Shown: positions 1 through 64,000 of the stretch, one piece after another
Layout of the letters: the number at the start of each line of letters is the position of its first letter
How positions within the stretch are numbered: position 1 is the stretch's first letter
From: Chondromyces sp.
GTDB taxonomy: Bacteria > Acidobacteriota > Thermoanaerobaculia > Thermoanaerobaculales > Sulfomarinibacteraceae
Reading direction: 5' to 3'
Assembly: GCA_035466375.1 (NCBI GenBank)
Contig: DATIVB010000056.1
Location: forward strand, 10,075-74,074
DNA length: 64,000 nt
Made by a program: the position numbers and the translations under genes
Notes under the pieces: model-generated
The model's database searches: none
What the model saw: only the letters and a program-made list of their open reading frames with translations
Told to the model about the DNA's origin: nothing

Positions 1-73
1 AATCCGAAATCCGAAATGGGCGGGCGGGCGGCATTCCGAATTCCTAATTCCGAATTCCGAATTTCGAATTTCC
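1..73. repeat. Window-truncated modular simple-repeat element. It has AATCCGA x2 (1-17), the G-tract GGGCGGGCGGGCGG (18-31), then six ATTCCGA/ATTCCTA/ATTTCGA-type 7-mers (32-73).
   Basis: Read directly from the sequence. It has the same architecture (short AT-richer tandem units plus a G3N1 tract) as the elements at 1646-1893 and 62993-63867. Confidence 0.8.
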
Positions 74-78
74 CCCGT

Positions 79-87
79 CTGCTATCC
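79..87 (+). promoter_or_regulatory. Extended -10-like motif TGCTATCCT upstream of guaA
   Basis: TGn + TATCCT lies 20 nt upstream of the guaA ATG (107), immediately after the repeat element. No convincing -35 was seen. Confidence 0.3.
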
Positions 88-106
88 TCCGCCGCGGGGA
101 GCACTG

Positions 107-1639
107 ATGCAGCACCAGGTCATCCTCATCCTCGACTTCGGTTCGCAGTACACGCAGCTGATCGCGCGCCGCCTGCGCGAGCTCGGAGTCAAAACAGTGG
201 TCGAGCGCGGCGATCTCGAGGCCGCCCGGATCGAGGCGGCGGCACCGATCGCGGTGGTGCTCTCCGGGGGGCCTGCGAGCGTCTTCGAGGCCGGCGCGCT
301 GCAGGTCAGCCCCAAGGTCTTCGAGCTCGACGTGCCGGTGCTCGGCATCTGCTACGGCCTCCACCTCATGGCCCGCGACCTCGGCGGCGAGGTGCGCTCG
401 TCGAGCCGCCGCGAGTACGGCTTCGCCGAGCTCGAGGTGGTGGCGGAAGGACCGGTGTTCGGCGGCACGCCGCGCCGCCAGCCGGTGTGGATGAGCCACG
501 GCGACCTCGTGGTGCGGGTCCCGCCCGGCTTCGAGGTCCTGGCGCGCACCCCGACCACGGAGGCCGCCGCGGTCTTCGACCCGCAGCGGCGCTTTCTCGG
601 GCTGCAGTTCCACCCCGAGGTCCGGCACACCCCGCACGGCATGCGGGTGCTGGAGAGCTTCATCGAGCTCGCGGGGGCGCGCCGCGACTGGAGCCCGTCG
701 GTGATCCGGCAGGAGCTCGTGGCGCAGCTGGCGGCGCGGCTCGGCGAGGGGCGGGTGATCTGCGGCGTGTCCGGCGGGGTCGACTCGTCGGTGACGGCGA
801 TGCTCCTGCGGGAGGCGATCGGCGAGCGCCTGCTGCCGATCTTCGTCGACACCGGCCTGCTGCGCAAAGACGAGGGCGACCGGGTCGAACGGAGGTTCGC
901 AGAGTTCGGTCTGCAGCTCGACCGGATCGACGGCAGCGAGCGCTTCTTCGCCGCGCTCGAAGGAGTCGACGACCCCGAGGCCAAGCGGCGCATCATCGGC
1001 CGCGAGTTCGTGGAGATCTTCGAGGCCGAAGCGGCGCGCCACCCGGACGCCCGCTTCCTCGCGCAGGGAACGCTCTACCCCGACGTCATCGAGTCGTCCG
1101 GGGTGCGAGGCACCGCGGCGGTGATCAAGACCCACCACAACGTGGGCGGGCTGCCGGAGCGCCTCGGCCTCGAGCTCGTGGAGCCGCTGCGCGACCTCTT
1201 CAAGGACGAGGTACGCCGGGTGGGGGAGGAGCTCGGCCTGCCGCAGGACTTCGTGTGGCGCCACCCCTTCCCGGGCCCCGGCCTTGCGGTCCGAGTCCTC
1301 GGCGCCGTCGACCGCGCCCGCGTCAGGACCCTGCAGGAGGCCGATGCGATCGTCGTCGAGGAGATCCGTGCGGCCGGCCTCTACGACGACATCTCGCAGG
1401 CCCTGTGCGTGCTGCTGCCGGTCAAGAGCGTCGGCGTGATGGGCGACTCGCGGACCTACGAGAACGTGCTCGCGGTGCGGGCGGTGACGACCAGCGACTT
1501 CATGACCGCCGACTGGTACCGCTTCCCGCCCGAGGTTCTCGACCGCATCGCCCGCCGCGTCGTCAACGAGGTCAAGGGCATCAACCGCGTGGTCTACGAC
1601 GTCACGTCGAAGCCGCCCGGCACCATCGAGTGGGAGTAG
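107..1639 (+). CDS. guaA: GMP synthase (glutamine-hydrolysing)
   Basis: 510-aa ORF. It has an N-terminal class-I amidotransferase (ILILDFGSQYTQLIARRLRELGV, GICYG catalytic Cys, FHPE), the ATP-PPase SGGVDSS motif, and a C-terminal dimerisation domain ending KPPGTIEWE. Confidence 0.97.
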   Translation: MQHQVILILDFGSQYTQLIARRLRELGVKTVVERGDLEAARIEAAAPIAVVLSGGPASVFEAGALQVSPKVFELDVPVLGICYGLHLMARDLGGEVRSSSRREYGFAELEVVAEGPVFGGTPRRQPVWMSHGDLVVRVPPGFEVLARTPTTEAAAVFDPQRRFLGLQFHPEVRHTPHGMRVLESFIELAGARRDWSPSVIRQELVAQLAARLGEGRVICGVSGGVDSSVTAMLLREAIGERLLPIFVDTGLLRKDEGDRVERRFAEFGLQLDRIDGSERFFAALEGVDDPEAKRRIIGREFVEIFEAEAARHPDARFLAQGTLYPDVIESSGVRGTAAVIKTHHNVGGLPERLGLELVEPLRDLFKDEVRRVGEELGLPQDFVWRHPFPGPGLAVRVLGAVDRARVRTLQEADAIVVEEIRAAGLYDDISQALCVLLPVKSVGVMGDSRTYENVLAVRAVTTSDFMTADWYRFPPEVLDRIARRVVNEVKGINRVVYDVTSKPPGTIEWE

Positions 1640-1645
1640 CGCGCC

Positions 1646-1693
1646 GAATTCAGAATGAGGAATGAGGAATGAGGAATGCCTCCCACCCCCGCC
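1646..1693. repeat. Left arm of a modular inverted-repeat element: GAATGAGG-type 8-mers x3-4, then the C-tract CCTCCCACCCCCGCC
   Basis: Tandem gaatgaggaatgaggaatgaggaatg followed by cctcccacccccgcc. It is an imperfect reverse complement of 1831-1877. Confidence 0.8.
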
Positions 1694-1830
1694 AGGGAGT
1701 CCAGGTTCGTCGGATCGGATGTTCTTATCCGGCTCGATGCGCCTCGAGGACGTAGACCAGAGCCCACCGTCTCTTGCGACACGTTGAACGGTTCTGTCTG
1801 CGAAAGTTGCGGACCACATGCACGTCCTCC

Positions 1831-1893
1831 GGGGGGAAGGTCGGGATTTCCTAATTCCTCATTCCTCATTCCTAACTCGGTCCGGGTGGGTGG
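1831..1893. repeat. Right arm of the modular inverted-repeat element. It has a G-tract (GGGGGGAAGGTCGGG), CCTCATT/CCTAATT-type repeats, then GGGTGGGTGG.
   Basis: atttcctaattcctcattcctcattcctaact is the complement type of the left-arm repeats. It is flanked by G-runs and abuts the TAGAAT box. Confidence 0.8.
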
Positions 1894-1899
1894 TAGAAT
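1891..1899 (+). promoter_or_regulatory. Extended -10 promoter motif TGGTAGAAT
   Basis: TGn + TAGAAT lies 86 nt upstream of the ATG at 1985. The same TGnTAGAAT is seen at 63898-63906, and a TAGAAT hexamer occurs on the minus strand at 15792-15797. Confidence 0.4.
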
Positions 1900-1984
1900 G
1901 CCCCCCGCCGCCGGTTCAGCTTTACCCGGCGGCGCATCCACCGGGGCGGGGCGCCCCAGCGGTGGACACCCCTGGAGGACAATC

Positions 1985-3307
1985 ATGGCTCGGACGAAGG
2001 TCGTCATCATGGGCGCGGCCGGCCGCGACTTCCACAATTTCAACTGCCTGTACCGCGACAACGAGGCCTACGAGGTCGTCGCGTTCACGGCCACCCAGAT
2101 TCCGGACATCGAGGGCCGCACCTACCCGGCGGAGCTCGCGGGCTCGCTCTACCCCGACGGCATCCCGATCCATCCCGAGTCGGACCTCGAATCGCTGGTC
2201 CGGGAGCACCACGTGGATGAGGTGTGGTTCAGCTACTCCGACGTGCCGCACACCTATGTCATGAACATCGCCAGCCAGGTGATCGCATGGGGCGCGCACT
2301 TCGGCGTGTGCTCGGCGACCAGGACCATGATCGAGTCGAGCCTGCCGGTGATCGCCGTGACCGCGGTGCGCACCGGCGTCGGCAAGTCGCAGACCACGCG
2401 CTACGTCTCCCGGCTGCTCAAGGCGATGGGCAAGAAGGTGGTCGCGATCCGCCACCCCATGCCCTACGGCGACCTCGCGAAGCAGGCCTGCCAGCGGTTC
2501 GAGAACTACGAGGACCTCGACCGCCACCAGTGCACCATCGAGGAGCGCGAGGAGTACGAGCCCCACATCGACAACGGCTTCGTCGTCTACGCGGGCGTAG
2601 ACTACGAGAAGATCGTCCGCGAGGCCGAGAAGGAGGCCGAGGTCATCCTCTGGGACGGCGGCAACAACGACACCCCCTTCTACCGCCCCGACCTCCACAT
2701 CACGCTCGTGGACCCCCACCGCGCCGGCCACGAGCTGAGCTACTACCCCGGCGAGACGAACCTCCGCATGGCCGACCTGCTGATCGTCAACAAGGTCGAC
2801 ACCGCCGACCCGGTCAAGGTCGAGCAGGTTCTCGACACCTGCCGCACCGCCAACCCCGGCGCGCGGGTCATCAAGTGCCGCTCGCTGATCACCGTCTCGC
2901 AGCCCGAGCTGATCGCCGGCAAGAAGGCGCTGGTCGTCGAGGACGGGCCGACCCTCACTCACGGCGGCATGAGTTACGGCGCCGGCTGGTTCGCGGCCAA
3001 GAACGCAGGCGCGGCCGAGATCGTCGACGCCCGTCCCTATGCCGTGGGCAGCATCAAGGAGACGTACGAGAAGTACCCCAACGCGGCCAAGATCCTGCCT
3101 GCGATGGGCTACGGCGACGCCCAGGTGCGGGAGCTCGAGGAGACCATCAACTCGACGCCGGCCGACGTGGTGGTCGAGGGGACCCCGATCCAACTGTCGC
3201 GGATCCTCAAGGTCAACAAGCCCATTGCCGACGTGACATACGAGCTCGAGGAGGTCGAGCCGGGGACCATTGAGGAGATGGTGGCGAAGGCCGTCTCCAA
3301 GGCCTGA
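1985..3307 (+). CDS. COG2403-type P-loop protein (cyclic 2,3-diphosphoglycerate synthetase-like / predicted GTPase family)
   Basis: The ATG at 1985 (MARTKVVIMGAAGRDFHNF) follows a GGAGG SD. There is a Rossmann-like N-terminus, and VRTGVGKSQTTRYVSRLLKAMGKKVVAIRHPMPYGD resembles the COG2403 family as I recall it. The family assignment is from memory and was not searched. The upstream part of the 1676 ORF is repeat sequence and is not coding. Confidence 0.65.
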   Translation: MARTKVVIMGAAGRDFHNFNCLYRDNEAYEVVAFTATQIPDIEGRTYPAELAGSLYPDGIPIHPESDLESLVREHHVDEVWFSYSDVPHTYVMNIASQVIAWGAHFGVCSATRTMIESSLPVIAVTAVRTGVGKSQTTRYVSRLLKAMGKKVVAIRHPMPYGDLAKQACQRFENYEDLDRHQCTIEEREEYEPHIDNGFVVYAGVDYEKIVREAEKEAEVILWDGGNNDTPFYRPDLHITLVDPHRAGHELSYYPGETNLRMADLLIVNKVDTADPVKVEQVLDTCRTANPGARVIKCRSLITVSQPELIAGKKALVVEDGPTLTHGGMSYGAGWFAAKNAGAAEIVDARPYAVGSIKETYEKYPNAAKILPAMGYGDAQVRELEETINSTPADVVVEGTPIQLSRILKVNKPIADVTYELEEVEPGTIEEMVAKAVSKA

Positions 3308-3313
3308 GCGGCG

Positions 3314-4192
3314 ATGGCGACCGCGTCGTCCCGCTGGGTGTCGGTGGTGCTGTGGGTGGCGGCGTTCGCCGTCACCGTCATGCTGGCCGTGTTCCAGCGG
3401 ATGACCGGCCCGAGCTACCCCCTGCGAGGAGTGCTGCAACTGGCCGACAGCAGCGAGATACGTTACCGGCTGCCGCGCTCCAGCCAGGGCCGGGACTCCC
3501 TCGTGATCTCGGTGCCGAGGCTGCCGGGGACCGACGCCGCGGTCCTCGAGTGGCGCCGCTATCCCACCGACGAGCCGTATCGGCGCCTGCCCATGTTCGG
3601 AACGGAGGACGGCAGCTTTCGAGCCGAGATCCCACGCCAACCCGCGGCCGGCAAGGTCGAGTACGTCGTGCGGCTCGCGGGCGCAGGCCACGAGCGAGTG
3701 CTGCCCGCGGGCGAGCCGGTGGTGGCGCGCTTCCGCGACCCGGTGCCGGCGGCCGTCCTGGTGCCGCACATCATCCTGATCTTCGGGAGCATGCTGGTCT
3801 CGACGCGCGCCCTGCTCGAGGTCCTCAGGCGAGGTGCGCCCACAGCGAGGGGGCTCGTCCTCGTCGCCATGGGGCTGCTGATCTTCGGCGGCCTGGTGCT
3901 CGGGCCCGTGGTGCAGAAGTTCGCCTTCGGCGCCTACTGGACCGGCTGGCCGCTGGGCACCGACCTCACCGACAACAAGACCCTGTGGGCCTTTCTCGCC
4001 TGGCTTCCGGCGACGGTCGTGGCGCTGAGCGGCCGGCGCACGCGGTGGGCGGTCGTGGTCGGCTGGGTGGTGATGATGGGCGTGTTCCTGATCCCACACA
4101 GCCTCCGCGGCTCCGAGCTCGACTGGTCGCAGCCATCGGCGGTCGGCGAGGCCGCCGGAGAGGGCGGCGCAGGAGACGTGACTCCGCAGTGA
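3314..4192 (+). CDS. Hypothetical integral membrane protein (N-terminal anchor, extracytoplasmic domain, C-terminal multi-TM region)
   Basis: 292-aa ORF 6 nt after the previous stop. Hydrophobic segments include VVLWVAAFAVTVMLAV, VLVPHIILIFGSMLV, LVLVAMGLLIFGGLVLG and VVGWVVMMGVFLI. No family was recognised. Confidence 0.7.
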   Translation: MATASSRWVSVVLWVAAFAVTVMLAVFQRMTGPSYPLRGVLQLADSSEIRYRLPRSSQGRDSLVISVPRLPGTDAAVLEWRRYPTDEPYRRLPMFGTEDGSFRAEIPRQPAAGKVEYVVRLAGAGHERVLPAGEPVVARFRDPVPAAVLVPHIILIFGSMLVSTRALLEVLRRGAPTARGLVLVAMGLLIFGGLVLGPVVQKFAFGAYWTGWPLGTDLTDNKTLWAFLAWLPATVVALSGRRTRWAVVVGWVVMMGVFLIPHSLRGSELDWSQPSAVGEAAGEGGAGDVTPQ

Positions 4193-4205
4193 TATCCTGA
4201 TCCCC

Positions 4206-4670
4206 GTGGGGGCGGAACTGCAGGCGGTTCAGCGAGATCAGCGCTTCCTTCTGGTTCGGGCCGGGGGCGTGTGCTACGGGATCGCCGCCGAACAGGTGCG
4301 GCACCTGGTGCGCGGCCTGACCTGTCACCCTCTGCCCGGCTCGAACCCGCGGCTGCTCGGCCTGGCACAATTCGGAGGCGAGCCGCTGGCGGTGCTCGAC
4401 CTCCACGCGCTCGCGGAAGGCGGGCCGGCGCTCAGCGGCCAGTGGGTGACCGTCATTCTCGGCCGCGGCGACCGCGACTCGTGGTCGGCGATCGGCCTCG
4501 CCGTCGACGAGGCCCTGCGGGTGGAGGTCCTCGACCGCCAGCCGTCGGGCGGACGGGGCCGCCGTCTGGTCGAGGGCGTGGTCGAGCTCGGCGACTGCGC
4601 GGTCAAGGTGCTGGACACGTCGCTGCTGCTGGCGGACGGACGGCAGGGCGGAGGAGGGGACGATGACTGA
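4206..4670 (+). CDS. cheW: CheW-like chemotaxis coupling protein
   Basis: GTG start. FLLVRAGGVCYGIAAEQVRHLV...LLGLAQFGGEPLAVLDLHAL is the typical CheW-domain pattern. It overlaps the MCP start by 8 nt. Confidence 0.85.
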   Translation: MGAELQAVQRDQRFLLVRAGGVCYGIAAEQVRHLVRGLTCHPLPGSNPRLLGLAQFGGEPLAVLDLHALAEGGPALSGQWVTVILGRGDRDSWSAIGLAVDEALRVEVLDRQPSGGRGRRLVEGVVELGDCAVKVLDTSLLLADGRQGGGGDDD

Positions 4671-6294
4671 AGCGCGCGGGCTCCGGCTCCTGGGGCCGTG
4701 GACGGGTCTGCTGCTGCTCGCCGTGCTGGCGCTCGCGGCGTGGGCGTTGATGGTCTCACTCGCCGACCAGGCGCACCAGGCGTGGCCGGTGCGGGTCTTT
4801 CTGGTCGTCGCGATGGTCGTCGCCGTGGCCTACGTGGCGCTGGTCCACATTCCGCAGCGCCGGCTGGCGCAACGTCTTGCCGATCTGCAACAGCGCCACG
4901 ACGAGCAGTGCGCGGCGCTGATCTCGTCGCTCGAAGAGCTCCGCCACGGGGACCTGGTGGCGATGCTCGAGCCGACCGCGGTCCTGCCGGATGCCATGCG
5001 TGATTCGGTCGGCCTGGCGGCCCGGGCACAGGCCGCGCTGATCCAACAGATCCAGTCGTCGTCGGTCGAGGTGGCGGGGGCGGCGGGCACGGTGCAGCGG
5101 ACGTCCTCCGAGCTGGCGACGGCATCCAATCAGCAGGCCGCTGCGGTGATCGAAATCACCGCCAGCACCGAGGAGCTGGCCCGGACCGCCGGCCAGATCG
5201 CCTCCAACTCGGCCGCCCAGGCGCAACTGGCCGGGCGCTCGCAGTCGTCGGGCGACGAGGGCGCGGCCTCGGTGGAATCGGCGGTGGCGGGGGTTGAAGC
5301 GGTCCGCCGGCACATGGCGGGCATCGCGAGCCGGGCCGACACGCTCGGCCGCCGCTCGCGCGAGATCTTCCGCGTGCTCGACCTGGTCACCGAGATCTCC
5401 CAGGAGACCCACATCCTGGCCCTCAACGCGGCCATCGAAGCGGCGTCGGCCGGCGAGCACGGGGAGCGCTTCGCGGTGGTGGCCGCAGAGGTGCGCCGCC
5501 TCGCGGAACGCTCGCGCGAGTCGATCGACTCGGTGCGCGATCATCTCGACGAGTTCGCGGCCGCGATCCGCGGTGTGACGCTGGCGACCGAGGACGGGAG
5601 CAAGTCGGCGGAGCAGGTGCTGCGCCAGAGCCGCACCGCGCAGAGCGCGATTTCGGAGCTGCGCTCGGCGCTGACCGAGACCGCACAGGCCGCACGGGAG
5701 ATCTCCCTGGCCACCGAAGAGCAGCGGGCCGCCTCGGACCAGGTGGCGAGCGCGCTGCGCGAGGTCAGCGAGGTCATCCAGCGGATCGCCGACGGACTCG
5801 GGCGCTACACCGAGGCCGCCGAGCAGCTCAACGAGCTCGCCCTTTCCATCCAGCTCCTGACCCAGAGCTTCCGCATCGACTCGCCACACTCGCTGAAGAA
5901 CCAGCTCCTGCGCTGGACCGACCGGCTGCGCGACCTGTCGGGCAACCTCGAGGCCGTGGAGGGATCGCTGTCGGCGCTCCTCGAGGACCACCCTTTCCTC
6001 GAGGTGGTCTACCTGGTCGACCCGTCGGGGAGCATGGTCGCGTTCGCGGTCAACCGCGAGCTGGTGGGGTCGCGGCAGCTTCCCGGCAGTATCGCGGCCG
6101 GTCAGTCCTACGCCGACCGGCCCTGGTTCCAGGCGGTGGCGCGCGACCGGCGCTCGGCGGTGACGCCGATCTACAGCTCGTTGCTCACCGGGGACCACTG
6201 TTTCACGATCGCGGTGGCGATCCACGACGCGGACGGCGCGATGGCGGGCACCCTCGGCGTCGACGTCAATCTCCGCAACTGGACGGAGATCTGA
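4663..6294 (+). CDS. Methyl-accepting chemotaxis protein with two N-terminal TM helices, almost no periplasmic loop, and a C-terminal Cache/PDC-like domain
   Basis: TM1 and TM2 are separated by about 10 residues. The MCP signalling hairpin reads EITASTEELARTAGQIA...ILALNAAIEAASAGEHGERFAVVAAEVRRLAERS. The C-terminus reads YADRPWFQAV...VTPIYSSLLTGDHCFTIAVAIHDADGAMAGTLGVDVNL, which is a Cache-type motif. Confidence 0.9.
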   Translation: MTEARGLRLLGPWTGLLLLAVLALAAWALMVSLADQAHQAWPVRVFLVVAMVVAVAYVALVHIPQRRLAQRLADLQQRHDEQCAALISSLEELRHGDLVAMLEPTAVLPDAMRDSVGLAARAQAALIQQIQSSSVEVAGAAGTVQRTSSELATASNQQAAAVIEITASTEELARTAGQIASNSAAQAQLAGRSQSSGDEGAASVESAVAGVEAVRRHMAGIASRADTLGRRSREIFRVLDLVTEISQETHILALNAAIEAASAGEHGERFAVVAAEVRRLAERSRESIDSVRDHLDEFAAAIRGVTLATEDGSKSAEQVLRQSRTAQSAISELRSALTETAQAAREISLATEEQRAASDQVASALREVSEVIQRIADGLGRYTEAAEQLNELALSIQLLTQSFRIDSPHSLKNQLLRWTDRLRDLSGNLEAVEGSLSALLEDHPFLEVVYLVDPSGSMVAFAVNRELVGSRQLPGSIAAGQSYADRPWFQAVARDRRSAVTPIYSSLLTGDHCFTIAVAIHDADGAMAGTLGVDVNLRNWTEI

Positions 6295-6300
6295 GCGGCG

Positions 6301-8313
6301 GTGACGAGCGACCGCCGCGACGAGCTGCTGCCCCTCTTCCTCGACGAGGCGGGGGAGCGCCTGGAACGGCTCAACGAGCTGGTGCGGAGGGTTGACGACG
6401 ATCCGGAGGCCGCGGTCGCGGTGCGGCGCGAGCTGCACGCCCTCAAGGGCGCGAGCCGGATGATGGGCCTCGGAGAGTTGTCCGCCGTCTGCCACGAGGC
6501 GGAGGACGCGGTCGCGGCGGCCGCCGGCGGCGAGCGGCGCGAGCTCGCCGAGCACTGCGCCGAGATCGGCCGACAGCTGGATGAGCTGGGCGACGCCGCG
6601 GCGGCTTCCGGAACTGCCCCGGTGCGCCCGGGGACGCGCCCGAATGGTCCGTCGGACGGACGGCACGGAGGGCGGCGGGGCGAGATCCGCGTGCGGGCTG
6701 CGGTCGTCGACGAGCTGGCCGACCGTGGCGCTCGGCTGCGGGTGATCGCCGCGGCCGCGGGCGGGCTGGCGGACCGCGTGCTGCGGCTCGCGTCCCTGGC
6801 CGAGCTCGGAGTCGGGGAGCCCGAACCGAGGCAGGTGCTGGCGACGCTCGCGACCTCGCTGCGGCAGACGGCGCTGGAGATCGAGAACGGGCAGCGGATC
6901 TTCAGCCGCCTCTCGGAGCGGCAGCTGGAGACCCTGTTGCGCCTCCAGGTGCAATCCCTCGCGCCCTTCATGCGGACCCTGGCGGGGCACGCCCGCGAGC
7001 TGGCCGACTCGCTCGGCAAAGAGGTGGAGCTGCGCGTCGCTGCGGGCGAGGCCGAGCTCGACCGCCGCATCGTCAACACCCTCAGCGAGGCCTTTCTGCA
7101 CCTGGTGCGCAATGCCGTCGACCACGGCATCGAGCGCCCTGCGGAACGGAGGGCCGCGGGCAAGCCCGCAGCGGGGCTCATCCAGCTGCGCGCGGTCACC
7201 GAGGGCGACCGGGTGCGCTTGCAGGTGATCGACGACGGCCGCGGCATCGACCCGGCGGCGGTCGCAGCAGCCACGGTCGCACGCGGGCTGCTGGGGGCCG
7301 AGGACGCCGCGGAGCTGGGTCCGTCGGAAACCCTGCAGATGCTGATGCAACCCGGTTTCACGACCCGTGACGAGACCTCCGAGGTGTCGGGTCGCGGTAT
7401 CGGGCTCGATGCGGTCGCCGCGGCCGTCCGCGCCGTCGGAGGCGATGTCTGGCTGGAGTCGGAGCCGGGCAGGGGCACCGTGGTGACCGTCGAGGTCCCG
7501 GTCGCGCGGCGGGGAGAGCGGGTGCTCGTGCTGCGGGCCGGCGGTCACCTCCTGGCGTTGCCGGCGGCTCCGGTGCAGGCCTTCCGCCGCGTGCATCCGG
7601 GCGTCGTCGACGAAATCGACGGGAGGTACGTGGTCCGCCTGCGGGGGCGGACCATCGAGCCGAGCTTTCTCTCCGGCCCCGGGGGGCGATCCGGTCCGCA
7701 CGGCGTGCTCCTGGAGATGATGGTGGGCGGGACGGTGGTCGCGGTCGTGGCCGACGAGGTGGTGGGGGAGGAGGAGGTCATCGTGCGGCCGATGCCGCCG
7801 GCGGCAGGCGCTCCGCGCAGCGTCGAGGGGATCGCGCTGCTCGCCTCGGGTCGGCCGGTGGCGGTGCTGTCGCCGAGGCAACTGGTGCGGGGCGCCGACG
7901 TCGATGCCGTAGTGCGCGAGGACGGCAGTCGGACCGGAAAACCGTTGCGCGTCCTCCTCGTCGACGACTCCGAATCGACGCGGGAGATGTTCCGCCGTCT
8001 GCTCGAGGACGGCGGGTTCGCGGTGGTCAGCGTCGGTACCGCCGAGGAGGCGGTGCGCGCGCTCGACGGCGCCGAGTTCGACTGCATCGTGACCGATATC
8101 GAGATGCCCGGCATGAGCGGGCTCGATCTGACGAGGACGCTGCGCGCCGAACCGCGTTTCGCCGACCTGCCGGTGATCGTGGTCTCGACCCTCGACCGTC
8201 CGGCGGACCGCCTCGAAGGGCTCAAAGCGGGAGCGGACGCGTATCTGAGCAAGCAGGGCCTGGACGCGCGCGAGCTGGTGGCGCTGGTGGGGCGGGTCGG
8301 AGGCGCGGCGTGA
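6301..8313 (+). CDS. cheA: CheA histidine kinase fused to a C-terminal receiver domain (CheA-REC hybrid)
   Basis: GTG start. Domains read in order are HPt (ELHALKGASRMMG), HATPase (HLVRNAVDHGIE, DDGRGID, GRGIGLD), a CheW-like P5 domain, then REC (RVLLVDDSESTREMF...DCIVTDIEMPGMSG...ADAYLSK). Confidence 0.92.
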   Translation: MTSDRRDELLPLFLDEAGERLERLNELVRRVDDDPEAAVAVRRELHALKGASRMMGLGELSAVCHEAEDAVAAAAGGERRELAEHCAEIGRQLDELGDAAAASGTAPVRPGTRPNGPSDGRHGGRRGEIRVRAAVVDELADRGARLRVIAAAAGGLADRVLRLASLAELGVGEPEPRQVLATLATSLRQTALEIENGQRIFSRLSERQLETLLRLQVQSLAPFMRTLAGHARELADSLGKEVELRVAAGEAELDRRIVNTLSEAFLHLVRNAVDHGIERPAERRAAGKPAAGLIQLRAVTEGDRVRLQVIDDGRGIDPAAVAAATVARGLLGAEDAAELGPSETLQMLMQPGFTTRDETSEVSGRGIGLDAVAAAVRAVGGDVWLESEPGRGTVVTVEVPVARRGERVLVLRAGGHLLALPAAPVQAFRRVHPGVVDEIDGRYVVRLRGRTIEPSFLSGPGGRSGPHGVLLEMMVGGTVVAVVADEVVGEEEVIVRPMPPAAGAPRSVEGIALLASGRPVAVLSPRQLVRGADVDAVVREDGSRTGKPLRVLLVDDSESTREMFRRLLEDGGFAVVSVGTAEEAVRALDGAEFDCIVTDIEMPGMSGLDLTRTLRAEPRFADLPVIVVSTLDRPADRLEGLKAGADAYLSKQGLDARELVALVGRVGGAA

Positions 8314-9656
8314 GAGACGTCGTGCTCGAGCTCGCGCGCGAGATCGAAGCCACGAGCGGCTTCGTCATTCCGCCGCGAGGGCTCGAGCCCCTGGCGGCGC
8401 TCGCGCGCGAGCGGGCGATGGCGCTCGGCGTGGCCGGCATCGACGGGTATCTGGCCCGGCTGCGTGCGCAGCCGGAGAGCCACGAGTGGCGAAGCCTGCT
8501 GAGCCGCATCACGGTCAAGGAGTCCAGGCTCTTCCGCGGCCGGCCGCAGATCGAGGCCCTCGCACAGAGGATCGTGCCCGAGTTCGTCGCCGGACGGGCG
8601 GCGGGGAGGCTCCGGATCTGGAGCGCCGGCTGCGCCCGCGGCGAGGAGGCGGCGACCCTAGCCCTCGTCCTCGCGGACCATCCGCTCCTCGCGGGCTGGC
8701 AGTGGTCGATCCTCGCCACCGACGTGGACGACGCGGCGCTCGCCGATGCCGAGCAGGGCCTGTACGGCGTCCGGGCGATGGGCGGGGTCCCGGCTGAAGT
8801 GGTCGAGCGCCACTTCGAACGCCGCGGTGAGCTGTACGAGATGCGGCCCCGCATCAGGTCGCACATCCACTACCGGCACCAGAACCTGGCGGCGCCGCAA
8901 CTCGATCTACCGGAGGCGCCGTTCGACGTGATCTTCCTGCGCAACGTGCTCATCTACTTCAGCGCCGAGGTGCAGCGCCGGGTGGTGGCCTCGGTCGAGC
9001 GGGTCCTGGCCCCGCGGGGATGGCTGTTTCTGGGTCCGAGCGAGAGCCTGCTGCCCCTCGAGGTCGCGCTCCGCCCGCGGGACCTCGGCACGTGCTTCTG
9101 TTACGGATGGCCGAGCCGCCCAGCCTCCCCATCGGCGGGCCCCGATGCCCCCTCCGTTCTCCCGGCCGCCGAACCTGCCGCCGCCGGGGAGGGGAGTGAC
9201 CGGCCGCCGATGCCTCTCCCTCCGGCGCCGGCGCGGCTCCCATTCGAGGAGCAGGCGGCGGCGATGCTCGCGTTGCTCGACGCGGCCGAACCGGAAACCG
9301 GCAGGCGCGCGGCCTCGCAGCTCCGGCTCGACTACCCCGAAAGCCCCGCCGCGCACCTCCTGGAAGGGCTCGGATGGCTGCGGTCGGGTCTGCCGGAGCG
9401 CGCCCTGTTGGCGTTCCGGGCCGCACGCTATCTGGCGCCGGAGCTCGCGGAGATCCGGTTTCTCCTGGGGCGAACGCTCGCCGAGCTCGGCAGGCGCGAC
9501 CAGGCGCGACGGGAGTTTCGGGCGGCGCTGGCCGCCTCCGAGCGCCCGGCAGGAGCGATCTGGGCCGAGCTGCCCCGACTCGGCGTGCCGGACCTGGAGA
9601 CGATCAGGGTGCGCTGCCGCGAGCTCGTCGGGGGCGAAACGAATATCTCGGATTAG
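8310..9656 (+). CDS. cheR: CheR-type protein-glutamate O-methyltransferase with a C-terminal TPR-like extension
   Basis: GTGA overlap with the cheA stop. The SAM-binding region reads LRIWSAGCARGEEAATLA ... FDVIFLRNVLIYF. A Pro/Ala linker is followed by TPR-like helices (AAHLLEGLGWLRSGLPERALLAFRAARYLAPE). Confidence 0.9.
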   Translation: MRDVVLELAREIEATSGFVIPPRGLEPLAALARERAMALGVAGIDGYLARLRAQPESHEWRSLLSRITVKESRLFRGRPQIEALAQRIVPEFVAGRAAGRLRIWSAGCARGEEAATLALVLADHPLLAGWQWSILATDVDDAALADAEQGLYGVRAMGGVPAEVVERHFERRGELYEMRPRIRSHIHYRHQNLAAPQLDLPEAPFDVIFLRNVLIYFSAEVQRRVVASVERVLAPRGWLFLGPSESLLPLEVALRPRDLGTCFCYGWPSRPASPSAGPDAPSVLPAAEPAAAGEGSDRPPMPLPPAPARLPFEEQAAAMLALLDAAEPETGRRAASQLRLDYPESPAAHLLEGLGWLRSGLPERALLAFRAARYLAPELAEIRFLLGRTLAELGRRDQARREFRAALAASERPAGAIWAELPRLGVPDLETIRVRCRELVGGETNISD

Positions 9657-9678
9657 CTGAGATTTCCGCGACGGATGC

Positions 9679-10275
9679 CTACCAGGAGACTTCGACTTTG
9701 CGAGGCTTGCCGCCGAAACGGTCCACCTGAACCCATCGGTTGCGCTTGCCGAAGTCGTAGAGGTCGCGCGTCACCCGAACGTCCTCCCGACAGTACTCGG
9801 CGATCTTGTCGATCTCGCCCTGACGCCACCACTCCAGGGCCTGCAGCCCGTCGGCGCTCTTGCCCACCCCGAGCGTCGGCACCGCGACGCTCTCGAGCTT
9901 GGGGCGAAAGCCCAGCCGCTCCTCGAGGTCGTACATGAGGTCGAAGGTCGGCAGCTCGTGCAGGTCCTCGTCGGTGTAGGCGCGCAGGACCTCGTAGTCG
10001 AAGCCGCGGATGTTGTAGCCGACCACCAGATCGGCGGCGAGGAGCAGTGAGATCAGCCGATCGACCGTCTCCTCGGTGACGACCAGAAACTCCTCGGTGT
10101 CGTAGCGGTAGGCGACTCCGACCGAGAGGCCGAGACGGTGCAGCTGACTGCGCCCGCCGACCTCGGCGAACGAACGTCGGGTCTCGAGATCGAAGACGAC
10201 CACCTTGCGGCCCGGCTCGACCTCCCGGTGCGGGGCTTCCTCGAACAACCCCATCTGTCCGTCCCAGTACTCCAC
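9679..10275 (-). CDS. RNase H-like / DEDD-type 3'-5' exonuclease family protein
   Basis: 198-aa ORF. VVVFDLETRR (Exo I-like DxE), VVGYNIRGFDYEVL (Exo II-like) and YCREDVRVTRDLY (Exo III-like) match the DnaQ/PolB-exonuclease fold pattern. Confidence 0.7.
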   Translation of the reverse strand: MEYWDGQMGLFEEAPHREVEPGRKVVVFDLETRRSFAEVGGRSQLHRLGLSVGVAYRYDTEEFLVVTEETVDRLISLLLAADLVVGYNIRGFDYEVLRAYTDEDLHELPTFDLMYDLEERLGFRPKLESVAVPTLGVGKSADGLQALEWWRQGEIDKIAEYCREDVRVTRDLYDFGKRNRWVQVDRFGGKPRKVEVSW

Positions 10276-10346
10276 GCGCGCATCCTCCGGGTCTTTTTCA
10301 GCGGCGGAGAGTGTAGCATCGCCCTCGCCGCGCTCCGGCGGGTGCG

Positions 10347-11171
10347 GTGGCGACGCGCCGGGGATCTGCCTGTATACTCCCCGCCGTGAACGTCCAGGTG
10401 GAGGAGGTCCACGGTCCCGCGGTCGAGCTTGCCGTGTTCAGCGGCCCGCTCGACCTGCTTCTGCATCTCATTCGCAAGAATGAGGTCTCGATCTACGACA
10501 TTCCGATCTTCAGCATCTGCGACCAGTACAACGAGCACCTGCAGGCGATCCAGGACCTCGACCTCGACGTCGCGGGGGAGTTCCTGTGGATGGCCTCGTG
10601 GCTGCTCCACCTCAAGTCGAAGATGCTCCTGCCGCAGGTCGCCGAGGGCGGGGAGGACCCCCGCGAGGAGTTGGTGGAGCGGCTGCTCGCCTATCGGCGG
10701 GTCAAGGAGCTCGCGTCCTTCCTCCACGACAGCGACACGGTCCGACGGTGCCTCTGGACATCGGCGATGCGAGCGCCGATCGAAACACCCCAGGAGGTGG
10801 AGCTCGACTGGGAGGACGTCGATCTCCGGCTCCTCGCCCGGACCTACCTCGAGGTCATGCAGCGATTCGAGGCGGCGCACCCGCCGCCGCTGGAGATCGT
10901 GCCTCTCCGCTACAGCGTCGAGGAGAAGATGAAGGACATCTACACCCGGGTGATGCACGGGGGCGTGATGCCGCTGCTCCGCCACCTGCACTCGCGCTCG
11001 GACCCCGACGAGGTCGTGGCGGTCGTCGTGGCGACCCTCGAGCTGGTGCGGCTGCGGGGGGTCTTCGCCGAGCAACGCCGGCCCTTCGCGGAGATCTACC
11101 TGCGCCCCGGGGACCGCAACCTGAGCGTCTCCGAGCTGCTGCAGCGAGAGGCGGCCGTCAGTGAGGGATGA
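10347..11171 (+). CDS. scpA: Segregation and condensation protein A
   Basis: FSGPLDLLLHLIRKNEVSIYDIPIFSICDQY is the ScpA signature. The true start may be the GTG at 10386 (VNVQVEEV), which lies just downstream of a TATACT box. Confidence 0.9.
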   Translation: MATRRGSACILPAVNVQVEEVHGPAVELAVFSGPLDLLLHLIRKNEVSIYDIPIFSICDQYNEHLQAIQDLDLDVAGEFLWMASWLLHLKSKMLLPQVAEGGEDPREELVERLLAYRRVKELASFLHDSDTVRRCLWTSAMRAPIETPQEVELDWEDVDLRLLARTYLEVMQRFEAAHPPPLEIVPLRYSVEEKMKDIYTRVMHGGVMPLLRHLHSRSDPDEVVAVVVATLELVRLRGVFAEQRRPFAEIYLRPGDRNLSVSELLQREAAVSEG

Positions 11172-11706
11172 GCAGATCGCCGCCGTCGAAGCCATGCTGA
11201 TGACCGCCGGCGGCACGGTCACCGAGGCCGCGGTCGCGGAGGCTCTGGATGATCCGACGGTCGGGACCGCCGAGGTACGGGAGGCGCTCGAGACCATCGG
11301 CCGGGCGTGGAACCGCCCGGACAGCGGCCTGCAGCTGGAGAAGGTCGCCGACGGCTGGCGCTGCGTCACCCCGCCGGCGCTCGACCCCTACCTGCGCGCG
11401 TTCCACGGGGTGACGGCCCGTCAGCGGCTGTCGCAGGCCTCGTTGGAGGTCCTGGCGATCGTCGCCCACCGGCAGCCGGTGACCCTGCCCGAGATCAACT
11501 TCATCCGCGGCGCCAACTCGGCGAGCGTCCTGCGCACGCTCCTCGACCGGCGGCTGCTGCGCCTCGCCGGGCGCAAGAAGGTCGTCGGCAAGCCCTTCCT
11601 GTACCGGACCTCGCGCGAGTTTCTGGTCCACTTCGGCCTCGAGCGGCCTGAGGACCTTCCGGACCCGGAGGAGCTGCTCAAGGACGAGGCCGCCGCCATC
11701 GAGTGA
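11161..11706 (+). CDS. scpB: SMC-Scp complex subunit ScpB
   Basis: 181 aa and overlaps the scpA end. QASLEVLAIVAHRQPVTLPEINFIRGANSASVLRTLLDRRLL..GKPFLYRTSREFLVHFGL is typical of ScpB winged-helix domains. Confidence 0.9.
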   Translation: MRDEQIAAVEAMLMTAGGTVTEAAVAEALDDPTVGTAEVREALETIGRAWNRPDSGLQLEKVADGWRCVTPPALDPYLRAFHGVTARQRLSQASLEVLAIVAHRQPVTLPEINFIRGANSASVLRTLLDRRLLRLAGRKKVVGKPFLYRTSREFLVHFGLERPEDLPDPEELLKDEAAAIE

Positions 11707-11726
11707 CGGGCGGCCGGGGAGGGACG

Positions 11727-12128
11727 ATGGACGACAGCCGGATCCAGCCCAAGGGTCGGGTCCTGATGATGCCGCGCGATACCAACGCCGCCGGCACCAT
11801 TTTCGGGGGCGTCATTCTCTCCTACATCGACCAGGCCGGCGCGGAGGAGGCCCTGTACCAGGGCGCGCGACGCGTCCTGACGGTGGCCATGAAGGAGGTC
11901 GTGTTCCACCAACCGGTGTACGTCGGCGATCTGGTGTCGTTCTACACCTCGCCGGTCCGGATCGGACGCACCTCGATCACGGTCCGGGTGCAGGTGACGG
12001 CGGCCCGTCACCGCGATCGCACCGAGGAGGTGCACGTCACCGACGCCGAGATCACCTACGTCAACGTGGATGACAACCGGCGGCCGCTGCCGATCCGCGA
12101 CCGGGCGCCGACCACCGGCGATGGCTGA
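11727..12128 (+). CDS. Acyl-CoA thioesterase (hotdog fold)
   Basis: ATG at 11727 after a GGGAGGG SD. MMPRDTNAAGTIFGGVILSYIDQAG and SFYTSPVRIGRTSITVRV match the YciA/acyl-CoA hydrolase pattern. Confidence 0.8.
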   Translation: MDDSRIQPKGRVLMMPRDTNAAGTIFGGVILSYIDQAGAEEALYQGARRVLTVAMKEVVFHQPVYVGDLVSFYTSPVRIGRTSITVRVQVTAARHRDRTEEVHVTDAEITYVNVDDNRRPLPIRDRAPTTGDG

Positions 12129-13224
12129 TCGCGGCGGGCCGGTCCACACCCTCCTCGAGCGGGCCGTTCGGGCTGGCCAGGTCGCCGGGGCAGTCGCCGT
12201 GTGGGGGAGGGACGAGGCCTCGTTGCGGAGCGTCCGCGCCGGCTGCGCGGCTCTGCGGCCGGTTGCCGTCCCGGCCGTCGACGAGACCTGGTTCGATCTC
12301 GCGTCGCTCACCAAGCCCCTGGTCACGACCACTCTCTGCCTGCTCGGGTTCCGGACCGGCGCCCTCGAGCCGACGGACCGGATCGGCGAGCTCCTTCCGG
12401 AGACCCGCGGGTCGGAGATCGAGGACCTCGAGCTCGCCTCGCTCCTGACCCACAGCTCGGGGCTGCCCGCGTGGCTTCCCCTGTACTGCCTGGCCGAGGG
12501 GGAGCCGCGGCGTCTGCCCGAGCGACTGGGGCGCATCGGGCTCGAGGCGCGCCCCGGGACGAGGGTCCGGTACTCCTGCGTCGGCTTCGTCATCGCCGCT
12601 GTGATGCTCGAGCGGGCCACGGGGAGGTCCCTCGAGCAGCTGTTTTCCGAGCAGGTGCTGCACCCGCTCGGCCTCGAGGAGCGGCTCGGCTTTCATCCGG
12701 ACCCGGGACGCCGGCCATTGGCCGGCGCGGCCACGGCGCCTGATGCCGAGACCCTTCTGGTGCGCGAGCTCGGGGCCGACCCGGCCTTCATCCCTCCGGT
12801 CGGTCCGGGGCTGCCGGATGACGGCAACGCCCGCTTTCTCGGAGGCGCTGCCGGCAATGCCGGGCTCTTCGGTTCGGCGCGCGGCGTGTGGCGGCTCGCG
12901 GCCGAGTACGCCAACCCCACGGGCGCACTGCTGACGGCCGGCGAGGCGGCGGCCGCGACCCGGTCCCACACCGACGGCTTGGAGCAGGCGCGCGGTTACG
13001 GCTGGCAGCTGGCCGCAACCGCCGGTTGCTCGGCGGGCCCGGCGCTGCCGCCGAGCGCCTTCGGGCACACGGGTTTCACCGGGGTCTCGGTGTGGGCGGA
13101 GCGCGGCGGGGCCACCTACGTGCTGCTCGCCAACCGCGTCCATCCGGCCCATCGCAACCTCGACCTGCACCCGCTGCGCCGCCGCTTTCACCAGCTGGCA
13201 AAGGCCACCACCCCGCGTTGCTGA
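12121..13224 (+). CDS. Beta-lactamase-family serine hydrolase
   Basis: ATG at 12121 (MADRGGPVHTLLERAV). It has an SxxK motif (DLASLTKPLVTT), plus HSSGLPAW and FGHTGFTGVSVW, which are typical of class C / PBP-like esterases. Confidence 0.8.
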   Translation: MADRGGPVHTLLERAVRAGQVAGAVAVWGRDEASLRSVRAGCAALRPVAVPAVDETWFDLASLTKPLVTTTLCLLGFRTGALEPTDRIGELLPETRGSEIEDLELASLLTHSSGLPAWLPLYCLAEGEPRRLPERLGRIGLEARPGTRVRYSCVGFVIAAVMLERATGRSLEQLFSEQVLHPLGLEERLGFHPDPGRRPLAGAATAPDAETLLVRELGADPAFIPPVGPGLPDDGNARFLGGAAGNAGLFGSARGVWRLAAEYANPTGALLTAGEAAAATRSHTDGLEQARGYGWQLAATAGCSAGPALPPSAFGHTGFTGVSVWAERGGATYVLLANRVHPAHRNLDLHPLRRRFHQLAKATTPRC

Positions 13225-13250
13225 GCGGCCGGCGTGAGGGTCCGGGCGGT

Positions 13251-13268
13251 GTCGGCATGCCGACACTG
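13251..13268. repeat. Perfect 18-bp palindrome GTGTCGGCATGCCGACAC between convergent genes
   Basis: Read directly. It could act as a hairpin between the convergent serine hydrolase and lptFG genes, although there is no U-tract. Its 16-bp core recurs at 16367-16382. Confidence 0.7.
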
Positions 13269-13296
13269 CGGGTCGGCGATGTCCGGTGCGGCGCCC

Positions 13297-15747
13297 TCAG
13301 GTGCGCAGGGTGGTCAGGCGGTTGACGCCGAAGAGGACGGCGAGCAGGATCGGCGACCACGCGCCGAGCGCCGGCGGCAGGATCTCGACCTCGCCGAGCT
13401 TGCCGAAGAGCGCGATCAGCATCGAGTAGACGATGCCGAGCGTGAGCGCGACCGCGATCCCCTGCATGGTGGTCACCCGGCGCCCACCCCGGCTGAGGGC
13501 GAAGGGCAGCGCGAGCAGCACCATCGCGAAGGTCGAAAGGGGGTAGGTGAGCTTCTGGTGCCAGCGCACGATGAGGTTCACCGGCCGGTAGCCGGAGTCC
13601 ACGAGCTCCTCGATGTAGGCGCGCAGCTCGCCCAGCGACATCTCGGACGGACGGCGGTACTCCTGGCTGAAGTACGACGGCCCCTCCTCGATGTCGAGGG
13701 CCATGGGGGAGGTGATCCTGCGGAACTCGTCGGTGCCGTCACTGTAGAACTGCCGGAACCAGCCGGAGTCCGCGATCCAGGCGCCGTCGAGGTAGCGGGC
13801 GCGGCGGGTGGAGAGGTGAAAGCGCAGGTTCATGTCGTCGTCGAGCCGGAACATGGTGAATCGGACCAGGGTGCGCGACGGTTCGTCGTAACGGAGGAAG
13901 TTGTACAGGGTCTCGTCATCGCGGGACAGCATCCACTGGCGGTCGCTCGCCATGTACGAGCGGGCCGTATCCCGCCCCTCGATCCGGTCCAGCAGTCGCT
14001 GTGCCTCGCGGTTCGCGTCCGGAACCACCACCTCGCCAAGGAACCACAGCCCGACCGCGGCCACCGCCGCGACCAGCAGGATCGGTACCATCAGCCGGTA
14101 CAACGAGATCCCCGCCGCCTTGACTGCGGTCAGCTCCTGGTGTCGCTCCAACATGGTCAACAGGATGAGGACCGAGATCATCAGCGCGAACGGCGTCACG
14201 TCGAGGAAGACCTGCGGCACCAGGTTGGCGTAGTACCGGACGATTACCTCGATGGAGATCCTGTTCTTGGTCATGGTCTCGAGGTTGTCGCTGAGATCGC
14301 CCACCACGTAGAGCAGCGCGGTACTGCCCAGGACCAGAAGCAGGGGAGGGATGAGGCGGCGGGTGAGGTAGCGGTCGAGGAGCGCCGGAAAACGGTTGGC
14401 GTAGCGGCGCCGCTGGATGACGATGGGGAAGCTGCCGCTCATTTCGGTCGCCAGCTTGCCCTGCCTCGTGCCGGCGCGCCAGGAGCGCCAGCGCTCGACG
14501 GCCGCCTTGATGAGCCGAGCCAGGGGACCCTCGCGGCCCTCCCGCTCGCCGAGCCAGCGCCCCATGCGCGCCATCAGGACCAGCGCCACCGCCGTCAGCA
14601 CGATGTTCGGCAGCCAGATCCCGAGAAACGGCGGCAGCACGCCCTCGATGGCGAGAATCTCGCCCTGGTTGGCGACCAGATAGTAGGCGAGGACCACCGC
14701 CACCGAAATCACGAATCCCCTGCCGCGGCCTCCGGAGCCCGAGCCCACCCCGAGCGGCAGCGCGAGCAGGGCGAAGACGACGCTCGCGAAGGGAATCGCC
14801 ACTCGTTTGTTGAGCTCGATGCCCGCGTGGCGGCGTCCGGGGTCGCCCTCCGCCTCGAGGTCCGGCGCCTCCTTGTCCTCGACGGCGTCATCGAGCGTGC
14901 CGCCGCGCAGGTAGCGTAGGAGCTCGCCACTGCTGCGCTCGCGCATGCTGAGTCGATATCGAACCTGGTTTCGGCTGCCGAGAGCCGGGCGCACGAGCTG
15001 CGTCGTGTTCCGGTTGACGCGATAGGTCTCCGGGTCCTCGCGCGAAAACTGGTGGGTGACGACATCCTCGAGGCGGATCCACTGCTCGACCTCCGGCAGG
15101 TTGCCGCCCGGGGAGTGGGGGATCACCTGGCCGGGACCGCCGGTGAGGACCATGCGGCCCCGGCGCGCCAGGGTGAGACGCTCCTCCTGGGGGTCGGTGG
15201 TGTCGAAGAGGAGGATGTCGCGCCAGTCCCCGCTGGCCGGGTCGATGTCCCGGAGGTACAGGAGGACGTTCGGAATCTCCTCGTGGAAGACCTTCGGTTC
15301 GAGACGGCCCAGATTTCTGGCTTCGGTGAAGAGCCGCACCTTGAGCTCGCGGAGGTTGCGGCTCGATTGGGGGATGAACTGCAGGTAGAGGTAGCCGTTG
15401 GCGACCGTCAGCAGGACGCCGATCAGGAGGACGGGCCGCAGCAGGCGGCGCATCGGGATGCCACCGGCCTGGAGGGCGATCAGCTCGTTGTCGGCGCTCA
15501 TCCGCCCGACCGCCAGCAGAACCCCGAACAGGAAGCTCATGGGAATGGTCAGGATCACCACGTGCGGCAGGGTGATGAGGAGGACCTTGGCGGCATCGAC
15601 CATCGACACGCCGCGCACCAGGACCTGCTCGATGAGGCCGTACAGACCGCGCAGGACGATCAGGAAGGTGTAGGTGATGAAGCCGAGGATGGTCGGCGGC
15701 AGCACCTCGCGGATCACCAGCCGGTCGACGGTGCTGATAAGCCTCAT
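13297..15747 (-). CDS. Fused LptF-LptG LPS export permease (two YjgP/YjgQ permease modules in one 816-aa polypeptide)
   Basis: The N-terminal half starts RLVIREVLPPTILGFITYTFLIVL and the second half starts LLDRYLTRRLIPPLLLVLGSTALLYVVGDL. Each half has a periplasmic insert followed by C-terminal TM helices, which is the LptF/LptG pattern seen twice. Confidence 0.8.
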   Translation of the reverse strand: MRLISTVDRLVIREVLPPTILGFITYTFLIVLRGLYGLIEQVLVRGVSMVDAAKVLLITLPHVVILTIPMSFLFGVLLAVGRMSADNELIALQAGGIPMRRLLRPVLLIGVLLTVANGYLYLQFIPQSSRNLRELKVRLFTEARNLGRLEPKVFHEEIPNVLLYLRDIDPASGDWRDILLFDTTDPQEERLTLARRGRMVLTGGPGQVIPHSPGGNLPEVEQWIRLEDVVTHQFSREDPETYRVNRNTTQLVRPALGSRNQVRYRLSMRERSSGELLRYLRGGTLDDAVEDKEAPDLEAEGDPGRRHAGIELNKRVAIPFASVVFALLALPLGVGSGSGGRGRGFVISVAVVLAYYLVANQGEILAIEGVLPPFLGIWLPNIVLTAVALVLMARMGRWLGEREGREGPLARLIKAAVERWRSWRAGTRQGKLATEMSGSFPIVIQRRRYANRFPALLDRYLTRRLIPPLLLVLGSTALLYVVGDLSDNLETMTKNRISIEVIVRYYANLVPQVFLDVTPFALMISVLILLTMLERHQELTAVKAAGISLYRLMVPILLVAAVAAVGLWFLGEVVVPDANREAQRLLDRIEGRDTARSYMASDRQWMLSRDDETLYNFLRYDEPSRTLVRFTMFRLDDDMNLRFHLSTRRARYLDGAWIADSGWFRQFYSDGTDEFRRITSPMALDIEEGPSYFSQEYRRPSEMSLGELRAYIEELVDSGYRPVNLIVRWHQKLTYPLSTFAMVLLALPFALSRGGRRVTTMQGIAVALTLGIVYSMLIALFGKLGEVEILPPALGAWSPILLAVLFGVNRLTTLRT

Positions 15748-15791
15748 GGCCCCGGTCCCCGGTTGCTGTCAGCCGTTGCACGCATCCTGGA

Positions 15792-15797
15792 ATTCTA
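15792..15797 (-). promoter_or_regulatory. TAGAAT -10-like hexamer upstream of lptFG
   Basis: The minus strand reads cccgtgTAGAATtcc about 45 nt upstream of the lptFG ATG (15747). The same hexamer occurs in the other putative promoters in this window. No clear -35 was seen. Confidence 0.3.
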
Positions 15798-15854
15798 CAC
15801 GGGTTTGCTGGCCGGGCGGCACCGTCGGGCGGCGCGGAAACCTCGGTGGGCGCG

Positions 15855-15892
15855 GTTTCCACAAGATTTCCACAAGCGGTCGAAACTCCACA
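15855..15892 (+). promoter_or_regulatory. Cluster of three co-oriented DnaA-box-like 9-mers
   Basis: The three 9-mers are GTTTCCACA (15855-15863), ATTTCCACA (15866-15874) and AACTCCACA (15884-15892). The first two are each 8/9 matches to TTWTNCACA and form an 11-bp-spaced direct repeat TTTCCACAAG. Confidence 0.4.
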
Positions 15893-15900
15893 CCCGTGGC

Positions 15901-15953
15901 CGATATTTCAATGTCCGATAAGATATATTATGTAAACCTGAATATCTGATGAC
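15901..15953. other. Local AT-rich tract (candidate DNA-unwinding element or UP-like region)
   Basis: The stretch cgatatttcaatgtccgataagatatattatgtaaacctgaatatctgat has 36 of its first 50 nt as A/T by direct count. This contrasts strongly with the GC-rich surroundings. Confidence 0.5.
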
Positions 15954-16016
15954 GCCCTCGAACAGGCCGAAAACCCCTCGCGGCGATCTTGAACGACGGA
16001 ATTCCCTGCCCCTCAC

Positions 16017-16958
16017 TCAGTTCGCGGCGTCGCTCTCGCCACCACCCTCGATCTCGGCTTCGATCTCGCGGATCATGGCGCGCAGGGCTTCAATGACCTG
16101 CTGCGGCTCGGGCTCGGACTCGGTTCGGAAGGCCAACGACACCGAGACCGTGCGATCGGAGCTGCGGAACTGGAAACGGAATGGCTTGCGGCCCGGGACC
16201 GCGTCGTCGGCCGGTGAACCTCCAGCCTCGGATTCTTCGAGCTCGTGCCGGCGGTCGCGCAGAGCCGCGCGATCGAGCCGCAGCTCGATGATCTCACGCA
16301 CCAGCTGTTCCATCGCAGCCTCGTCGGGCGCACGGGCGATCTCCAGGAGCACGCTCTTGGCGGTGATGTCGGCATGCCGACACAGATCCCGGATGGATGG
16401 CGGGATGCGGAGGGTCTGCAGGCTCTCGGTGACCGTGACCCGGGAGCGCCCAACCGCCTGCGCCACCTGCTCGTGGGTGTAGCTGTACTTGTCGATGAGG
16501 GTGCGGTAGCCCTCGCCCTCCTCGAACGGCGTCAGGTCCTTGCGTTGGAGGTTCTCGATCAGCGCGATCTCGAGCGCCTGCTGGTCGGTGACGGTGAGCT
16601 CGATGCACGGGACCTCGGTGAGGCCCACGGCCATGGCCGCGTGGAACCGGCGCTCGCCGGAGACCAGCTCGTAGTTGCCCTCGCCGAGAGGACGCACCAG
16701 GAGCGGCTCGAGAATGCCATGGGCGTCGATGGACGACTCGAGGTCGTCGAGGTCGCCGAGGTTCGAACGCGGCTGGTCCTGGTTGCTGGTAATGGCGGTG
16801 ATGCGGACCATCCGGCCGATGCCCTCGCCCATTCGTTGCGTGAGCTCGTCGACGAAGTGTCGATCGTGGCGCATGCGCCGGTGGGACGGCAGGCCGGCCT
16901 TGGGTTTAGTCGGACCCGACACGCTGCAGGACCTCCTCACAGAGACGGTAGTACTCAT
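16017..16958 (-). CDS. parB: ParB/Spo0J chromosome partitioning protein
   Basis: Motifs are ILEPLLVRPL..YELVSGERRFHAA (ParB box), an HTH (YTHEQVAQAVGRSRVTVTESL) and a C-terminal dimerisation region. The start is uncertain: the ORF maximum overlaps parA, and the GTG at 16922 or ATG at 16874 are alternatives. Confidence 0.9.
   Translation of the reverse strand: MSTTVSVRRSCSVSGPTKPKAGLPSHRRMRHDRHFVDELTQRMGEGIGRMVRITAITSNQDQPRSNLGDLDDLESSIDAHGILEPLLVRPLGEGNYELVSGERRFHAAMAVGLTEVPCIELTVTDQQALEIALIENLQRKDLTPFEEGEGYRTLIDKYSYTHEQVAQAVGRSRVTVTESLQTLRIPPSIRDLCRHADITAKSVLLEIARAPDEAAMEQLVREIIELRLDRAALRDRRHELEESEAGGSPADDAVPGRKPFRFQFRSSDRTVSVSLAFRTESEPEPQQVIEALRAMIREIEAEIEGGGESDAAN
16367..16382. repeat. 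Perfect 16-bp palindrome TGTCGGCATGCCGACA inside the parB coding sequence
   Basis: Read directly. It is identical to the core of the palindrome at 13251-13268. Confidence 0.7.
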
Positions 16959-17667
16959 AGGCGCCGCTCGACGAGGGCGCGTGGCTGAAGATGCTGGACC
17001 GGTGCGCCGGGGACTCCTCCAGGCGCACCGACTTGGTGATCAGGGTATCGAACACCAGGTCACCGAAGACCTGGTCGATCTCCTCCTTGACCTGACGCGC
17101 GAGCACGGTGCGGCGGTCGAACATGGTGACCAGGACCCCCAGCATCCGCAGCTCGGTATTCGGCCGCGCCTTGATCTTATCGATGGTCTCGAGCAGGTCG
17201 TCGGTGCCCTCGAGTGCGAAGTAGGACGCCTGGATCGGCACCAGCACATGGGTTGCCGCGACCAGCGCGTTGACGGTCAGCAGGCCCAGCGTCGGCGGCG
17301 TGTCGATGATGACCGCGTCGAAGTGGCGCTCGAGCCTCTCGATGGTGTCCTTGAGGCGGTAGGGTGCATCGAGCTCCCCCACCAGGTGGACCTCGAGCTT
17401 GGCCATCGCGATGCGTGACGGTGCGATCCAGAGATTGGCGTCCGCCCCGTCGACGATCACATCCTCGAGTGTCCGCAATCCCCGCATGACATCGTACATG
17501 TTGCCGTCCAGAGACTCCATGTCGACGTTCGACATCGTGGAGTTGGCTTGCGGATCGAGATCTATCAGCAGGGTCTGCAACCCCTTCTGGGCGAGCCCCG
17601 CCGCGAGGTTGATGGCGGTGGTGGTCTTGCCCACACCACCCTTCTGATTGGTGATGGCGATTCTCAT
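16906..17667 (-). CDS. parA: ParA/Soj chromosome partitioning ATPase
   Basis: Starts at MRIAITNQKGGVGKTTTAINLAA (deviant Walker A), followed by LLIDLDPQANST and VIIDTPPTLG. Confidence 0.94.
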   Translation of the reverse strand: MRIAITNQKGGVGKTTTAINLAAGLAQKGLQTLLIDLDPQANSTMSNVDMESLDGNMYDVMRGLRTLEDVIVDGADANLWIAPSRIAMAKLEVHLVGELDAPYRLKDTIERLERHFDAVIIDTPPTLGLLTVNALVAATHVLVPIQASYFALEGTDDLLETIDKIKARPNTELRMLGVLVTMFDRRTVLARQVKEEIDQVFGDLVFDTLITKSVRLEESPAHRSSIFSHAPSSSGAYEYYRLCEEVLQRVGSD

Positions 17668-17767
17668 GCATGCTCCGGGACCCGCGGACGTCGACGGCGG
17701 TGCTGGAGCCACTATAGGGGTGCCGGGTTTCAGGTGTCAACGAAAGGCTGCGAGGCGGGCGCGGCGC

Positions 17768-18268
17768 TCACATCTCGTACTCGCCCAGATCCTCCGGACG
17801 CAGGTTTTCCAACATCTCGCGAACCGTCTCCTCGAGGGATTTCTCGCTCAGCACCGCACGCTCGAGCACCGATGGGTCGACCAACACGTCGACCTTGGCG
17901 CGCAGGGCGAGCGCGATGGCGTCCGAGGGTCGCGAGTCCACCTGATGGGTGATCGAGCGGGCGTCGCGCAGCTGGATCCAGGCCTTGAAGACGCTGTCTT
18001 CCAGGCTGTGGATGAAGATGTGGTCGACGACACAGCCCGCGGTCTCGATGAGATTACGAATCAGATCGTGTGTCATCGGGCGCGGCGGGGCAACGCCTTC
18101 GAGCTCCAGGGCGATGGAGTTGGCCTCGCAGACGCCGATCCAGATGGGGAGGAAGGTGTTGCCGTCGCTGTTCTCGAGGATGACCACGGGCATATTGGAG
18201 TTGGGGTCCATGACCAGGCCTCGCACCTGCATCTTGACGGCCTTGTCGCGGTCGCGGGTCGGTTCCAT
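17768..18268 (-). CDS. Bifunctional nuclease family protein (DUF151-type DNase/RNase)
   Basis: VRGLVMDPNSNMPVVILENSDGNTFLPIWIGVCEANSIALELEGVAPPRPMTHDL matches the BFN-domain pattern. Confidence 0.8.
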   Translation of the reverse strand: MEPTRDRDKAVKMQVRGLVMDPNSNMPVVILENSDGNTFLPIWIGVCEANSIALELEGVAPPRPMTHDLIRNLIETAGCVVDHIFIHSLEDSVFKAWIQLRDARSITHQVDSRPSDAIALALRAKVDVLVDPSVLERAVLSEKSLEETVREMLENLRPEDLGEYEM

Positions 18269-18299
18269 ACCCCTAATGTGTCGGTGCCGGCGGCCGATG

Positions 18300-19646
18300 T
18301 CAAGCCGCTCCGTCGCGGCGCTCCACCACCGGCAGCCTGCCGCCGCTCGGCGGGCGCTCGCCGGCGAGCGAGTGTGGCCCGGCGCGGAGGATGTTTACGT
18401 CGACAATCTCCCCCACCCCCTCGCGGCCCGTCTTGGGGAAGTTGACGATGCGGTTGTCCTCGCCCCTCCCCTGCCAGGTCCCGGGGTCGCGCCGGCTGTC
18501 GCCGTCGATCAGCACCGGCACCACCGCGCCCACGAGCTCCCGGTTGAGCTCGAGCGTGATCCGGTCGGTGAGCTCGAAGAGCCGATGCAGTCGGTCCTTC
18601 TTGACCCCCTCGGGCACCTGCAGCTCATAACGCGCAGCCGGCGTGCGCGGGCGCGGCGAGTAGGCGAAGGCGAAAACCTGGCCGAAGCGGACCGTCTCCA
18701 GCAGCTCCATGCTGCGGCTGAAGTCGGCCTCGTCCTCGCCCGGGAAGCCCACGATCACGTCGGTCGAGAGGTTGATGCCGGGCACGGCCTCGCGGAGCCG
18801 CGCCACCAGGTCCAGGTACTCCGCGCGCGTGGACCGCCGGTGCATCCGATCGAGAATGCGGTCGGATCCCGACTGGATCGGCAGGTGCAGGTAGCGTGAG
18901 ACCTTCGGGTTGGCGGCGAGGGTGTCGATGAGGCGCTGGTGGAAGTGGCGCGGATGGGAGGTGACGTAGCGCACCCGCTCGATCTCCTGGACCGCGGCGA
19001 CGTTGGCGAGCAGATCACTGAAGTCGGCGCCGGTCCGCGGGCAGCTGTAGGAGTTGATGGTCTGGCCGAGGAGCTCAACCTCTTTGAGGCCGGAATCGGC
19101 GAGCGCCTGCACCTCGCAAATGATGTCCGGCATGGGGCGGCTGAGCTCGCGCCCGCGGGTGTAGGGCACTACGCAGAAGGTGCAGAACTCGTTGCAGCCC
19201 TCGACCACGGTCACCATGCCGCGGGTCGGGCTGGAGCGGAAGTGGAGCTCGAAGTCGTGCTCCCGCTCGGGGTCGAAATCGATCAGCACCGGCCGGCCGC
19301 CGGTCGCGACCATGCGCAGCGCCTCCCCCACCCTGCCCACCGCTCCCGGGCCGAGCACGAAGCCGACCCGCTTCGAGCGCGCCAGCAACGAGTCGCCCTC
19401 CTGCTGTGCCACGCAGCCGCAGACGCCGATGAGCGGAGGTCGCGGGAGCTTCTCGAGGGCGCCGATCCGGCTGGTGATCTTGTGCACCGGGCGCTCGCGG
19501 ACCGAGCAGGTGTTGAGGATCACCAGGTCGGCGTCGTCGGCGGCCGCCGACGGGCTCAGGCCGTGTCGGCGGAGCTGTCCCTCGATCAGCTCGCTGTCGT
19601 GCTGATTCATCTGACAGCCCCAGGTTTCGATGAAATAGCTTCTCAT
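18300..19646 (-). CDS. miaB: tRNA-i6A37 methylthiotransferase MiaB
   Basis: It has the UPF0004 domain (FIETWGCQMNQHDSE), radical-SAM CNEFCTFCVVPYTRG and a C-terminal TRAM domain. The ATG at 19646 or 19652 could be the start. Confidence 0.93.
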   Translation of the reverse strand: MRSYFIETWGCQMNQHDSELIEGQLRRHGLSPSAAADDADLVILNTCSVRERPVHKITSRIGALEKLPRPPLIGVCGCVAQQEGDSLLARSKRVGFVLGPGAVGRVGEALRMVATGGRPVLIDFDPEREHDFELHFRSSPTRGMVTVVEGCNEFCTFCVVPYTRGRELSRPMPDIICEVQALADSGLKEVELLGQTINSYSCPRTGADFSDLLANVAAVQEIERVRYVTSHPRHFHQRLIDTLAANPKVSRYLHLPIQSGSDRILDRMHRRSTRAEYLDLVARLREAVPGINLSTDVIVGFPGEDEADFSRSMELLETVRFGQVFAFAYSPRPRTPAARYELQVPEGVKKDRLHRLFELTDRITLELNRELVGAVVPVLIDGDSRRDPGTWQGRGEDNRIVNFPKTGREGVGEIVDVNILRAGPHSLAGERPPSGGRLPVVERRDGAA

Positions 19647-19729
19647 TCGCAAATCCGCGTCCGGGCGCGGCGAGTGTAGCCTCTGAACCTGCGCCCGGCA
19701 AGCCTCGAGCCCCCGGCGCGTCGTCAGGA

Positions 19730-20431
19730 TCAGTCGCGCACCGCCCCCGGCGGCGGGGTCGGGGGGAGCGGTGCCGGGGTCGGGATGCCGCGGAACCAGC
19801 CCGGCTCGGCGCCGTCCGCGCGGGCCTGGCTTTTGATCTCGCTGAGTCGCGGCCCGGCGGCGGCCAGCTGCTCCTCGAGCTTCTGACGGCGTGCCATCGC
19901 GGCATCGAGCTCCGGCTTGATGACGCCGTCGCGATAGGCCGGATCGTCGCGCGAGTAGAACTCCCTCCAGAGCCCCGGAATTTTCTGGTCGAGGATCTGG
20001 ATCTGCCGCTGCAGGCCCTCGATGAGCTCGACCTGACTCTCGTACTGGTTGCGCCAGTAGCGCCGGCGCTCGTCGGTGTGCTGGGGGTCGGACTCCACAA
20101 CGGTGACCTGGCCGGGCTGCCGCACCGGCCGCCGGCCGGCACCGCTCCCCGCGCCCTTCTCGACCGAGGTCACCGAGCCCTGCTCGGCGATCTCGGCGAG
20201 GTTCTCATTGCTGATCACGATCGGCGTGCCGGTCTCACCGCCCTTGAGCTCGGTGTCCTTGCCGATCTCCCTGAGAGACTGGCCACCCGCCGGGCGCGGC
20301 GTCGGCGACTGGGTCGGAGTCGCCGTCGGAGTCGGCGTCGGCCGGTCCTCGGCCATGCCGGGGACGGAGGCCGCGGCCAACAGCCCTGCGACCACCATGC
20401 CGCGAATCGTCGTCCGCTTCCTGATCTTCAT
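19730..20431 (-). CDS. Hypothetical secreted protein (signal peptide, Thr/Pro linker, coiled-coil-like C-terminal half)
   Basis: The signal peptide is MKIRKRTTIRGMVVAGLLAAASVPGMA and the linker is TPTPTATPTQSPTP. No family was recognised. The start was chosen at the signal peptide. Confidence 0.6.
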   Translation of the reverse strand: MKIRKRTTIRGMVVAGLLAAASVPGMAEDRPTPTPTATPTQSPTPRPAGGQSLREIGKDTELKGGETGTPIVISNENLAEIAEQGSVTSVEKGAGSGAGRRPVRQPGQVTVVESDPQHTDERRRYWRNQYESQVELIEGLQRQIQILDQKIPGLWREFYSRDDPAYRDGVIKPELDAAMARRQKLEEQLAAAGPRLSEIKSQARADGAEPGWFRGIPTPAPLPPTPPPGAVRD

Positions 20432-20480
20432 CGGCGCCCCCTTGACCCGGGCCTCGCACCCGGTCACCAGTGAGACCGGC

Positions 20481-20852
20481 TCACGGTGCATTGGTTCCCT
20501 TCCGCCCGTAGCGGTCCTCCAGCCGAACCACGTCGTCGAGGTGGTTGGTCGAGACCTCGAGCAGCCGGCAATCGGTGGCCGCCACCATCCGGTGGAGCTC
20601 CCCTGGCGAGACGTGGAACACGTCCCCGATCCGCAGCCGCTGTGTCTGCAGGCTCTCCACCGCTGCGCCGAACACCATGTCGAGCTCGCCGTCGAGAACC
20701 CGCAGGGTCTCCTCCTTGCGCTCGTGGTACTGCAGGCTCAAGGCCTCGCCGCGGCGGATGAAGAGGATCTTCCCGACGTAGCCCTCGGTTTCGGCGAAGA
20801 TCTCCTCGTGCCCCCACGGTTTGTCGACGACGCGTGCGCTGTGGAGTCCCAT
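20481..20852 (-). CDS. Cupin-domain protein (type II mannose-6-phosphate isomerase-like)
   Basis: ATG at 20852. KPWGHEEIFAETEGYVGKILFIRRGEALSLQYHERKEETLRVLDGEL is a typical cupin motif. Confidence 0.75.
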   Translation of the reverse strand: MGLHSARVVDKPWGHEEIFAETEGYVGKILFIRRGEALSLQYHERKEETLRVLDGELDMVFGAAVESLQTQRLRIGDVFHVSPGELHRMVAATDCRLLEVSTNHLDDVVRLEDRYGRKGTNAP

Positions 20853-20860
20853 GACCGCTC

Positions 20861-22627
20861 CTACACGTGAATTTTGTTCCTGGCGAGCAGGAACGCAAGC
20901 CGCTCGAGGAGGTATTCCTCGACGTCGCGGGCGGTCACCATCTGCAGCGCGCGGCGCGCGATCTGCGCCGACTCGCGGAACGAGAGGTGGCGCACCAGGC
21001 CGCGCACGACCGGGATGGCGTGCGGGTTGACGCTGAACTTCTCGAGCCCGAGCCCGATGAGTACCGGGACCATCAGCGGGTCGGCGGCCATCTCCCCGCA
21101 CATCGAGACATCCACCCGCTCCTCGCGCCCCGCCGCGATCACCTCGGCGATCAGCCGCAGGATCGCCGGGCTGGTCGGCTTGTACAAGCCCGCCACCAGG
21201 TTATTCGAGCGGTCGACGGCGAGCACGTACTGAATCAGGTCGTTGGTGCCGATGGAGAGGAAGTCCACCTCGCGGGCGAGATCGCGCGCCATCACCGCGG
21301 CCGACGGCACCTCGACCATGGCTCCAAGGGGCACCTCGGCGTGGGTGGGGTGGCCGGCCGCAGCGAGCTCCGCGGTGATCTCCCGCACCAGCAGGCGCAC
21401 GATGCGGAACTCCTCGATGCCGCTGATCAGGGGAAACAGGATGCGGACCCGACCGGGCGGAAACTCGCCCGCCACCCTCAGGATGGCGCGCAGCTGGGTG
21501 CGGAAGAACTCGGGCTGCGAGAAGCACAGGCGGATGCCGCGCAGCCCCAGCACCGGGTTGGCCTCGGCCCCCCCGCCGATGATCTCGCGGGCCAGCTTGC
21601 GGCCTCCGAGGTCGAAGGTTCGGATGGTGACCGGGGCCTCACCCATCTTCGACACCATCTCGCGATAGGTCTGCAGGTGCTGCTTCTCGGTCGGCAGGGC
21701 GGGGCTCATCAGCATGTAGAGGAACTCGGAGCGGTAGAGGCCGACCCCGGAAGCGTTCCACATCAGGGCCTTGTCAACCTCCGCCGGGAGCTCGATGTTG
21801 GCGTGGAGCTCGATCACCCGCCCGTCGCGGGTGACGGTCGGCAGGCCGCGCATGTCCAGCAGGGCGGACTGCTGCTCCCGGTACTCGCGCTGCCGCGACT
21901 CGTACTCGGAGAGATCGGCCGGCTTGGGGTCGAAAACGATCTTGCCCTCGAAGGCATCGAGCGCCAGCAGACGTGAGCGTTTGGCCTGCTCGCAGGCGCC
22001 GGCGGCGCCGACGATGACCGGGATGCCGAGTGAGCGCGCGATGATCGTGGTGTGGGAGGTCGGGCCGCCCATCTCGAGGGCGAAGCCGAGCATTTTGTCG
22101 AGCGGGAGCTGGACGGCGGCCGACGGCGGCAGGTCGTCGGCGACGAGGATGACGGGGCGATCGAGTCTGTCGAGCTGGCCGAGATCGAGACCGTGCAGCG
22201 CTCCGAGGATCTGGGTCGCGACGTCGAGCACGTCGAGCTTGCGATCGGCGAGGTACTCGTCGGGCAGAGCCTCGAAACGCGAGATCAGCTGCTGGAGCAC
22301 CTGGTCGACCGCCCACCCGGCGTTGACTCCGTCCTCGCGAATCACCTTCTCGACGGTCTCGGTGAAGGTCGGGTCGGAGGCGATCAACTGGTGCGCCTCG
22401 AAGATCGCGGCGTACTCCTCCCCCATCTGCTGCGCCGCGCGGTCGCGGTTTTCCTTGATGCGCTCGATGGCGGTGGCGATCGCGGCGTGAAACCGCTCGA
22501 CCTCGGCCTCGACCCGGTCCGGAGGCACGGTGATCCGCAGAGTCGAGATCGGCCGGGTCTCGTGGACCACGGGCTCACCGATCGCGATCCCCGGGCTCAC
22601 GCCGAGGCCGGACAGGGTCTGGCTCAC
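20861..22627 (-). CDS. ptsI: Phosphoenolpyruvate-protein phosphotransferase (PTS Enzyme I)
   Basis: 588 aa. Motifs are GLGVSPGIAIG, GGPTSHTTIIARSLGIP (active His), GLYRSEFLYM and FLSIGTNDLIQY. Confidence 0.95.
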   Translation of the reverse strand: MSQTLSGLGVSPGIAIGEPVVHETRPISTLRITVPPDRVEAEVERFHAAIATAIERIKENRDRAAQQMGEEYAAIFEAHQLIASDPTFTETVEKVIREDGVNAGWAVDQVLQQLISRFEALPDEYLADRKLDVLDVATQILGALHGLDLGQLDRLDRPVILVADDLPPSAAVQLPLDKMLGFALEMGGPTSHTTIIARSLGIPVIVGAAGACEQAKRSRLLALDAFEGKIVFDPKPADLSEYESRQREYREQQSALLDMRGLPTVTRDGRVIELHANIELPAEVDKALMWNASGVGLYRSEFLYMLMSPALPTEKQHLQTYREMVSKMGEAPVTIRTFDLGGRKLAREIIGGGAEANPVLGLRGIRLCFSQPEFFRTQLRAILRVAGEFPPGRVRILFPLISGIEEFRIVRLLVREITAELAAAGHPTHAEVPLGAMVEVPSAAVMARDLAREVDFLSIGTNDLIQYVLAVDRSNNLVAGLYKPTSPAILRLIAEVIAAGREERVDVSMCGEMAADPLMVPVLIGLGLEKFSVNPHAIPVVRGLVRHLSFRESAQIARRALQMVTARDVEEYLLERLAFLLARNKIHV

Positions 22628-22893
22628 TGACCCTCTCCGAACTTGTCGGCGAAGAGGGCGGCGATCGCCCGCACGGCCGCTTCCTCGTCGGCGCCCTCGG
22701 CGCGGACATTGAGCGGCGTGCCCTTGCTGGCGGCAAGGGTCAGGATCCCGAGAATCGACTTCGCGTTGACCTCTTCGTGGTCGGTCCCGATGTAGATCTC
22801 GGACTCGAACTCGCTGGCGGTGTGGACGAGCTTGGCCGCCGCGCGGGCGTGGAGGCCGAGCTTGTTGGTGATGATCACCTGCTCCCGTTTCAT
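22624..22893 (-). CDS. ptsH: Phosphocarrier protein HPr
   Basis: 89 aa from MKREQVIITNKLGLHARAAAKLV (His-15 context), with NAKSILGILTLAA (Ser-46 context). It has a 4-nt overlap with the ptsI start. Confidence 0.9.
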   Translation of the reverse strand: MKREQVIITNKLGLHARAAAKLVHTASEFESEIYIGTDHEEVNAKSILGILTLAASKGTPLNVRAEGADEEAAVRAIAALFADKFGEGQ

Positions 22894-23002
22894 TCCTGGC
22901 GACTCCTCGGTGGTTGAACTTCCGTGAGCAGGGTTGCGCGGCGTGGGCCCAACCTCGGCTCCCATTGTATCTGGGGTGCTTCCCGGCCCTGAGGGCCGAT
23001 GC

Positions 23003-23422
23003 TCAGCCCGGCGACGACCGGGCGTTCAGGAACTCGCTCGCGACCTGGATGCTCTTCTGGCCGGCGGCGGTGAGCCCGGCGGCGAGCTCCCGCAGCGGCA
23101 TGGGACGCGCCTTGAGCGAGCCGAGCTTGACCAGCATCGGCAGATTGACGCCGGTCACGACCTCGACCTTGTCGGGCTCCAGAAATGGGAGGGCGAGATT
23201 GGTGGCGGTGCCCCCGAACATGTCGGTCAGAATGAGCGCGCCCTCGCCGCGGTCGAGCTCGCGCAGCAGCTTCTTGAGCGAGCGGCTGGCCTCGTCGGAG
23301 TCCACGTCCCACGGCAAGGACATGGCGGAGGTCATCTCGCTCAGGTTGGGGTCTATCGTACAGGCGGCCTGGAGGAGCTCGGTGGCGAGGTTGCCGTGGG
23401 TGAGGACGAGGACCGGGATCAT
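23003..23422 (-). CDS. PTS EIIA component, mannose/fructose class
   Basis: MIPVLVLTHGNLATELL (active His near the N-terminus) and ILTDMFGGTATN are typical of EIIA-Man. It has an ATGA overlap with the rapZ stop. Confidence 0.85.
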   Translation of the reverse strand: MIPVLVLTHGNLATELLQAACTIDPNLSEMTSAMSLPWDVDSDEASRSLKKLLRELDRGEGALILTDMFGGTATNLALPFLEPDKVEVVTGVNLPMLVKLGSLKARPMPLRELAAGLTAAGQKSIQVASEFLNARSSPG

Positions 23423-24300
23423 GATGAGTACCTCCAGCGTTCCTTGTCGCGGTGGTGCACCACCACCTCATGACCGGCGCCGGCGAGCTCGCGCGCCACC
23501 CTCTCAGCCGCGTAGACCGATCGGTGTTTGCCGCCGGTACAGCCGAGCGCGATCCCGAGGTGCGTCTTCATTTCCTTGACGTACCTCGGCAGCAGGAACG
23601 ATACCAGGTCCATGATGTGGCTGACGGCTTCCTCGACCTCGGGGTAGGCGTCGAGCCAGGTCTTGACTGCGTCGTCGTCCCCCGAGAGTGCCCGGAGCTC
23701 CTGCACGAAGAACGGGTTGGGGAGAAATCTCACGTCGAACACCAGGCTTGCGGTGGCGGGGACCCCCTGCATGTAGGAGAAGCTCTGCACCTCGATGGTG
23801 AGCCGTGAACGGCGGTCGTCGCCGCCGCCCAGGGTCTGCACCTGCCGCCTCAGGTCGTGCGGCGACAGGTTCGTGGTGTCGATGATCAGGTCGGCGAGCT
23901 CGCGAAACTCGGCCAGCGCGGACCGCTCCTCGGTGATGGCCCTCTCCAGCGTCAGGTCGCGCAGCGGGTGCGGCCGGCGGGCGACCGAAAATCGCCGCAG
24001 CAGGATCTCCGGGGAGGCCTCCACGAACACCAGACGGACCCCCGGGTACGTGCTCCTGAGCTCTCTGAAGAACTCCGGAAAGAGCTGGATCATGCCCCTG
24101 GTGCGGACGTCGAGAACCACCACCAGACGGTCCTTCTCCTCCTCGGTGCGAGCGAAGAGGAGAGGCACCAGCTCGAGCGGGATGTTGTCCACGCAGAGGT
24201 AGCCGATGTCCTCCAGGCTGCGGCTGAGCAGCGTCTTGCCGGCGCCGGAGAGACCGGTGATCACGAACGGACCGTTGAACGTGGGCTCAGCCGCCGTCAC
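23419..24300 (-). CDS. rapZ: RNase adapter protein RapZ (YhbJ-type P-loop ATPase)
   Basis: Motifs are FVITGLSGAGKTLLSRSLEDIGYLCVDNIP, DVRFLPNPF and GCTGGKHRSV. Confidence 0.9.
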   Translation of the reverse strand: MTAAEPTFNGPFVITGLSGAGKTLLSRSLEDIGYLCVDNIPLELVPLLFARTEEEKDRLVVVLDVRTRGMIQLFPEFFRELRSTYPGVRLVFVEASPEILLRRFSVARRPHPLRDLTLERAITEERSALAEFRELADLIIDTTNLSPHDLRRQVQTLGGGDDRRSRLTIEVQSFSYMQGVPATASLVFDVRFLPNPFFVQELRALSGDDDAVKTWLDAYPEVEEAVSHIMDLVSFLLPRYVKEMKTHLGIALGCTGGKHRSVYAAERVARELAGAGHEVVVHHRDKERWRYSS

Positions 24301-25279
24301 GGTGACCGCCCTGAGCCATCAGGTTGACGTTCTCCAGGAAACCGCGCTCGTCCTGGATGCCCCGCTGCGCCAGCAGACACTTGCGGACCGCGGTCTCGAC
24401 CATGATCGCGAGGTCGCGACCCGGCGCCACCACCATGGTGTACTTCGGGACCTCGACGCCCAGAATCTCCTGGGTCGATGTCCACGCGCTGGGGCGCTCC
24501 ATCATCTCCTCGCGCCACCGCTGCTCCATCTCCCGCGCCTGGGGTGTCAGCTTGGTGAGCTGGATGACCAGCGACACCGACACCGCCGGCGAAGTGGCGG
24601 TCATGCCGAAGTGCTTGCGCACGTCGATGATCCCGACGCCGCGCAGCTCGAGGTAATTCTCGAGCAGCTCGTGCGGGCCGCCGAGGAGGCCGTGGTGGTG
24701 GGTGCGCCGGATGACGACAGTGTCGTCGGCGACGAGGCGGTGGCCCCGGTACACGAGCTCCAGCGCACACTCGCTCTTGCCGATGCCCGGGTCGCCGATG
24801 ATCAGGGTGCCGAGCGAGAACACGTCGATCAGCACGCCGTGCAGCTGGACCCGCGGCGCCAGGGTGTCCTCGAGGTAGTCGGAGATCAACTCGATGGCCT
24901 CGGCGGTTTTGACCGGCGTGACCAGCAGCGGCACCTCGGCCGCGTCCGCGGCCGCGCAGACGCCAGGGCTGGGGCGCTTGCCTTTGGTCGACACGACGCA
25001 CGGCACCTCGAGCTGCATCAGGCAGGCCAGCCGGCGCTCGGCCTCGGCCTCGGGAAATGTGGCCAGGAAATCGTATTCCGATTCGCCGAGGATCTGCAAC
25101 CGTCCGGGCTTGACGTACGGGAGGTAGCCGGCCAGCGCGAGGCCGGGTTTCTGGATGCGTGGGTTGGAGATCCGGCGTCGGGCGAGGCCCGCTGTGCCGG
25201 CCACGACCTCGAGGCGGAGCGGCTCGAGCCGCTTCTCCTCGAGGAGGAGGGAAACCGATGTCGCCCGCGGAGCGGTCAC
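24287..25279 (-). CDS. hprK: HPr kinase/phosphorylase
   Basis: HGVLIDVFSLGTLIIGDPGIGKSECALELVYRGHRLVADD (P-loop) and LELRGVGIIDV match the HprK pattern. Confidence 0.9.
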   Translation of the reverse strand: MTAPRATSVSLLLEEKRLEPLRLEVVAGTAGLARRRISNPRIQKPGLALAGYLPYVKPGRLQILGESEYDFLATFPEAEAERRLACLMQLEVPCVVSTKGKRPSPGVCAAADAAEVPLLVTPVKTAEAIELISDYLEDTLAPRVQLHGVLIDVFSLGTLIIGDPGIGKSECALELVYRGHRLVADDTVVIRRTHHHGLLGGPHELLENYLELRGVGIIDVRKHFGMTATSPAVSVSLVIQLTKLTPQAREMEQRWREEMMERPSAWTSTQEILGVEVPKYTMVVAPGRDLAIMVETAVRKCLLAQRGIQDERGFLENVNLMAQGGHRDGG

Positions 25280-25740
25280 AGCCCCTCCGCGGCGGCGGTT
25301 TCGCAGACAGCCGCGGCGACCTCTTTCGCGGTGGCCGCCGCCAGCAGCGCCGACCGCAGGTCGCGGCGCTTGAGGACGCGGGCGATCTGCGACAGGACCT
25401 GCAGGTGCGCAGCCGGCTGGTCCGGCGGCGAAAGGACCACGAACATGAACGAAACCGGCGTTTCGCTGCCGTCACCGAAGTCGACTCCCGTCCGCAGACG
25501 GGCGAGCGAGATGGCGATCGTCCTCAGCCCCTGCAGCTTGCAGTGCGGAATCGCGAAGCCCTCCCCCACCGTGGTCGAGCCCAATGCCTCCCGCGCCAGC
25601 AGGCCCTCCACGAGCTCTTTCCGGTCGAGGTCGAGCGCCGGTCCCCAGCGCTCGGCCACCGCCGCCAAAGCGGACCGCACATCCTCGGCTTCGATGTCGA
25701 GGAAGACGTTTTCGGGGTCGATCAGGTTGTGGATCTTCAT
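25276..25740 (-). CDS. ptsN: PTS EIIA-Ntr (nitrogen regulatory IIA)
   Basis: 154 aa. REALGSTTVGEGFAIPHCKL carries the phosphorylatable His. The gene sits in the rpoN-hpf-ptsN order. Confidence 0.85.
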   Translation of the reverse strand: MKIHNLIDPENVFLDIEAEDVRSALAAVAERWGPALDLDRKELVEGLLAREALGSTTVGEGFAIPHCKLQGLRTIAISLARLRTGVDFGDGSETPVSFMFVVLSPPDQPAAHLQVLSQIARVLKRRDLRSALLAAATAKEVAAAVCETAAAEGL

Positions 25741-26288
25741 CAGAGCTCGGGAGTGATCAATCCCAGGTTTCTGTCATCGCGACGGTACAGAACGTTGATC
25801 CGATCGGTGGTGGCATTGCGGAAGACCAGGAAGCCCTGCCCCAGGTCGTCGAGTTGGAGGACCGCCTCCTCGATCGACATCGGCTTGATGGCGATCGAGC
25901 TGCGCTCGACGATCCGCGGCTCGCCGGACGCGATCGACTCGCTCTCGAGGACGTCGAGCGTCCATCCCTGGTCGACCTTGGCTTCCGAGCCGGCGCGTTT
26001 CTTGTGGTCCTTGAGCCGCGCTTTGGCGCGCCGAGCCTGGATCTCCAGCTTGTCCACCGCCTCCTGAATGGCGGCCGTCATGTCCTTGTTCTGGGTCCTC
26101 GATTGGACGTCGAAGTCCTTGCCCTTGATCGACAGGTCGACGACGTGCAGGTGGCGCTCGAGGCCGACCTCCAGCCGGATGTCCAGGATGTCGTTGAAGT
26201 ACTTGGAGATCCTGGCCAGCTTCTTCTCGGCCAGCTGCTTCGATTGATCGGTCAGGACGACTTTTCGGGCGATGTAGTCGACTTTCAT
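25740..26288 (-). CDS. hpf: Ribosome hibernation promoting factor (long HPF)
   Basis: It has an N-terminal S30AE/YfiA domain (LTDQSKQLAEKKLARISKYF) and a C-terminal dimerisation domain (IAIKPMSIEEAVLQLDDLGQGFLVFRN). Confidence 0.9.
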   Translation of the reverse strand: MKVDYIARKVVLTDQSKQLAEKKLARISKYFNDILDIRLEVGLERHLHVVDLSIKGKDFDVQSRTQNKDMTAAIQEAVDKLEIQARRAKARLKDHKKRAGSEAKVDQGWTLDVLESESIASGEPRIVERSSIAIKPMSIEEAVLQLDDLGQGFLVFRNATTDRINVLYRRDDRNLGLITPEL

Positions 26289-26301
26289 GGCATTCTCCCG
26301 T

Positions 26302-27795
26302 TCAGAATATCTTCTTCCGCTTGTCCGACGAGGGGATCATCATCTCCTCGCGGTACTTGGCGACGGTGCGCCGCGCGAGCCTGATGCCTTCCTTCTGCAG
26401 CATCCGCATGATCTTGGAATCGGACAGGGGGCGTTCCGGGTCCTCGGCCTCGATCAGCTTGCGGATCCGCTCCTTGACCACCATCGACGAGATGTTCTCG
26501 CCCCGCGCGGAGTCCACCCCGGAGTGGAAGAAGTACTTCATCGGAAACATCCCACGCGGGGTGTACATGTACTTGTTGCTGACCACCCTGGAGATCGTCG
26601 ACTCGTGCATGCCGATGTCCTCGGCCACCTGGCGCAGAACCATCGGTCGCAGGTGCTCGATCCCGTGGTCGAGAAAATCGCTCTGGAAGCTGACGATGCT
26701 CTGCGCCACCTTGTAGATCGTTCGCTGGCGCTGGTCGATGCTCTTCATCAGCCACAACGCCGAGCGCATCTTGTCCCGCAGGTACTCGTTGGCCTGCGGG
26801 TCCAGGCTGCGGCCCTTGAGCAGATTGTGGTAGCGGGAGTTGATGCGCAGCCTGGGGAGACCGTCGTCGTTGAGCGTGATGACGTGCTCTCCGTCCACCT
26901 TGCGCACGTAGACGTCGGGTTCGATGTACTGGTTGTCGTCCCGGGTGTAGGCGCGCCCGGGCTTCGGCTCCAGGCTCTGGATGACGTCCAGGATCGGCCG
27001 CAACTCCGCGACCTCCGCACACCCGATCGCCGCCGCGAGCGGATCCCAACGTTGGTGCAGGAGATCGTCCCAGCAGTTCGAGATCGCCAGCCGGGCTCGC
27101 TCCAGCACCTCGATCTGCTCGGGCTCGGTGCAGTCCCGCAGCAGCTGCTCCACCTGCGCCGCGAGGCACTCCTGGAGGTTCGAAGCCGCGATCCCCGGCG
27201 GGTCGAGCGAGCGCACCACCTCGACGGCGGCCATGGCGCAGGCCTCGCCGCAGCCCGTCCCATCCATGATCTCCTCGGTCGAGGCGCGCAGGAAACCGTC
27301 TTCGTCGAGGTTGCCGATGATGAACTCGCAGGCCTCCAGGATCTCCGGCGGACAGTCGAGGAGATGGAGCTGCCACAGCAGGTGGTCGTACAGGCTCCCG
27401 CTCGCGGAGACGATGTTCTCGAGCCGGTTGTCCTGCTCGGTCGACGGCGCCGACATCGACGGGCCCTCGTTGCGGGCGTCGCCCAGGTAATCGGCGAAGA
27501 AGGCCTCGACGTCGATGTCGGCGTAGGTCTCCTCCTCCGACGGCAGCCCGTCGTCCGCTGGCGCCGCGGTCTCGGCGGTCGCCTCGTCCCCGGGGCCGTC
27601 GAGCTGGCCTTCGCCGGCGACCGCGTCGTCGGGCGGTTCGTCGTCCTCGAGCATCGGGTTCTCGAGGATCTCCTGCGCGAGCGTCTCCTCGAGCTCCAGC
27701 CGCGACAGCTGGAGCAGCTTGATCGCCTGCTGCAGCGACGGTGTCATCACCAGCCGCTGCGCCAGCTTCAAGCGGAGTTTCTGTTCCAATGCCAT
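26302..27795 (-). CDS. rpoN: RNA polymerase sigma-54 factor
   Basis: It has an N-terminal Gln/Leu region (MALEQKLRLKLAQRLVMTPSLQQAIKLLQLS), a core-binding region, an HTH (QVAEDIGMHESTISRV) and the RpoN box ARRTVAKYR. Confidence 0.96.
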   Translation of the reverse strand: MALEQKLRLKLAQRLVMTPSLQQAIKLLQLSRLELEETLAQEILENPMLEDDEPPDDAVAGEGQLDGPGDEATAETAAPADDGLPSEEETYADIDVEAFFADYLGDARNEGPSMSAPSTEQDNRLENIVSASGSLYDHLLWQLHLLDCPPEILEACEFIIGNLDEDGFLRASTEEIMDGTGCGEACAMAAVEVVRSLDPPGIAASNLQECLAAQVEQLLRDCTEPEQIEVLERARLAISNCWDDLLHQRWDPLAAAIGCAEVAELRPILDVIQSLEPKPGRAYTRDDNQYIEPDVYVRKVDGEHVITLNDDGLPRLRINSRYHNLLKGRSLDPQANEYLRDKMRSALWLMKSIDQRQRTIYKVAQSIVSFQSDFLDHGIEHLRPMVLRQVAEDIGMHESTISRVVSNKYMYTPRGMFPMKYFFHSGVDSARGENISSMVVKERIRKLIEAEDPERPLSDSKIMRMLQKEGIRLARRTVAKYREEMMIPSSDKRKKIF

Positions 27796-27875
27796 GTTCG
27801 TATCAGCACCTCGTCAGCGACGGGCGACCGTGTCGCGCTTCTCGGGACCCGGCGGCGACCTCGAGCCTTCGCGGC

Positions 27876-28610
27876 TCAGAGTCTGAAGTCCTCGCCGAGG
27901 TAGATTCGACGCACATCCAGGTTTTCAGACAGATCGACCGGCTCGCCCGTAGCAAAAATCTTGCCGTCTTTGATTATATAGGCGCGATCCGTGATCTTCA
28001 ATGTCTCGCGAACGTTGTGATCCGTAATTAAAACACCTATACCCAATGACTTGAGCCTTCGAATGATGCGCTGGAGGTCGAGCACCGCGAGCGGGTCGAT
28101 GCCGGCGAAGGGCTCGTCGAGGAGAATGAAGGTCGGTTCGGTGGCCAGCGCGCGCGCGACCTCGAGCCGCCGGCGTTCGCCGCCGGAGAGGGTCTCGGCG
28201 CGCTGCCCGTGCAGGTTGGCGAGGCCGAAGTCCTCGAGCAGGTTCCGGATCCTGCGGTGAGCCTCCTTGGCATCGACGCCGAGCGCCTCGAGGATCAGCC
28301 AGATGTTGTCCTCCACCGTCAGGCGCCGGAACGAGCTCGGCTCCTGCGCCAGGTACGAGACACCCATCCGGGCCCTGCGGTACATGGGCTCGTGCGTGAT
28401 CTCGCGGTCGCCGAGGATGACCCGGCCCTCGTCGGGGCGCACCAATCCGACCATCATGTAGAAGGTGGTCGTCTTGCCTGCGCCGTTGGGCCCCAGCAGC
28501 CCGACGATTTCTCCCGGCGCGATGTCGAGGGTGATGTCGTCGACCACCCAGCGCCCGCGGTAGGCCTTGCGCAAGCCCTTCGCCGCCAGGTCGAGCGCTT
28601 TCGGGCTCAA
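27876..28610 (-). CDS. lptB: LPS export ABC transporter ATP-binding protein LptB
   Basis: The TTG start at 28610 forms a TTGA overlap with the upstream stop. Motifs are [31 protein letters not shown] and [12 protein letters not shown]. The longer 27876-29132 ORF is not supported upstream of the TTG. Confidence 0.9.
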
Positions 28611-30559
28611 GGCCGCTCCTCCGGGAAGTAGATGGTCTCGGTCCCTCCGGTGACCGAGACCGTACCATCGGCCTGATTCCAGGTCAACGAAGACCCCGAG
28701 ACCTCGTTGCCGCGGGGGTCGGCGATCTTCACCGGCGAGCCGGTCACCGTCACCAGCTGGGTGCTGGTCTCGCGCCGCGCGAACTGCCCGGTCATGCGAC
28801 GCCCCGTCTCCAGGATGACGATCTCCACCGCCCCGACAGCCTCCACCGCCGCGATGTCGTCGTTGTCGTCGAAGAAAATGCTCAGCTCGGCCGCAGCCAG
28901 CGTGTGCTCCGGGTCCGAGTACCGGACGTTGCCGCGGTACACCGCCGAGGCCACGGCCTGGTCGTAGTCGAGCGACCTCGCCACCACCACGACGTCCGCG
29001 CCGGGCTCGCCCTCGACCCCGAACTCGGCGGCCGGAAAGGTCGTTCGAACGTGACCCGAGGCGCGCAGGCTCACCGGATCGGCGTGGTGGAGGACCACGT
29101 CGTCGGCGAGCAGCAGGCGGTGCCCTTGCCACAGTCGGGCCGATCCGCTCAGGTGGTAGACCGACCCTTCCTCCGTCACCTCGAGTGTGTCGCTGGCGAA
29201 GTGCGCGGGCTGGCCGGCGGCCGCGTCGGCGCCGCCCACCAGTGACACGTCGCGAATCTCGCCCTGCACGTTGCCGCGGGCCTCGGACCTCCCCTCACGG
29301 TTGAAGAGCTGCGCCTGATCGCAGCTCAGCCGCCCCCGCTCGGACGTCAGCAGCACCCGTTCCGGTCCGGTGGGGTCGCCGTGCAGCATGACCAGGCCGG
29401 CCTGCGGCGCCATGCGGGCCCGGTGCCCCCTCGCCTCCACTCCCTCGCTGCGGACCATGACGTTGCGCAGCAGCTCCACGTCCGTCGCGCGGCCGTCGGC
29501 GAACCACACCCGGGCGGCGACGGACTCTCCCAGTCGGACCGCGCCTTCGGTCGGGACCTCTCGAATGCAGACGCCTCCCTCCGCACGCAGGTTCACGAGC
29601 CCTTCCGGGCCCAGCGCTGCGCGCATGACCCAGCTCTCCAGCTCGCGCTCGAAGTACCCCTCGCCGCCGACGAAGCGCACCCGGACCCAGGGTCCGGTGG
29701 TCGTGGCGTCCACCTGCCAACGCCCGGCGCCGTCGCGGACGGCGACGACACGCTCCATCCAGGCCTCGACTTCGCCGCCGCCGTCCGGCGTCAGCGAGCG
29801 GGCCTCGACCCCGCCCGACATCTCCACCCTCCGCGGCGGGCCTTCGCCGGGCTCGAGGTCCGCCGCCATCGCCGGCGCCTCGATCCGGGTGTCCGCGAAG
29901 CGGAGCTCGGCGCCCTCGGGGAAGGCCACCCTGCCCCGCGTGCGCTCGTAGACAGTCCGCGGAGCGATCAGGGTGGCGCCTTCTCCGGTGTGGAGGGTCG
30001 TCCCCCCGTCGAGGACGATCTCATCCCGCTCGAGGTCGTAGCTGGCGCTCCCCGCCCGGCCGAAGGTCGCGCCGGAGACGAATCGCACCTCTGCGCCGGC
30101 CGTGAAGACGCGTGAGCTCGCGGAGAAGCTGCCGGCGTCGGTGGTCAGGCTGGCGCCGCTCGGCAGCTCCAGTCGCACGCTCCCCGCGAGCTCCGCGTCA
30201 CGCGTCTGAATGTTGAACCGGGCGCCGTCGCAGGTCAGGACCGGCCCCGGCTCACCGTCGCGGTAGAACTGCAGGCGCACGCCCTCGATCTCGTGCCAGC
30301 CGGATGACAGGCCGAGGGTCCGCTTGGACAGCAGCCGGAAGATCTCGCGCCCCGCGACCCGCTCGACGAACTCGAACCCCGTGTAGATGCCGACCGCCCG
30401 GTCGCCGTCGCCGTTGCTGATCTGGTCGCCGTCGAGCGCTTCGATGGGCGTCTTCAGCAGCCGCAGGCGGTCGGCGATGAAGCCGCCGAGGGTCAGGAGG
30501 AGGAGGACGATCCCGGCCGCGCTCACCCTGCGGATCCAACGCCGCGATGCGACGCTCAT
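28607..30559 (-). CDS. Membrane-anchored periplasmic protein with LptC-like and OstA/LptA-like beta-jellyroll modules (650 aa)
   Basis: It has an N-terminal anchor ([15 protein letters not shown]) followed by repeated beta-strand-rich segments. The C-terminal part ([26 protein letters not shown]...[36 protein letters not shown]) resembles LptA/OstA_N. Its position directly upstream of lptB-rpoN matches the usual lptC-lptA slot. Confidence 0.6.
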
Positions 30560-30647
30560 CGCCGCCGCTCCGAGGGCGTCCGGGCCCCGCCGAGTGCGCG
30601 CCGCGTCGGGGACTGGAGCTCACTGGAACGGTGCATCGACTCGCCGA

Positions 30648-31604
30648 TCAACGGTCGCTGAAGATCCCCATCGCCCTGAACTTCTTGTAGCGTCGGGCCA
30701 TGAGCGCATCCGGCTTGACCTTGCGCAGGGCGCGCAGGTTGCGCTGGATCGCGGCCGCAATGGTCTCGGCCATCCGCGGCGGATCCATGTGGGCGCCGCC
30801 CGGGGGCTCGGGTAGGATCTCGTCGATCACGCGGAACCCCTTGAGGTCTTTGGCGGTCAGGCGCAGGGCCCGGGCGGCGTCCTCGGCGCGGGCCTGGTCC
30901 TTCCACAGGATCGCGGCGCAGCCCTCGGGCGAGATCACCGAGTAGATGGCGTGCTCGAGCATCAGCACGCGGTCGCCGATCCCCAGCGCGAGAGCACCCC
31001 CCGAGCCACCCTCCCCGGTCACGATGACGATGACCGGTACCGGCAGAGCGGCCATCTCGATCAAGTTGTTGGCGATCGCCTCGGCCTGGCCCCGTTCCTC
31101 GGCGTCGATCCCCGGGTAGGCGCCCGGCGTGTCGACGAAGGAGATGATCGGCCGCCGGAAGCGGGCCCCCATCTGCATCACCCGCAGCGCCTTCCGATAG
31201 CCCTCGGGCCGCGGCATGCCGAAGTTGCGCCGCAGCTTCTCGGCCGTGTCGCGGCCCTTCTGGTGGCCGACCACGACCACTGGTTCGCCTTGGAAGCGGG
31301 CGAGGCCGGCGACCACCGCGGCGTCGTCGGCGTAGCGTCGGTCTCCGTGGAGCTCCGTGAAGTCGGTGAAGATGCTGTGCGTGTACGCCAGGGTGTGGGG
31401 ACGTTCCGCGTGCCGCGCGAGCTGGCACTGCTGCCACGGCGTGAGGGAGGAAAACACCTGCTTGATCGTCGCTTCGAGCTCGTGCCGGGCGATCTCGAGG
31501 TCCTCGGCGGTATGCGGGTCCGAGGTGCCCGCAGACTCCAGCTCGAGCACGCGCGCGCGCAACTCCTGGATCGTGTCGAGAAACTGTGGCGTCGGTGCAG
31601 CCAT
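30648..31604 (-). CDS. accA: Acetyl-CoA carboxylase carboxyltransferase subunit alpha
   Basis: 318 aa. Motifs are RPHTLAYT, FVDTPGAYPGIDAEERGQAEAIANNL and GEGGSGGALALG. Confidence 0.95.
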   Translation of the reverse strand: MAAPTPQFLDTIQELRARVLELESAGTSDPHTAEDLEIARHELEATIKQVFSSLTPWQQCQLARHAERPHTLAYTHSIFTDFTELHGDRRYADDAAVVAGLARFQGEPVVVVGHQKGRDTAEKLRRNFGMPRPEGYRKALRVMQMGARFRRPIISFVDTPGAYPGIDAEERGQAEAIANNLIEMAALPVPVIVIVTGEGGSGGALALGIGDRVLMLEHAIYSVISPEGCAAILWKDQARAEDAARALRLTAKDLKGFRVIDEILPEPPGGAHMDPPRMAETIAAAIQRNLRALRKVKPDALMARRYKKFRAMGIFSDR

Positions 31605-31641
31605 CCCGCGACTCTACCCTTAAACGTCCCCGAAATCCACT

Positions 31642-33339
31642 TCAGGGCGCAGCCGGCCGCTGCTTTTGGCGCACCAGAGGCGACAGATAATCGTCTGGTG
31701 GGGCGAAGCCGAGCATGAGGAGCAGGGTCGGCGCGAGATGGGCGATGCCGGGTTCGGGCGGGAGCTCCGGGTTGGGCTCGAAGCGCTCCGCCATCTCGCC
31801 GCTCAGGCACCAGGGCACAGGCGACAGGGTGTGGCTGGTCTTGAGCTGCGGCCGTCCATGAAGGTCGCGCTTGACGGCCCCGCTCTCAGTGTCCACTTCC
31901 CACATCATCTCGAGGTTGCCGTGGTCGGCGGTCACGATCAGGGTCGCCCCGGCGCTCCGCGCTGCGGTCTCGATCCTGCCCACGCACTCGTCGACGACCT
32001 CCATCGCCCGCACTGCGGCCGCCAGAGAGCCGGTGTGGCCCACCATGTCCCCATTGGCGAAGTTGGCGCGAATGAAGCGGTGCGAGCGGGCGTTCAGGCT
32101 GTCGACGACGACCTGGCAGACCTCGCGCGCCTTCATCTCCGGTTGGCGGTCGAAGGGCAGGTCGTCGCTTGGAACCTCGACCCAGGTTTCCATCGAGCGG
32201 TCGAAAGGCTCGGAGTTGTTGCCGTTCCAGAAGTAGGTCACGTGGCCGAACTTCTGGGTCTCCGCCGTCGCCAACTGCGTGATGCCGTTGTGCGCCAGGT
32301 ACTCCGAGACCGTGCGCGAGATCGCGGGCGGGCTCACGAGGTAGCGCGGCGGGATCTTGAGATCGCCGTCGTACTCCATCATCCCGGCGTACAGCACGTC
32401 CGGCGTGCGACCGCGGTCGAAGACGTCGAAGTCCTCCTCGGTGAAGGCGCGGGAGATCTCGATCGCCCGGTCGCCGCGGAAGTTGAAGAACACCACCGAG
32501 TCGCCGTCTCGCATGGGGCCCAGCGGCAGGCCGTCGGGATCCGTGATCACGAAAGGCGGCAGGTCCTGGTCGATGATGTCGGGGTGCTCCCGCCGCAGGG
32601 TCTCCACCGCTTCCAAGGCGCTGCGAAACGGCCGCGCGTCGCCGTGCACGTGGGTCTCCCAGCCCCGGCGCACCATCTTCCAGTCGGCGCCGTAGCGGTC
32701 CATGGTGATCTTCATCCGCCCGCCGCCCGACGCCACCGCGGCGTCGGTGCCGGCGGCGCGGACCTCGGCGAGCACCTCCTCGAGGCGCTCCAGGTAACGG
32801 TGGTAGGACACCGGCTCGACGTCGCGTCCGTCCGCGAGCGCGTGAACCCGGACTCGCGCGACGCCCTCCTCCGCCAGCCTGCGGATCAGAGCCGTGAGGT
32901 GGTCGATGTGGCTGTGGACGTTGCCGTCGGAAAGCAGCCCCACCAGGTGGAAGGTACCACCGCGGGCCTTGACCCGGTCGACGAGCTCGCGCCAGCTCGA
33001 GCCCGCGAACAACGTACCGTCGGCGATGGCGCCGTTGACGAGCCGCGCGCCCTGCTCGAAGATCCGCCCCGCGCCCATCGCATTGTGGCCGACCTCCGAG
33101 TTGCCCATGTCGGCGTCGCTCGGCAGACCGACCGCCGTACCGTGCGCTTTGAGCTTCATGAAGACCCGCGCCTCGGCGAACAGGCGGTCGAGGTGGGGGG
33201 TTGCCGCGAGGTCGTAGGCGTTGCCCTCGTAACCCTCGGCCCGGCCCTTGAACAAGCCGACGCCGTCCAGAATCAACAGCACCAGCTGACCTGGAACTCC
33301 TGCGAAACCGGCGTGCGGCTCGAGCTTGAATGCGTCCAT
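31642..33339 (-). CDS. gpmI: 2,3-bisphosphoglycerate-independent phosphoglycerate mutase
   Basis: ATG at 33339 (MDAFKLEP). Motifs are LLILDGVG, GNSEVGHNAMGAGR, FANGDMVGHTG and TADHGN. Confidence 0.93.
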   Translation of the reverse strand: MDAFKLEPHAGFAGVPGQLVLLILDGVGLFKGRAEGYEGNAYDLAATPHLDRLFAEARVFMKLKAHGTAVGLPSDADMGNSEVGHNAMGAGRIFEQGARLVNGAIADGTLFAGSSWRELVDRVKARGGTFHLVGLLSDGNVHSHIDHLTALIRRLAEEGVARVRVHALADGRDVEPVSYHRYLERLEEVLAEVRAAGTDAAVASGGGRMKITMDRYGADWKMVRRGWETHVHGDARPFRSALEAVETLRREHPDIIDQDLPPFVITDPDGLPLGPMRDGDSVVFFNFRGDRAIEISRAFTEEDFDVFDRGRTPDVLYAGMMEYDGDLKIPPRYLVSPPAISRTVSEYLAHNGITQLATAETQKFGHVTYFWNGNNSEPFDRSMETWVEVPSDDLPFDRQPEMKAREVCQVVVDSLNARSHRFIRANFANGDMVGHTGSLAAAVRAMEVVDECVGRIETAARSAGATLIVTADHGNLEMMWEVDTESGAVKRDLHGRPQLKTSHTLSPVPWCLSGEMAERFEPNPELPPEPGIAHLAPTLLLMLGFAPPDDYLSPLVRQKQRPAAP

Positions 33340-33377
33340 CGGATCCTCCGTGCCTGTCAACCGCTCTGTCGGGGCGG

Positions 33378-34193
33378 TCATTCCTCGGCCGCGCCGAGCC
33401 CCCACGCCCTCTGCAGGCGCCGGACGGCCTCGACGAAACCCTGCGGACCGGGGCTGGCGATCCGCTGCACCCCGGCCGGCACGGCTGCGGCTTCGACCGC
33501 GTCGCCGAGGAGGAAGCCGAGCTCGACCCGCTCGAGCATCGGCAGATCGTTCCAGGCGTCGCCGACCGCCGCCGTCGCCTCAGGACGCCCGGCCGGCCAG
33601 GAATCGCACAACGCGGCGACGGCGGTGCCCTTGTCGACCCCCGCGCCGAGAAGGTGCCAGAAGCGCCCCCCGCGAGCGATCTCGGCCCCGTGCGCGCCTG
33701 CCGTCTCCCGCATCAGCTCGAGCTCCCGGGTACCGAGCTCACCGAGCGCGACGAAGGGTTCGGAACCCGAGCGCTGCATCGCCCGGGCGGCGGCGGCCGC
33801 CGTCAAGCCCGTGCGGCTGCACACTTCCTCCACCGTCATCTGTGACATGCCGCGAACAGGCAGCGCCAGACGCTGCATCTCGCGCAACACCTCGAGCAGG
33901 GCCGCTCTCGGCGGCCCGATCAGGCTCTGACGCCCGCTCTCCCCGAGCACCACGGCGCCCCCCTCCGTCACCGCGGGGCCCGTCAGCCCGAGCTCCGCCA
34001 TCAGCGGCGCCACCTCCGCGGCGGTCTTCGAGCTCACGGGCACCACCGCCACCCCCGCCGCCTCGAGCGCCCGCAGGGCCGCTCTCGCCTCGTCCGTCGG
34101 CTGGTAGCTGTGAAAATCGATCAGGGTCCCGTCGAGGTCGGAGAAGAGCGCGAATCGGGGACTCTGCGGTCGGCGCGAGAACGGCGCCTTCAC
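33378..34193 (-). CDS. HAD-IIB family phosphatase (mannosyl-/glucosyl-3-phosphoglycerate phosphatase-like)
   Basis: Motifs are LFSDLDGTLIDF (HAD motif I), VPVSSKT (motif II) and GDAWNDLPML (motif IV). The start is placed at the GTG at 34193, 4 nt after the PP2C stop. The ORF maximum extends to 34250. Confidence 0.7.
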   Translation of the reverse strand: MKAPFSRRPQSPRFALFSDLDGTLIDFHSYQPTDEARAALRALEAAGVAVVPVSSKTAAEVAPLMAELGLTGPAVTEGGAVVLGESGRQSLIGPPRAALLEVLREMQRLALPVRGMSQMTVEEVCSRTGLTAAAAARAMQRSGSEPFVALGELGTRELELMRETAGAHGAEIARGGRFWHLLGAGVDKGTAVAALCDSWPAGRPEATAAVGDAWNDLPMLERVELGFLLGDAVEAAAVPAGVQRIASPGPQGFVEAVRRLQRAWGLGAAEE

Positions 34194-34197
34194 GGAC

Positions 34198-35004
34198 TCA
34201 CGCCGGTTGCTCGGGCACCTGCTTCGGCCGCAGCAGCACCACGCTGACATTGTCGTTGCCGCCCCGCTGGTTGGCGGCGCTGATCAGCCGCTCGCAGGTT
34301 TCCTCGAGGGACCCCTCGGGCTCGAGCAGGCCCGCGATCTCGTCGTCCGTGAGCATGGAGTTGAGGCCGTCCGAGCACAGCAGGAAGAGATCGCCCTTCT
34401 CGAAGGCCACCTCGCGCACGTCGACCCGGGGTTCGCTACTTCCCCCGAGGGCCTGGGTGACGACGTTCTTCAGCGGGTGGGTGCGGGCCGCCTCCTCGGA
34501 GAGAAACCCGGCCGCCACCTGCTCGTGGACCCAGGAGTGGTCGCTGGTCAGGAGGTGGAGGTGGCCATCGCGGAGGCAGTATGCGCGGCTGTCTCCGACG
34601 TGGCAGATGACCAGCGTCTTCTTGCCCAGTTCGTGCACCGCCACCACGACGGTCGTCCCCATGCCCTTGAGGTCCATGTCGTCGTTCATCACATCGGTGA
34701 CGCGATGATGGCCGGCGACGACAGCGTCGACGAGCAGGTTCGCGGCGGCGCTGCGCCTGGGGTCCCAGTGCTCGGGCCAGTCTTCGCCGCTGCCCTGCCT
34801 GAATATCCGCAGGATCTCCTCGGCCGCCACCCGCGACGCCACCTCGCCCGCCGCGTGCCCGCCCATGCCGTCGGCAACCAGGTAGAGATCGTGCTCGGGG
34901 TCGAGAACGAAGACATCCTCATTGATGCGGCGCTTCATGCCGACGTCGGTCTTCCCCGTCGCCTCGATCTCGAATCGACCGTTTGCAGGTCCGACCACCC
35001 TCAC
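34198..35004 (-). CDS. PP2C-family Ser/Thr protein phosphatase
   Basis: Motifs are GKTDVGMKRRINEDVF, VADGMGGHAAGEVAS, LLCSDGL and GGNDNVSVVLL. The start is uncertain: GTG at 35004 or 34998, the latter preceded by GAGGTGAG. The ORF-track ATG at 35091 would overlap the upstream gene. Confidence 0.85.
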   Translation of the reverse strand: MRVVGPANGRFEIEATGKTDVGMKRRINEDVFVLDPEHDLYLVADGMGGHAAGEVASRVAAEEILRIFRQGSGEDWPEHWDPRRSAAANLLVDAVVAGHHRVTDVMNDDMDLKGMGTTVVVAVHELGKKTLVICHVGDSRAYCLRDGHLHLLTSDHSWVHEQVAAGFLSEEAARTHPLKNVVTQALGGSSEPRVDVREVAFEKGDLFLLCSDGLNSMLTDDEIAGLLEPEGSLEETCERLISAANQRGGNDNVSVVLLRPKQVPEQPA

Positions 35005-35005
35005 C

Positions 35006-35671
35006 TCAATTCCGGCGCCTGAAACGTTGCAGCAGGCCGCCGCCCTTTTCGCCGTCGGCGGCCTTCGCCTGGCTGAGCACCTCGCTCGCACGAGCGTTGG
35101 TCGGATCGAGGCCGAGGGCCTCGTCGGCGAGGCGTGCGGCGCGGCTCTTCATGCCCGCTGCCAGAGCCAGTGCGGAGGCCTCCGCCTTCATGGTCGCGTT
35201 ACCGGGCTCGAGCGACGCCGCCCGTTCCATGTGGCGCAGCGCGTCGGGCGCCTTGCTCGGGACCTTGCCGAGGGCGAGGCCGTAAAAATAGTGGGCCCGC
35301 GCGTTGTCGTCATCGTGGTCGATGGCGGCCTTGAGGGTCTCGAGGGCTTCGGCCACCTTCCCCTCGCGCAGGCACTGCGAGCCCTTGGCAGCCAGCCGCC
35401 GGGAGATTTCGCGCACGTCCATCGCCTGATTGTTGGTGCCCTTGGAGATCTCGATGTCGTACTTTTCACGGCTGCGTGGGTGGCTCAGGACGTTGAAAGC
35501 CTCGGTAATGCTCTGGAACCGTTCCTCGGCCGCCGACCTCTTGTCGCCCGAATAGCGATCCGGGTGGTGCTGCAGCGCGAGACGGCGGAATGCCCCCCGA
35601 ACCTGCTCGTCCGTCGCATCGCGCTCGATGCCCAGGGTGTCGTAATGGGTTAACTTGCGACGCATCCTCAC
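35006..35671 (-). CDS. J-domain (DnaJ-like) protein with C-terminal TPR repeats
   Basis: THYDTLGIERDATDEQVRGAFRRLALQHHPDRY carries the HPD motif. It is followed by TPR-like helices (AEALETLKAAIDHDDDNARAHYFYGLALGK). Confidence 0.8.
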   Translation of the reverse strand: MRMRRKLTHYDTLGIERDATDEQVRGAFRRLALQHHPDRYSGDKRSAAEERFQSITEAFNVLSHPRSREKYDIEISKGTNNQAMDVREISRRLAAKGSQCLREGKVAEALETLKAAIDHDDDNARAHYFYGLALGKVPSKAPDALRHMERAASLEPGNATMKAEASALALAAGMKSRAARLADEALGLDPTNARASEVLSQAKAADGEKGGGLLQRFRRRN

Positions 35672-35692
35672 TCACTCCAAGACTACGATTCG

Positions 35693-35721
35693 AAACTACC
35701 ACGTCCCTCAAACCCATGCAA
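35693..35721 (-). promoter_or_regulatory. Possible sigma-70-type promoter TTGCAT-N17-TAGTTT upstream of the J-domain gene
   Basis: The minus strand reads TTGCAT (35716-35721), a 17-nt spacer, then TAGTTT (35693-35698), about 20 nt upstream of the ORF start. Confidence 0.3.
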
Positions 35722-35757
35722 CGAAATCGGATCTCGGGCCGGAGCGCACCCGGACGA

Positions 35758-36837
35758 TCAGCTGCGACGGGTGCTGAGGAGGCGGGCGGCCATCTGCCGC
35801 GTCACGGGATTGATGTTGCGGTCCCGCGACACCCGCACCTTGTCGCGCTGCGACAACCGCGGCAGGATCTTGGTGGCCGTATAGACCGGCGTCTTGGGAT
35901 TGAGGGCGAGCGCGATGATCACCGGGTAGAAGCGCGTCCAGCGGCGGTTGTCGGCGATCTGGATGATGACCTCCTCGGCGACGCTGCGCGACGAGGCGAA
36001 GCGTTCGATCTCGAGGTCCGTGAGCTTCGGGCTCGCCAGCACCGAGCGCTGCACGAGCCGGTTGCGGCTGTTGATGAGGATCGCCCGTTCCTCCTTGCTT
36101 CCGCGCAGGGCCCGGCCGATCCGCTCGTGGACGCTCATCCGGAGCAGGCGGGCGTGGGCGTCCTGGTGGGCGGAGTGCTTGATGGCCTCGGCCAGGGAGG
36201 GGTCGTCGGCCTCCGGGTACGGCATCGAGTCCTCTTTCGGGATGTGGGCGCCGATCGAGTGCAGCGCCTCGATGGCTTCCTCGATACTCTGACGCGAGGC
36301 CTCGAGAGCCTCCTCCTGCTCGGCGAGGACCTTCTGGATGAACTCCTCCTCGAACTCGCGCACCCGCCGCAGGACGACCTGGTTGACCTGCTTGTTGGCT
36401 CGCAGATCATCGAGGATCTCGAGGCAGTTGAGGAGCCGCACCTGGTTGGTGATGATGATGTCCTGAACCAGGGGGTTGGCGTTGCGCGCCAACACCCGCA
36501 GGGTCTCGTCGGAGACGTTCGGATGGCTCGCGACTGCGCTCCAGATCGCCTCGCCGTCCCGCACGCGGATCAGGAGATCGAGGACCAGCGAGCTCGGCGG
36601 ACTGTGGCGCAGCCACGCCAGAAGAGTCTCCTCGTCCTCGCCCCGGATCGAGTTCGCGGCGATCTCGGCGAGCTCCTCGTCGGGGTCCGCAGAGAGGATC
36701 ACCTGCAGGCTGAGCAGGTCCTCCCGCGCCACCGGCAGCAGGCCCTGGGCCGCGAACAGCCGCACCTGCCGCGGCACCTCGCCCTTCACGATACCGCGGA
36801 TCAGGCTCTCGGCCGAGGTCGCCCTGGCGTCACTCAC
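35758..36837 (-). CDS. Hypothetical alpha-solenoid repeat protein (LRV/HEAT-like repeats)
   Basis: 359 aa. It has recurrent ..NP.TP.. / ..SP.L.. helix-repeat units (LASPKLTDLEIERFA, LALNPKTPVYTATKIL). No enzymatic motif was recognised. Confidence 0.6.
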   Translation of the reverse strand: MSDARATSAESLIRGIVKGEVPRQVRLFAAQGLLPVAREDLLSLQVILSADPDEELAEIAANSIRGEDEETLLAWLRHSPPSSLVLDLLIRVRDGEAIWSAVASHPNVSDETLRVLARNANPLVQDIIITNQVRLLNCLEILDDLRANKQVNQVVLRRVREFEEEFIQKVLAEQEEALEASRQSIEEAIEALHSIGAHIPKEDSMPYPEADDPSLAEAIKHSAHQDAHARLLRMSVHERIGRALRGSKEERAILINSRNRLVQRSVLASPKLTDLEIERFASSRSVAEEVIIQIADNRRWTRFYPVIIALALNPKTPVYTATKILPRLSQRDKVRVSRDRNINPVTRQMAARLLSTRRS

Positions 36838-37654
36838 TGCGAGCCCTCGGGCCCAGGATCTCGAGGCCGTCCGAGCTCACCTCGGTGTGGACGACCTGCC
36901 CGGGCCGTCCGAGCTCGGCGTAGACCTTGCCGCCGACCTCGACGCTCGCCGCCCCGGCATCACCGACCGTGAGCTTGATCGGGCCGGCGAGCTCGATTTT
37001 CTCCACCGTCCCTCCGCCCAGCAATCGCCCGCCGGCCGCTCCGTTGTGGTCCCGGTAATGGATCCAGCACTCGGTCCCGGGCCGGACCCTGATCACGAGC
37101 GAGACGACATCGGGCTCGTCGGCGATCCTCGATGCGGAAGCAACGGGCGACGCCGTCGGCCGGGACTCGGCGAGCGAAGCCGGCGCGGTCCTCAGGCCGG
37201 CGCGGTCGACCGGCACCACGACCCGCTGGCCGGCATCGAGCTCACTCTGGAGGACCGAGCTCCGCCAGATCACCGCCACCGCGACGATGGCGATGGCGGC
37301 CGCCGCAAAGACCGGGCCCCAGAAGCGCCAGCGGATCGTGCGCACCAACGGAACCTCGTCGACGACCAGGCTCGGGTAGGATCCGGAGGCGAGCTGGAAG
37401 CGCTCCCAGGCGGCCTCGAAGGCGTCGACGAGACTGGAAGGGTTCGCCCCGACGATGCTCGCGTACTGCGCGACGAAGTTACGGCAGAAGATCTTCTGGG
37501 GCAGGAACTGAAAGTCCCCGTTCTCGAGGTTGCTCAGGATCTGGCGCGAGATCTTGGTCTCCGCCGCGATGTCGTCGACGCTCAGCCCCGCGCTCTCGCG
37601 CAGACGCTGCATCTCCTCACCGAAGGTCTTCGGGTGGTTGGGCGGCCCCTCCAT
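36830..37654 (-). CDS. RodZ-like HTH (XRE-type) membrane protein with a DUF4115-like C-terminal domain
   Basis: Starts at MEGPPNHP. The HTH is LRESAGLSVDDIAAETKISRQILSNLENGDF..KIFCRNFVAQYA. A single TM (FWGPVFAAAAIAIVAVAVIW) is followed by a beta-rich C-terminus. Confidence 0.75.
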   Translation of the reverse strand: MEGPPNHPKTFGEEMQRLRESAGLSVDDIAAETKISRQILSNLENGDFQFLPQKIFCRNFVAQYASIVGANPSSLVDAFEAAWERFQLASGSYPSLVVDEVPLVRTIRWRFWGPVFAAAAIAIVAVAVIWRSSVLQSELDAGQRVVVPVDRAGLRTAPASLAESRPTASPVASASRIADEPDVVSLVIRVRPGTECWIHYRDHNGAAGGRLLGGGTVEKIELAGPIKLTVGDAGAASVEVGGKVYAELGRPGQVVHTEVSSDGLEILGPRARSE

Positions 37655-38393
37655 CGCCGTGATCACCTTCGGAGTGTACCACCCCGCGAAGACCGCGTGC
37701 CTCGCGCTCGAGCAGCGACTCCGCGGCACTTCGGACGTCGTCTTTGAGGTCGCGCCGGTCGAGCATCGAGCGCAGCTCGCCCGGGGTCAGCAGGACGAGG
37801 AGGCTGAGGGCCAGGGGAAGCGGGGTGTGCGGCGATCCGGCGAGTGCCCGGCGCACATCGCGGTACTGCCCCCAGCGCGGATGGCGCGCGAGCTCCTGGA
37901 GAAACTCGGCGGGGGCCTCGGCGGTGTTGACGACCACCAGGATGTCGTTTTCGACGAGGCGGGGGTTGTTGAGCAGCGCGATCAGGATCTGCGGGTCGTC
38001 GGTCGTGGTCAGGGCGCGGAACAGCGCGCGGTGGGCGCGCCGCGCGAGCGCGATCTTCTCGCCCAGCGCCATCGACGGCAGGTGCAGCAGCAGCTTGCGC
38101 TCGGCCTGGCGCCGGATCACGGGAGGGGTCCTCGGGGTCTGCGACAGCGCGAGCAGCGAGTTCCAGGGAAGGGTCGCGAGGAGGTCGACGGCCCGGGCGA
38201 AGTTGAGGCCCGGGAAGCCGGCCAGGAGCTCGCGCACACCGTGCAGGCCGAGGAGGCCCCGGTCGGACGCGATCAGCTCGGCGATCTGCGGCGTGCAGTA
38301 GGGGCTCCTCAGGACCCGCATCGCCTCGAGGTCGTCGAGCCTTCCGCTGCGAACGAGCTCGAGAAGCTCGTGCGAGTCGAGATCTGCGATCAT
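37617..38393 (-). CDS. Hypothetical alpha-solenoid repeat protein (LRV/HEAT-like), second copy flanking the RodZ-like gene
   Basis: ATG at 38393 (MIADLDSHELLEL). Repeats include LLNNPRLVENDILVVV and LAGSPHTPLPLALSLL. It uses the same repeat grammar as 35758-36837. Confidence 0.6.
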   Translation of the reverse strand: MIADLDSHELLELVRSGRLDDLEAMRVLRSPYCTPQIAELIASDRGLLGLHGVRELLAGFPGLNFARAVDLLATLPWNSLLALSQTPRTPPVIRRQAERKLLLHLPSMALGEKIALARRAHRALFRALTTTDDPQILIALLNNPRLVENDILVVVNTAEAPAEFLQELARHPRWGQYRDVRRALAGSPHTPLPLALSLLVLLTPGELRSMLDRRDLKDDVRSAAESLLEREARGLRGVVHSEGDHGDGGAAQPPEDLR

Positions 38394-38490
38394 CGGGTCT
38401 CCCACCCCATGGTACCTGCCGACCGCCGTCGGCCGACCTCGAACGCCTTCTTTCAACAGATTTTTGACAATCGGCGCCGCAGCTCGGACG

Positions 38491-39504
38491 TCAGTCGTCC
38501 GCCGGATTCAGTGGAGACAGGATCGCCCGCAACCGCTGTCGCAGCCGCACCACCTCGAGCGAGGCGATGGCTGCTTCGTTGCGCGGCAGATGGCGCAGGG
38601 CCTGCTTGCGGAAGGCGACCCGGGTCAGCAGGCGGGCGATCACCGTCCGCTCGGCACGGTTGGGCCACCAGTCGCCGCGCACCCGACGCCGGTAGTACGG
38701 AATGACGTCCACGACCCAGGGCGGCGCGAGCTGCAGCGCCACTTCCTCCGCGAGCTGCCGCTTGAGGATGCGCTGCTCCGAATGCAGAAATGCGGCCAGG
38801 ACCACCAGGTAGCCGCCGTAGACGATCGGCACCACGAGCAGCCAGCCGCGCAGCCTGCCGAGGTCGGAGAACGGCCCGACCAGGACCAGGGCCGCGTTCC
38901 ACGCCCCGTGCAGCACTACGGCGGCGACCAGCCCGGCCGCCGCCCACGCCACGCGGACGCTGCGCCGGCGCGAGAGCAACGCGTAGCCGAGAAAGCCGCC
39001 GAAGGTCGCGCTGCTGACCGCGTGCACGCCGGCCGAGAACAGGGTCCTTCCCACCGACAATGCCAGCACGCCCTGCCCGTCGAACGGCAGAGTGGCGCCG
39101 AGACCTATTCCGTAGAGCGAGTTCTCGGCCACCGCGAAACCGAGGCCCGCCGCGGTGCCGTAGACCATGCCGTCGGTCGGGTTGTCGAAGTTCCGCGTCA
39201 GCAGCACGACCAGGACGACGCCGAGCGCCTTGGCGACCTCCTCGACCAGGGGACCCGCGATCCCGACGCCCGCCAACGACTGCGAGGCGATCCCGATCCC
39301 GTGCATCACCGGCTCGACCGCTTTGAAGAAGAGAATGGTCGCGGTGGGCGCGACGGCCGCGCCCCACAGGAAGACGGCCGCCACCATGTGCAGCGGCTCG
39401 CGGTCGTAGCGGTCCACGAACCAGACGACCAGCACCACCAGGAGAAGAAACGCGGCAGAGACCACCAGCGACGAGAGCAGCACGAGGACGCTGCCGACGC
39501 TCAC
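38491..39504 (-). CDS. PrsW-family intramembrane metalloprotease
   Basis: It is multi-TM, with GPLVEEVAKALGVV (EExxK), FAVAENSLY, and the HAVSSATFG / HGAWNA His motifs typical of PrsW. Confidence 0.75.
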   Translation of the reverse strand: MSVGSVLVLLSSLVVSAAFLLLVVLVVWFVDRYDREPLHMVAAVFLWGAAVAPTATILFFKAVEPVMHGIGIASQSLAGVGIAGPLVEEVAKALGVVLVVLLTRNFDNPTDGMVYGTAAGLGFAVAENSLYGIGLGATLPFDGQGVLALSVGRTLFSAGVHAVSSATFGGFLGYALLSRRRSVRVAWAAAGLVAAVVLHGAWNAALVLVGPFSDLGRLRGWLLVVPIVYGGYLVVLAAFLHSEQRILKRQLAEEVALQLAPPWVVDVIPYYRRRVRGDWWPNRAERTVIARLLTRVAFRKQALRHLPRNEAAIASLEVVRLRQRLRAILSPLNPADD

Positions 39505-40466
39505 GGCAGGACCAGCTTCAGGTGGTCGACCGGTTGCCCCGCGAAGTACCGACGTGCGTCCTCGGCGTCGCGACGGATCTGCGCCATCAACTGGGCGGTG
39601 GATGCGAAGGTTCGCTCCTCCCGCAGCCGCTCGAGGAAGAACAGTCGCACCCGCTCGCGATACACGTCGGCGGTGAAGTCCAGCAGGTGACTCTCGATGG
39701 TCGTCAACGAGTTCTGGTACACGGTTGGCCGCACGCCGATGTTGGTGACCGCCGGGAAGGTGCGGGCGAAGGAGGGGATGTGGACGGCGGTGACGTAGAC
39801 GCCGTGTCCGGGTTCGATCTCGTTCTCGACCTCGATGTTGAGGGTCGGGAAGCCCAGCTTGCGGCCGAGGCGCTTGCCCTCGAGCACGTGGCCGTCGATG
39901 AAGTGTGACCTTCCGAGCAGCTCGGCGACCTCCTCGACCCGCCCCGCGGATACCGCCTCGCGGACCCGGGTCGACGACACCACTCCACCGGCGGCCTCGA
40001 CGATCGGCGAGGACTCGGCGCGAAAGCCGAGCTCGGCGCCCATCTCGCGCAGGAGCGCGACGTCGCCGCCGCGGTCCGCGCCGAAGCGGAAGTTCTTGCC
40101 GATGTAGATCTCCTCCACCGCCAGCAACGCCACGAGCACCTCGCGGACGAACTCGGCGGCGGTCATGCGAGCGAGCCGGTGGGTGAATGGGGTCACCAGC
40201 GTCGTGTCGATCCCGGTGCGGGCGACGAGATCGAGGCGCTGGTCGAGCGTCGTCAGCAGACGCGGGGCCTCGTTCGGCCGCAGCAGCTTCACCGGGTGGG
40301 GGTCGAAGGTCATGGCAACGGCCGCCGTCTGCTGCTCTCGCGCCCTGCCCACCACGTGCCTCAGCACCGCCTGGTGCCCGAGGTGCACGCCGTCGAAGTT
40401 GCCGATGCTCATCACCGCTCCGCGCGGAGGATCATCGTCGCCGAGCGGGTCGCGGAGGATCAGCAT
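39501..40466 (-). CDS. ribF: Bifunctional riboflavin kinase / FMN adenylyltransferase
   Basis: Motifs are MSIGNFDGVHLGHQAV, a FAD synthetase N-domain, and a C-terminal riboflavin kinase (GFPTLNIEV, HLLDF). Confidence 0.93.
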   Translation of the reverse strand: MLILRDPLGDDDPPRGAVMSIGNFDGVHLGHQAVLRHVVGRAREQQTAAVAMTFDPHPVKLLRPNEAPRLLTTLDQRLDLVARTGIDTTLVTPFTHRLARMTAAEFVREVLVALLAVEEIYIGKNFRFGADRGGDVALLREMGAELGFRAESSPIVEAAGGVVSSTRVREAVSAGRVEEVAELLGRSHFIDGHVLEGKRLGRKLGFPTLNIEVENEIEPGHGVYVTAVHIPSFARTFPAVTNIGVRPTVYQNSLTTIESHLLDFTADVYRERVRLFFLERLREERTFASTAQLMAQIRRDAEDARRYFAGQPVDHLKLVLP

Positions 40467-40476
40467 CGCCGCGCCT

Positions 40477-41892
40477 CTACCCCATCACCGGCAGCCGGAC
40501 GGCGGGTCGCGTGCCGGCACGGAGGACCCGGACGATGCCCCCGACGAGGTCGTAGGGATGGGCGTCGGTGAGCTCGACCTCCACCAGCGATCCTGCCGGC
40601 GCCGTGCCGTCGTTGATCAGCAGGCGGCCGTCGATTTCGGGAGCCTGCCGGCGCAGTCTGCCTTCAAGGAGCAGCTCCATCTCCGGCAGGGGCCCTGCGA
40701 CCAGGGCCTCCAGGGTCGACCCGATCAGGCCACGGTTCCTCTCGAGGGCGATGGCCTGCTGCGTCTCGAGCAGGATCTCCCGCCGGCGGACCTTGTCCTC
40801 CGCGGCGACGGGGTCGCCGAGCGATGCTCCGGGGTTCTCCTCCTGCCAGGAGTAGCTGAAGGCCCCGAGGTGGTCGAAGCGGATCTCGCGCACGAAATCG
40901 AGCAGCTCCTCGAACTCGGCCTCGCCTTCGCCCGGGAAGCCGACGATGAACGTGGTCCGGACCGCGAGCTCGGGGACGATCGAACGCGCGCGTTCGATCA
41001 GCGCGCGGTAGCTTCGCGCGTCGCCTCCCCTCTTCATGGCCTTGAGGACGCGGCGGCTGGCGTGCTGCAGCGGAATGTCGAGGTAGGGTACGAACCGCGG
41101 CTCGGCGGCCATGAGCTCGAAGAGCCCCTCGTCCAGCGTCGCGGGGTAGGCGTAGAGGAAACGCAGCCAAGGCACCGAGGTCCCGGCGATCAGGGCCTCG
41201 ACGAGCGTGCGCAACCCGGTCTCGAGACCGAGGTCCTCGCCGTAGCGGGTGGTGTCCTGGGCCACCAGGACCAACTCCTGCACGCCCTGCTCCTCGAGCG
41301 ACTGCGCTTCGCGGACCAGGTCGTCGATCGCACGCGAGCGGAACGACCCACGCATCGCCGGGATGTGGCAGAAGGTACAGGGGTTGTTGCAGCCCTCGGC
41401 GACCTTGAGGTAGGCGTAGCTGCCGGTCGACACCACGCGCGGGCTGCTGTGGTCGTAGACCCTGACCGCTCCCCGCTGGTCGGGGAGATGGGCTCCGAGC
41501 TCGCCCCGGACCGCTTCTGCGATGCGTTCGAGCTCGTCGAGGCCGATGAAGGCGTCGATCTCCGGGATCTCGCGCTGCAGCTCGGAAGCGTAGGCCTGCG
41601 CCATGCAGCCCGCGACCACCAGCCGCCGCACCCGCCCCTCCTCCTTGGCCCGCACGATCTCGAGGATCGCGTCGATCGACTCGCGCTTGGCCTCGTCGAT
41701 GAAGCCGCACGTGTTGACCACCACGACGTCCGCTTCGCCCGCGTCCGCGGTCAACTCGAGCTGCGCCCGCTGGAGATGCCCCAGCATCAGCTCGCCGTCG
41801 ACCAGGTTCTTGGCGCAGCCGAGGCTGATCATGCCGACCCGGAGTCGCGGCAATGGCGGCTGCTGAGCGGTCTTTCGATCGTCCTCGGTCAC
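40477..41892 (-). CDS. rimO: Ribosomal protein S12 methylthiotransferase RimO
   Basis: Motifs are MISLGCAKNLVDGE, radical-SAM CNNPCTFCHIPAMRG and a C-terminal TRAM domain. Confidence 0.93.
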   Translation of the reverse strand: MTEDDRKTAQQPPLPRLRVGMISLGCAKNLVDGELMLGHLQRAQLELTADAGEADVVVVNTCGFIDEAKRESIDAILEIVRAKEEGRVRRLVVAGCMAQAYASELQREIPEIDAFIGLDELERIAEAVRGELGAHLPDQRGAVRVYDHSSPRVVSTGSYAYLKVAEGCNNPCTFCHIPAMRGSFRSRAIDDLVREAQSLEEQGVQELVLVAQDTTRYGEDLGLETGLRTLVEALIAGTSVPWLRFLYAYPATLDEGLFELMAAEPRFVPYLDIPLQHASRRVLKAMKRGGDARSYRALIERARSIVPELAVRTTFIVGFPGEGEAEFEELLDFVREIRFDHLGAFSYSWQEENPGASLGDPVAAEDKVRRREILLETQQAIALERNRGLIGSTLEALVAGPLPEMELLLEGRLRRQAPEIDGRLLINDGTAPAGSLVEVELTDAHPYDLVGGIVRVLRAGTRPAVRLPVMG

Positions 41893-41967
41893 GGTGCCTC
41901 CTCCAGACGGAGGATTCTAACCCAACCGCCGATCCCGCCGCGCCGCATGCCGGGCGCGGCCATCAGA

Positions 41968-43152
41968 TCATCCGGCTCCGGCGTCGGCGAGATGCTCGGC
42001 GACCGCCTCGGCGGCGGTGCGCGACGCACCCTGCCCGCCGAGGCGCCGCCGCACCGTGGCGAGGCCCCGCCTCTGCTCGGCGCCCGCACCGCGCAGCAGC
42101 TGCTCCGACTCCCGCGCGAGCACGCCGGGATTCCACGCACTCTGCAGGAGCTCCGGCACCACGGCCTCTTCGGCGATGAGGTTCACCAGGGCCACGTGCG
42201 GTACCCGGACCAGGAGCTTGGCGAGCGCGAAGGAGAATGCGCGCAGCCGGTAGCCCACGATCATCGGCACGTCGAGCAGGGCGCACTCCAGGGTCGCGGT
42301 CCCGGAAGCCGTCCACGCCAGGGACGCTCGCGCCAGCTCGTGCCGGCGCCCGTCGCCCCGCACCCTGCGCACGCGGCCGTCGGCCGGGCAGTCCGCGAGC
42401 ACCTTGTCGGTGAGCTCCCCGACGCCCGGCGCCTCGACCAGGATCGCCTCCTGAACCAGCTCCGCGGGAAGCGCCCGCAGCGTGTCGATCATCACGGGCA
42501 GGAGCTGGCGGATCTCCATCGCCCGGGAGCCCGGCAGCAGCGCGAGCCGGCCCGGCTCCGGGTTCAGTCCGTGGTCGAGGAGCCCGACCCGCGCGATCTC
42601 GTCCACCAGCGGATGGCCCACGTAGCGCGCCCGCACGCCGTGGGCGGCATAGAACGGCACCTCGAACGGCAGCAGGCACAGGACCTCGCGCGCGAGCCGA
42701 GCCACCGCCCGCACCCTCCCGCGCCGCCAGGCCCACAGCTGGGGCGACACGTAGAGCACCACCGGGACGCCGATGGCTCCAAGCCGTGCCGCGAGCCGCA
42801 GGTTGAAGTCGGGCGAGTCGACGAGCACGGCGAGCGCCGGGCCTCTGCGCCGCGCCTCGGCCACGAGCCTGCCCATCAGGCGGCGGATTCGCGGCAGCTC
42901 GCGCAACACCTCGACCAGTCCCATGTGCGACAGCTCGTCGCTCGTCGCGACGGCCTCGAGCCCGGAGTCGACCAGCCGCTCCCCTCCGACGCCGAAGGCG
43001 TGGACGTCCGGCGCGAGCGCGCGCAGCTCGCGCAGCAGGTTGCCGGCGTGGGTGTCGCCCGAGACCTCCCCCGCCACGATCAGCAGCTCAGCTCGAGCCA
43101 CGGTCCACCCCGAGGCCACGGGCCGGGACCAGGATCGCGAGGGATCGCCCAC
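41968..43152 (-). CDS. lpxB: Lipid-A-disaccharide synthase
   Basis: LLIVAGEVSGDTHAGNLLRELR and YVSPQLWAWR match the LpxB pattern. The true start may be the GTG at 43101. Confidence 0.88.
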   Translation of the reverse strand: MGDPSRSWSRPVASGWTVARAELLIVAGEVSGDTHAGNLLRELRALAPDVHAFGVGGERLVDSGLEAVATSDELSHMGLVEVLRELPRIRRLMGRLVAEARRRGPALAVLVDSPDFNLRLAARLGAIGVPVVLYVSPQLWAWRRGRVRAVARLAREVLCLLPFEVPFYAAHGVRARYVGHPLVDEIARVGLLDHGLNPEPGRLALLPGSRAMEIRQLLPVMIDTLRALPAELVQEAILVEAPGVGELTDKVLADCPADGRVRRVRGDGRRHELARASLAWTASGTATLECALLDVPMIVGYRLRAFSFALAKLLVRVPHVALVNLIAEEAVVPELLQSAWNPGVLARESEQLLRGAGAEQRRGLATVRRRLGGQGASRTAAEAVAEHLADAGAG

Positions 43153-43183
43153 CCCGGGACACGAACGGCCTCATCGTCGCCCG

Positions 43184-43351
43184 TCAGGGAAAGGGGTACA
43201 TCAGCCAGCCGAGCACGGTGCTGCCGACGACCATGATGAGGAAGGTCTTGAGGAAGAGATTTCGACGCCCGCGCCCCGAGGAGCGCCACAGAAAGGCGAA
43301 GAACACCGAGACCAGAAGGGCGTGCCAGAACATCAGCAGCAGGTGGTCCAT
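43184..43351 (-). CDS. Small hydrophobic protein, 55 aa (below the ORF-track cutoff)
   Basis: Manual translation gives MDHLLLMFWHALLVSVFFAFLWRSSGRGRRNLFLKTFLIMVVGSTVLGWLMYPFP, which contains two predicted TM helices. Its ATG shares one nt with the upstream TGA (TGATG), suggesting translational coupling. Confidence 0.45.
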   Translation of the reverse strand: MDHLLLMFWHALLVSVFFAFLWRSSGRGRRNLFLKTFLIMVVGSTVLGWLMYPFP

Positions 43352-43815
43352 CACGCCTTCTCCCCGCGTGCGATGTCCGAGACATCGAGCACCAGGAGCA
43401 GGTTCATCAGACCGCCGGTGTAGAAAAACGTATTGCCGTAGGCGAAGCCCCCCGATGTCGCGTCGCCGCCGCCGGCGAGCCCGAAGGGCAGGGCGCTGAT
43501 CAAATCACCGAGGCCGTTGAGCCACGCGATCCGGGCAACGTACAGGAGACCGTTGCCGAAGCACGCGAAGGTCGCCAGCCACGAGAACGGCTGGTGCGGC
43601 TTCGGAGTTCCGAGCTCTCCTTCAAGGAGCACCCCGGTGCAGAACGCGCTGACCACGATGACGGCGAACACGATCGCCCGGAGGCGCTTCCCGAGGATCC
43701 AGTGCCCGAGCCCGGGCACCGCCCACGACGCCGCCAGCAGCCACGCGGCGGCTCGCGTTCCCGAGCCCTCGGCTCGCACCGAGATCCCCTCGTCGGTCGA
43801 TTCAGCGCCCTTCAC
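43351..43815 (-). CDS. Hypothetical membrane protein
   Basis: The GTG start at 43815 forms a GTGA overlap with the HIT gene stop. Hydrophobic segments include AAWLLAASWAVPGLGHWILGKR, AIVFAVIVVSAFCTGVLL and YTGGLMNLLLVL. Confidence 0.6.
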   Translation of the reverse strand: MKGAESTDEGISVRAEGSGTRAAAWLLAASWAVPGLGHWILGKRLRAIVFAVIVVSAFCTGVLLEGELGTPKPHQPFSWLATFACFGNGLLYVARIAWLNGLGDLISALPFGLAGGGDATSGGFAYGNTFFYTGGLMNLLLVLDVSDIARGEKA

Positions 43816-44327
43816 CGGCTCACCTCCCGCATTCTGCGGAGCGCTTCCCGCAGCCGCTCGTGGGTCACGGCGAGGTCTTCGGGGATCACCCGCGTGCCGC
43901 CGATCACGGTCATCATGTTGGCGTCGCCGCGCCACCTCGGAACCACGTGCAGGTGGAGGTGCTCCTCGATGCCGGCACCGGCTGCTTCGCCGAGATTGAA
44001 CCCGACGTTGAAGCCGTGCGGGTGGTAGAGCTCGCGTAGCGCGGCCGTGAGGTCCCTGGCCACGGACATGATCTCCGTCAGGGCCTCGACCGACACGTCG
44101 GTGAGCGCTTCACAGTGCTTAATCGGAGCGACCATCGCGTGCCCGGTCGTGTACGGATAGAGGTTGAGAAGGGCGAATGAGTGGCGGCCGCGGTACAGGG
44201 TGAGCGTCGCCCGGTCGTCGGAGGACCCGAAGGCCTCGCAGAAGACGCACTTACTCCGGTCGCGGCGGTCGGCCGAGGACACGTAGGCGAGCCGCCACGG
44301 GGCGTAGAGAATGGCCGCCACCTTCAC
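43812..44327 (-). CDS. HIT (histidine triad) family nucleotide hydrolase/transferase
   Basis: Motifs are CVFCEAF, YPYTTGHAMVAP and the histidine triad EEHLHLHVVPRW. Confidence 0.85.
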   Translation of the reverse strand: MKVAAILYAPWRLAYVSSADRRDRSKCVFCEAFGSSDDRATLTLYRGRHSFALLNLYPYTTGHAMVAPIKHCEALTDVSVEALTEIMSVARDLTAALRELYHPHGFNVGFNLGEAAGAGIEEHLHLHVVPRWRGDANMMTVIGGTRVIPEDLAVTHERLREALRRMREVSR

Positions 44328-44612
44328 TCACTGCTGCAGCAGCTCTTCTCTGAGGTGTTTGCCGGGCTTGAAGTAGGGGATTTTCTTGGGCGGCACGTGC
44401 ACCTGGTCACCGGTCTTGGGGTTGCGTCCCGTGCGCTCGCCGCGCTGCCGGATGCGGAAGGACCCGAAGCCGCGCAGCTCGACCTTCTCATTGTTGCGAA
44501 GCGCGGAGATGATGCTCTCCAAAATCACCTGAACGACTTCGTCTGCCTGCTTGCGCGGGACATCCACGGCGTCTGCGACGGTCTCCACCAGGTCCGCCTT
44601 GGTCATGGTCAT
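44328..44612 (-). CDS. ihfB: Integration host factor beta-like protein (HU/IHF family)
   Basis: MTMTKADLVETVA...VELRGFGSFRIRQRGERTGRNPKTGDQVHVPPKKIPYFKPGKHLRE matches the HU/IHF pattern. An AAGGAG SD lies 8 nt before the ATG at 44612. The gene sits in the conserved cmk-rpsA-ihfB order. Confidence 0.85.
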   Translation of the reverse strand: MTMTKADLVETVADAVDVPRKQADEVVQVILESIISALRNNEKVELRGFGSFRIRQRGERTGRNPKTGDQVHVPPKKIPYFKPGKHLREELLQQ

Positions 44613-44651
44613 CGGTGGTGCTCCTTGGTCCCCTGCTGTCTCGTGTTCCAC

Positions 44652-46649
<1,998 letters not shown>

Positions 46650-46706
46650 GACTCATCCTCCTCGCTAGATACACCCCATTGTGAACCTAGCCTCCGTAAT
46701 TCCATG

Positions 46707-46735
46707 ACCTTAGGGGTTCTCATGTAGACTGTCAA
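46707..46735 (-). promoter_or_regulatory. Sigma-70-type promoter TTGACA-N17-TAAGGT upstream of rpsA
   Basis: The minus strand has a consensus -35 TTGACA (46730-46735, overlapping the cmk stop), a 17-nt spacer, then TAAGGT (46707-46712). Confidence 0.5.
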
Positions 46736-47454
46736 GCGCCCTCCGACAAATGCTGACGCACCTCGGACACCAGCCGCTCGACGACCTCGTCGAGACTCGA
46801 TCCGGTGGTGTCCACGACCAACGACCCGGAGGCGACCTGGAGCGGCGACTCGCTCCGTGACGTGTCCTGCAGGTCGCGTTGCTGCTGCTGCCTGCGGACC
46901 TCGTCGAGGCTGATGTCCGGGCCGGGGGAAGCCTGGAGGTCACGGTGCCGGCGGCGGGCGCGCTCGTCGGCGCTCGCTGTGAGAAAGAACTTGAATGCGG
47001 CATCCGGGAGCACGACGGTGCCGATGTCCCGACCCTCGACCACCCCGCCGCCGACCTCGGCCAGCCGTCGCTGCAGCGGCACCAGGGCGCGGCGGACCTC
47101 GGGCAGGGCGGACACCGACGAGGCCATCAGCGAACACTCGGCGCTGCGGATCTGAGCGGCCACGTCCTCGCCGTCGATGAGCACCCTGGTGCCGTCGACC
47201 TGGGCCTCGACCTCGATGCGATGCGTCTCGAGGAGCCCCCTCACCGTCTCCGCGTCGTCGTCGGCGAGAGGCGGCCGCAACCCGTGCCGCAGAGCCAGCA
47301 AGCCGACCGCGCGGTACATCGCGCCGGTGTCGATGTAGGGAATGCCGAGCCGCATCGCGAGGCGGGCCGCCACCGTCGACTTGCCGGCGCCGGCAGGCCC
47401 GTCGATGGCGATCAGGATGCGCGGAGCGGCTTCTGGAGAGAGTGCTGGCGACAC
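46732..47454 (-). CDS. cmk: Cytidylate kinase
   Basis: GTG start at 47454. Motifs are ILIAIDGPAGAGKSTVAARLAMRLGIPYIDTGAMYRAV and VVEGRDIGTVV. The upstream part of the 963-nt ORF is Arg/Pro-rich and unlikely to be coding. Confidence 0.9.
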   Translation of the reverse strand: MSPALSPEAAPRILIAIDGPAGAGKSTVAARLAMRLGIPYIDTGAMYRAVGLLALRHGLRPPLADDDAETVRGLLETHRIEVEAQVDGTRVLIDGEDVAAQIRSAECSLMASSVSALPEVRRALVPLQRRLAEVGGGVVEGRDIGTVVLPDAAFKFFLTASADERARRRHRDLQASPGPDISLDEVRRQQQQRDLQDTSRSESPLQVASGSLVVDTTGSSLDEVVERLVSEVRQHLSEGA

Positions 47455-47542
47455 CGGGGCGGGTCCTTTCGCGGCCGGACGAGCGGCGATTGTACAGGGT
47501 GTCGGTTCATCGGCCAAACGCCGCCCGTCGCCGGCGAGCCCT

Positions 47543-48769
47543 TCAGCGCCCGCCCGCGGCGCCCGGCGTCCTCTGCGGGGCCCGCACCGGCCGCCGGCTC
47601 GCGGCTCGCGAGGGCGCCACCAGCACCGGCACCTCGACCCGGGCGTGCTCGCCATCGTCGGTCGTGACCCGGATCCAGCCGCGCACTCCGGCACCCAGCC
47701 GGTCGGCGTCGAGCGCCTCGGCCAGACGGACCCGGAGCAATTGCCGCGTCCCCGCCACCTGCGGAGTCGGGACGGCCGAAAAGAGCTCCGGGTGGGAGAC
47801 CTCGACGCCGGCGATCGAGAACGCGCGGCCGCCGTTGTGGCTGAGGCTCAGCAGCAGGGAACGGCCGGAATCGTTGGATGGCGCGGTCGCCCACAGGCGC
47901 ACCGCCTCGGGATGGGCTTCCAGGATCGGCCGCACGCGCACCGTGTACGGGAGCTCGATCTCCGGCGCATCGGGATGGTTGGTGACCACCCGCAGGGTGC
48001 CGGAGTAGACCCCCGGCGCCGTGACCGGAGCGACGCTCAGTTCGAGCCAGACGTCGCCGGGCCCCGCTTCGGGCTCTCGTGCACCCCTCCGCGCCTGGCC
48101 CCATGGAGCGGGAGCGTCGGGGGCGGCCGGTTTCGCCGGCGATCCAGGCTGAGCGTCCGCGGCGCGGGCGGTCACCGTCAGGCCCGCCGCCTCGAGCTCG
48201 GGCGGGACGATCCGGAGGGCCTGCCCGTCGTCCCTGGACAGCAGCAGGCGCGCGCTGCCGGAGCCGCCCTCGATGAGCGTGATCGCCAGGGCGGGGCTCG
48301 GCTTCACCGTCACCGGCATGTAGAGTTCGACGGCGAAACGGAGGCGGAGCTCGCGCGCCGCGGCGGCGTCGGTGACGACCCCGATCGACTTCGAGACGCG
48401 GCCGCTCTGGGTGCTGCGGGTGGACATCTTCGCGCTCAGCGTGCCCGACGAACCTGCCGGGATGACCGAGTCGTACTCGGCCACCGCGCACCCTCAGGAG
48501 GGCGCTGCGCGCAGGATCCGCACGTCCCGGTCGGTGTCGTTGACGAACTCGAAGGTGGCCGTCACCGTCGATCCCGCGACCGCTCGGCCGAGGTCGAGGT
48601 CGGCGTCCTCCACCCGGAAGCCAGCCGGCTCCTCCCCCGCCGCCGCGACGGCACTCAGCGCGAGAGACACCGCCACGAACACGCGGCAGAGTCGTCGGGG
48701 ATCTTCCTTCATCGGGGCCTCCGGGCTGCTCTTTGGGTCCTCGCGGTGCCCGCAGAGCAACGACGGCAC
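47543..48769 (-). CDS. DUF1573-like secreted protein interrupted by one in-frame TGA (48494-48496) at the first Cys of the SCGC motif. It is either a selenoprotein candidate or a pseudogene.
   Basis: The N-terminal piece (48494-48769) has a signal peptide and TVTATFEFVNDTDRDVRILRAAPS, then TGA. The same frame continues GCAVAEYDSVIPAGSSGTLSAKM into the 47543-48484 ORF. DUF1573 domains normally read ..S-C-G-C-.. Confidence 0.55.
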
Positions 48770-48788
48770 CCCGAGGCCACCGATTGTA

Positions 48789-49559
48789 TCAGCCGGCGAC
48801 CCGGTGCTCGGACAGGACCCGTCCCCCGGTCGTCACGACCACGCATTCCACCGGCACCTGGCGCCGGGCGCGGCGGGCGGCCTCCTCGGCGAGACCGACG
48901 AGGCCGCGGCAGCACGGGACCTCCATCACCACCACCTGCAGCGAGCGGATCCCGGCCTCGTCGATCATCGCCACCAGCTTCTCGAGGTACACCTCCTGGC
49001 GGCTGTCGAGCTTGGGACAGGCGATCGCCAGGGACCGCCCCGCGAGGAAGCGCTGGTGGAAATCCCCCGTCGCGAAGGCGACGCAGTCGGCTGCGAGCAG
49101 GACGTCCGCGCCGCGGAAGAAGGGCGCCGACGGAGGCACGAGGTGGAGCTGGACCGGCCAGTGCCGGAGCTGCGACGGCGACCCCTCGCCCGAAGCCGCG
49201 GCAGGCGCGGCGGCGGGCTCGAGGAACTGTGCGCGCGAGCCGGGGCAGCCGCCGCCGGGCGCGGGCTGTGCGACGACGTGCAGCGCCGGCCGGCGAGGCG
49301 CCGGCTCCGTCGCCTGCCGCTGCGCGAGGTGGCGGGCGACCGCCGCCTCGTCGAAGGCCTCCGCGTCGCGCCGGGTGACCGTGATCGCCCCCTGGGGGCA
49401 GTGCCCGAGGCACGCGCCGAGGCCGTCGCAGTAGGCGTCGCTGATCAGCCTCGCCTTGCCTTCGATGATGGCGATCGCACCCTCGGCGCAGGAGCTCACG
49501 CAGTCGCCGCAGCCGTCACAGAGCTCGTCGTCGATCTCGACCACGTCGCGGATCGGCAT
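48789..49559 (-). CDS. 4Fe-4S dicluster domain-containing protein
   Basis: It has two ferredoxin-type Cys clusters (CDGCGDCVSSCAEGAI and CDGLGACLGHCPQGAI) plus a Cys-containing C-terminal domain (ACPKLD, EVPCCRG). Confidence 0.8.
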   Translation of the reverse strand: MPIRDVVEIDDELCDGCGDCVSSCAEGAIAIIEGKARLISDAYCDGLGACLGHCPQGAITVTRRDAEAFDEAAVARHLAQRQATEPAPRRPALHVVAQPAPGGGCPGSRAQFLEPAAAPAAASGEGSPSQLRHWPVQLHLVPPSAPFFRGADVLLAADCVAFATGDFHQRFLAGRSLAIACPKLDSRQEVYLEKLVAMIDEAGIRSLQVVVMEVPCCRGLVGLAEEAARRARRQVPVECVVVTTGGRVLSEHRVAG

Positions 49560-49562
49560 GGT

Positions 49563-49922
49563 TCACTCCGCCCGAGCTTCGCGCAGCATGGTCAGCAGCA
49601 TCCGGCACGGTTCAGGCGCCCGCAACGCGTGCGGAACCCCCGCCGGCATGCGCACGATCTCGCCGCCGCCCACCATCACGTCCTTGCCGCCGATGGTCAG
49701 CTCGAGCGATCCGTCCAGAACCTGAACCAGGGCGTCGAAGGGCGCCGTGTGCTCGGACAGGCCCTGGCCGCCGTCGAAGGCGAAGAGCGTGACGCTGCCG
49801 CCGCTGCTCTTGGCGAGCACCCGGCTGACGATCGAGCCCTCCGCGACCTCGATCAGCGCCGCGAGGGAGCTCGCACGGTCGCCGGGAAGCTGTTCTGCTG
49901 ACTTCGAACCCGTTGTCTTCAT
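49563..49922 (-). CDS. Cupin-domain protein
   Basis: ATG at 49922 (MKTTGSK). GGSVTLFAFDGGQGLSEHTAPFDALVQVLDGSLELTIGGK...GEIVRMPAGVPHAL is a cupin motif. Confidence 0.75.
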   Translation of the reverse strand: MKTTGSKSAEQLPGDRASSLAALIEVAEGSIVSRVLAKSSGGSVTLFAFDGGQGLSEHTAPFDALVQVLDGSLELTIGGKDVMVGGGEIVRMPAGVPHALRAPEPCRMLLTMLREARAE

Positions 49923-49997
49923 ATTGAACCTCCGCTGTCTGTCTCGGATCACCGGACCCAGTGTGCCCTGGGTGGCGCTCCGCGTCCTTGACGCCGG

Positions 49998-51269
49998 TCA
50001 AGTGCGCCGCTGGTACACGGCCCGGGACGTCATCACGCCGACCGTCGCACCGGGCCGCAGCGAGCGCCACTCATCGGCGACCGTCTCCGGGTCCGGGGCG
50101 GGATCGAAGCCGAGCCGGCGCGCCAGGTCCTCCTCGAGGCTGGAGCAAAGACGGACGCGGAAGCGCCCCGTCTTCTCGACCAGGCGCAGGGTCGTGTGCC
50201 CGTACTGGACCCAGCCTTCGGAGAGCCGGCCGAGGATCGCCCCCGGCCTGGGATCGTGGAGGAAAGGCGCCATCGCCTCCGAACCCGCTCCGCGGTCGAG
50301 GGCGGCGAGGAAGAGCAGCTCACCGCCCGGAGCCAGAAAGGAGCATGCGGCGTCGAGCGCCTTGTGGGCCTGGATCAGGGTGGCATCCGAAGGCCCCCCT
50401 CCTGCGCTCGCAACCATGAGTTCGAAAGGCTCCCCCGTCGCCACCTCGAAGCCCGCCCGCACCCGCGCGACGGCCGCATGGAAGGCGTCCCGCCACGGGC
50501 CGGCGAAAGCTCCGGCGACGCCGCCGTCGCGCCCCGGCACGAGACAGATCGCCATCGCCGGCGGACAGAGCTCGGCGGCCCTCGCGATCTCCTCCGCCAC
50601 CGGGTTGCCCTCGAGGCACCCCGGCCCGCAGGCAGGGTGGCGCCGCCACGAGTTGCCGCTGGCCGACTCCAGCACCAGGGCGTGGTTGGCCTGAATCTCA
50701 GCGTGACCGGCCACGCCGGGGAAGACCATCTTCGGGCCGCCGCCGAAACCCGCGAAGTAGTGGTGGCTCACGGTGCCGACCGTGATCAGCAGGTCGCACG
50801 CGAGCGCGCTGCGGTGGAGGCGCAACGGCAGCCCCGGGCGCAGATCCCCCACCGCCACCAGCGAGGCGTCGTCGCGGCTGTCGTGCTCGACGAGCAACAC
50901 GCCCTCCGGCAGGGGCCCGACGATCTCGCCGAGGCGCTTGGGACCGGCTGCGGGATGGGTGCCGCAGGCAACGAGCACGGTCGTTCGCCGCGCCTCGACG
51001 CCGCCTTCGCGCAGGCGCGCGAAGATCGGCGGCAACACCTGCGGCAGCGCGGCGTTCCGCGTCCCATCCGGCACCACGATCGTCGCGCTCCCGACGCCGC
51101 CGGCGAGGCTCGTGAGCGCCGGTCCGGCGAGCGGAAGGTCCACGGCCGCCGCGACCAGAGGCGCGGGATCGCTCGCGGCTGCGGGTGCCGAAGGTGCGAG
51201 GGGGCGCACCTTCAAACCCCGCAGGTCGACGGCCAGATGGCCGTCCGCGTACGGGAGTTTGACAATCAC
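49998..51269 (-). CDS. LarA-like (nickel-dependent lactate racemase family, DUF2088 N-domain) protein
   Basis: 423 aa. ATIVVPDGTRNAALPQVL, VLVACGTHP and TVSHHYFAGFGGGPKMVFPG resemble the LarA family. The assignment is from memory and was not searched. Confidence 0.75.
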   Translation of the reverse strand: MIVKLPYADGHLAVDLRGLKVRPLAPSAPAAASDPAPLVAAAVDLPLAGPALTSLAGGVGSATIVVPDGTRNAALPQVLPPIFARLREGGVEARRTTVLVACGTHPAAGPKRLGEIVGPLPEGVLLVEHDSRDDASLVAVGDLRPGLPLRLHRSALACDLLITVGTVSHHYFAGFGGGPKMVFPGVAGHAEIQANHALVLESASGNSWRRHPACGPGCLEGNPVAEEIARAAELCPPAMAICLVPGRDGGVAGAFAGPWRDAFHAAVARVRAGFEVATGEPFELMVASAGGGPSDATLIQAHKALDAACSFLAPGGELLFLAALDRGAGSEAMAPFLHDPRPGAILGRLSEGWVQYGHTTLRLVEKTGRFRVRLCSSLEEDLARRLGFDPAPDPETVADEWRSLRPGATVGVMTSRAVYQRRT

Positions 51270-51303
51270 AGCGGCACCATATCATTGTGGCGTGGTGGTG
51301 GAG

Positions 51304-51879
51304 ATGACCCGGGCCCCCGCGTTCGAACCGATCGGCAGCGAGGCGCGGAGCTTCCTGCTGCGACTGGCGCGCGCCACCATCGCCGCCAGGCTCGAAGGTC
51401 GGGCGCTGCCAGCGGCAGCCCCCGAAAATCCGGTGCTCCTCGAGCCCCGCGGGGCCTTCGTCACGCTCACCTCGGGCGGCCGCCTGCGGGGCTGCATCGG
51501 GCACGTCGTCGGCGTGTCGCCGCTGTGGATGTCGGTCCGCGACAACGCCCTCGTCGCGGCATTCGACGACCCCCGTTTCCCACCTTTGGCCGGCCACGAG
51601 CTGCCGGGGGTGCACATCGAGATCTCGGCGCTGAGCCCGCTCGTCGAGTGTGCGCCGGAAGAAATCACCGTGGGCGGCGACGGGGTCCTGGTCGAACGCG
51701 GCGCCGCCCGCGGGCTGCTGCTCCCGCAGGTCGCCGTCGAGCACGGCTGGGACCGCGAAACCTTCCTCGATCACACCTGCCGCAAGGCGGGCCTCGCAGC
51801 GAGCTCCTGGCGCGACCCGGCCATCGTCCTCTTCAGGTTCTCGGCGGAGGTTTTCGGGGAAGAAGCGGTCAGTCCGTGA
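51304..51879 (+). CDS. AMMECR1-domain protein
   Basis: ATG at 51304. PRGAFVTLTSGGRLRGCIGHV and DPRFPPL are the AMMECR1 signature. Confidence 0.85.
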   Translation: MTRAPAFEPIGSEARSFLLRLARATIAARLEGRALPAAAPENPVLLEPRGAFVTLTSGGRLRGCIGHVVGVSPLWMSVRDNALVAAFDDPRFPPLAGHELPGVHIEISALSPLVECAPEEITVGGDGVLVERGAARGLLLPQVAVEHGWDRETFLDHTCRKAGLAASSWRDPAIVLFRFSAEVFGEEAVSP

Positions 51880-53821
51880 CCCCCAGCACTTTCCTCTGAT
51901 AATGCTCCAGAGACGGGAACGACTGCGGCGGGCGCCCGCGGGCGGCCTCCTGGTTCGGCATGGGGATCGCCGAGGAGGCGTCGATCACGCGGGTCACGAA
52001 GGTCCAGAAGGACACCATGCGGTCTTCGCCACCGACCATGGTGCGCGGATCGAAGCTGTCGCTGAAGATGCGGGTCGCCGGGAGCTTGCCGTTGCACTGC
52101 CCCGGCTGCTCGAACAGGAGGTCGACGAGCGCGACCGGCTTCCGGCCGTGGCGCGCGAGCAGCGCGGCCGCCACCGCCTGCACGGAACGGAGGTCGATGG
52201 ACTGGAAGTGGCCGCTGCAGTCGACGGTCAGCTCGTGACCCTTGATGGCGAACGGCACCACGGTCGTCACCTGGATGCCCGCCATCTTGTCGGCTCCCGG
52301 CGGCAGCTCCGGTCGGACCCGTACGTCGGTGACGGTCGCAGCGGACGGCACGAGGCGGCGCTTGTCGATGCCCCAGAGGGCCACCTCGAGCTCCGGTCGG
52401 GCATCGCCCGGGACCTCCGGGTTGGCCAGCGCCGCCCGCACCATCGCCTCGGCGCTCGGCGCCTCGATGGCGAGACCGAGCCTGGCCATGCGCAGCAAAA
52501 CGGCGCCCGGCGTCGAGTCATCGGTGCGCCGCAGCGCCAGCTCGAGGGTCTCGACCGCCGACATCACGCGCTGTGCATCGTCGAGGATCTCCGCGATGCG
52601 CACCGCGAGCAGAGGATCGACCTCGGCCTCGGGATCGTGGATCAGCACCTCCTCCCAGTGCGAGATCACGAAGCCCTGATCGCCCGTCCGCACCGCCCCG
52701 GTGATGGCGCGCAGGATCGGCTCCACCCCGCGATGCGCCTGACCGCGGGTGACAGCGAGGTTCCACAGCGCCATCGCGGCGTCGACGTTGTCCGGATCTG
52801 CGGCGATCTCGCGTTCCAACGAAGCCAGTGCCCAGTCAAGGTCACCCTTTCCGGCGCGCGCGAGCGCCGTCTCGACGGCGACGTTGTCGAGCATCGTGAC
52901 CTTGGACTCGATGGCGGGGTGCAGGTAGCGTTCCTCGATCCGGAAGTGCGCCATCGCCCAGGCGAACACGACCCCGAAGGCGAAGCCCCAGACGTGCGCC
53001 CAGAATGCGACCCCTCCCGTAGCTCCCTCCGGGAGTCCGGCATCCATGAAATGCGCCGAAGCCAGCTGAATGGCGAACCACATCGGGAACAGCACCCAGG
53101 CCGGCGCCTGCAGGGGCCCGATCGGGACCGCGACCCACAACACGAATCGGATGCGGCTGCGCAGGTAGCGGACCAGAAAGGCCCCCATCACGCCGGCCAC
53201 CGCGCCCGAGGCCCCGACGAGCGGCAGCTCGAGCTCCGGGTACCGGACCGCGAACATGACACCGGCGACGGCGCCGGCGGCGAGGTAGAACCCGGTGAAC
53301 AGGGGCCGCCCCCACACATCCTCGACGAAGGGCGCGACGACGAAGAGCATCAGCAGATTGAAGAGCAGGTGCAGCCAACCCGAGTGGAGGAACGGATAGG
53401 TGAAGAGGTTCGCCGCCTTCAATTCCGCCGGGACCAATCCGAAGCGGCTGAGCATGGACCGCTGCAGGCTCTGGTGATAGCCCTCCACCATGATGTCGAA
53501 GCGCCGCTGTTGGTGGGCCAGGACCGCCTCGTCCCGCGGGGCCTGAGGCCCCACTTGCCGCATGTACTCGGTGAGGGCTTCCGCCTCCTCGACGCCGAAA
53601 TCGCTCGCGAAAATTCGCTGGAAGCGCGGGTCGATCTCCAGGTAGGGGTGCTGGGTGAAGTAGCCGAGCGCCTGGTGGAGACGGAAGAAGCTCTCCATCT
53701 GGTTGTGATGCTCGCCCGGCGCCATCAACACGAACACGACGACGCAGATGGCCATGATCGCGAAGGTCACCCACGGCAGCCGTCGCACGCTCGTCTGCTC
53801 GTGCCCGAGAGGAATGATCAT
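51869..53821 (-). CDS. Rhomboid-family intramembrane serine protease with a ~350-aa C-terminal soluble extension
   Basis: The rhomboid core has HSGWLHLLFNLLML, GASGAVAGVMGAFLV (GxSG) and AFWAHVWGFAFG (catalytic His). The C-terminal half has TPR-like helices and then an unrecognised domain. Confidence 0.8.
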   Translation of the reverse strand: MIIPLGHEQTSVRRLPWVTFAIMAICVVVFVLMAPGEHHNQMESFFRLHQALGYFTQHPYLEIDPRFQRIFASDFGVEEAEALTEYMRQVGPQAPRDEAVLAHQQRRFDIMVEGYHQSLQRSMLSRFGLVPAELKAANLFTYPFLHSGWLHLLFNLLMLFVVAPFVEDVWGRPLFTGFYLAAGAVAGVMFAVRYPELELPLVGASGAVAGVMGAFLVRYLRSRIRFVLWVAVPIGPLQAPAWVLFPMWFAIQLASAHFMDAGLPEGATGGVAFWAHVWGFAFGVVFAWAMAHFRIEERYLHPAIESKVTMLDNVAVETALARAGKGDLDWALASLEREIAADPDNVDAAMALWNLAVTRGQAHRGVEPILRAITGAVRTGDQGFVISHWEEVLIHDPEAEVDPLLAVRIAEILDDAQRVMSAVETLELALRRTDDSTPGAVLLRMARLGLAIEAPSAEAMVRAALANPEVPGDARPELEVALWGIDKRRLVPSAATVTDVRVRPELPPGADKMAGIQVTTVVPFAIKGHELTVDCSGHFQSIDLRSVQAVAAALLARHGRKPVALVDLLFEQPGQCNGKLPATRIFSDSFDPRTMVGGEDRMVSFWTFVTRVIDASSAIPMPNQEAARGRPPQSFPSLEHYQRKVLGVTD

Positions 53822-53860
53822 CGGCTCACCGGTTTCCCTCCGCGGTTATTATAGCTTTCG

Positions 53861-54601
53861 ATGTCAGTCGCTGCCGTCATCCTCGTGGAACCCTCGCAGG
53901 CGGGAAACCTCGGGGCCGTCATGCGGGTCGCCGCCAACTTCGGCATACCCCGCCTCGAGCTGGTGAGGCCGGCGGTCGACTTCGAGGACGAAGAGGTTCG
54001 GAACTGGGCCTGCGGCGGCGACCGGCGGCTCGAGTGCCGCTCATGGGGCAGTCTCGCCGAGGCGGCTGCCTCCTACCGCACCCTCGCCGCCGCGGCCTCC
54101 GGCCGTGGGCGCCTGCGGCTGCCGGCGCTGGCCCCGCGGCAGGCGGTCACGCTGCTGGCCGACCGCGGCCTCGAAAGCACGGCGCTGGTGTTCGGCAACG
54201 AGACCCGCGGACTCTGCCGCGACGACATCGACCGCTGCGACCTGGTCATCACCATCCCGACCGAGCCGGACTTTCCCGTCCTCAACCTCGCACAGGCGGT
54301 CGCGATCCTGGCCGCCGAGGCCCACGCCGTCGACCCCGATCTCCGGCAGAGCGCGCACGAGCCCGCGACCCTGAAGATGGTCGAAGGGCTCATGGCCCAC
54401 CTTCAGAGCAGCCTGCTGCGGATCGGCTTCCTCGATCCCGCGAACCCGCAGCGCATCTTGCGCAAGCTGCGGCGCCTGCTCGGACGCGCCGGGGTCACCG
54501 CCGAAGAGGTCAAGATCCTGCGCGGCGTCTGCCGTCAGATCGAGTGGGCCGCCGGCGCGAAACCGCCTCCGATCGAAGGACCCGGGGCCGATCCCGACTG
54601 A
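53861..54601 (+). CDS. SpoU/TrmH-family RNA 2'-O-methyltransferase (TrmJ-like)
   Basis: VILVEPSQAGNLGAVMRVAANFG, LVFGNETRGL and IPTEPDFPVLNLAQAVAI match the SpoU/TrmH pattern. Confidence 0.85.
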   Translation: MSVAAVILVEPSQAGNLGAVMRVAANFGIPRLELVRPAVDFEDEEVRNWACGGDRRLECRSWGSLAEAAASYRTLAAAASGRGRLRLPALAPRQAVTLLADRGLESTALVFGNETRGLCRDDIDRCDLVITIPTEPDFPVLNLAQAVAILAAEAHAVDPDLRQSAHEPATLKMVEGLMAHLQSSLLRIGFLDPANPQRILRKLRRLLGRAGVTAEEVKILRGVCRQIEWAAGAKPPPIEGPGADPD

Positions 54602-54663
54602 CACCGCTCGGTCCGGACCCGCCTGCGACCGGGCGCACCGCCTGCCCCGCCGACGTCGCGACT

Positions 54664-55917
54664 CTATCTCGCTCCGATCTCGCGCCGCAGGCGTTCGGTC
54701 AGCTCGAGCAGGACCGGGTCGGTCGGATGGCGGTCGAGGGCCAGCGAGACCGTGATCGCGGCTTCGGCGTACCGGCCCTGGCGAATCTGCAAGGCCACCA
54801 GGCGCGCCGCCGCAGCGGAGGAATCCGGGTCGACCTCGACCGCCCTCTCGAGGGCCAGCAGCGCATCGGCCGGCCGCCCGGCCTGCTCGGCGACGCGCGC
54901 GATCCGCGTCAACAGACCGACATCCGTCGGCGACATCCCCCAGGCTCGGCGCAAGTGGCCGAGGGCGGCCTCGAAATCCCCACGGCTCTCGGCAAGCGCG
55001 GCGAGAGCCATCCATGGGTGCGGCGATTCGGGCTCGAGCGCGAGCGCCCGGTCGGCGGCGGCGAGCGCCCCGGCGCCGTCGCCCTCGAGCTCGCGCACCA
55101 GCGCCAGCATCGACCATGCTCGCGAGCGCAGTCCCCGCGGGCAGGCCCGGTTGGCGATGACCCCGTCGAGCCGGTGCGCCGCGCCGGCGCGATCGCCGTC
55201 GGCCAGGGCCCACCGCGCCCTCTCGAGCTGCACTTCCGGATGTTGGTCGTACGCGGCCAGAATGTCCTCCGCCCCCGCAGCGTCTCCCGCCGTCCGCAGT
55301 GCGCGCGCGAGCGCCAGAGCGTTGTCGACCCGGCGCCGCGGGTAATACCGGTCCCGGAGCTCGAGCGCCCGCACGCGGACCCGGGCCTCCTGCTCCGCGA
55401 TCAGCTGCACCGGCGGGCTGCGGAGTCCGGGCGCGATCGCTTCGGCGACCGCCAGCGCCTCGAGAGCTTCCGCGAGCTCGCCCTGCATCAGCAGCACCGC
55501 GGCCGCCATGCGCTGGAGGCGCGCCGACGTCGGGCTCCTGGCGAGGGCCGCGTCGAGGTGGTCTCCGGCCTCGTTCACGCGCCCGCGGACGAGCTCGGCT
55601 CGGGCGAGGTCCGTGAAACCTCCCGGATGCGCAGGAAGCCAGGCCCGCTGCAGGCCGCCGAAGCGATCGAGCAGAGCCGCGAGATTCGGCCGCGGCACCG
55701 ACTCGAGAGCGGCCGTGGGCAGTCGCCGGGCCCGCGCGACCATCGGCGGCAGGGCCGCGAGCCCCGACTCGCGGAGGCGACCGGCAGCGGCGGCCGGATT
55801 GACGCGGGCCAGGGCCTGCACCTGCTGCCACCACCACCAACCCGCGGTCTCGGCGGCCATCACCGCGACCGCCGCCGACGCCAGGATGACCCGCCCTCGG
55901 TAGCCCCTCCCGGTCAC
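54664..55917 (-). CDS. Membrane-anchored TPR repeat protein
   Basis: The GTG at 55917 forms a GTGA overlap with the murB stop. There is an N-terminal anchor (ILASAAVAVMAAETAGWWWW) followed by multiple TPR-like units. The upstream part of the 659-aa ORF overlaps murB and is not supported. Confidence 0.7.
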   Translation of the reverse strand: MTGRGYRGRVILASAAVAVMAAETAGWWWWQQVQALARVNPAAAAGRLRESGLAALPPMVARARRLPTAALESVPRPNLAALLDRFGGLQRAWLPAHPGGFTDLARAELVRGRVNEAGDHLDAALARSPTSARLQRMAAAVLLMQGELAEALEALAVAEAIAPGLRSPPVQLIAEQEARVRVRALELRDRYYPRRRVDNALALARALRTAGDAAGAEDILAAYDQHPEVQLERARWALADGDRAGAAHRLDGVIANRACPRGLRSRAWSMLALVRELEGDGAGALAAADRALALEPESPHPWMALAALAESRGDFEAALGHLRRAWGMSPTDVGLLTRIARVAEQAGRPADALLALERAVEVDPDSSAAAARLVALQIRQGRYAEAAITVSLALDRHPTDPVLLELTERLRREIGAR

Positions 55918-56825
55918 GGGTCGATCGCTCCGCCATCCTCGTCGACGAACCGCAAGGCCGAGCGAAGTTCGCGGCCGGTCAAGCGAACCGCCTCCTCCTT
56001 CACCGCGCGTGTGAGCTCCAGCACGTCGGTTGCCCGCGTGGACCTGGAGGTGCAGACCCGGTTGACGTGGTCCGCCGACAGCTGGGCGCCGCCCACCGCC
56101 AGCCCCCGGCGTCCCATGCCGGCGACCAGATCCTCGGCCCGACTCCCCGGCTCGACGATGACGAAGGGCCATGTCGAGCGCGGCTCTCGGATCGAAGCCG
56201 GCCGCGGGGTCTCGTCCGTTCCCTTCGGCGCCTTTGGCGGCGGGACGCGGGAAAGCTGCAGCCGCGCCCGCACGACCACCCCCCGGCTGAGGTCGAATCC
56301 CGATCCGGAAGCCCCGGCGTCGCCGAAGGCAACCCGCTCGACCACCCGCCCGGGCCGCGCGACATCCATCCACTTGATGAGGCCGTTGAAGGGGTGGTTT
56401 TCTCGCAGCGAGGTCTCGACTGCCCCTCCGATCGTCCCCGGAGCGGCAACCGAGGTGTCGAAGGCCGGGAGCCCGGTTCGTGCCGCGGCGCGACACACCT
56501 GTGCCAGGTTGGCACCGCCACCGGCCACCGCTCCTACGAGGTCGAGCTCCCAGAGACCCAGGGTTCCGCTGAGGTTCAGCAGTGGGACCCGCAGGCCCCG
56601 GTCGGGGGGGACGAGACGGCTGCCGGAGCCGAGAACCAGCCAACGCCGGCCATGGGTCGCGAGCAGGTCGAGAGCGCGCTGAAGCCCGTCAGCACTGCGA
56701 CATCGGATCAGCAGGTCGGCCGGACCTCCGACCCCGAGAGCGGTCCACGCGCGGAGATCGACCCGCTCGTGAACCTCCGGATCACCGCCCTGCTGCACGC
56801 TCCGCAGATCGGATTTGAGGCTCAC
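55914..56825 (-). CDS. murB: UDP-N-acetylenolpyruvoylglucosamine reductase
   Basis: GTG start at 56825. It has the FAD-binding pattern TALGVGGPADLL...WLVLGSGSRLV, a GTIGGAV motif, and a C-terminal MurB domain (GGAQLSADHVNRVCT). Confidence 0.9.
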   Translation of the reverse strand: MSLKSDLRSVQQGGDPEVHERVDLRAWTALGVGGPADLLIRCRSADGLQRALDLLATHGRRWLVLGSGSRLVPPDRGLRVPLLNLSGTLGLWELDLVGAVAGGGANLAQVCRAAARTGLPAFDTSVAAPGTIGGAVETSLRENHPFNGLIKWMDVARPGRVVERVAFGDAGASGSGFDLSRGVVVRARLQLSRVPPPKAPKGTDETPRPASIREPRSTWPFVIVEPGSRAEDLVAGMGRRGLAVGGAQLSADHVNRVCTSRSTRATDVLELTRAVKEEAVRLTGRELRSALRFVDEDGGAIDP

Positions 56826-56849
56826 GCGGCTGATCCGCCCGATTTCACG

Positions 56850-56927
56850 CTACTCCCTGGAATACTGGCACGCGCCTTGCTTATTGTCCGGGTGCCGGGC
56901 ACACGACGATCCGGTACACGACATCAT
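56850..56927 (-). CDS. Possible 25-codon ORF (MMSCTGSSCARHPDNKQGACQYSRE) behind a 16-nt polypurine SD. Speculative.
   Basis: Manual reverse-complement translation. AGGAGGAAGGAGGAGG lies immediately upstream of tandem ATGs (56927, 56924). Third-position GC is lower than in neighbouring genes. It is entirely antisense to the candidate sRNA. Confidence 0.3.
   Translation of the reverse strand: MMSCTGSSCARHPDNKQGACQYSRE
56866..56881 (+). promoter_or_regulatory. Sigma-54 (-24/-12) promoter: cTGGCACGcgccTTGCT
   Basis: It matches YTGGCACG-N4-TTGCW with the GG and GC elements at the canonical spacing. It is located in the bEBP-murB intergenic gap on the strand opposite to both genes. Confidence 0.7.
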
Positions 56928-56969
56928 ACCTCCTCCTTCCTCCTGCGGGCTTTCGGGCCCGCCTTTTTT
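56892..56969 (+). ncRNA. Candidate sigma-54-dependent small RNA (~78 nt) with a CU-rich single-stranded tract
   Basis: It is bounded by the sigma-54 promoter (predicted +1 near 56892) and an intrinsic terminator. It contains a 5' hairpin (56894-56915) and ACCUCCUCCUUCCUCCU (56928-44). There is no plausible plus-strand ORF before the terminator. Confidence 0.55.
56945..56969 (+). terminator. Rho-independent terminator (GCGGGC-UUUCGG-GCCCGC followed by C-UUUUUU)
   Basis: A 6-bp all-GC stem and 6-nt loop are followed by a T6 run. The T-run is on the plus strand only. Confidence 0.7.
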
Positions 56970-57051
56970 ATGGGGATCCGGATGGGGCGTCGTCCACGGA
57001 CCGGGAGGTTCTCGCGCACTCGACGTCGGCGACCGATTCGAAAGCTCCGCC

Positions 57052-60000
57052 TCACCCGGTGTCCTTGAGGCCGAGATTCCGGAGGTGGTAGAGCAGCGCC
57101 TGGCGAGAGATGCCGAGCTCGCGCGCGGTTGCGCTGCGGTTGCCCCCGTTGCGCTGCAGCGCGGCGCTCAGGAAGCGACGGCGGAACTCGCGCTGCGCCA
57201 CGTCCCAGGAGCCCCCGACTTCGGAGCTCGGGGCGGCGATCGGCAGGTACTCGGGGCGGACCGTCTCCCCCTGGGCCCGCACCATCGCCACCTCCACCAC
57301 CTGCCGCAGCTCGCGGACATTTCCCGGCCAGTGGTAACGGCGGAGCAGGGCCTCGGACTCGGGGCTCCAGGTCGGCCTCGGCAGCCCGTGGCGGGCGTGG
57401 GCCTCGCGTTCGAAGAGCTCCCGCAACAGCGGAATGTCCTCGGTGCGGGCGCGCAGCGGGGGGATCGGCACCGCCGGAGCCGCGATGCGGAAGTAGAGGT
57501 CGCGCCGGAAGTCGCCTTCCCGGATCTGCCGGTCCAGATCGCGGTGGGTCGCCGACACGAACCGCACGTCGACCTCCCTGCTGACGTGGGTACCGACCGC
57601 TCGCACCTCGCGAGACTCGATGAAGCGCAGGAGCTTGACCTGGAGCGCGGGCTCCAGGTCGCCGATCTCGTCGAGAAACAGGGTGCCTCCGTCGGCTGCG
57701 ATCGCGAGACCGCGCCGCGACCGGTCGGCGCCCGTGTAGGCCCCTTTCACCGAACCGAAGAGCTCCGCCTCGAGCAGGGTCGCGGGAATCGCCGCGACGT
57801 TGACCGCGATGAAGGCGCCCTTTCTCCGCGAAAGCGTGTGCAGCGCCCGCGCCGCAACCTCCTTGCCGACCCCAGTCTCTCCCAACAGAAGCACGGGCAG
57901 GTGGGTTGGCCCGAGCTCGCGCAGCTCGCGCCGAAGCGCGCGCGCCGCATCGGACACACCGAAGAAACCGGTCTCGTCGGCGCCGCTGTCCGCCGTCTCC
58001 GGCCGCCTCGGCAGCACGAGATCGAGCACGCCGAGCAGGAGGCGCCCTGAGGGGCCCTCGTCCAGAATGCCCCCGAGCGGCACGGCTACCAGTCGTCCGT
58101 GGCGCACCTCACCGCCGGGCGCGCCGTGTCCGTGCCGCCAGACCGGGGTCCCGTCGACGGCATCCCGGATCTCCAACCCGGTAACTCCGAGACTCGCCTC
58201 GAGCCTTTCGACGTCCTGCGGATCGAGGGTCTCGAGGCCGCGCGCCTCGACGACCCGGGCGAGGACGGAGACCACGGCGCCGGCCCGCTCCCCGAGGCCG
58301 CTCAGGGACTCCGCCCAGCCCTCGAGACCCGAGCGGCGAAGCAGCGCCGTGAGACGCGACCGAAGCTCCGCGGACACCGGGAATCTCTCCCCCCGCACGC
58401 GTTCACCGAGCGCGAGCGCGAAACCGTCTCCGAGGCGGTCCGCCCGGAGGCCGAGCATCGCCGCCTTCGTTGCCTCGGGCCCGGAACCGCGTACGAGCTC
58501 CGCCGCGAGCGACACGCCCCACGCATCCGGTTCGGCCGACTCTACGGGCTCACCGGCGACGGCTGTTGCGAGGGCCCTCCAGCTCTCGCCCTCCTGCCCC
58601 GCACGCGCCAGCAGGCTTCTCGCGCGCCGCGGCTCGCCGTCGAGGAGGGCGCGGGCACCGCGCAGCAATGCGAGGCCCTCCGCGAAACGCGGGTCTTCGG
58701 CGTCGATCTCGTGCTCGAAATCCTCCAGGCGTCGACGGAACAGGGGCTCGTCGCCGGTCGCGAGAGCAAGCCGCGCGCATTCCCCGAGCACGAACGGCTC
58801 CCGGGGCTCGTCGGCCGCCAGGTCGCCCAGGCGCTCGGAGGCCCGAGGCACCCGCAGCTGGTCCACGTCGGCGACCGCGAGGTTGAAGAGCGGCAGCGAG
58901 GTTCGATGGCGAAAACCGGCCGCGCGCAGCAGGTGGAACGCACGCAGGTGGTGGCCTTCCGCCTCCCGGCTCCGCCCTTCGCTCAGCGCCACCGCCCCGA
59001 GGTCGAGCTCGACCATGCCCCGCAGTCCGGGGCCGACAACGTCCCGCGCGACCACCTCGAGGAGGCGCCGCGCCGTGCGCGGCTTGCCGCAGTCGAGATG
59101 CCAGAGCGCCCGGCGGTGCGCGAGCTGGGCGCGGAGGCCGGGGTGTCCGGCCGTGGCAAGGTGCCGCCAGGCGGGGTCGTCGAGCCGTTCGGGCGTGAGG
59201 CGGTAGGCGAGCTCGATTTCGAGACGGCGGGGCAGCAGCTCCTCGAGGCGGCGACGGCAGCTGTCGATCATCGCAGCCGCCTCGGAGGCAGCCGAGCGCT
59301 GCGAGCGACCGATGTCGTCGAGCACCAGAGCGGCCGTCTCCGCCGCCGCCCGCGGGTTCTCCGCCGCATCGCGGGGCCCCGGCAGGCGCCGTGGCACGGC
59401 GGGTTTCGGATCGAGGGCTTCGCACCACAGCTCGGCGGCCACCCGACTCTTTTCAGACAGTGGCGCCAGGGCGGAGCGTGCGCCGAAAAGATCCAGTACG
59501 GCAAGACAGGCCTCCGCCAGCAGCAGCTGCACGGCTTCGCCGAGAGCGCCGCTGGCGACCATCGACAACAGCTCGCGCACCGGAATCGCTTCGAGGCGGT
59601 CCAATCCCGACCTCGCCCAGGCCTCGAGCTCCGCGGTGTCGCCGTTGCCGAGGGCGGTGTGCAGGAGGTGCAGCGGATCATCGGGCGGATAGAGCCCGGC
59701 CACCTTCAGGTGCCGCGGGTCGGTCTCGAGGGGCACCGGCTCGGGCAGGCGCCAGCGCGGTCCGGCCTCCACCACAGCCGACCTCCGCCGCTCGACCTCG
59801 AGCTGAGCGGGAGCCAATCCGCCCTGCAGCGCGATGAAACCCGGAGGCAGTCCGTCGGGCGACAGCGCTAACCAGCTCGTCAGCGCGCTGCCGGTGAGGC
59901 CGCGACCCGCCGTGCTGCGGCCGGAACGGCGCGGCGCCAGGGCGCCGCGGAGACTCTCGGTCAGGGCCATCCGGTCGGAATCCTCGAACGGTGCGAAGCG

Positions 60001-60957
60001 GTCCTGTCGCCCCTCGACGAATCTCCGCGCGACATCGGGCGGCAACCCGGCCACCGCGAGATGCCCGGTCAGAGACCCGCGGCCCCTCGGCGGTGGCTCC
60101 GCCCGCCAACCACGCGGGAAAAGGCCGATCCCGACGGCGCTGCAACCGCTGCGGGCGGCCCACCGCGCCATCGAGTTGAGCTCCCCGTTCGACAGCCGGC
60201 CGACGATGATCACCGTGCCGTCGCCACGGACTGCCGGAACCGGCGGCGGGCCCGACGCGCCGTCCTCGGCCGGCCACACCCAGGCCCGCCCGCCGCGCCT
60301 GCGGAGCTCGCACCACAACGCCGCCCCCAGGCGCCGTGCAGCCGTCGGCACGGGCACCCGCCACAGCGCGATCAAGCCCTCCTCCGGCGGTGGCAACGGG
60401 TTCCATCTCAGCGCCCACAGCGCCCGGGCGGTTTCGTGGTCGAGCGGCTGGTGCAGCTCCCGGAGCTGGCGCGCAATCAGCGTATCGAAGGACGACAGGC
60501 CCGGGCCCGGCCGTTCGACCTCGAGCTCGGACGTGGAAAGGCCGACAGCGTCGCCGATCCGTCCCATCACCGCCGACCACGCCGCCTCCGTTGCGGCCTC
60601 GCCGCCGCCGAGACGGTCGACCAGTTGCGACAGCGGCAGAGGATAGCGCGCGAAGACCGGACGGATGCCGTCGGGCGTGCGGAACAGGCAATCTCCCGAG
60701 AATGCGGATCGAGGCAGCCAGAGGTCGAACTCGGCGAGCAGCGCGGCGGCCGCGGTCATCCGGGCCGCGGCGCGGTAGCGCTCGCGCTTCGGCAGCGAGG
60801 CCGGGCGCACCGCCGACGACAGCTCCCCCGCCCCCTCGCGAACGGCCCCCGTAATCTCCGGCTCGGGGAGCGTCGGGTGCTCGACGAGCAGTGCCGCCGG
60901 GTGCGGGATCCGCACGCCTGCCCCTACGCCGGCGGGAGCTCCGTGAGCCGGGCCCAC
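57052..60957 (-). CDS. Sigma-54-dependent transcriptional activator (bEBP, Fis-type HTH) with a very large (~850 aa) unrecognised N-terminal region
   Basis: The C-terminal AAA+ sigma-54 interaction domain reads VLLLGETGVGKEVAARALH, EAELFGSVKGAYTGA, TLFLDEIGDL, VRFVSATHRDL and WPGNVRELRQVV. The Fis-type HTH is GGNRSATARELGISRQALLYHLR. The start is uncertain: the ORF maximum overlaps the aroA end, and the GTG at 60915 or ATG at 60759 are possible. Confidence 0.85.
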   Translation of the reverse strand: MGPAHGAPAGVGAGVRIPHPAALLVEHPTLPEPEITGAVREGAGELSSAVRPASLPKRERYRAAARMTAAAALLAEFDLWLPRSAFSGDCLFRTPDGIRPVFARYPLPLSQLVDRLGGGEAATEAAWSAVMGRIGDAVGLSTSELEVERPGPGLSSFDTLIARQLRELHQPLDHETARALWALRWNPLPPPEEGLIALWRVPVPTAARRLGAALWCELRRRGGRAWVWPAEDGASGPPPVPAVRGDGTVIIVGRLSNGELNSMARWAARSGCSAVGIGLFPRGWRAEPPPRGRGSLTGHLAVAGLPPDVARRFVEGRQDRFAPFEDSDRMALTESLRGALAPRRSGRSTAGRGLTGSALTSWLALSPDGLPPGFIALQGGLAPAQLEVERRRSAVVEAGPRWRLPEPVPLETDPRHLKVAGLYPPDDPLHLLHTALGNGDTAELEAWARSGLDRLEAIPVRELLSMVASGALGEAVQLLLAEACLAVLDLFGARSALAPLSEKSRVAAELWCEALDPKPAVPRRLPGPRDAAENPRAAAETAALVLDDIGRSQRSAASEAAAMIDSCRRRLEELLPRRLEIELAYRLTPERLDDPAWRHLATAGHPGLRAQLAHRRALWHLDCGKPRTARRLLEVVARDVVGPGLRGMVELDLGAVALSEGRSREAEGHHLRAFHLLRAAGFRHRTSLPLFNLAVADVDQLRVPRASERLGDLAADEPREPFVLGECARLALATGDEPLFRRRLEDFEHEIDAEDPRFAEGLALLRGARALLDGEPRRARSLLARAGQEGESWRALATAVAGEPVESAEPDAWGVSLAAELVRGSGPEATKAAMLGLRADRLGDGFALALGERVRGERFPVSAELRSRLTALLRRSGLEGWAESLSGLGERAGAVVSVLARVVEARGLETLDPQDVERLEASLGVTGLEIRDAVDGTPVWRHGHGAPGGEVRHGRLVAVPLGGILDEGPSGRLLLGVLDLVLPRRPETADSGADETGFFGVSDAARALRRELRELGPTHLPVLLLGETGVGKEVAARALHTLSRRKGAFIAVNVAAIPATLLEAELFGSVKGAYTGADRSRRGLAIAADGGTLFLDEIGDLEPALQVKLLRFIESREVRAVGTHVSREVDVRFVSATHRDLDRQIREGDFRRDLYFRIAAPAVPIPPLRARTEDIPLLRELFEREAHARHGLPRPTWSPESEALLRRYHWPGNVRELRQVVEVAMVRAQGETVRPEYLPIAAPSSEVGGSWDVAQREFRRRFLSAALQRNGGNRSATARELGISRQALLYHLRNLGLKDTG

Positions 60958-62198
60958 ATGTCCCAGAAATCGGGGAAGGACTTGCCGACGCAGCTGCCGT
61001 CGTCGAGCGCGAGCGTGCCGCCTCCGAGCGCCGCGACCGCCATCGCCATCGCGATGCGGTGGTCACCGGCCGCGACCACCGGGCGCGGCGGCCCGGCGAT
61101 GCGCTCAAGACTGGAGACCACCACCAGGGTGGAATTCGTCACCCCGAGTTCGGCGCCCAACCGACCCAGGTTCTCGACCATCGTCCGCAGGCGGTCGCTC
61201 TCCTTGTAGGCGAGGTGTTCGAGGCCGCTCATCCTCGAGCCCGGCGGCACGCACGCGGCGACGGCTGCAAGCGCCGGAAAGAGGTCGGGCGTGTGACCAA
61301 GATCGGCCACGATCGGGCGCGTCAGAGGTCCGTGGGCCACGAGCCGGTCGCCCTCCCAGCCGAGGTCGAGCCCCGCCCCGCCGAGAATCTCGACGATCGC
61401 GCGGTCTCCCTGGCGGCTCGCGCGATGGAGCGGACCGACGGCGATGCGGCCCCCGGCGACGGCGACCGCCGCGAGCGCGAAGGCGGCGGCCGACCAGTCG
61501 CCCTCGACCGTGACTGCGGCCGGGCGCAGCGAGCCAGGCGGCACCGTCCAATGCCGCCGGTCCGCGCTCGCGAGGACCCCGCTGCCGAATGCTCGCAGCA
61601 CGTCCTCGGTCAGGTCGAGGTAGGGCGCCGACGGCAGAGGGCCCTCCACCACGAGATCGAGGCCCCTCCGCATCAAGGGCGCGGCGAGCAGCAGCGACGA
61701 CACGAACTGCGAGGAGGACTCAGGCCGCAGGGTGAGGGCGCCCCCCTCGAGCTCGGCACCTTCCACGGTAACCGGCAGGCGACCGCCGGTGCTCCTGATC
61801 CGGGCCCCGAGGGACGCCAGGGCATCACAGAGAGGCGACATCGGACGCTCGCGGAGGCGGGCGCTTCCGGTGATCGTCGCGCCCCCGGGCATGACGCACA
61901 GAAGGCCGAGAAGCAGCCGCGCTCCGGTTCCCGAGTCCGCCAGGTCGAGAACCGGAGGCTCGTCGGGGATCGTGCGCCCGCCCACCTCGACCGCCGAACC
62001 CCACTCGAGGTGCCAGCCCGCGGTGCGGAGCGCCTCCGCGAGGACCCGGGTGTCGTGGCAGTCCAGCGGCCGCTCGATGCGGCCGCCGCCGGAAGCCGCG
62101 GCCGCGATCAGGGCACGGTTGGTGATGCTCTTCGAGGTCGGCACCTCGACGTCTGCCGCGAGGCCCGACAGCGGCCCGGGCAGCACTCGGGGCTTCAC
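60924..62198 (-). CDS. aroA: 3-phosphoshikimate 1-carboxyvinyltransferase (EPSP synthase)
   Basis: The GTG at 62198 forms a GTGA overlap with the upstream stop. Motifs are VPTSKSITNRALIAAA, DCHDTRVLAEAL, GNSG-like DSGTGARLLLG and KESDRL. Confidence 0.93.
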   Translation of the reverse strand: MKPRVLPGPLSGLAADVEVPTSKSITNRALIAAAASGGGRIERPLDCHDTRVLAEALRTAGWHLEWGSAVEVGGRTIPDEPPVLDLADSGTGARLLLGLLCVMPGGATITGSARLRERPMSPLCDALASLGARIRSTGGRLPVTVEGAELEGGALTLRPESSSQFVSSLLLAAPLMRRGLDLVVEGPLPSAPYLDLTEDVLRAFGSGVLASADRRHWTVPPGSLRPAAVTVEGDWSAAAFALAAVAVAGGRIAVGPLHRASRQGDRAIVEILGGAGLDLGWEGDRLVAHGPLTRPIVADLGHTPDLFPALAAVAACVPPGSRMSGLEHLAYKESDRLRTMVENLGRLGAELGVTNSTLVVVSSLERIAGPPRPVVAAGDHRIAMAMAVAALGGGTLALDDGSCVGKSFPDFWDMWARLTELPPA

Positions 62199-62977
62199 GG
62201 CCCGGCCCCGACCGGTTCCAGCGGTACGTGGCCGTCGATCTCGAGCGGCAGTGGTTCGAATTCCGTGCCGACCAGGTTCATCTCCCCCGCCGCACCAACG
62301 ACCAGGCTGGTCCGGGTCTCGAGCCACGCCGGCATCACCAGGGCCATGCGCTCGCCGCGCCTGCACATCCACGGCGAGTGGAAGTGACCCCACAGCAGCA
62401 CGTCCACCCCGTCCGCCCAGGCCCTTTCGGCGCTGCGCTCGAGGTCCTGAACCGGCTTCATGGATCGGAAGCGTTGGTTCGTCTTGGCCAGATGACTCTC
62501 CATGTGGCGGACGATGGCCACCGCCAGGCCGCGCGGTAAGAGCCTGGCCCACAGGCGGGCGACGCCGGACTTCGAGACCGTCGACCAGAATCGGTACGCC
62601 AGGTCCCTGCGGTTGACGAGATCGCCGTGGACCAGCAGAAAGTGCCTGCCGCCGGAAGAAAAGCTCCTGCTGCGTCCGCTCCAGTCGAGCTCGGCTGCGA
62701 GCTCGGGCTCGTCGAGGAAGAAGTCGCGGTTGCCCTCCACCACGCCGATCTGAACGCCCTGCGTCCGCAGCTCCCGCCACACGACCAGCACCTCATACAC
62801 CGACGAGGTCCAGAACTTCGACATGCCGATCAGGTACTGGAAGGCGTCGCCGAGGTAGATGATCTCGCCGATGCCGCGCCGGGCGGCGAGCCGGAGATGG
62901 GCGTTCATGGCGGCCGCGTCGTCGTCCCCTTGGCCGACGTGCGAGTCTGCGATGATGAGACGTTGCACGCCGGCCAT
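62195..62977 (-). CDS. Calcineurin-like metallophosphoesterase (LpxH-like UDP-2,3-diacylglucosamine hydrolase family)
   Basis: ATG at 62977 (MAGVQRLIIADSHVG). Motifs are YLGDAFQYL, VEGNRDFF, LVHGDL and WGHFH. The upstream part of the 306-aa ORF lies in repeat sequence. Confidence 0.75.
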   Translation of the reverse strand: MAGVQRLIIADSHVGQGDDDAAAMNAHLRLAARRGIGEIIYLGDAFQYLIGMSKFWTSSVYEVLVVWRELRTQGVQIGVVEGNRDFFLDEPELAAELDWSGRSRSFSSGGRHFLLVHGDLVNRRDLAYRFWSTVSKSGVARLWARLLPRGLAVAIVRHMESHLAKTNQRFRSMKPVQDLERSAERAWADGVDVLLWGHFHSPWMCRRGERMALVMPAWLETRTSLVVGAAGEMNLVGTEFEPLPLEIDGHVPLEPVGAGP

Positions 62978-62992
62978 GGTAGCGCACGCCAG

Positions 62993-63219
62993 AACGTCGT
63001 GACACGTTCGAACGTTCAAACGTTGCACGTTCCGCCCACCCACCCAAAACCACAGAGGCACAGAGGGCACAGAGGGAACACAGAGCCGCCCACCCACCCA
63101 GAACCACGAAGACACCAGGTCACGAAGAAATCACGAAGGCCGCCCGCCCGCCCCAAAACGCAAAGGCGCAGAGGCGCAAAGCCCGACCAGCCCTCCACCC
63201 ACGCAAAGACGCTGCAGCG
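62993..63219. repeat. Left arm of a large modular inverted-repeat element. It has four to five blocks of 7-8-bp tandem repeats (ACGTTC-, CACAGAGG-, CACGAAG-, GCGCAAAG/GCGCAGAG-type) separated by C-tracts (CCGCCCACCCACCC and similar).
   Basis: Read directly. The C-tracts are at 63032-63045, 63086-63099, 63140-63154 and 63182-63200. The blocks are imperfect reverse complements, in mirrored order, of those at 63591-63849. Confidence 0.85.
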
Positions 63220-63590
63220 AGCCACGAGAGTTCAGCGGTGTGACGAGGTTTCCGGCCGTCGGACGGCCGGAAACCGCCGGGACGGGACTCCGTGTCGAAC
63301 CCGAGCGTTCGCCCCGGAGTCCCGCCCAGACGGCCCGCGCTCTCGAAGAGCGCAGGCCTCGCCAGTTGTCATCTTCAATCACGAGGATGGAGATGGGACC
63401 TTCTCTACCATTGACAGTGGGAAGGGCGAGAGGCAGAACCGCCGTGCCCCGGGCCCGGCGGCCGGTGAGAAGCGCGGCGACGACGAACGCTCGCGTTCGG
63501 AGCTCGCCGCGCTTATCACCGGCGGCAGGCGATCCGATCGCCTGCCGTTCTGCCGCCACACTGCGGAAGAGCGCCCCTCCCGGCACCAGT
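63220..63590. other. Hairpin-rich core between the two arms (possible structured RNA or DNA element)
   Basis: There is a perfect 12-bp stem GGTTTCCGGCCG/CGGCCGGAAACC (63247-63275). A 9-bp stem GGGACTCCG/CGGAGTCCC has a nested GAAC/GTTC stem (63284-63323). Further stems are GCGCTC/GAGCGC (63337-63353), CGAACGC/GCGTTCG (63484-63499) and the 11-bp GGCAGGCGATC/GATCGCCTGCC (63524-63546). Confidence 0.5.
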
Positions 63591-63867
63591 CCCTTTGCGT
63601 CTTTGCATCTTTGCGCCTTTGCGTCTTCTCGTTTTCGGGTGGGCGGGTGGCCTTCGTGAATCCTTTGTGACTTGGTGCCTTCGTGTTTCTGGGTGGGTGG
63701 GCGGCTCTGCGACTCTGCGCCTCTGCGCCTCTGCGTTTCCGGGTGGGTGGGGGGCCTTCGTGATTTCTTCGTGTCTTCGTGCCTTCGTGGTTGCGACGTG
63801 GGCGGATGGGTGGGAACGTGCAACGTTCGAACGTTCGAACGTTCCAACGATGGCGGGCGGGCGGGTG
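63591..63867. repeat. Right arm of the large modular inverted-repeat element. It has CTTTGCG-, CTTCGTG-, CTCTGCG-, CTTCGTG- and AACGTTCG-type tandem repeats separated by five G3N1 tracts.
   Basis: The G-tracts are GGGTGGGCGGGTGG (63637-50), GGGTGGGTGGGCGG (63691-704), GGGTGGGTGGGGGG (63741-54), GGGCGGATGGGTGGG (63800-14) and GGCGGGCGGGCGGGTG (63852-67). Their starts are spaced 50-59 bp apart. Confidence 0.85.
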
Positions 63868-63897
63868 CTCCCTGCTCCCCGGTTCGACGCTTCGGCT

Positions 63898-63906
63898 TGC
63901 TAGAAT
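63898..63906 (+). promoter_or_regulatory. Extended -10 promoter motif TGCTAGAAT
   Basis: TGn + TAGAAT lies 52 nt upstream of the ATG at 63958. It is the same motif as at 1891-1899 and lies directly downstream of the repeat element. Confidence 0.4.
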
Positions 63907-63957
63907 CCCGAAACCGGCGGCGCCGATCGCCGTACGAGTGCCAGGGAGGAAGCCGCA

Positions 63958-64000
63958 ATGAACGCACGTTTCTCGATTGTCATTCTTGCTGCCCTGCTCG
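63958..64000 (+). CDS. 5' end of a gene encoding a probable secreted or membrane protein (truncated by the window)
   Basis: The ATG is preceded by GGGAGGAAG. MNARFSIVILAALL looks like a signal peptide. Only 14 codons are visible. Confidence 0.5.
   Translation, partial: MNARFSIVILAALL

What the first reader, a model, noticed from the sequence alone, without database searches (positions are those of the whole stretch)
62993..63867. ~875-bp modular inverted-repeat element built from different 7-8-bp tandem repeats interleaved with C-tracts (left) and G-tracts (right)
Seen in sequence: the 980-bp gap between the LpxH-like gene and the next plus-strand gene is almost entirely occupied by this element.
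- Left arm (62993-63219) has the blocks ACGTTCGAACGTTCAAACGTTGCACGTTCC, CACAGAGGCACAGAGGGCACAGAGGGAACACAGAG, CACGAAGACACCAGGTCACGAAGAAATCACGAAGG and CGCAAAGGCGCAGAGGCGCAAAG. Each is followed by a CCGCCCACCCACCC-type tract.
- Right arm (63591-63867) carries the complementary block types in mirrored order: CTTTGCG x4, CTTCGTG-type, CTCTGCG x4, CTTCGTG x4 and AACGTTCG x3. Each is followed by GGGTGGGTGGG-type tracts.
- The arms match at roughly the 80 percent level by eye and flank a 370-bp hairpin-rich core.

This is not a CRISPR array, has no transposase, and is not simple microsatellite slippage. The unit sequence changes from block to block while the block/spacer grammar is kept. I do not recognise it as any described repeat family (REP/BIME, ERIC, MITE types).

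Inference: it is a new class of structured intergenic element, possibly able to form a cruciform and G4/i-motif structures, or a platform for a nucleoid or transcription factor.
Basis: partly seen in the sequence, partly recalled or inferred. Interest (0 to 1): 0.72.

Follow-up and report, generated by a model that had tools for sequence, protein, structure and literature searches.

The report
Modular foldback repeat between operons
The 875-bp element is real and belongs to a previously unrecognised family of palindromic, Lego-like intergenic repeats found in many Acidobacteriota, which sit at operon boundaries where relatives have ordinary terminator hairpins; what they do is still inferred, not shown.

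Summary
Window 62993-63867 is a giant imperfect palindrome. Its arms are arrays of modules: a block of 3-5 tandem 7-9-mers next to a G3-Y-G3-Y-G3-N-G2 tract, which reads as a C-tract on the left arm.

It is not a one-off. Two more copies of the same grammar lie at window 1-70 and 1653-1899. About 20 further contigs from Acidobacteriota MAGs (Thermoanaerobaculia, Holophagae and others) and from metagenomes also carry it, partly with the same unit vocabulary.

- The 370-bp "core" is itself an old inverted duplication of a 130-nt three-hairpin domain.
- A contig from another organism, L132, holds a homologous core plus arms in an unrelated gene context.
- The 87%-identical ortholog locus L241 has the same element with modules swapped in and out at the G-tracts. 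Its alignable parts are more conserved than synonymous sites.
- More distant orthologs have a minimal foldback, a foldback with a different unit, or a plain terminator hairpin at the same spot.
- Arms always have the G-strand pointing outward. They lie between gene ends and the next -10 box.

Best reading: a new family of modular foldback repeats acting as operon-boundary elements. The function is inferred. There is no Rfam, plasmid, phage or literature match. Canonical G4 motifs are absent from the arms.

The parts
62966..62981 (-). Probable promoter and start of the LpxH-like gene. The -10-like hexamer TACCAT (62981-62976) overlaps the annotated ATG (62977-62975) and is followed 7 nt later by GTG (62968-62966). 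This suggests a leaderless start.
   Evidence: The string GCGCTACCAT is conserved in orthologs of 63-87% identity: L241, L244, L245, L341, L343 and L344. The same -10 + 7 nt + start layout occurs in L154, L174 and L132. The promoter assignment is inferred.
62993..63219 (-). Gene-proximal (left) arm with 4 modules. Read on the minus strand from core to gene: CTTTGCG x3 | G-tract | CTTCGTG x4 | G-tract | CTCTGTG x4 | G-tract | AACGTTYG x4.
   Evidence: G-tract run structure 3-3-3-2
63237..63367 (.). Left half-core: a three-hairpin domain. It is an inverted, diverged copy of the right half-core.
   Evidence: A covariance model built from the right half hits it in the opposite orientation: 46 bits, E about 1e-6. 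The equivalent hit in L132 scores 69 bits. Alignment. Hairpins are kept through compensatory changes against L132.
63368..63427 (.). Centre of the palindrome. It is less GC-rich and is not conserved between the window and L132.
63428..63558 (.). Right half-core: a closing helix GGCAGAAC/GTTCTGCC encloses three hairpins, forming a four-way junction with no unpaired junction bases.
   Evidence: 10-12 compensatory pairs between the window and L132
63591..63867 (+). Far (right) arm with 5 modules: CTTTGCG x4 | G | CTTCGTG-type x4 | G | CTCTGCG x4 | G | CTTCGTG x4 | G | AACGTTCG x4 | G.
63901..63960 (+). Extended -10-like TGCTAGAAT (hexamer at 63901-63906), RBS GGGAGGAAG (63944-63952) and ATG (63958) of the right-hand gene, which is cut by the window end.
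   Evidence: the promoter assignment is inferred from the consensus only
1..88 (+). Second family member, cut by the window start: AATCCGA x2+ | GGGCGGGCGGGCGG (18-31) | ATTCCGA x5 (33-71), then TGCTATCCT (80-88) upstream of guaA (107-1639).
1653..1899 (.). Third family member, a small foldback between guaA and the next gene. GAATGAG x4 (1653-1678) + CCTCCCACCCCCGCC (1679-1693), then a 150-nt core, then a G-tract + ATTCCTC x4 (1846-1876) + GGGTGGGTGG running directly into TAGAAT (1884-1899).

Best explanation
The element is one copy of a lineage-wide family of modular foldback (palindromic) intergenic repeats of Acidobacteriota.

Anatomy (shown):
- A module is a block of 3-6 tandem 7-9-mers. 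The block is about 33 nt long and relatively G-poor on that strand. It abuts a 14-nt tract G3-Y-G3-Y-G3-N-G2.
- Modules are strung at about 45-55-bp spacing into an arm.
- Two arms face each other, with the G-rich strand always reading outward.
- In this copy the inside of the palindrome is an older inverted duplication of a 130-nt three-hairpin domain around a 60-nt centre.

Evolution and position (shown):
- The family evolves at the DNA level. Whole modules are gained, lost or exchanged at the G-tracts, and arms are duplicated in inverted orientation.
- The elements occupy operon boundaries: between a gene end and the next promoter, or between two divergent or convergent genes.

Mechanism (inferred, not shown):
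- It acts as a boundary or insulator element.
- Any RNA polymerase entering from either side first transcribes a C-rich, G-poor arm. That gives Rho-loading-like C-tracts every ~50 nt.
- The polymerase then transcribes the complement of that arm. The result is a very long RNA duplex that should stop, pause or be cut (RNase III-type substrate).
- The promoter just outside each arm is thereby shielded from read-through and antisense transcription.
- The strict conservation of the G-tract suggests that a protein or a recombination process recognises it.
For: The family is real and wider than this window:
- Three copies lie in the window.
- True members occur in Holophagae, Thermoanaerobaculia and other Acidobacteriota MAGs: L021, L031, L032, L033, L094, L096, L106.
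- Members also occur in metagenome contigs L132, L134, L154, L174, L176, L180, L191, L206, L219, L231, L236.
- In all, 54 modules were found in 21 loci. The period was 7 in 35 modules, 8 in 15 and 9 in 3. The median was 4.5 copies and the median block length 33 nt.
- Units are shared across contigs: CTTTGCG, CTCTGCG, ATCTGTG, ATCSAGC, AATTCCG, AAATCCG.

Dispersal: L132 has a homologous core (73% identity over 323 nt, with compensatory hairpin changes) plus arms, lying between lipA and tmk. That is an unrelated context.

Module turnover with constraint:
- The 87%-identical ortholog L241 has the same core end, the same CTTCGTG block (including its irregularities) and the same AACGTT block.
- L241 lacks the CTCTGTG module and has an ATCTGTG module instead.
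- By my count on the alignment, the alignable non-coding parts are about 91-96% identical, against 78% at 129 four-fold sites of the flanking gene.

Boundary position, at the same serC-like to LpxH-like spacer:
- L343 has a classical hairpin + T-run terminator.
- L344 has a plain hairpin.
- L245 has a minimal AACGTT foldback with a 16-nt loop.
- L341 has a foldback built from a different unit (CCTGMAC).
- The -10-like GCTACCAT is kept in all.

Context and orientation:
- Elements occur in divergent spacers (this one), convergent spacers (L176) and co-directional spacers (L132, L154, L033, window 1653-1899). The G-strand points outward in all of them.
- Arms that face gene ends start within a few nt of the stop codon.
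- Arms that face gene starts are followed by a TANNNT -10-like hexamer before the start codon in 12 of 14 cases read: 8 found by the scan, plus TACCAT overlapping the annotated start in W, L241, L245 and L341.
- The sense strand folds better in 6 of 7 co-directional elements, but the differences are small.
Against: - No transcript, termination or processing data exist. The function is inference from position and structure.
- A mere terminator would not need the tandem-unit blocks or the precise 3-3-3-2 G-tract, so this explanation does not account for the grammar itself.
- No U-run follows the foldbacks, and the terminator scan found none here.
- In the divergent context of this copy there is no upstream gene whose read-through would need stopping.
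- One co-directional element (L154) folds better on the antisense strand.
- Compensatory changes in hairpins can also arise without selection, through quasipalindrome-templated correction.
- The -10 boxes were recognised by consensus only.
Confidence: 0.42

Rival explanations
1. Purely selfish, non-autonomous mobile DNA: a MITE-like or foldback-transposon-like element, or an element related to rRNA intervening sequences. An enzyme encoded elsewhere would mobilise it in trans by recognising the G-tracts or hairpins. Composite elements would arise by nested insertion into the loops of earlier hairpins. It would have no host function.
For: - A homologous core plus arms lies in an unrelated context in another organism.
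- Elements occur in every kind of spacer.
- The same orthologous spacer shows an element, an element with a different unit, or no element.
- The nested palindrome structure extends down to the centre.
- A clearly multi-copy foldback element carrying a PF05635 (23S rRNA IVS protein) gene sits inside or beside the arrays. In L343 it lies between (AACGTTCG)4 arms. It is also seen in L134 and L345. In L347 it fills a spacer that is empty in six relatives.
- rRNA IVS elements are described as selfish foldbacks carrying this ORF (PMC4990558).
Against: - No target-site duplication or conserved element termini were found for the array elements.
- No transposase lies in or near any copy.
- No second copy of the core exists within the 64-kb window.
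- No family members were found in viral contigs, plasmids or phages.
- Module order in the two arms of L132 is not strictly mirrored, which argues against simple nested insertion.
- Aligned parts are more conserved than synonymous sites.
Confidence: 0.25
2. Protein-binding platform. The blocks would be operator arrays for DNA-binding proteins that bind contiguous 7-8-bp repeats cooperatively. From my own knowledge, ribbon-helix-helix proteins do this: MetJ on tandem 8-bp met boxes, and omega of pSM19035 on 7-bp heptads. The G-tract would be bound by a nucleoid-associated or boundary protein. The arrays would set the activity of the adjacent promoters.
For: - Unit length is 7-9 bp and copy number 3-6.
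- GAACGTTC is an 8-bp palindrome repeated in tandem, like a met box.
- Arms end just upstream of -10 boxes. In four cases the G-tract occupies the promoter spacer: window 1884-1899, L134, L174, L094.
- Block sequences, including their irregularities, are conserved between the window and L241 above the neutral level.
- The unit vocabulary is shared between contigs.
Against: - The unit type is not tied to the gene. The same spacer upstream of the LpxH-like gene carries AACGTT units, CCTGMAC units, or no array at all in relatives.
- Many arms face gene 3' ends, where no promoter is expected: L154, L176, window 1653-1693.
- No candidate binding protein was identified.
Confidence: 0.15
3. Non-B DNA switch. 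The G-tracts and C-tracts would form quadruplex or i-motif structures, or the whole element would extrude as a cruciform. This would sense supercoiling or guanine metabolites and modulate transcription or replication.
For: - The tracts are strongly enriched and of strikingly uniform design, with three G3 runs plus one G2 run. From my own knowledge, this is the layout of guanine-vacancy quadruplexes.
- Two of the three arrays in the window flank guaA.
- Foldback potential is enormous.
- Eleven of 74 tracts in other family loci do have four G3 runs.
Against: - No canonical G4 motif exists in either arm of this element.
- In the foldback the G-tract has a perfectly complementary C-tract partner, which competes with quadruplex formation.
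- Nothing here explains the tandem-unit blocks.
- The association with guaA rests on one locus.
Confidence: 0.08
4. The core is a gene for a structured non-coding RNA, and the arms are merely its flanks.
For: - 310 nt are conserved between the window and L132, with 10-12 compensatory base pairs and a closed multi-helix junction.
- The minus strand gains extra G-U pairs.
Against: - The two halves of the core are inverted copies of one another.
- Conservation lies in the stems, not in the loops or junctions. The junction has no unpaired bases.
- No conserved promoter or terminator flanks the core.
- There is no Rfam match.
- Other family members have unrelated cores, tiny cores, or none.
Confidence: 0.05
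5. Assembly artefact: a chimeric or collapsed palindrome.
For: - Short-read assemblies of the same or related organisms break inside the arrays. L001 ends 60 bp upstream of the gene, and L242 and L243 end 39-93 bp upstream.
Against: - Those independent contigs agree with the window as far as they reach.
- L241 reaches into the core.
- L132 is a complete independent homolog.
- The arms are only 86% complementary and differ by a whole module.
Confidence: 0.03

Closest known systems
REP / BIME / REPIN elements of proteobacteria (PMC3733652, PMC3116915)
   Same: Interspersed, strictly intergenic, palindromic, mosaic or modular, often at operon ends. Proposed roles are in termination, mRNA stability and DNA structure.
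   Different: REPs are single 20-40-bp palindromes tagged by GTAG or CGTC and are linked to RAYT transposases. Here the arms are arrays of tandem 7-9-mer blocks separated by G3YG3YG3NG2 tracts, the elements reach about 900 bp, and no RAYT or tag was seen.
Cyanobacterial STRR short tandemly repeated heptanucleotides (own knowledge: Mazel et al. 1990; used for fingerprinting, e.g. PMC5088731)
   Same: Several different 7-nt units, each repeated in tandem a few times, dispersed in intergenic DNA of one lineage.
   Different: As far as I know, STRRs have no constant G-tract separator, no ~50-bp module periodicity and no mirrored multi-module arms. They occur in a different phylum.
BrickBuilt MITE of Porphyromonas gingivalis (PMC4596501)
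   Same: An intergenic bacterial repeat that contains an internal minisatellite, is variable in length, and has promoter activity reported nearby.
   Different: BrickBuilt has one 23-nt unit, leader and tail subunits and small terminal inverted repeats. It does not have alternating unit types, G-tracts or long foldback arms.
23S rRNA intervening sequences with the S23p / PF05635 ORF (PMC4990558)
   Same: Foldback elements with long stems, regarded as selfish. PF05635-carrying foldbacks are nested in or adjacent to the arrays in related contigs (L343, L134, L345, L347).
   Different: The window element carries no ORF and is not in rRNA. Its arms have the block + G-tract grammar, which the PF05635 elements lack: their arms are GCTGNC-rich with GGTTCATCCGGAA termini.
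Drosophila Foldback (FB) transposons (own knowledge)
   Same: Long inverted arms that are themselves built from short tandem repeats. Arm length is variable and the central loop is variable or absent.
   Different: FB elements are eukaryotic, with 10-31-bp units of one family and an associated transposase in some copies. No homology is implied.
Operator arrays of ribbon-helix-helix repressors: MetJ met boxes, omega heptads (own knowledge)
   Same: Contiguous 7-8-bp repeats in 2-10 copies next to promoters. This is a model for how the blocks could be read by proteins.
   Different: Those arrays are gene-specific and single. Here many unit types are concatenated with G-tract separators, mirrored, and also placed at gene 3' ends.

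Membership tests
CRISPR array | Direct repeats of 23-47 nt separated by unique spacers of similar length, usually with cas genes or a leader | tested here: not met
   The constant part is only about 14 nt. The 'spacers' are internal tandem repeats. The arms are inverted copies of each other.
REP / REPIN | A 20-40-bp imperfect palindrome tagged by GTAG or CGTC at one end, in many near-identical copies | tested here: not met
   The arms are 227 and 277 nt arrays of tandem units. There is no second copy of any core hairpin in the 64-kb window. Tags were not searched for systematically.
REP / REPIN | Association with a RAYT (IS200/IS605-like tyrosine transposase) gene in the genome | not testable with these tools
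   Only 64 kb of this genome is available, and no such gene was noticed in it.
MITE | Terminal inverted repeats | tested here: met
   The arms are 85.6% identical in inverted orientation over 202 positions. However, the termini are not conserved between family members.
MITE | Target-site duplication flanking the element | tested here: inconclusive
   No direct repeat was seen at the outer ends here, or at the minimal element of L245, by inspection. No clean empty site was available for this element.
MITE | Multiple closely similar copies and a cognate transposase | tested here: inconclusive
   One homologous copy was found in another organism (L132). There is none elsewhere in the window, and no transposase was identified.
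Intrinsic (Rho-independent) terminator | A GC-rich hairpin immediately followed by a U-run | tested here: not met
   The scan found 0 sites in 62900-64000. The ortholog spacer in L343 does have one.
Canonical G-quadruplex motif | Four runs of at least 3 G separated by loops of 1-7 nt | tested here: not met
   There are 0 motifs in the arms. The tracts have run structure 3-3-3-2 or a permutation of it.
Any Rfam family | A covariance-model match at the gathering score | tested here: not met
   The best hits were 15-25 bits against thresholds of 79-168. There were no hits on seven related loci.
rRNA intervening sequence (IVS) | Inserted in a 23S rRNA helix; foldback stem; often an S23p / PF05635 ORF | tested here: not met
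   The element is intergenic between protein genes and has no ORF with a Pfam match. PF05635 foldbacks occur only in related loci.
Modular foldback repeat family defined here | A block of at least 2.5 tandem 7-9-mers abutting a G3-Y-G3-Y-G2+ tract; at least 1 module per arm; G-strand outward; intergenic | tested here: met
   Nine modules in this element. 54 modules in 21 loci.

The most novel reading that the evidence does not exclude
The modules are a recognised code. A dedicated protein or recombination system of Acidobacteriota would read the invariant G3-G3-G3-G2 tract, as a joint for module exchange and/or as a guanine-vacancy quadruplex. The unit blocks would be interchangeable binding or spacer cassettes. 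Together this would give a new class of bacterial foldback element that builds programmable operon insulators and nests with PF05635 (IVS-type) elements.
Probability: 0.15. Interest if true: 0.85.

Novelty: new variant of a known kind. Interest (0 to 1): 0.62.

Why it matters
Interspersed intergenic repeats such as REP/BIME, STRR and MITEs are known from a few well-studied phyla, and their functions are still debated.

This is a family with an unusually explicit grammar: a constant 14-nt G-tract, interchangeable tandem-unit blocks, and mirrored arms. It occurs in a large, mostly uncultured phylum, and it sits exactly where relatives have terminators.

If the boundary function holds, the family would show how operon insulation is achieved in these high-GC genomes. 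It would also offer a natural set of modular parts.

If instead it is selfish, it is a new bacterial foldback element with a clear evolutionary series (plain hairpin, minimal foldback, 900-bp composite) at one orthologous site.

There is also a practical point. These arrays break short-read assemblies, so they are under-represented in MAGs.

Tried and rejected
- **Rfam.** An E-value-mode scan of the element gave only sub-threshold miRNA-like noise. A gathering-mode scan of seven related loci gave nothing.
- **Sigma-70 promoter and intrinsic-terminator scan.** Nothing was found.
- **Genome-collection pattern scan with two G-tracts.** Most of the 119 hits were G-rich actinobacterial sequence. 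Only the Acidobacteriota hits had the grammar.
- **Metagenome scan with three G-tracts.** Most of the 120 hits were GGGT-type microsatellites. Eleven contigs were true members.
- **Viral-contig scan.** The hits were low-GC phage repeats, not family members.
- **blastn of the element against plasmids and phages.** No match.
- **Looking up the guaA product to extend the window leftwards.** It is not on record.
- **L132 as the orthologous locus.** Rejected. It lacks the LpxH-like gene and instead lies between lipA and tmk.
- **Fixed promoter-element role for the G-tract.** Rejected. Its distance to the -10 box varies from 0 to more than 60 nt.
- **Gene-specific operator role.** Weakened by unit replacement at the orthologous spacer.
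- **Strict nested-insertion model.** Weakened by the non-mirrored module order in L132.
- **Covariance-model search for further copies of the core in 290 kb of related loci.** It found only the window, L132 and their own inverted halves.
- **Literature searches for a prior description.** None found.
Full report
**1. Observation**

The region was read directly.
- Tandem Repeats Finder reports period-8/9 arrays at 63004-63032, 63051-63080, 63159-63181, 63593-63627, 63701-63735, 63766-63789 and 63814-63849. It also reports a 54-bp higher-order period across the left arm.
- Inverted-repeat detection gives arms of 101 nt (87%), 80 nt (86%) and 30 nt (97%).
- A global alignment of the left arm with the reverse complement of the right arm gives 85.6% identity over 202 positions. 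One complete extra module (a CTTCGTG block plus a G-tract) lies on the right.
- GGGYGGGYGGG occurs 8 times in the 64-kb window against 0.97 expected. All 8 are in this element or at window 18-28.
- As single strands, both orientations fold into one giant hairpin: -567 and -580 kcal/mol, z about -20.
- The element fills the 980-bp spacer between a minus-strand metallophosphoesterase/LpxH-like gene and a plus-strand gene that begins at 63958.

**2. It is not unique**

Two more elements with the same grammar are in the window.
- Upstream of guaA: AATCCGA repeats, GGGCGGGCGGGCGG at 18-31, ATTCCGA x5 at 33-71.
- Between guaA and the next gene: GAATGAG x4 plus a C-tract at 1653-1693, a 150-nt core, then a G-tract plus ATTCCTC x4 plus GGGTGGGTGG at 1846-1893.

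A scan of one genome per species for two G-tracts 35-50 nt apart returned mostly G-rich actinobacterial noise. Every hit that also had tandem 7-8-mers came from Acidobacteriota MAGs: Holophagae L021, Thermoanaerobaculia/-ales L031 and L033, and other Acidobacteriota L032, L094, L096, L106.

A metagenome scan for three tracts added L132, L134, L154, L174, L176 (the same as L178), L180, L191, L206, L219, L231 and L236.

Across 21 loci I counted 54 modules.
- The period was 7 in 35 modules, 8 in 15 and 9 in 3.
- The median was 4.5 copies and the median block length 33 nt.
- Block composition was 53% GC, in genomes of 56-73% GC.
- Module spacing was mostly 36-60 bp.
- The commonest tracts were GGGTGGGTGGG, GGGTGGGCGGG and GGGCGGGTGGG.

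Units recur between contigs: NCTTTGCG, NCTCTGCG, ATCTGTG, ATCSAGC, AATTCCG, AAATCCG, AATTCAA, TATAGCCG, CCTGMAC. More distant Acidobacteriota keep the grammar but use other units: TTTCCCG, CCGTCAC, CTTACTC, CTTCGTT, CCGGACC, CTGTCAA.

The organism of the window is an acidobacterium. The best protein relatives that carry a source name are called Acidobacteriota or Thermoanaerobaculales.

**3. Anatomy of the core**

L132 contains a homolog of the whole element. Its core is 73% identical over 323 nt, and the hairpins are preserved through 10-12 compensatory pair changes on either strand.

A covariance model was built from the right half of the core (63428-63558). That half is a four-way junction closed by GGCAGAAC/GTTCTGCC. 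The model also hits the left half (63237-63367) in the opposite orientation, at 46 bits in the window and 69 bits in L132. The four half-cores align with the same three-hairpin layout.

The core is therefore the inner, older part of the same palindrome, arranged around a non-conserved centre of about 60 nt. Conservation lies in the stems, and the junction has no unpaired bases. No conserved promoter or terminator flanks the core, and Rfam has nothing. I therefore rate an independent ncRNA gene as unlikely.

**4. Context and evolution**

L132 lies between lipA (3' end) and tmk (start), not next to an LpxH-like gene. The core plus arms therefore occur in unrelated contexts in two organisms.

At the orthologous locus, found through homologs of the LpxH-like protein, there is a series.
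- **L241 (87% amino-acid identity).** It has the same core end and the same near arm. Its module list is ATCTGTG | CNCTGCG | CTTCGTG | AACGTT, against CTTTGCG | CTTCGTG | CTCTGTG | AACGTT in the window. The indel of the CTCTGTG module is bounded by identical G-tracts.
- **L245 (72%).** It has only a 155-bp spacer holding a minimal foldback: an AACGTT-type block, a C-tract, a 16-nt loop, a G-tract and an AACGTT block.
- **L244 (78%).** It has a degenerate version.
- **L341/L342 (66%).** They have a foldback made of CCTGMAC units.
- **L344 (65%).** It has a plain hairpin.
- **L343 (63%).** It has a classical hairpin + T-run terminator.
- **In all of them** the -10-like GCTACCAT next to the gene start is kept.

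Between the window and L241, four-fold degenerate sites of the flanking gene are 78% identical (129 sites). By my count on the same alignment, the alignable non-coding segments (core hairpins, CTTCGTG block with its irregular 8-11-8-8 spacing, G-tract through the AACGTT block to the start) are about 91-96% identical. The sequence is therefore constrained, or homogenised, while whole modules turn over.

**5. Position relative to transcription units**

The G-rich strand reads outward from the centre in every two-armed element examined: window main, window 1653-1899, L033, L132, L154, L174, L176, L245.

Elements sit in divergent spacers (this one), convergent spacers (L176) and co-directional spacers.

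Arms that face a gene end begin within a few nt of the stop codon. Examples are guaA, L134, L154 and L343.

Arms that face a gene start are followed by a TANNNT hexamer before the start codon in 12 of 14 cases I read. The scan found eight of them. In W, L241, L245 and L341 the TACCAT overlaps the annotated start codon and was read by eye.
- Some are extended -10 boxes: TGCTAGAAT at 63898-63906, TGGTAGAAT at 1891-1899, TGCTATCCT at 80-88.
- Some are -10 + 7 nt + start codon, a leaderless layout: L154, L174, L132 tmk, and TACCAT-GGCCGGC-GTG for the LpxH-like gene.

The distance from the last G-tract to the -10 box varies from 0 to more than 60 nt, so the tract is not a fixed promoter element. 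The arrays thus lie outside the downstream transcription unit, exactly where terminators or insulators lie.

**6. Mechanism**

Three things are shown.
- The anatomy.
- The family and its position.
- The mode of evolution.

The rest is inferred.
- A transcript entering from either side first carries the C-tract strand, which is C-rich and G-poor with a tract every ~50 nt.
- It then carries the complement of that strand, producing a very long duplex.
- I propose a boundary role: Rho loading, polymerase pausing or RNase III cleavage.

The sense strand folds better in 6 of 7 co-directional elements, but the differences are small and one case is contrary.

This model does not explain why the blocks are tandem repeats, or why the tract is so uniform. 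I therefore keep three alternatives open:
- a selfish mobile or foldback element;
- a protein-binding platform (contiguous 7-8-bp repeats are what ribbon-helix-helix repressors bind; own knowledge);
- a non-B-DNA switch.

Canonical quadruplex motifs are absent from the arms. Every tract has three G3 runs and one G2 run.

**7. A lead found on the way**

In L343 an (AACGTTCG)4 foldback with 61-nt arms (82% complementary) carries a PF05635 '23S rRNA intervening-sequence protein' gene.
- A 67%-identical homolog ends L134 just before two modules.
- This protein subfamily is highly multi-copy.
- Its ~800-bp foldback elements have conserved termini. They lie beside arrays or hairpins. In L347 one fills a spacer that is empty in six relatives.
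- rRNA IVS elements with this ORF are described as selfish foldbacks (PMC4990558).
- This shows that spacers in these genomes accumulate nested palindromic elements. It does not show that the array elements are mobilised in the same way.

**8. Comparison with known families, and novelty**

The closest known families are:
- REP/BIME/REPIN (PMC3733652, PMC3116915);
- cyanobacterial STRR heptamer repeats (own knowledge);
- the BrickBuilt minisatellite MITE (PMC4596501);
- rRNA IVS;
- as a structural analogue only, Drosophila Foldback elements.

The defining features of CRISPR, REP, intrinsic terminators, canonical G4 and all Rfam families were tested and not met. MITE features are met only for the inverted arms.

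I found no description of this grammar in the literature searches. Those searches cover open-access papers only.

I class the element as a new variant of a known kind (interspersed palindromic intergenic repeats). Its grammar is unusually explicit and its distribution spans several classes of a phylum.

**Limits**
- Only 64 kb of this genome and about 0.3 Mb of related loci were available.
- Promoters were recognised by consensus only.
- No expression data were available.

Noticed in passing
window 15768-16017: The spacer between an LptF/G-like gene and ParB holds two DnaA-box-like repeats TTTCCACAAG (15856-15876). Next to them is a ~60-nt AT-rich stretch in a 70% GC genome. This is a possible chromosomal replication origin.
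   Followed up: partly
window ~56850-56970 (minus strand): A conserved spacer between the sigma54-activator gene and MurB. It holds an A-run, the hairpin GCGGGCCCGAAAGCCCGC, a very strong GGAGGAAGGAGGAGG site and a 25-codon ORF, MMSCTGSSCARHPDNKQGACQYSRE, with four Cys. It is nearly identical in L241, L244, L245, L341, L343 and L347. It may be a small protein or a leader peptide.
   Followed up: partly
L343 3229-4110; L134 1-260; L345 2800-3640; L346 1-330 and 2800-3580; L347 2700-3490: Multi-copy ~800-bp foldback elements carrying a PF05635 (23S rRNA IVS protein) gene. They have conserved termini (GGTTCATCCGGAA... / ...TTCCGGATGAACC) and GCTGNC-rich arms. They are nested in or next to the heptamer arrays. 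In L347 one is inserted in a spacer that is empty in six relatives. There are 3848 close homologs in the protein database.
   Followed up: partly
window 62966-62981; L154 ~3392-3412; L174 ~172-194; L132 ~4338-4352: A -10-like hexamer followed by exactly 7 nt and then the start codon. This suggests that leaderless mRNAs are common in this lineage. The LpxH-like gene may start at GTG 62968 rather than the annotated ATG 62977.
   Followed up: partly
L032 3700-4000; L094 6475-6756 (rc) and 1900-2165: One Acidobacteria MAG has two copies of a ~300-nt conserved sequence that are 85% identical, and a third, more diverged copy. Each lies directly 5' of a module array. This looks like a single-armed 'half element' with its own conserved head. 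There is no Rfam match.
   Followed up: partly
L001, L242, L243 (contig ends): Short-read assemblies of the same or closely related organisms end 39-93 bp upstream of the LpxH-like gene, inside the AACGTT block. These arrays systematically break assemblies and are probably under-represented in MAGs.
   Followed up: yes
L096 1-285: At least five consecutive 51-bp modules all use the same unit (CCGGACC x4 + GGGTGGGTGGGAG). This is a higher-order tandem array at a contig end, and it shows that modules can amplify in tandem.
   Followed up: no
L080 3780-4050; L097 4700-5000 and 7030-7200: A different repeat family in Thermoanaerobaculia contigs: GTCATCCCGAGCGTAGCGAGGGA...GGGTGGGTGGG hairpins. It matched the G-tract pattern but lacks tandem-unit blocks.
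   Followed up: no

What the first reader, a model, noticed from the sequence alone, without database searches (positions are those of the whole stretch)
63637..63867. Five G3N1-type G-quadruplex-capable tracts on one strand, spaced about five helical turns apart
Seen in sequence: the five tracts are GGGTGGGCGGGTGG (63637), GGGTGGGTGGGCGG (63691), GGGTGGGTGGGGGG (63741), GGGCGGATGGGTGGG (63800) and GGCGGGCGGGCGGGTG (63852). All are on the plus strand, with start-to-start spacings of 54, 50, 59 and 52 bp. Mirror-image C-tracts lie at 63032, 63086, 63140 and 63182. The same motif occurs at 18-31 (GGGCGGGCGGGCGG) and 1884-1893 (GGGTGGGTGG). I did not notice it inside any coding region of the window.

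Established knowledge: G3 runs separated by single-nucleotide loops form unusually stable parallel G-quadruplexes in vitro.

Inference: the strand-asymmetric, phased placement just upstream of promoters suggests a structural or regulatory role, or recognition by a dedicated protein, rather than GC-rich noise.
Basis: partly seen in the sequence, partly recalled or inferred. Interest (0 to 1): 0.6.

Follow-up and report, generated by a model that had tools for sequence, protein, structure and literature searches.

The report
Mirror-image mosaic repeat, not G4 array
The five G-rich tracts are real, but they are one arm of a roughly 870-base mirror-image repeat built from G-tracts alternating with short tandem 7-8-base repeats, a member of an apparently undescribed REP/BIME-like family of intergenic repeats in Thermoanaerobaculia-type Acidobacteria, and none of them is a canonical G-quadruplex motif.

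Summary
The tracts sit at the stated coordinates, and exact GGGYGGGYGGGYGG occurs 6 times against 0.08 expected, always between genes.

Each tract alternates with a tandem array of 7-8-mers (CTTTGCGT, CCTTCGTG, CTCTGCGC, AACGTTCG). The whole right arm (63590-63870) is the reverse complement of the C-tract arm (63004-63220). Together, 62995-63875 folds as one giant hairpin (z = -19), while each arm alone is unstructured.

The same architecture recurs at 1-70 and 1640-1900 and in many Thermoanaerobaculia/'Holophagae' MAGs. It lies in intergenic DNA, often directly upstream of conserved extended -10-like motifs. It turns over fast: a relative with 98% identity in the flanking protein lacks the big element.

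In relatives, the G-tract is the 3' tail of GT(A/G)G-tagged GC-rich hairpins arranged head-to-head. This is the REP/BIME hallmark, and it explains why G-tracts always point outward.

None of the tracts fits the canonical four-run G4 motif. They carry three GGG runs plus one GG, and only 20 of 68 family tracts have four GGG runs. G4Hunter hits in the window are not enriched.

Verdict: a real feature and a new variant of a known kind (REP/BIME-like mosaic repeats). The G4 reading is weak and the function is unproven.

The parts
62195..62977 (-). Left flanking gene: an LpxH-like metallophosphoesterase of 260 aa. Its ATG lies at 62977-62975, and the C-tract arm lies directly upstream of it.
   Evidence: Translation. 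Homologs are named UDP-2,3-diacylglucosamine hydrolase and carry Pfam Metallophos.
63004..63220 (-). Left arm. Read outward on the minus strand it runs: degenerate G-tract, CTTTGCG/CTCTGCG array, G-tract, CTTCGTG array, G-tract, CTCTGTG array, G-tract, AACGTT array.
   Evidence: TRF arrays at 63004-32, 63051-80 and 63159-81. Exact tracts at 63032, 63086 and 63140 on the minus strand. Inverted repeats I1-I6 match it to the right arm at 83-97%.
63032..63045 (-). G-tract GGGTGGGTGGGCGG (seen as a C-tract on the plus strand).
63086..63099 (-). G-tract GGGTGGGTGGGCGG.
63140..63154 (-). G-tract GGGGCGGGCGGGCGG.
63182..63202 (-). Degenerate innermost tract (GTGGGTGGAGGGCTGGTCGGG on the minus strand).
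   Evidence: Sequence. Repeat family D4.
63221..63589 (.). Non-repeated core. It contains GC-rich local hairpins at 63247-63275 (14-bp stem), 63274-63333, 63340-63356, 63455-63529 and 63523-63545. It has no Rfam match and no copy elsewhere in the window or in the fetched loci, except the ortholog L120.
   Evidence: Inverted repeats I7, I10 and I21. Fold. BLAST finds it unique. Rfam. The hairpin 63247-75 is conserved in L120.
63590..63870 (+). Five G-tracts alternate with arrays of CTTTGCGT x4.4, CCTTCGTG-like, CTCTGCGC x4.4, CTTCGTG x3 and AACGTTCG x4.6. It includes a 104-bp two-unit higher-order repeat.
   Evidence: TRF. Direct repeat D1, 63597-63688 against 63701-63792, at 79%. Pairing with the left arm.
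63637..63650 (+). G-tract 1, GGGTGGGCGGGTGG.
63691..63704 (+). G-tract 2, GGGTGGGTGGGCGG.
63741..63754 (+). G-tract 3, GGGTGGGTGGGGGG.
63800..63814 (+). G-tract 4, GGGCGGATGGGTGGG (contains a bulge).
63852..63867 (+). G-tract 5, GGCGGGCGGGCGGGTG.
63898..63906 (+). Extended -10-like TGcTAGAAT, lying 30 nt after the last tract (63868-63897) and 52 nt before the ATG at 63959. This is an inferred promoter with no ortholog support.
   Evidence: Sequence. It has the same form as the conserved GGTGGTAGAAT at 1890-1900. The consensus scan found no sigma-70 site.
1..70 (+). Second site, cut by the window edge: (AATCCGA) array, GGGCGGGCGGGCGG at 18-31, then (ATTCCGA)5.4. It ends 10 nt before the conserved TGcTATCCT of guaA.
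   Evidence: Ortholog alignment A2.
1640..1900 (+). Third site, a small complete element between guaA and the next gene: (GAATGAG)3.7, C-tract at 1679-1693, a 155-nt unique core, (TTCCTCA)3.7, then GGGTGGGTGG at 1884-1893 fused to the invariant GGTGGTAGAAT.
   Evidence: Fold z = -3.4. Orthologs. The core is unique.

Best explanation
**What it is.** The five G-tracts are the G-rich 'tail' or punctuation modules of one arm of a mosaic, quasi-palindromic intergenic repeat. It belongs to a REP/BIME-like family specific to Thermoanaerobaculia/'Holophagae'-type Acidobacteriota.

A module is a (GGGY)3GG tract plus a tandem array of three to six 7-8-mers that are AT-richer than the genome. One to five modules form an arm. 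Two arms lie in inverted orientation around a non-conserved core that carries GC-rich hairpins. G-tracts always read outward.

**Shown here.**
- The architecture and its recurrence across genomes.
- The outward polarity of the G-tracts.
- Inter-arm complementarity.
- The intergenic location, frequently abutting conserved extended -10-like motifs.
- Very fast turnover.
- In relatives, the same tract is the 3' tail of GT(A/G)G-tagged hairpins arranged head-to-head.

**Inferred mechanism.**
- The elements arise and spread the way REPs/REPINs do, by a RAYT/TIRYT-type HUH tyrosine transposase acting on single-stranded hairpin DNA.
- Arrays grow and change by replication slippage and are homogenised within an array.
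- The two arms are kept alike by intra-strand (quasi-palindrome) correction or gene conversion.
- Physically, the dominant alternative structure is C-arm:G-arm pairing in single-stranded DNA or in read-through RNA, not a quadruplex.
- Any host effect is most likely that of other REP/BIME elements. They would act as a transcription-unit boundary and as an easily melted, AT-richer upstream region for -35-less promoters.
For: **Architecture in the window.**
- Tracts alternate with period-7/8 arrays.
- The arms are inverted repeats of 101 nt at 87% and 80 nt at 86%.
- 62995-63875 folds as one hairpin, -319.5 kcal/mol against -196.9 +/- 6.4 for shuffles, z = -19.
- Each arm alone gives z = +0.83 and -0.33.

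**Family.**
- In the genome scan, G-tract pairs with tandem-7/8-mer spacers occur only in Thermoanaerobaculia, Holophagae or Acidobacteria MAGs.
- An independent metagenome sample gave 14 of 18 loci with the same design.
- I found 108 arrays with a median length of 29 nt. 53 of 56 clusters are intergenic, in all gene orientations.
- Words such as AAATCCG, AATGAGG, AAAACTC and AACGTTCG are shared among MAGs.

**Polarity.**
- Every inverted-word pair that has tracts on both arms reads 5'-C...G-3': 6 such pairs, plus 2 pairs that carry only a G-tract, on the 3' arm. No pair shows the reverse order with both tracts.
- In viral contigs the two orders occur 7 and 17 times, all as plain stem-loops.

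**REP link.**
- A GT[AG]G tag precedes 13 of 18 GC-rich hairpins that are followed by a G-tract, against 61 of 662 other hairpins (p = 6e-10).
- L103 is a BIME-like cluster of at least 10 GTAG hairpins, each with a GGGYGGGYGGGYGG tail.
- L150 and L156 are head-to-head dimers with the tails pointing outward.
- L084, a guaA ortholog at 77% identity, combines GTAG hairpins, G tails and 7/8-mer arrays in one element. That element sits at the position orthologous to window 1640-1900.
- The literature defines REPs by a GTAG tag, stems of 5-13 bp, predominant head-to-head dimers and frequent clusters. It records GTGG variants and RAYT-like genes in Acidobacteria (PMC3733652).

**Position and turnover.**
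- Arrays lie directly upstream of invariant TGnTAnnnT motifs in 5-6 orthologs, while the words differ.
- The core is replaced at 97% GuaA identity.
- The big element is absent from a relative at 98% LpxH-like identity and present at 87%.
- Contigs of close relatives break inside the arms.
Against: - The five tracts in the window have no GT(A/G)G-tagged hairpin next to them. The REP link rests on more distant family members and on degenerate hairpins in the core.
- In the metagenome sample, only about 2 of 14 tracts are adjacent to a hairpin.
- No RAYT/TIRYT gene was seen in any sequence in hand. The gene between the L103 clusters is CapD-like.
- The cores are unique and no target-site duplication was found, so mobility is not shown.
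- Mismatches between the arms show no strand bias (G:T 8 against A:C 11). Nothing therefore points to selection on an RNA hairpin.
- Arms are sometimes non-complementary (L156) or unpaired (L115, L116), so pairing is not obligatory.
- The loci came from motif searches or from orthologs of element-bearing sites, so abundance per genome is not measured.
Confidence: 0.6

Rival explanations
1. **G-quadruplex regulatory array.** The tracts fold into parallel or guanine-vacancy quadruplexes on the non-template strand upstream of outward-facing promoters. The flanking AT-richer arrays melt under transcription-generated negative supercoiling to allow this. The folded tracts then tune transcription or are read by a G4-binding protein.
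For: - The tracts are strongly over-represented and exclusively intergenic.
- The G-rich strand is always the one reading toward the adjacent gene.
- Each arm alone has no competing Watson-Crick structure.
- Loops are almost always single pyrimidines (T 99, C 83, A 14).
- Three GGG runs plus one GG is the sequence form of guanine-vacancy quadruplexes described in PMC8682790.
- G-rich heptamer repeats that fold into G4 are known in Xanthomonas and Nostoc (PMC4692102).
Against: - No tract matches G3+N1-7 x4. G4Hunter(25) barely reaches 1.5 at one tract, and the window has fewer G4Hunter regions than simulations.
- Only 20 of 68 family tracts have four GGG runs, and 13 have only three runs.
- Arrays persist without tracts in L115-L117.
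- The exact C-tracts of the left arm align with G-tracts of the right arm.
- The tracts are explained as tails of REP-like units.
Confidence: 0.12
2. **Protein-binding arrays.** The tandem 7-8-mers are cooperative binding sites for a ribbon-helix-helix-type or nucleoid-associated protein. One dimer would bind per heptad or octad, as in the omega/parS heptads of pSM19035 or MetJ met-boxes. The G-tracts would act as spacers or as a second protein's site. The inverted arms would give a symmetric nucleoprotein complex over promoter-upstream DNA.
For: - Unit sizes of 7 and 8 bp, and 3-6 copies per array, match known heptad and octad operators (PMC9499535; the MetJ comparison is from my own knowledge).
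- Array length is narrowly distributed, with an interquartile range of 23-33 nt.
- Arrays sit at about -20 to -60 of conserved -10-like motifs in 5-6 orthologs.
- Each word family has a fixed orientation relative to the core.
- Geobacter metallireducens has paired tandem 7-9-mer sites on opposite strands that were interpreted as global-regulator or IHF/HU sites (PMC2700814).
Against: - Dozens of different words occur, several within one arm.
- At the same promoter (guaA) the word differs among orthologs: ATTCCGA, AAATTCA, CTCACCTT. This argues against a sequence-specific operator.
- Elements also face gene 3' ends and lie between convergent genes.
- No candidate protein was identified.
Confidence: 0.15
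3. **Host-selected boundary element.** The elements persist because they insulate transcription units. RNA entering an element from either side carries the C-tract arm first, which is Rho-loading-like, C-rich and G-poor at the tracts. It then pairs with the G-arm into a long hairpin that stops or stabilises the upstream transcript. Meanwhile the outward-facing arm supplies an AT-richer, UP-like, easily melted region for an extended -10 promoter.
For: - The left arm begins within about 15 nt of the guaA stop codon in five guaA orthologs. In four of them (all but L116) the right arm ends at the next gene's -10-like motif.
- The minimal element L110 4282-4379 is a roughly 45-bp hairpin followed by CCTTTTC.
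- No canonical intrinsic terminators are found in these intergenic regions, so another device may be in use.
- Promoters here look -35-less, of the form TGnTAnnnT.
- REPs are documented to affect mRNA stability and termination (PMC3733652).
Against: - The largest element lies between divergent genes, where no terminator is needed.
- The GC clamp is at the top of the stem rather than at its base next to a U-tract, unlike intrinsic terminators.
- The elements are dispensable: L119 and L116 lack an arm or the whole element.
- No strand bias of G:T mismatches is seen.
- No transcript data are available.
Confidence: 0.25

Closest known systems
REP / BIME / REPIN elements (GTAG-tagged repetitive extragenic palindromes; PMC3733652)
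   Same: - Abundant and strictly intergenic.
- GC-rich hairpins tagged GT(A/G)G at one end (13 of 18 in relatives).
- Head-to-head dimers and clusters with alternating orientation (L103, L084, L150, L156).
- Mosaic with other short motifs, as in BIMEs.
- Strain-to-strain presence or absence.
- Cause breaks in assemblies.
   Different: - The tail at the untagged end is a 10-15-nt (GGGY)n tract rather than 0-3 nt.
- Most tracts are flanked by tandem 7-8-mer arrays rather than hairpins.
- Arms can reach 200-280 bp with up to five modules.
- GTAG REPs were not listed for Acidobacteria in that survey.
- No RAYT has been linked here.
Paired tandem-repeat 'global regulator sites' of Geobacter metallireducens (PMC2700814)
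   Same: - Three to five tandem 7-9-mers (TCTCCGTS[Y], MTYCTGA).
- Occur as pairs on opposite strands at variable distance.
- Lie in intergenic DNA.
- Function unknown.
   Different: - A few fixed consensus classes rather than many words.
- No G-tract punctuation.
- A different phylum.
- Interpreted there as IHF/HU-type binding sites.
Heptanucleotide tandem repeats: cyanobacterial STRR (from my own knowledge) and TAACTGA repeats of Beggiatoaceae, Cyanobacteria and Bacteroidetes (PMC4679880)
   Same: - Tandem heptamers, typically 2-6 copies.
- Intergenic and close to gene starts.
- Shared among distantly related genomes.
   Different: - One word per family.
- Located within a few nucleotides of start codons, so presumably acting in RNA.
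- No inverted partner arm, no G-tracts and no hairpins.
GGGNATC G4-forming heptamer repeats of Xanthomonas and Nostoc (PMC4692102)
   Same: - G-rich intergenic simple repeats with G4 potential.
- Placed in a strand-biased way near gene ends.
   Different: - There the G-runs are part of the heptamer, four units are preferred, and G4 folding was shown by CD.
- Here the tract is (GGGY)3GG with 1-nt loops, usually one G short of four full runs, and it alternates with non-G arrays.
Foldback (FB) transposons of Drosophila (from my own knowledge)
   Same: Long inverted terminal arms that are themselves made of short tandem repeats, around a variable middle segment.
   Different: - Eukaryotic and kilobase-scale, with demonstrated transposition.
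- No homology to this family, and no evidence of transposition here.

Membership tests
Canonical intramolecular G-quadruplex motif | Four runs of at least 3 G separated by loops of 1-7 nt. | tested here: not met
   The regex finds 6 hits in the window. None overlaps a tract. One lies in the core on the minus strand at 63312-63336, and the others are at 19325, 31740, 33224, 47539 and 55890. No hit is found with loops of 1-3 nt.
Canonical intramolecular G-quadruplex motif | G4 propensity above background (G4Hunter). | tested here: not met
   With window 25 and threshold 1.5 there are 42 regions, against 59 +/- 9 in Markov-1 simulations. Only 63730-63765 among the tracts reaches 1.52-1.56.
Guanine-vacancy / two-tetrad G-quadruplex | Three GGG runs plus one GG run with short loops. 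| tested here: met
   The sequences at 63637, 63691, 63800 (bulged), 63852, 18 and the three minus-strand tracts fit by sequence.
Guanine-vacancy / two-tetrad G-quadruplex | Folding in K+, with fill-in by guanine derivatives. | not testable with these tools
   This needs CD, NMR or DMS footprinting. The concept is described in PMC8682790.
GTAG-type REP | GTAG (or GTRG/GTGG) tetranucleotide at one end of the palindrome. | tested here: inconclusive
   - Relatives: 13 of 18 hairpins that precede a G-tract are tagged, against 9% of other hairpins (p = 6e-10).
- Window: the five tracts have no adjacent tagged hairpin. The core hairpin at 63247-75 is preceded only by GTGAcga.
GTAG-type REP | Short GC-rich stem-loop (stem 5-13 bp, loop 2-20 nt). 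| tested here: inconclusive
Such stem-loops are present in the window core at 63247-75, 63340-56 and 63523-45. In relatives they lie next to tracts.
GTAG-type REP | Head-to-head dimers or clusters in alternating orientation. | tested here: met
   L150 and L156 are head-to-head dimers, and L103 and L084 are clusters. The C...G polarity holds in all scorable pairs.
GTAG-type REP | Many copies per genome. | not testable with these tools
   Only 64 kb of this genome is available. There are three sites in the window and at least 10 units in 8 kb of L103.
GTAG-type REP | Cognate RAYT (IS200/IS605-like Y1 transposase) in the genome. | not tested
   I ran no RAYT search on the window or the loci. The one gene I examined, between the L103 clusters, is CapD-like. 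Acidobacterial RAYT-like TIRYT genes are reported in PMC3733652.
CRISPR array | Direct repeats of about 23-50 nt separated by unique spacers, all in one orientation. | tested here: not met
   The repeat is 14 nt. The spacers are low-complexity tandem 7-8-mers, and the two halves are in inverted orientation.
MITE | Near-identical copies with conserved internal sequence, terminal inverted repeats and a target-site duplication. | tested here: not met
   The cores have no match in the window or in the fetched loci. The core hairpin has no hit in the metagenome scan. No duplication was recognised.
Intrinsic terminator | GC-rich hairpin followed by a U-run. | tested here: not met
   No sites were found in 62800-64000 or in 1-2100.
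Known structured RNA (Rfam 15) | Match to a covariance model at the gathering score. | tested here: not met
   No hits in the window at gathering score. Only sub-threshold generic hairpin matches appear at E up to 1.
Heptamer simple-sequence repeats (STRR-like) | Tandem 7-nt units in non-coding DNA. | tested here: met
   TRF finds period-7/8 arrays at 1-70, 1653-78, 1848-73 and 63004-63849.

The most novel reading that the evidence does not exclude
The (GGGY)3GG tail is a functional single-strand signal of a new REP class. It would fold into a guanine-vacancy or two-tetrad quadruplex next to the REP hairpin when the DNA is single-stranded, or in RNA. That structure would be what a dedicated protein recognises, either a RAYT/TIRYT-type transposase or a host factor. 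The tail-plus-heptad modules would then have been co-opted as a modular, rapidly evolving promoter-upstream architecture across Thermoanaerobaculia.
Probability: 0.12. Interest if true: 0.75.

Novelty: new variant of a known kind. Interest (0 to 1): 0.45.

Why it matters
**Genome biology.** If confirmed genome-wide, this would be a new, structurally elaborate class of bacterial interspersed repeats. It combines a REP-like hairpin, a G-tract tail and tandem 7-8-mer arrays in foldback arrangement, in a poorly studied and largely uncultured acidobacterial lineage.

**Practical consequences.**
- These elements break metagenome assemblies. Contigs of close relatives end inside the arms.
- They coincide with at least one difference in gene order between close relatives.
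- They occupy promoter-upstream DNA of housekeeping genes such as guaA.
- They therefore matter for MAG quality, for promoter annotation and for understanding genome plasticity in this group.

**A caution.** Short G-tracts with single-nucleotide loops can be tails of mobile-type repeats rather than selected quadruplexes.

Tried and rejected
- **Exact look-up of the window's GuaA.** It is not on record. I used homologs instead.
- **Rfam.** Nothing at gathering score or at E up to 1 beyond generic hairpins. There are no tRNA or tmRNA genes.
- **Sigma-70 promoter and intrinsic terminator scans.** Both found nothing in the element-bearing regions.
- **Mobile element with a conserved core.** Rejected. 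BLAST of both cores against the window and the loci fetched up to that point gave only self hits. The core hairpin is found only in the ortholog L120 and has no hit in the metagenome scan.
- **RNA-level selection on one strand.** The G:T against A:C mismatch test between arms gave 8 against 11, so there is no bias.
- **Viral contigs.** Both tract polarities occur there, but only as plain GC stem-loops without heptamers. The family is absent, so this served only as a control.
- **RAYT between the REP clusters of L103.** The gene there is CapD-like. In L084 the gene beside the element encodes a small membrane protein.
- **CRISPR-like reading.** Rejected because the repeat is 14 nt, the spacers are low-complexity and the arms are mirrored.
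- **Replication origin or iteron reading.** Rejected because the design recurs at many loci.
- **Sequence-specific operator for guaA.** Weakened, because the word differs among orthologs at a fixed position.
- **Simple inversion of the big element between the window and L120.** Considered and rejected. The conserved core hairpins have the same orientation toward the LpxH-like gene in both.
- **Literature.** Searches for this acidobacterial family found nothing.
Full report
**1. The observation**

The pattern GGGYGGGYGGGYGG occurs six times in the 64-kb window, against 0.08 expected from dinucleotide shuffles. All six copies lie in two intergenic regions. With one mismatch allowed the excess vanishes and the extra hits fall in genes. 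So the specific motif is non-random, not G-richness in general.

The C-tracts at 63032, 63086 and 63140 are exact complements. The one at 63182 is degenerate.

**2.

Between every pair of tracts lies a tandem array of 7-8-mers. In the right arm these are CTTTGCGT x4.4, a degenerate CCTTCGTG array, CTCTGCGC x4.4, CTTCGTG x3 and AACGTTCG x4.6. The complementary words occur in the left arm.

The left arm (63004-63220) and the right arm (63590-63870) are inverted repeats of each other, for example 101 nt at 87%. Folded as a single strand, 62995-63875 forms one giant hairpin at -319.5 kcal/mol, against -196.9 +/- 6.4 for shuffles (z = -19). Each arm alone is no more structured than its shuffles (z = +0.83 and -0.33).

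The element fills a 981-bp gap between two divergent genes. One is an LpxH-like gene on the minus strand that starts at 62977. The other is on the plus strand and starts at 63959.

Two further sites in the window have the same design:
- 1-70, upstream of guaA and cut by the window edge.
- 1640-1900, between guaA and the next gene. There (GAATGAG)n plus a C-tract faces (CTCATTC)n plus a G-tract.

**3. The family**

GuaA and LpxH-like homologs place the window in Thermoanaerobaculales or 'Holophagae'-labelled MAGs of the Acidobacteriota.

A scan of one genome per species for two G-tracts 30-50 nt apart returned many GC-rich genomes. Spacers made of AT-richer tandem 7-8-mers occurred only in Thermoanaerobaculia, Holophagae or Acidobacteria MAGs.

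The minimal element is a hairpin: array, C-tract, short loop, G-tract, complementary array. Examples are L110 4282-4379 and L031 2022-2152.

Across about 25 loci I found 108 arrays with a median length of 29 nt and an interquartile range of 23-33. Of 56 clusters, 53 are intergenic. They occur between co-directional, divergent and convergent genes.

The same words recur in different MAGs: AAATCCG, AATTCCG, AATGAGG, AAAACTC and AACGTTCG.

An independent metagenome sample was selected only by one tract plus AACGTT. It gave 14 of 18 loci with the same architecture, including nested palindromes.

**4. Polarity**

Wherever both arms carry tracts, the order on either strand is 5'-C-tract arm ... G-tract arm-3', so the G-rich strand reads outward from the core. 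This held in six pairs with tracts on both arms. Two further pairs carry only a G-tract, on the 3' arm. No pair shows the reverse order with both tracts.

Word families also keep one orientation relative to the core.

As a control, viral contigs hold both orders (7 against 17). All of those are ordinary GC stem-loops without arrays.

**5. The link to REP/BIME elements**

In several family members the G-tract directly follows a GC-rich hairpin that is preceded by GTAG or GTGG:
- L031, L047, L150, L156 and L165.
- L084, which has four units.
- L103, which is a dense cluster of at least 10 units of the form ttGTAGG-CGCGGGCTTCAGCCCGCG-GGGYGGGYGGGYGG, interleaved with inverted hairpins.

The tag is present at 13 of 18 hairpins followed by a G-tract, against 61 of 662 other GC-rich hairpins (p = 6e-10).

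L150 and L156 are head-to-head dimers: C-tail, hairpin, CCAC ... GTGG, hairpin, G-tail. This reproduces the outward polarity.

L084 is a sixth guaA ortholog, at 77% identity. Downstream of guaA it carries, in a single element, tagged hairpins with G tails, a (CGTCTCC)3 array, a further G-tract and an (ACCTCCTC)10 array that runs up to the next gene. This is the position orthologous to window 1640-1900.

These are the defining traits of GTAG-type REPs and their BIME-like clusters. The survey PMC3733652 lists a GTAG tag with GTRG and GTGG variants, stems of 5-13 bp, predominant head-to-head dimers and frequent clusters. It did not list GTAG REPs for Acidobacteria, but it did report RAYT-like 'TIRYT' genes there.

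In the window, the hairpins are confined to the core (63247-75, 63340-56, 63523-45) and are degenerate.

**6. Position relative to genes, and turnover**

In five orthologous loci (82-97% GuaA identity) heptamer arrays end 8-11 nt before an invariant TCTGYTATYCT upstream of guaA. In four of the five they also run up to an invariant GGTGGTAGAAT upstream of the next gene. In L084 three array-plus-tract modules abut TTATCAT, 6 nt before the guaA ATG.

Both conserved motifs have the extended -10 form TGnTAnnnT. No -35 can be placed, and the consensus scan finds no sigma-70 site. The position is conserved while the words differ (ATTCCGA, AAATTCA, CTCACCTT).

Turnover is fast:
- At 97% GuaA identity, the core and the words of the guaA-downstream element are completely different.
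- A relative with 98% LpxH-like identity has only a 55-bp gap with a short AACGTT remnant and a different upstream neighbour.
- An 87% relative has the element, including the core hairpin.
- Relatives at 78% and 72% have a small AACGTT palindrome with a tract.
- Contigs of close relatives end inside the arms.

**7. The quadruplex question**

Every tract in the window has three GGG runs plus one GG. None matches the canonical four-run motif. The six canonical hits in the window lie elsewhere, and none overlaps a tract.

G4Hunter with a 25-nt window reaches 1.5 at only one tract. The window as a whole has fewer such regions (42) than Markov simulations give (59 +/- 9).

In the family, 20 of 68 tracts have four or more GGG runs, 24 have three GGG runs plus one GG, and 13 have only three runs. 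Loops are T or C in 182 of 196 cases.

A guanine-vacancy or two-tetrad quadruplex is compatible with the sequence (PMC8682790) but cannot be tested here. In the paired-arm conformation, the G-tracts that have a C-tract counterpart in the other arm would be base-paired.

**8. Interpretation**

The best-supported description is a REP/BIME-like mosaic repeat family in which the (GGGY)3GG tract is the tail or punctuation module.

The following steps are inferred, not shown:
- Generation or mobilisation by a REP-type HUH transposase.
- Growth and homogenisation of arrays by slippage. Two observations support this. The right arm has a 104-bp two-unit duplication in which all copies of CTTTGCG have become CTCTGCG. 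Array copy number also differs between the window and L114.
- Inter-arm correction.
- A boundary or promoter-upstream role.

The rivals are a G4 switch, heptad- or octad-binding proteins, and a host-selected terminator or UP-like boundary element. Each is given in the report with its evidence.

The mismatch spectrum between the arms shows no strand bias, so nothing singles out an RNA hairpin.

**9. Limits**

- Only 64 kb of this genome is available.
- The related loci were chosen by motif or as orthologs of element-bearing sites, so copy number per genome is unknown.
- No RAYT gene was seen.
- No expression or biophysical data exist.
- Literature searches found no description of this family. 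The nearest reports are the paired tandem 7-9-mer sites of Geobacter metallireducens (PMC2700814), TAACTGA heptamers (PMC4679880) and GGGNATC repeats (PMC4692102).

Noticed in passing
window 1894-1984 (and L114-L117 orthologs): A conserved 5' leader of about 90 nt lies between the invariant GGTGGTAGAAT and the ATG of a 440-aa protein that has no Pfam hit. It contains an invariant CCGGTTCAGCTTYACCCGGCGG hairpin. RNAalifold predicts 20 pairs, 6 of them with compensatory changes. It has no Rfam match, so it may be an undescribed cis-regulatory RNA.
   Followed up: partly
L010, L014, L018, L024, L028, L032, L040, L053, L064, L075, L077, L083, L091, L099, L112 (Streptomyces genomes): A separate repeat family. 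A conserved spacer of about 37 nt (GAAAGCTTGTTCGTCCAGGGGCGGATGCGGGGTGATC and variants) is bracketed by GGGYGGGYGGG tracts, and it recurs in many Streptomyces species.
   Followed up: no
L001, L011, L019, L022, L087, L089: Long pure (GGGT)n microsatellites occur in unrelated genomes (Dehalococcoidia, Paenibacillus, Longimicrobiales, Micromonospora, Rugamonas). There are more than 30 copies in L089, and several lie at the edges of the fetched 8-kb loci.
   Followed up: no
L119 compared with window 62978-63958: A relative with 98% LpxH-like identity has a co-directional aminotransferase-like gene 55 bp upstream, in place of the 981-bp element and the divergent gene. The element therefore marks a difference in gene order between very close relatives.
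   Followed up: partly
L120, L121, L122 (starts of contigs): Three independent assemblies of an 87% relative end at different points inside the arm (in the core, in the CTTCGTG array and in the AACGTT array). The repeats therefore fragment short-read assemblies.
   Followed up: partly
L103 (reverse strand 1-420 and 2700-3800): BIME-like clusters of GTAG-tagged hairpins with GGGYGGGYGGGYGG tails and inverted partner hairpins lie on both sides of a CapD-like polysaccharide biosynthesis gene.
   Followed up: partly
window 63312-63336 (minus strand): The only canonical four-run G4 motif near the finding (GGGCCGTCTGGGCGGGACTCCGGGG) lies in the core, next to the hairpin at 63340-63356, and not in the arms.
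   Followed up: no
window 63411-63416: A perfect TTGACA lies near the centre of the core, with a near-mirror ATGACA on the opposite strand at 63366-63371. No acceptable -10 follows either one. Divergent promoters in the core would put the G-tract arms into 5' UTRs, but this is untested.
   Followed up: no
L117 21144-21221 and L084 5032-5114: Unusually long arrays for this family: (GGGAGAAG)9.8 at 100% match in L117 and (ACCTCCTC)10.4 in L084, against a family median of about 4 copies.
   Followed up: no
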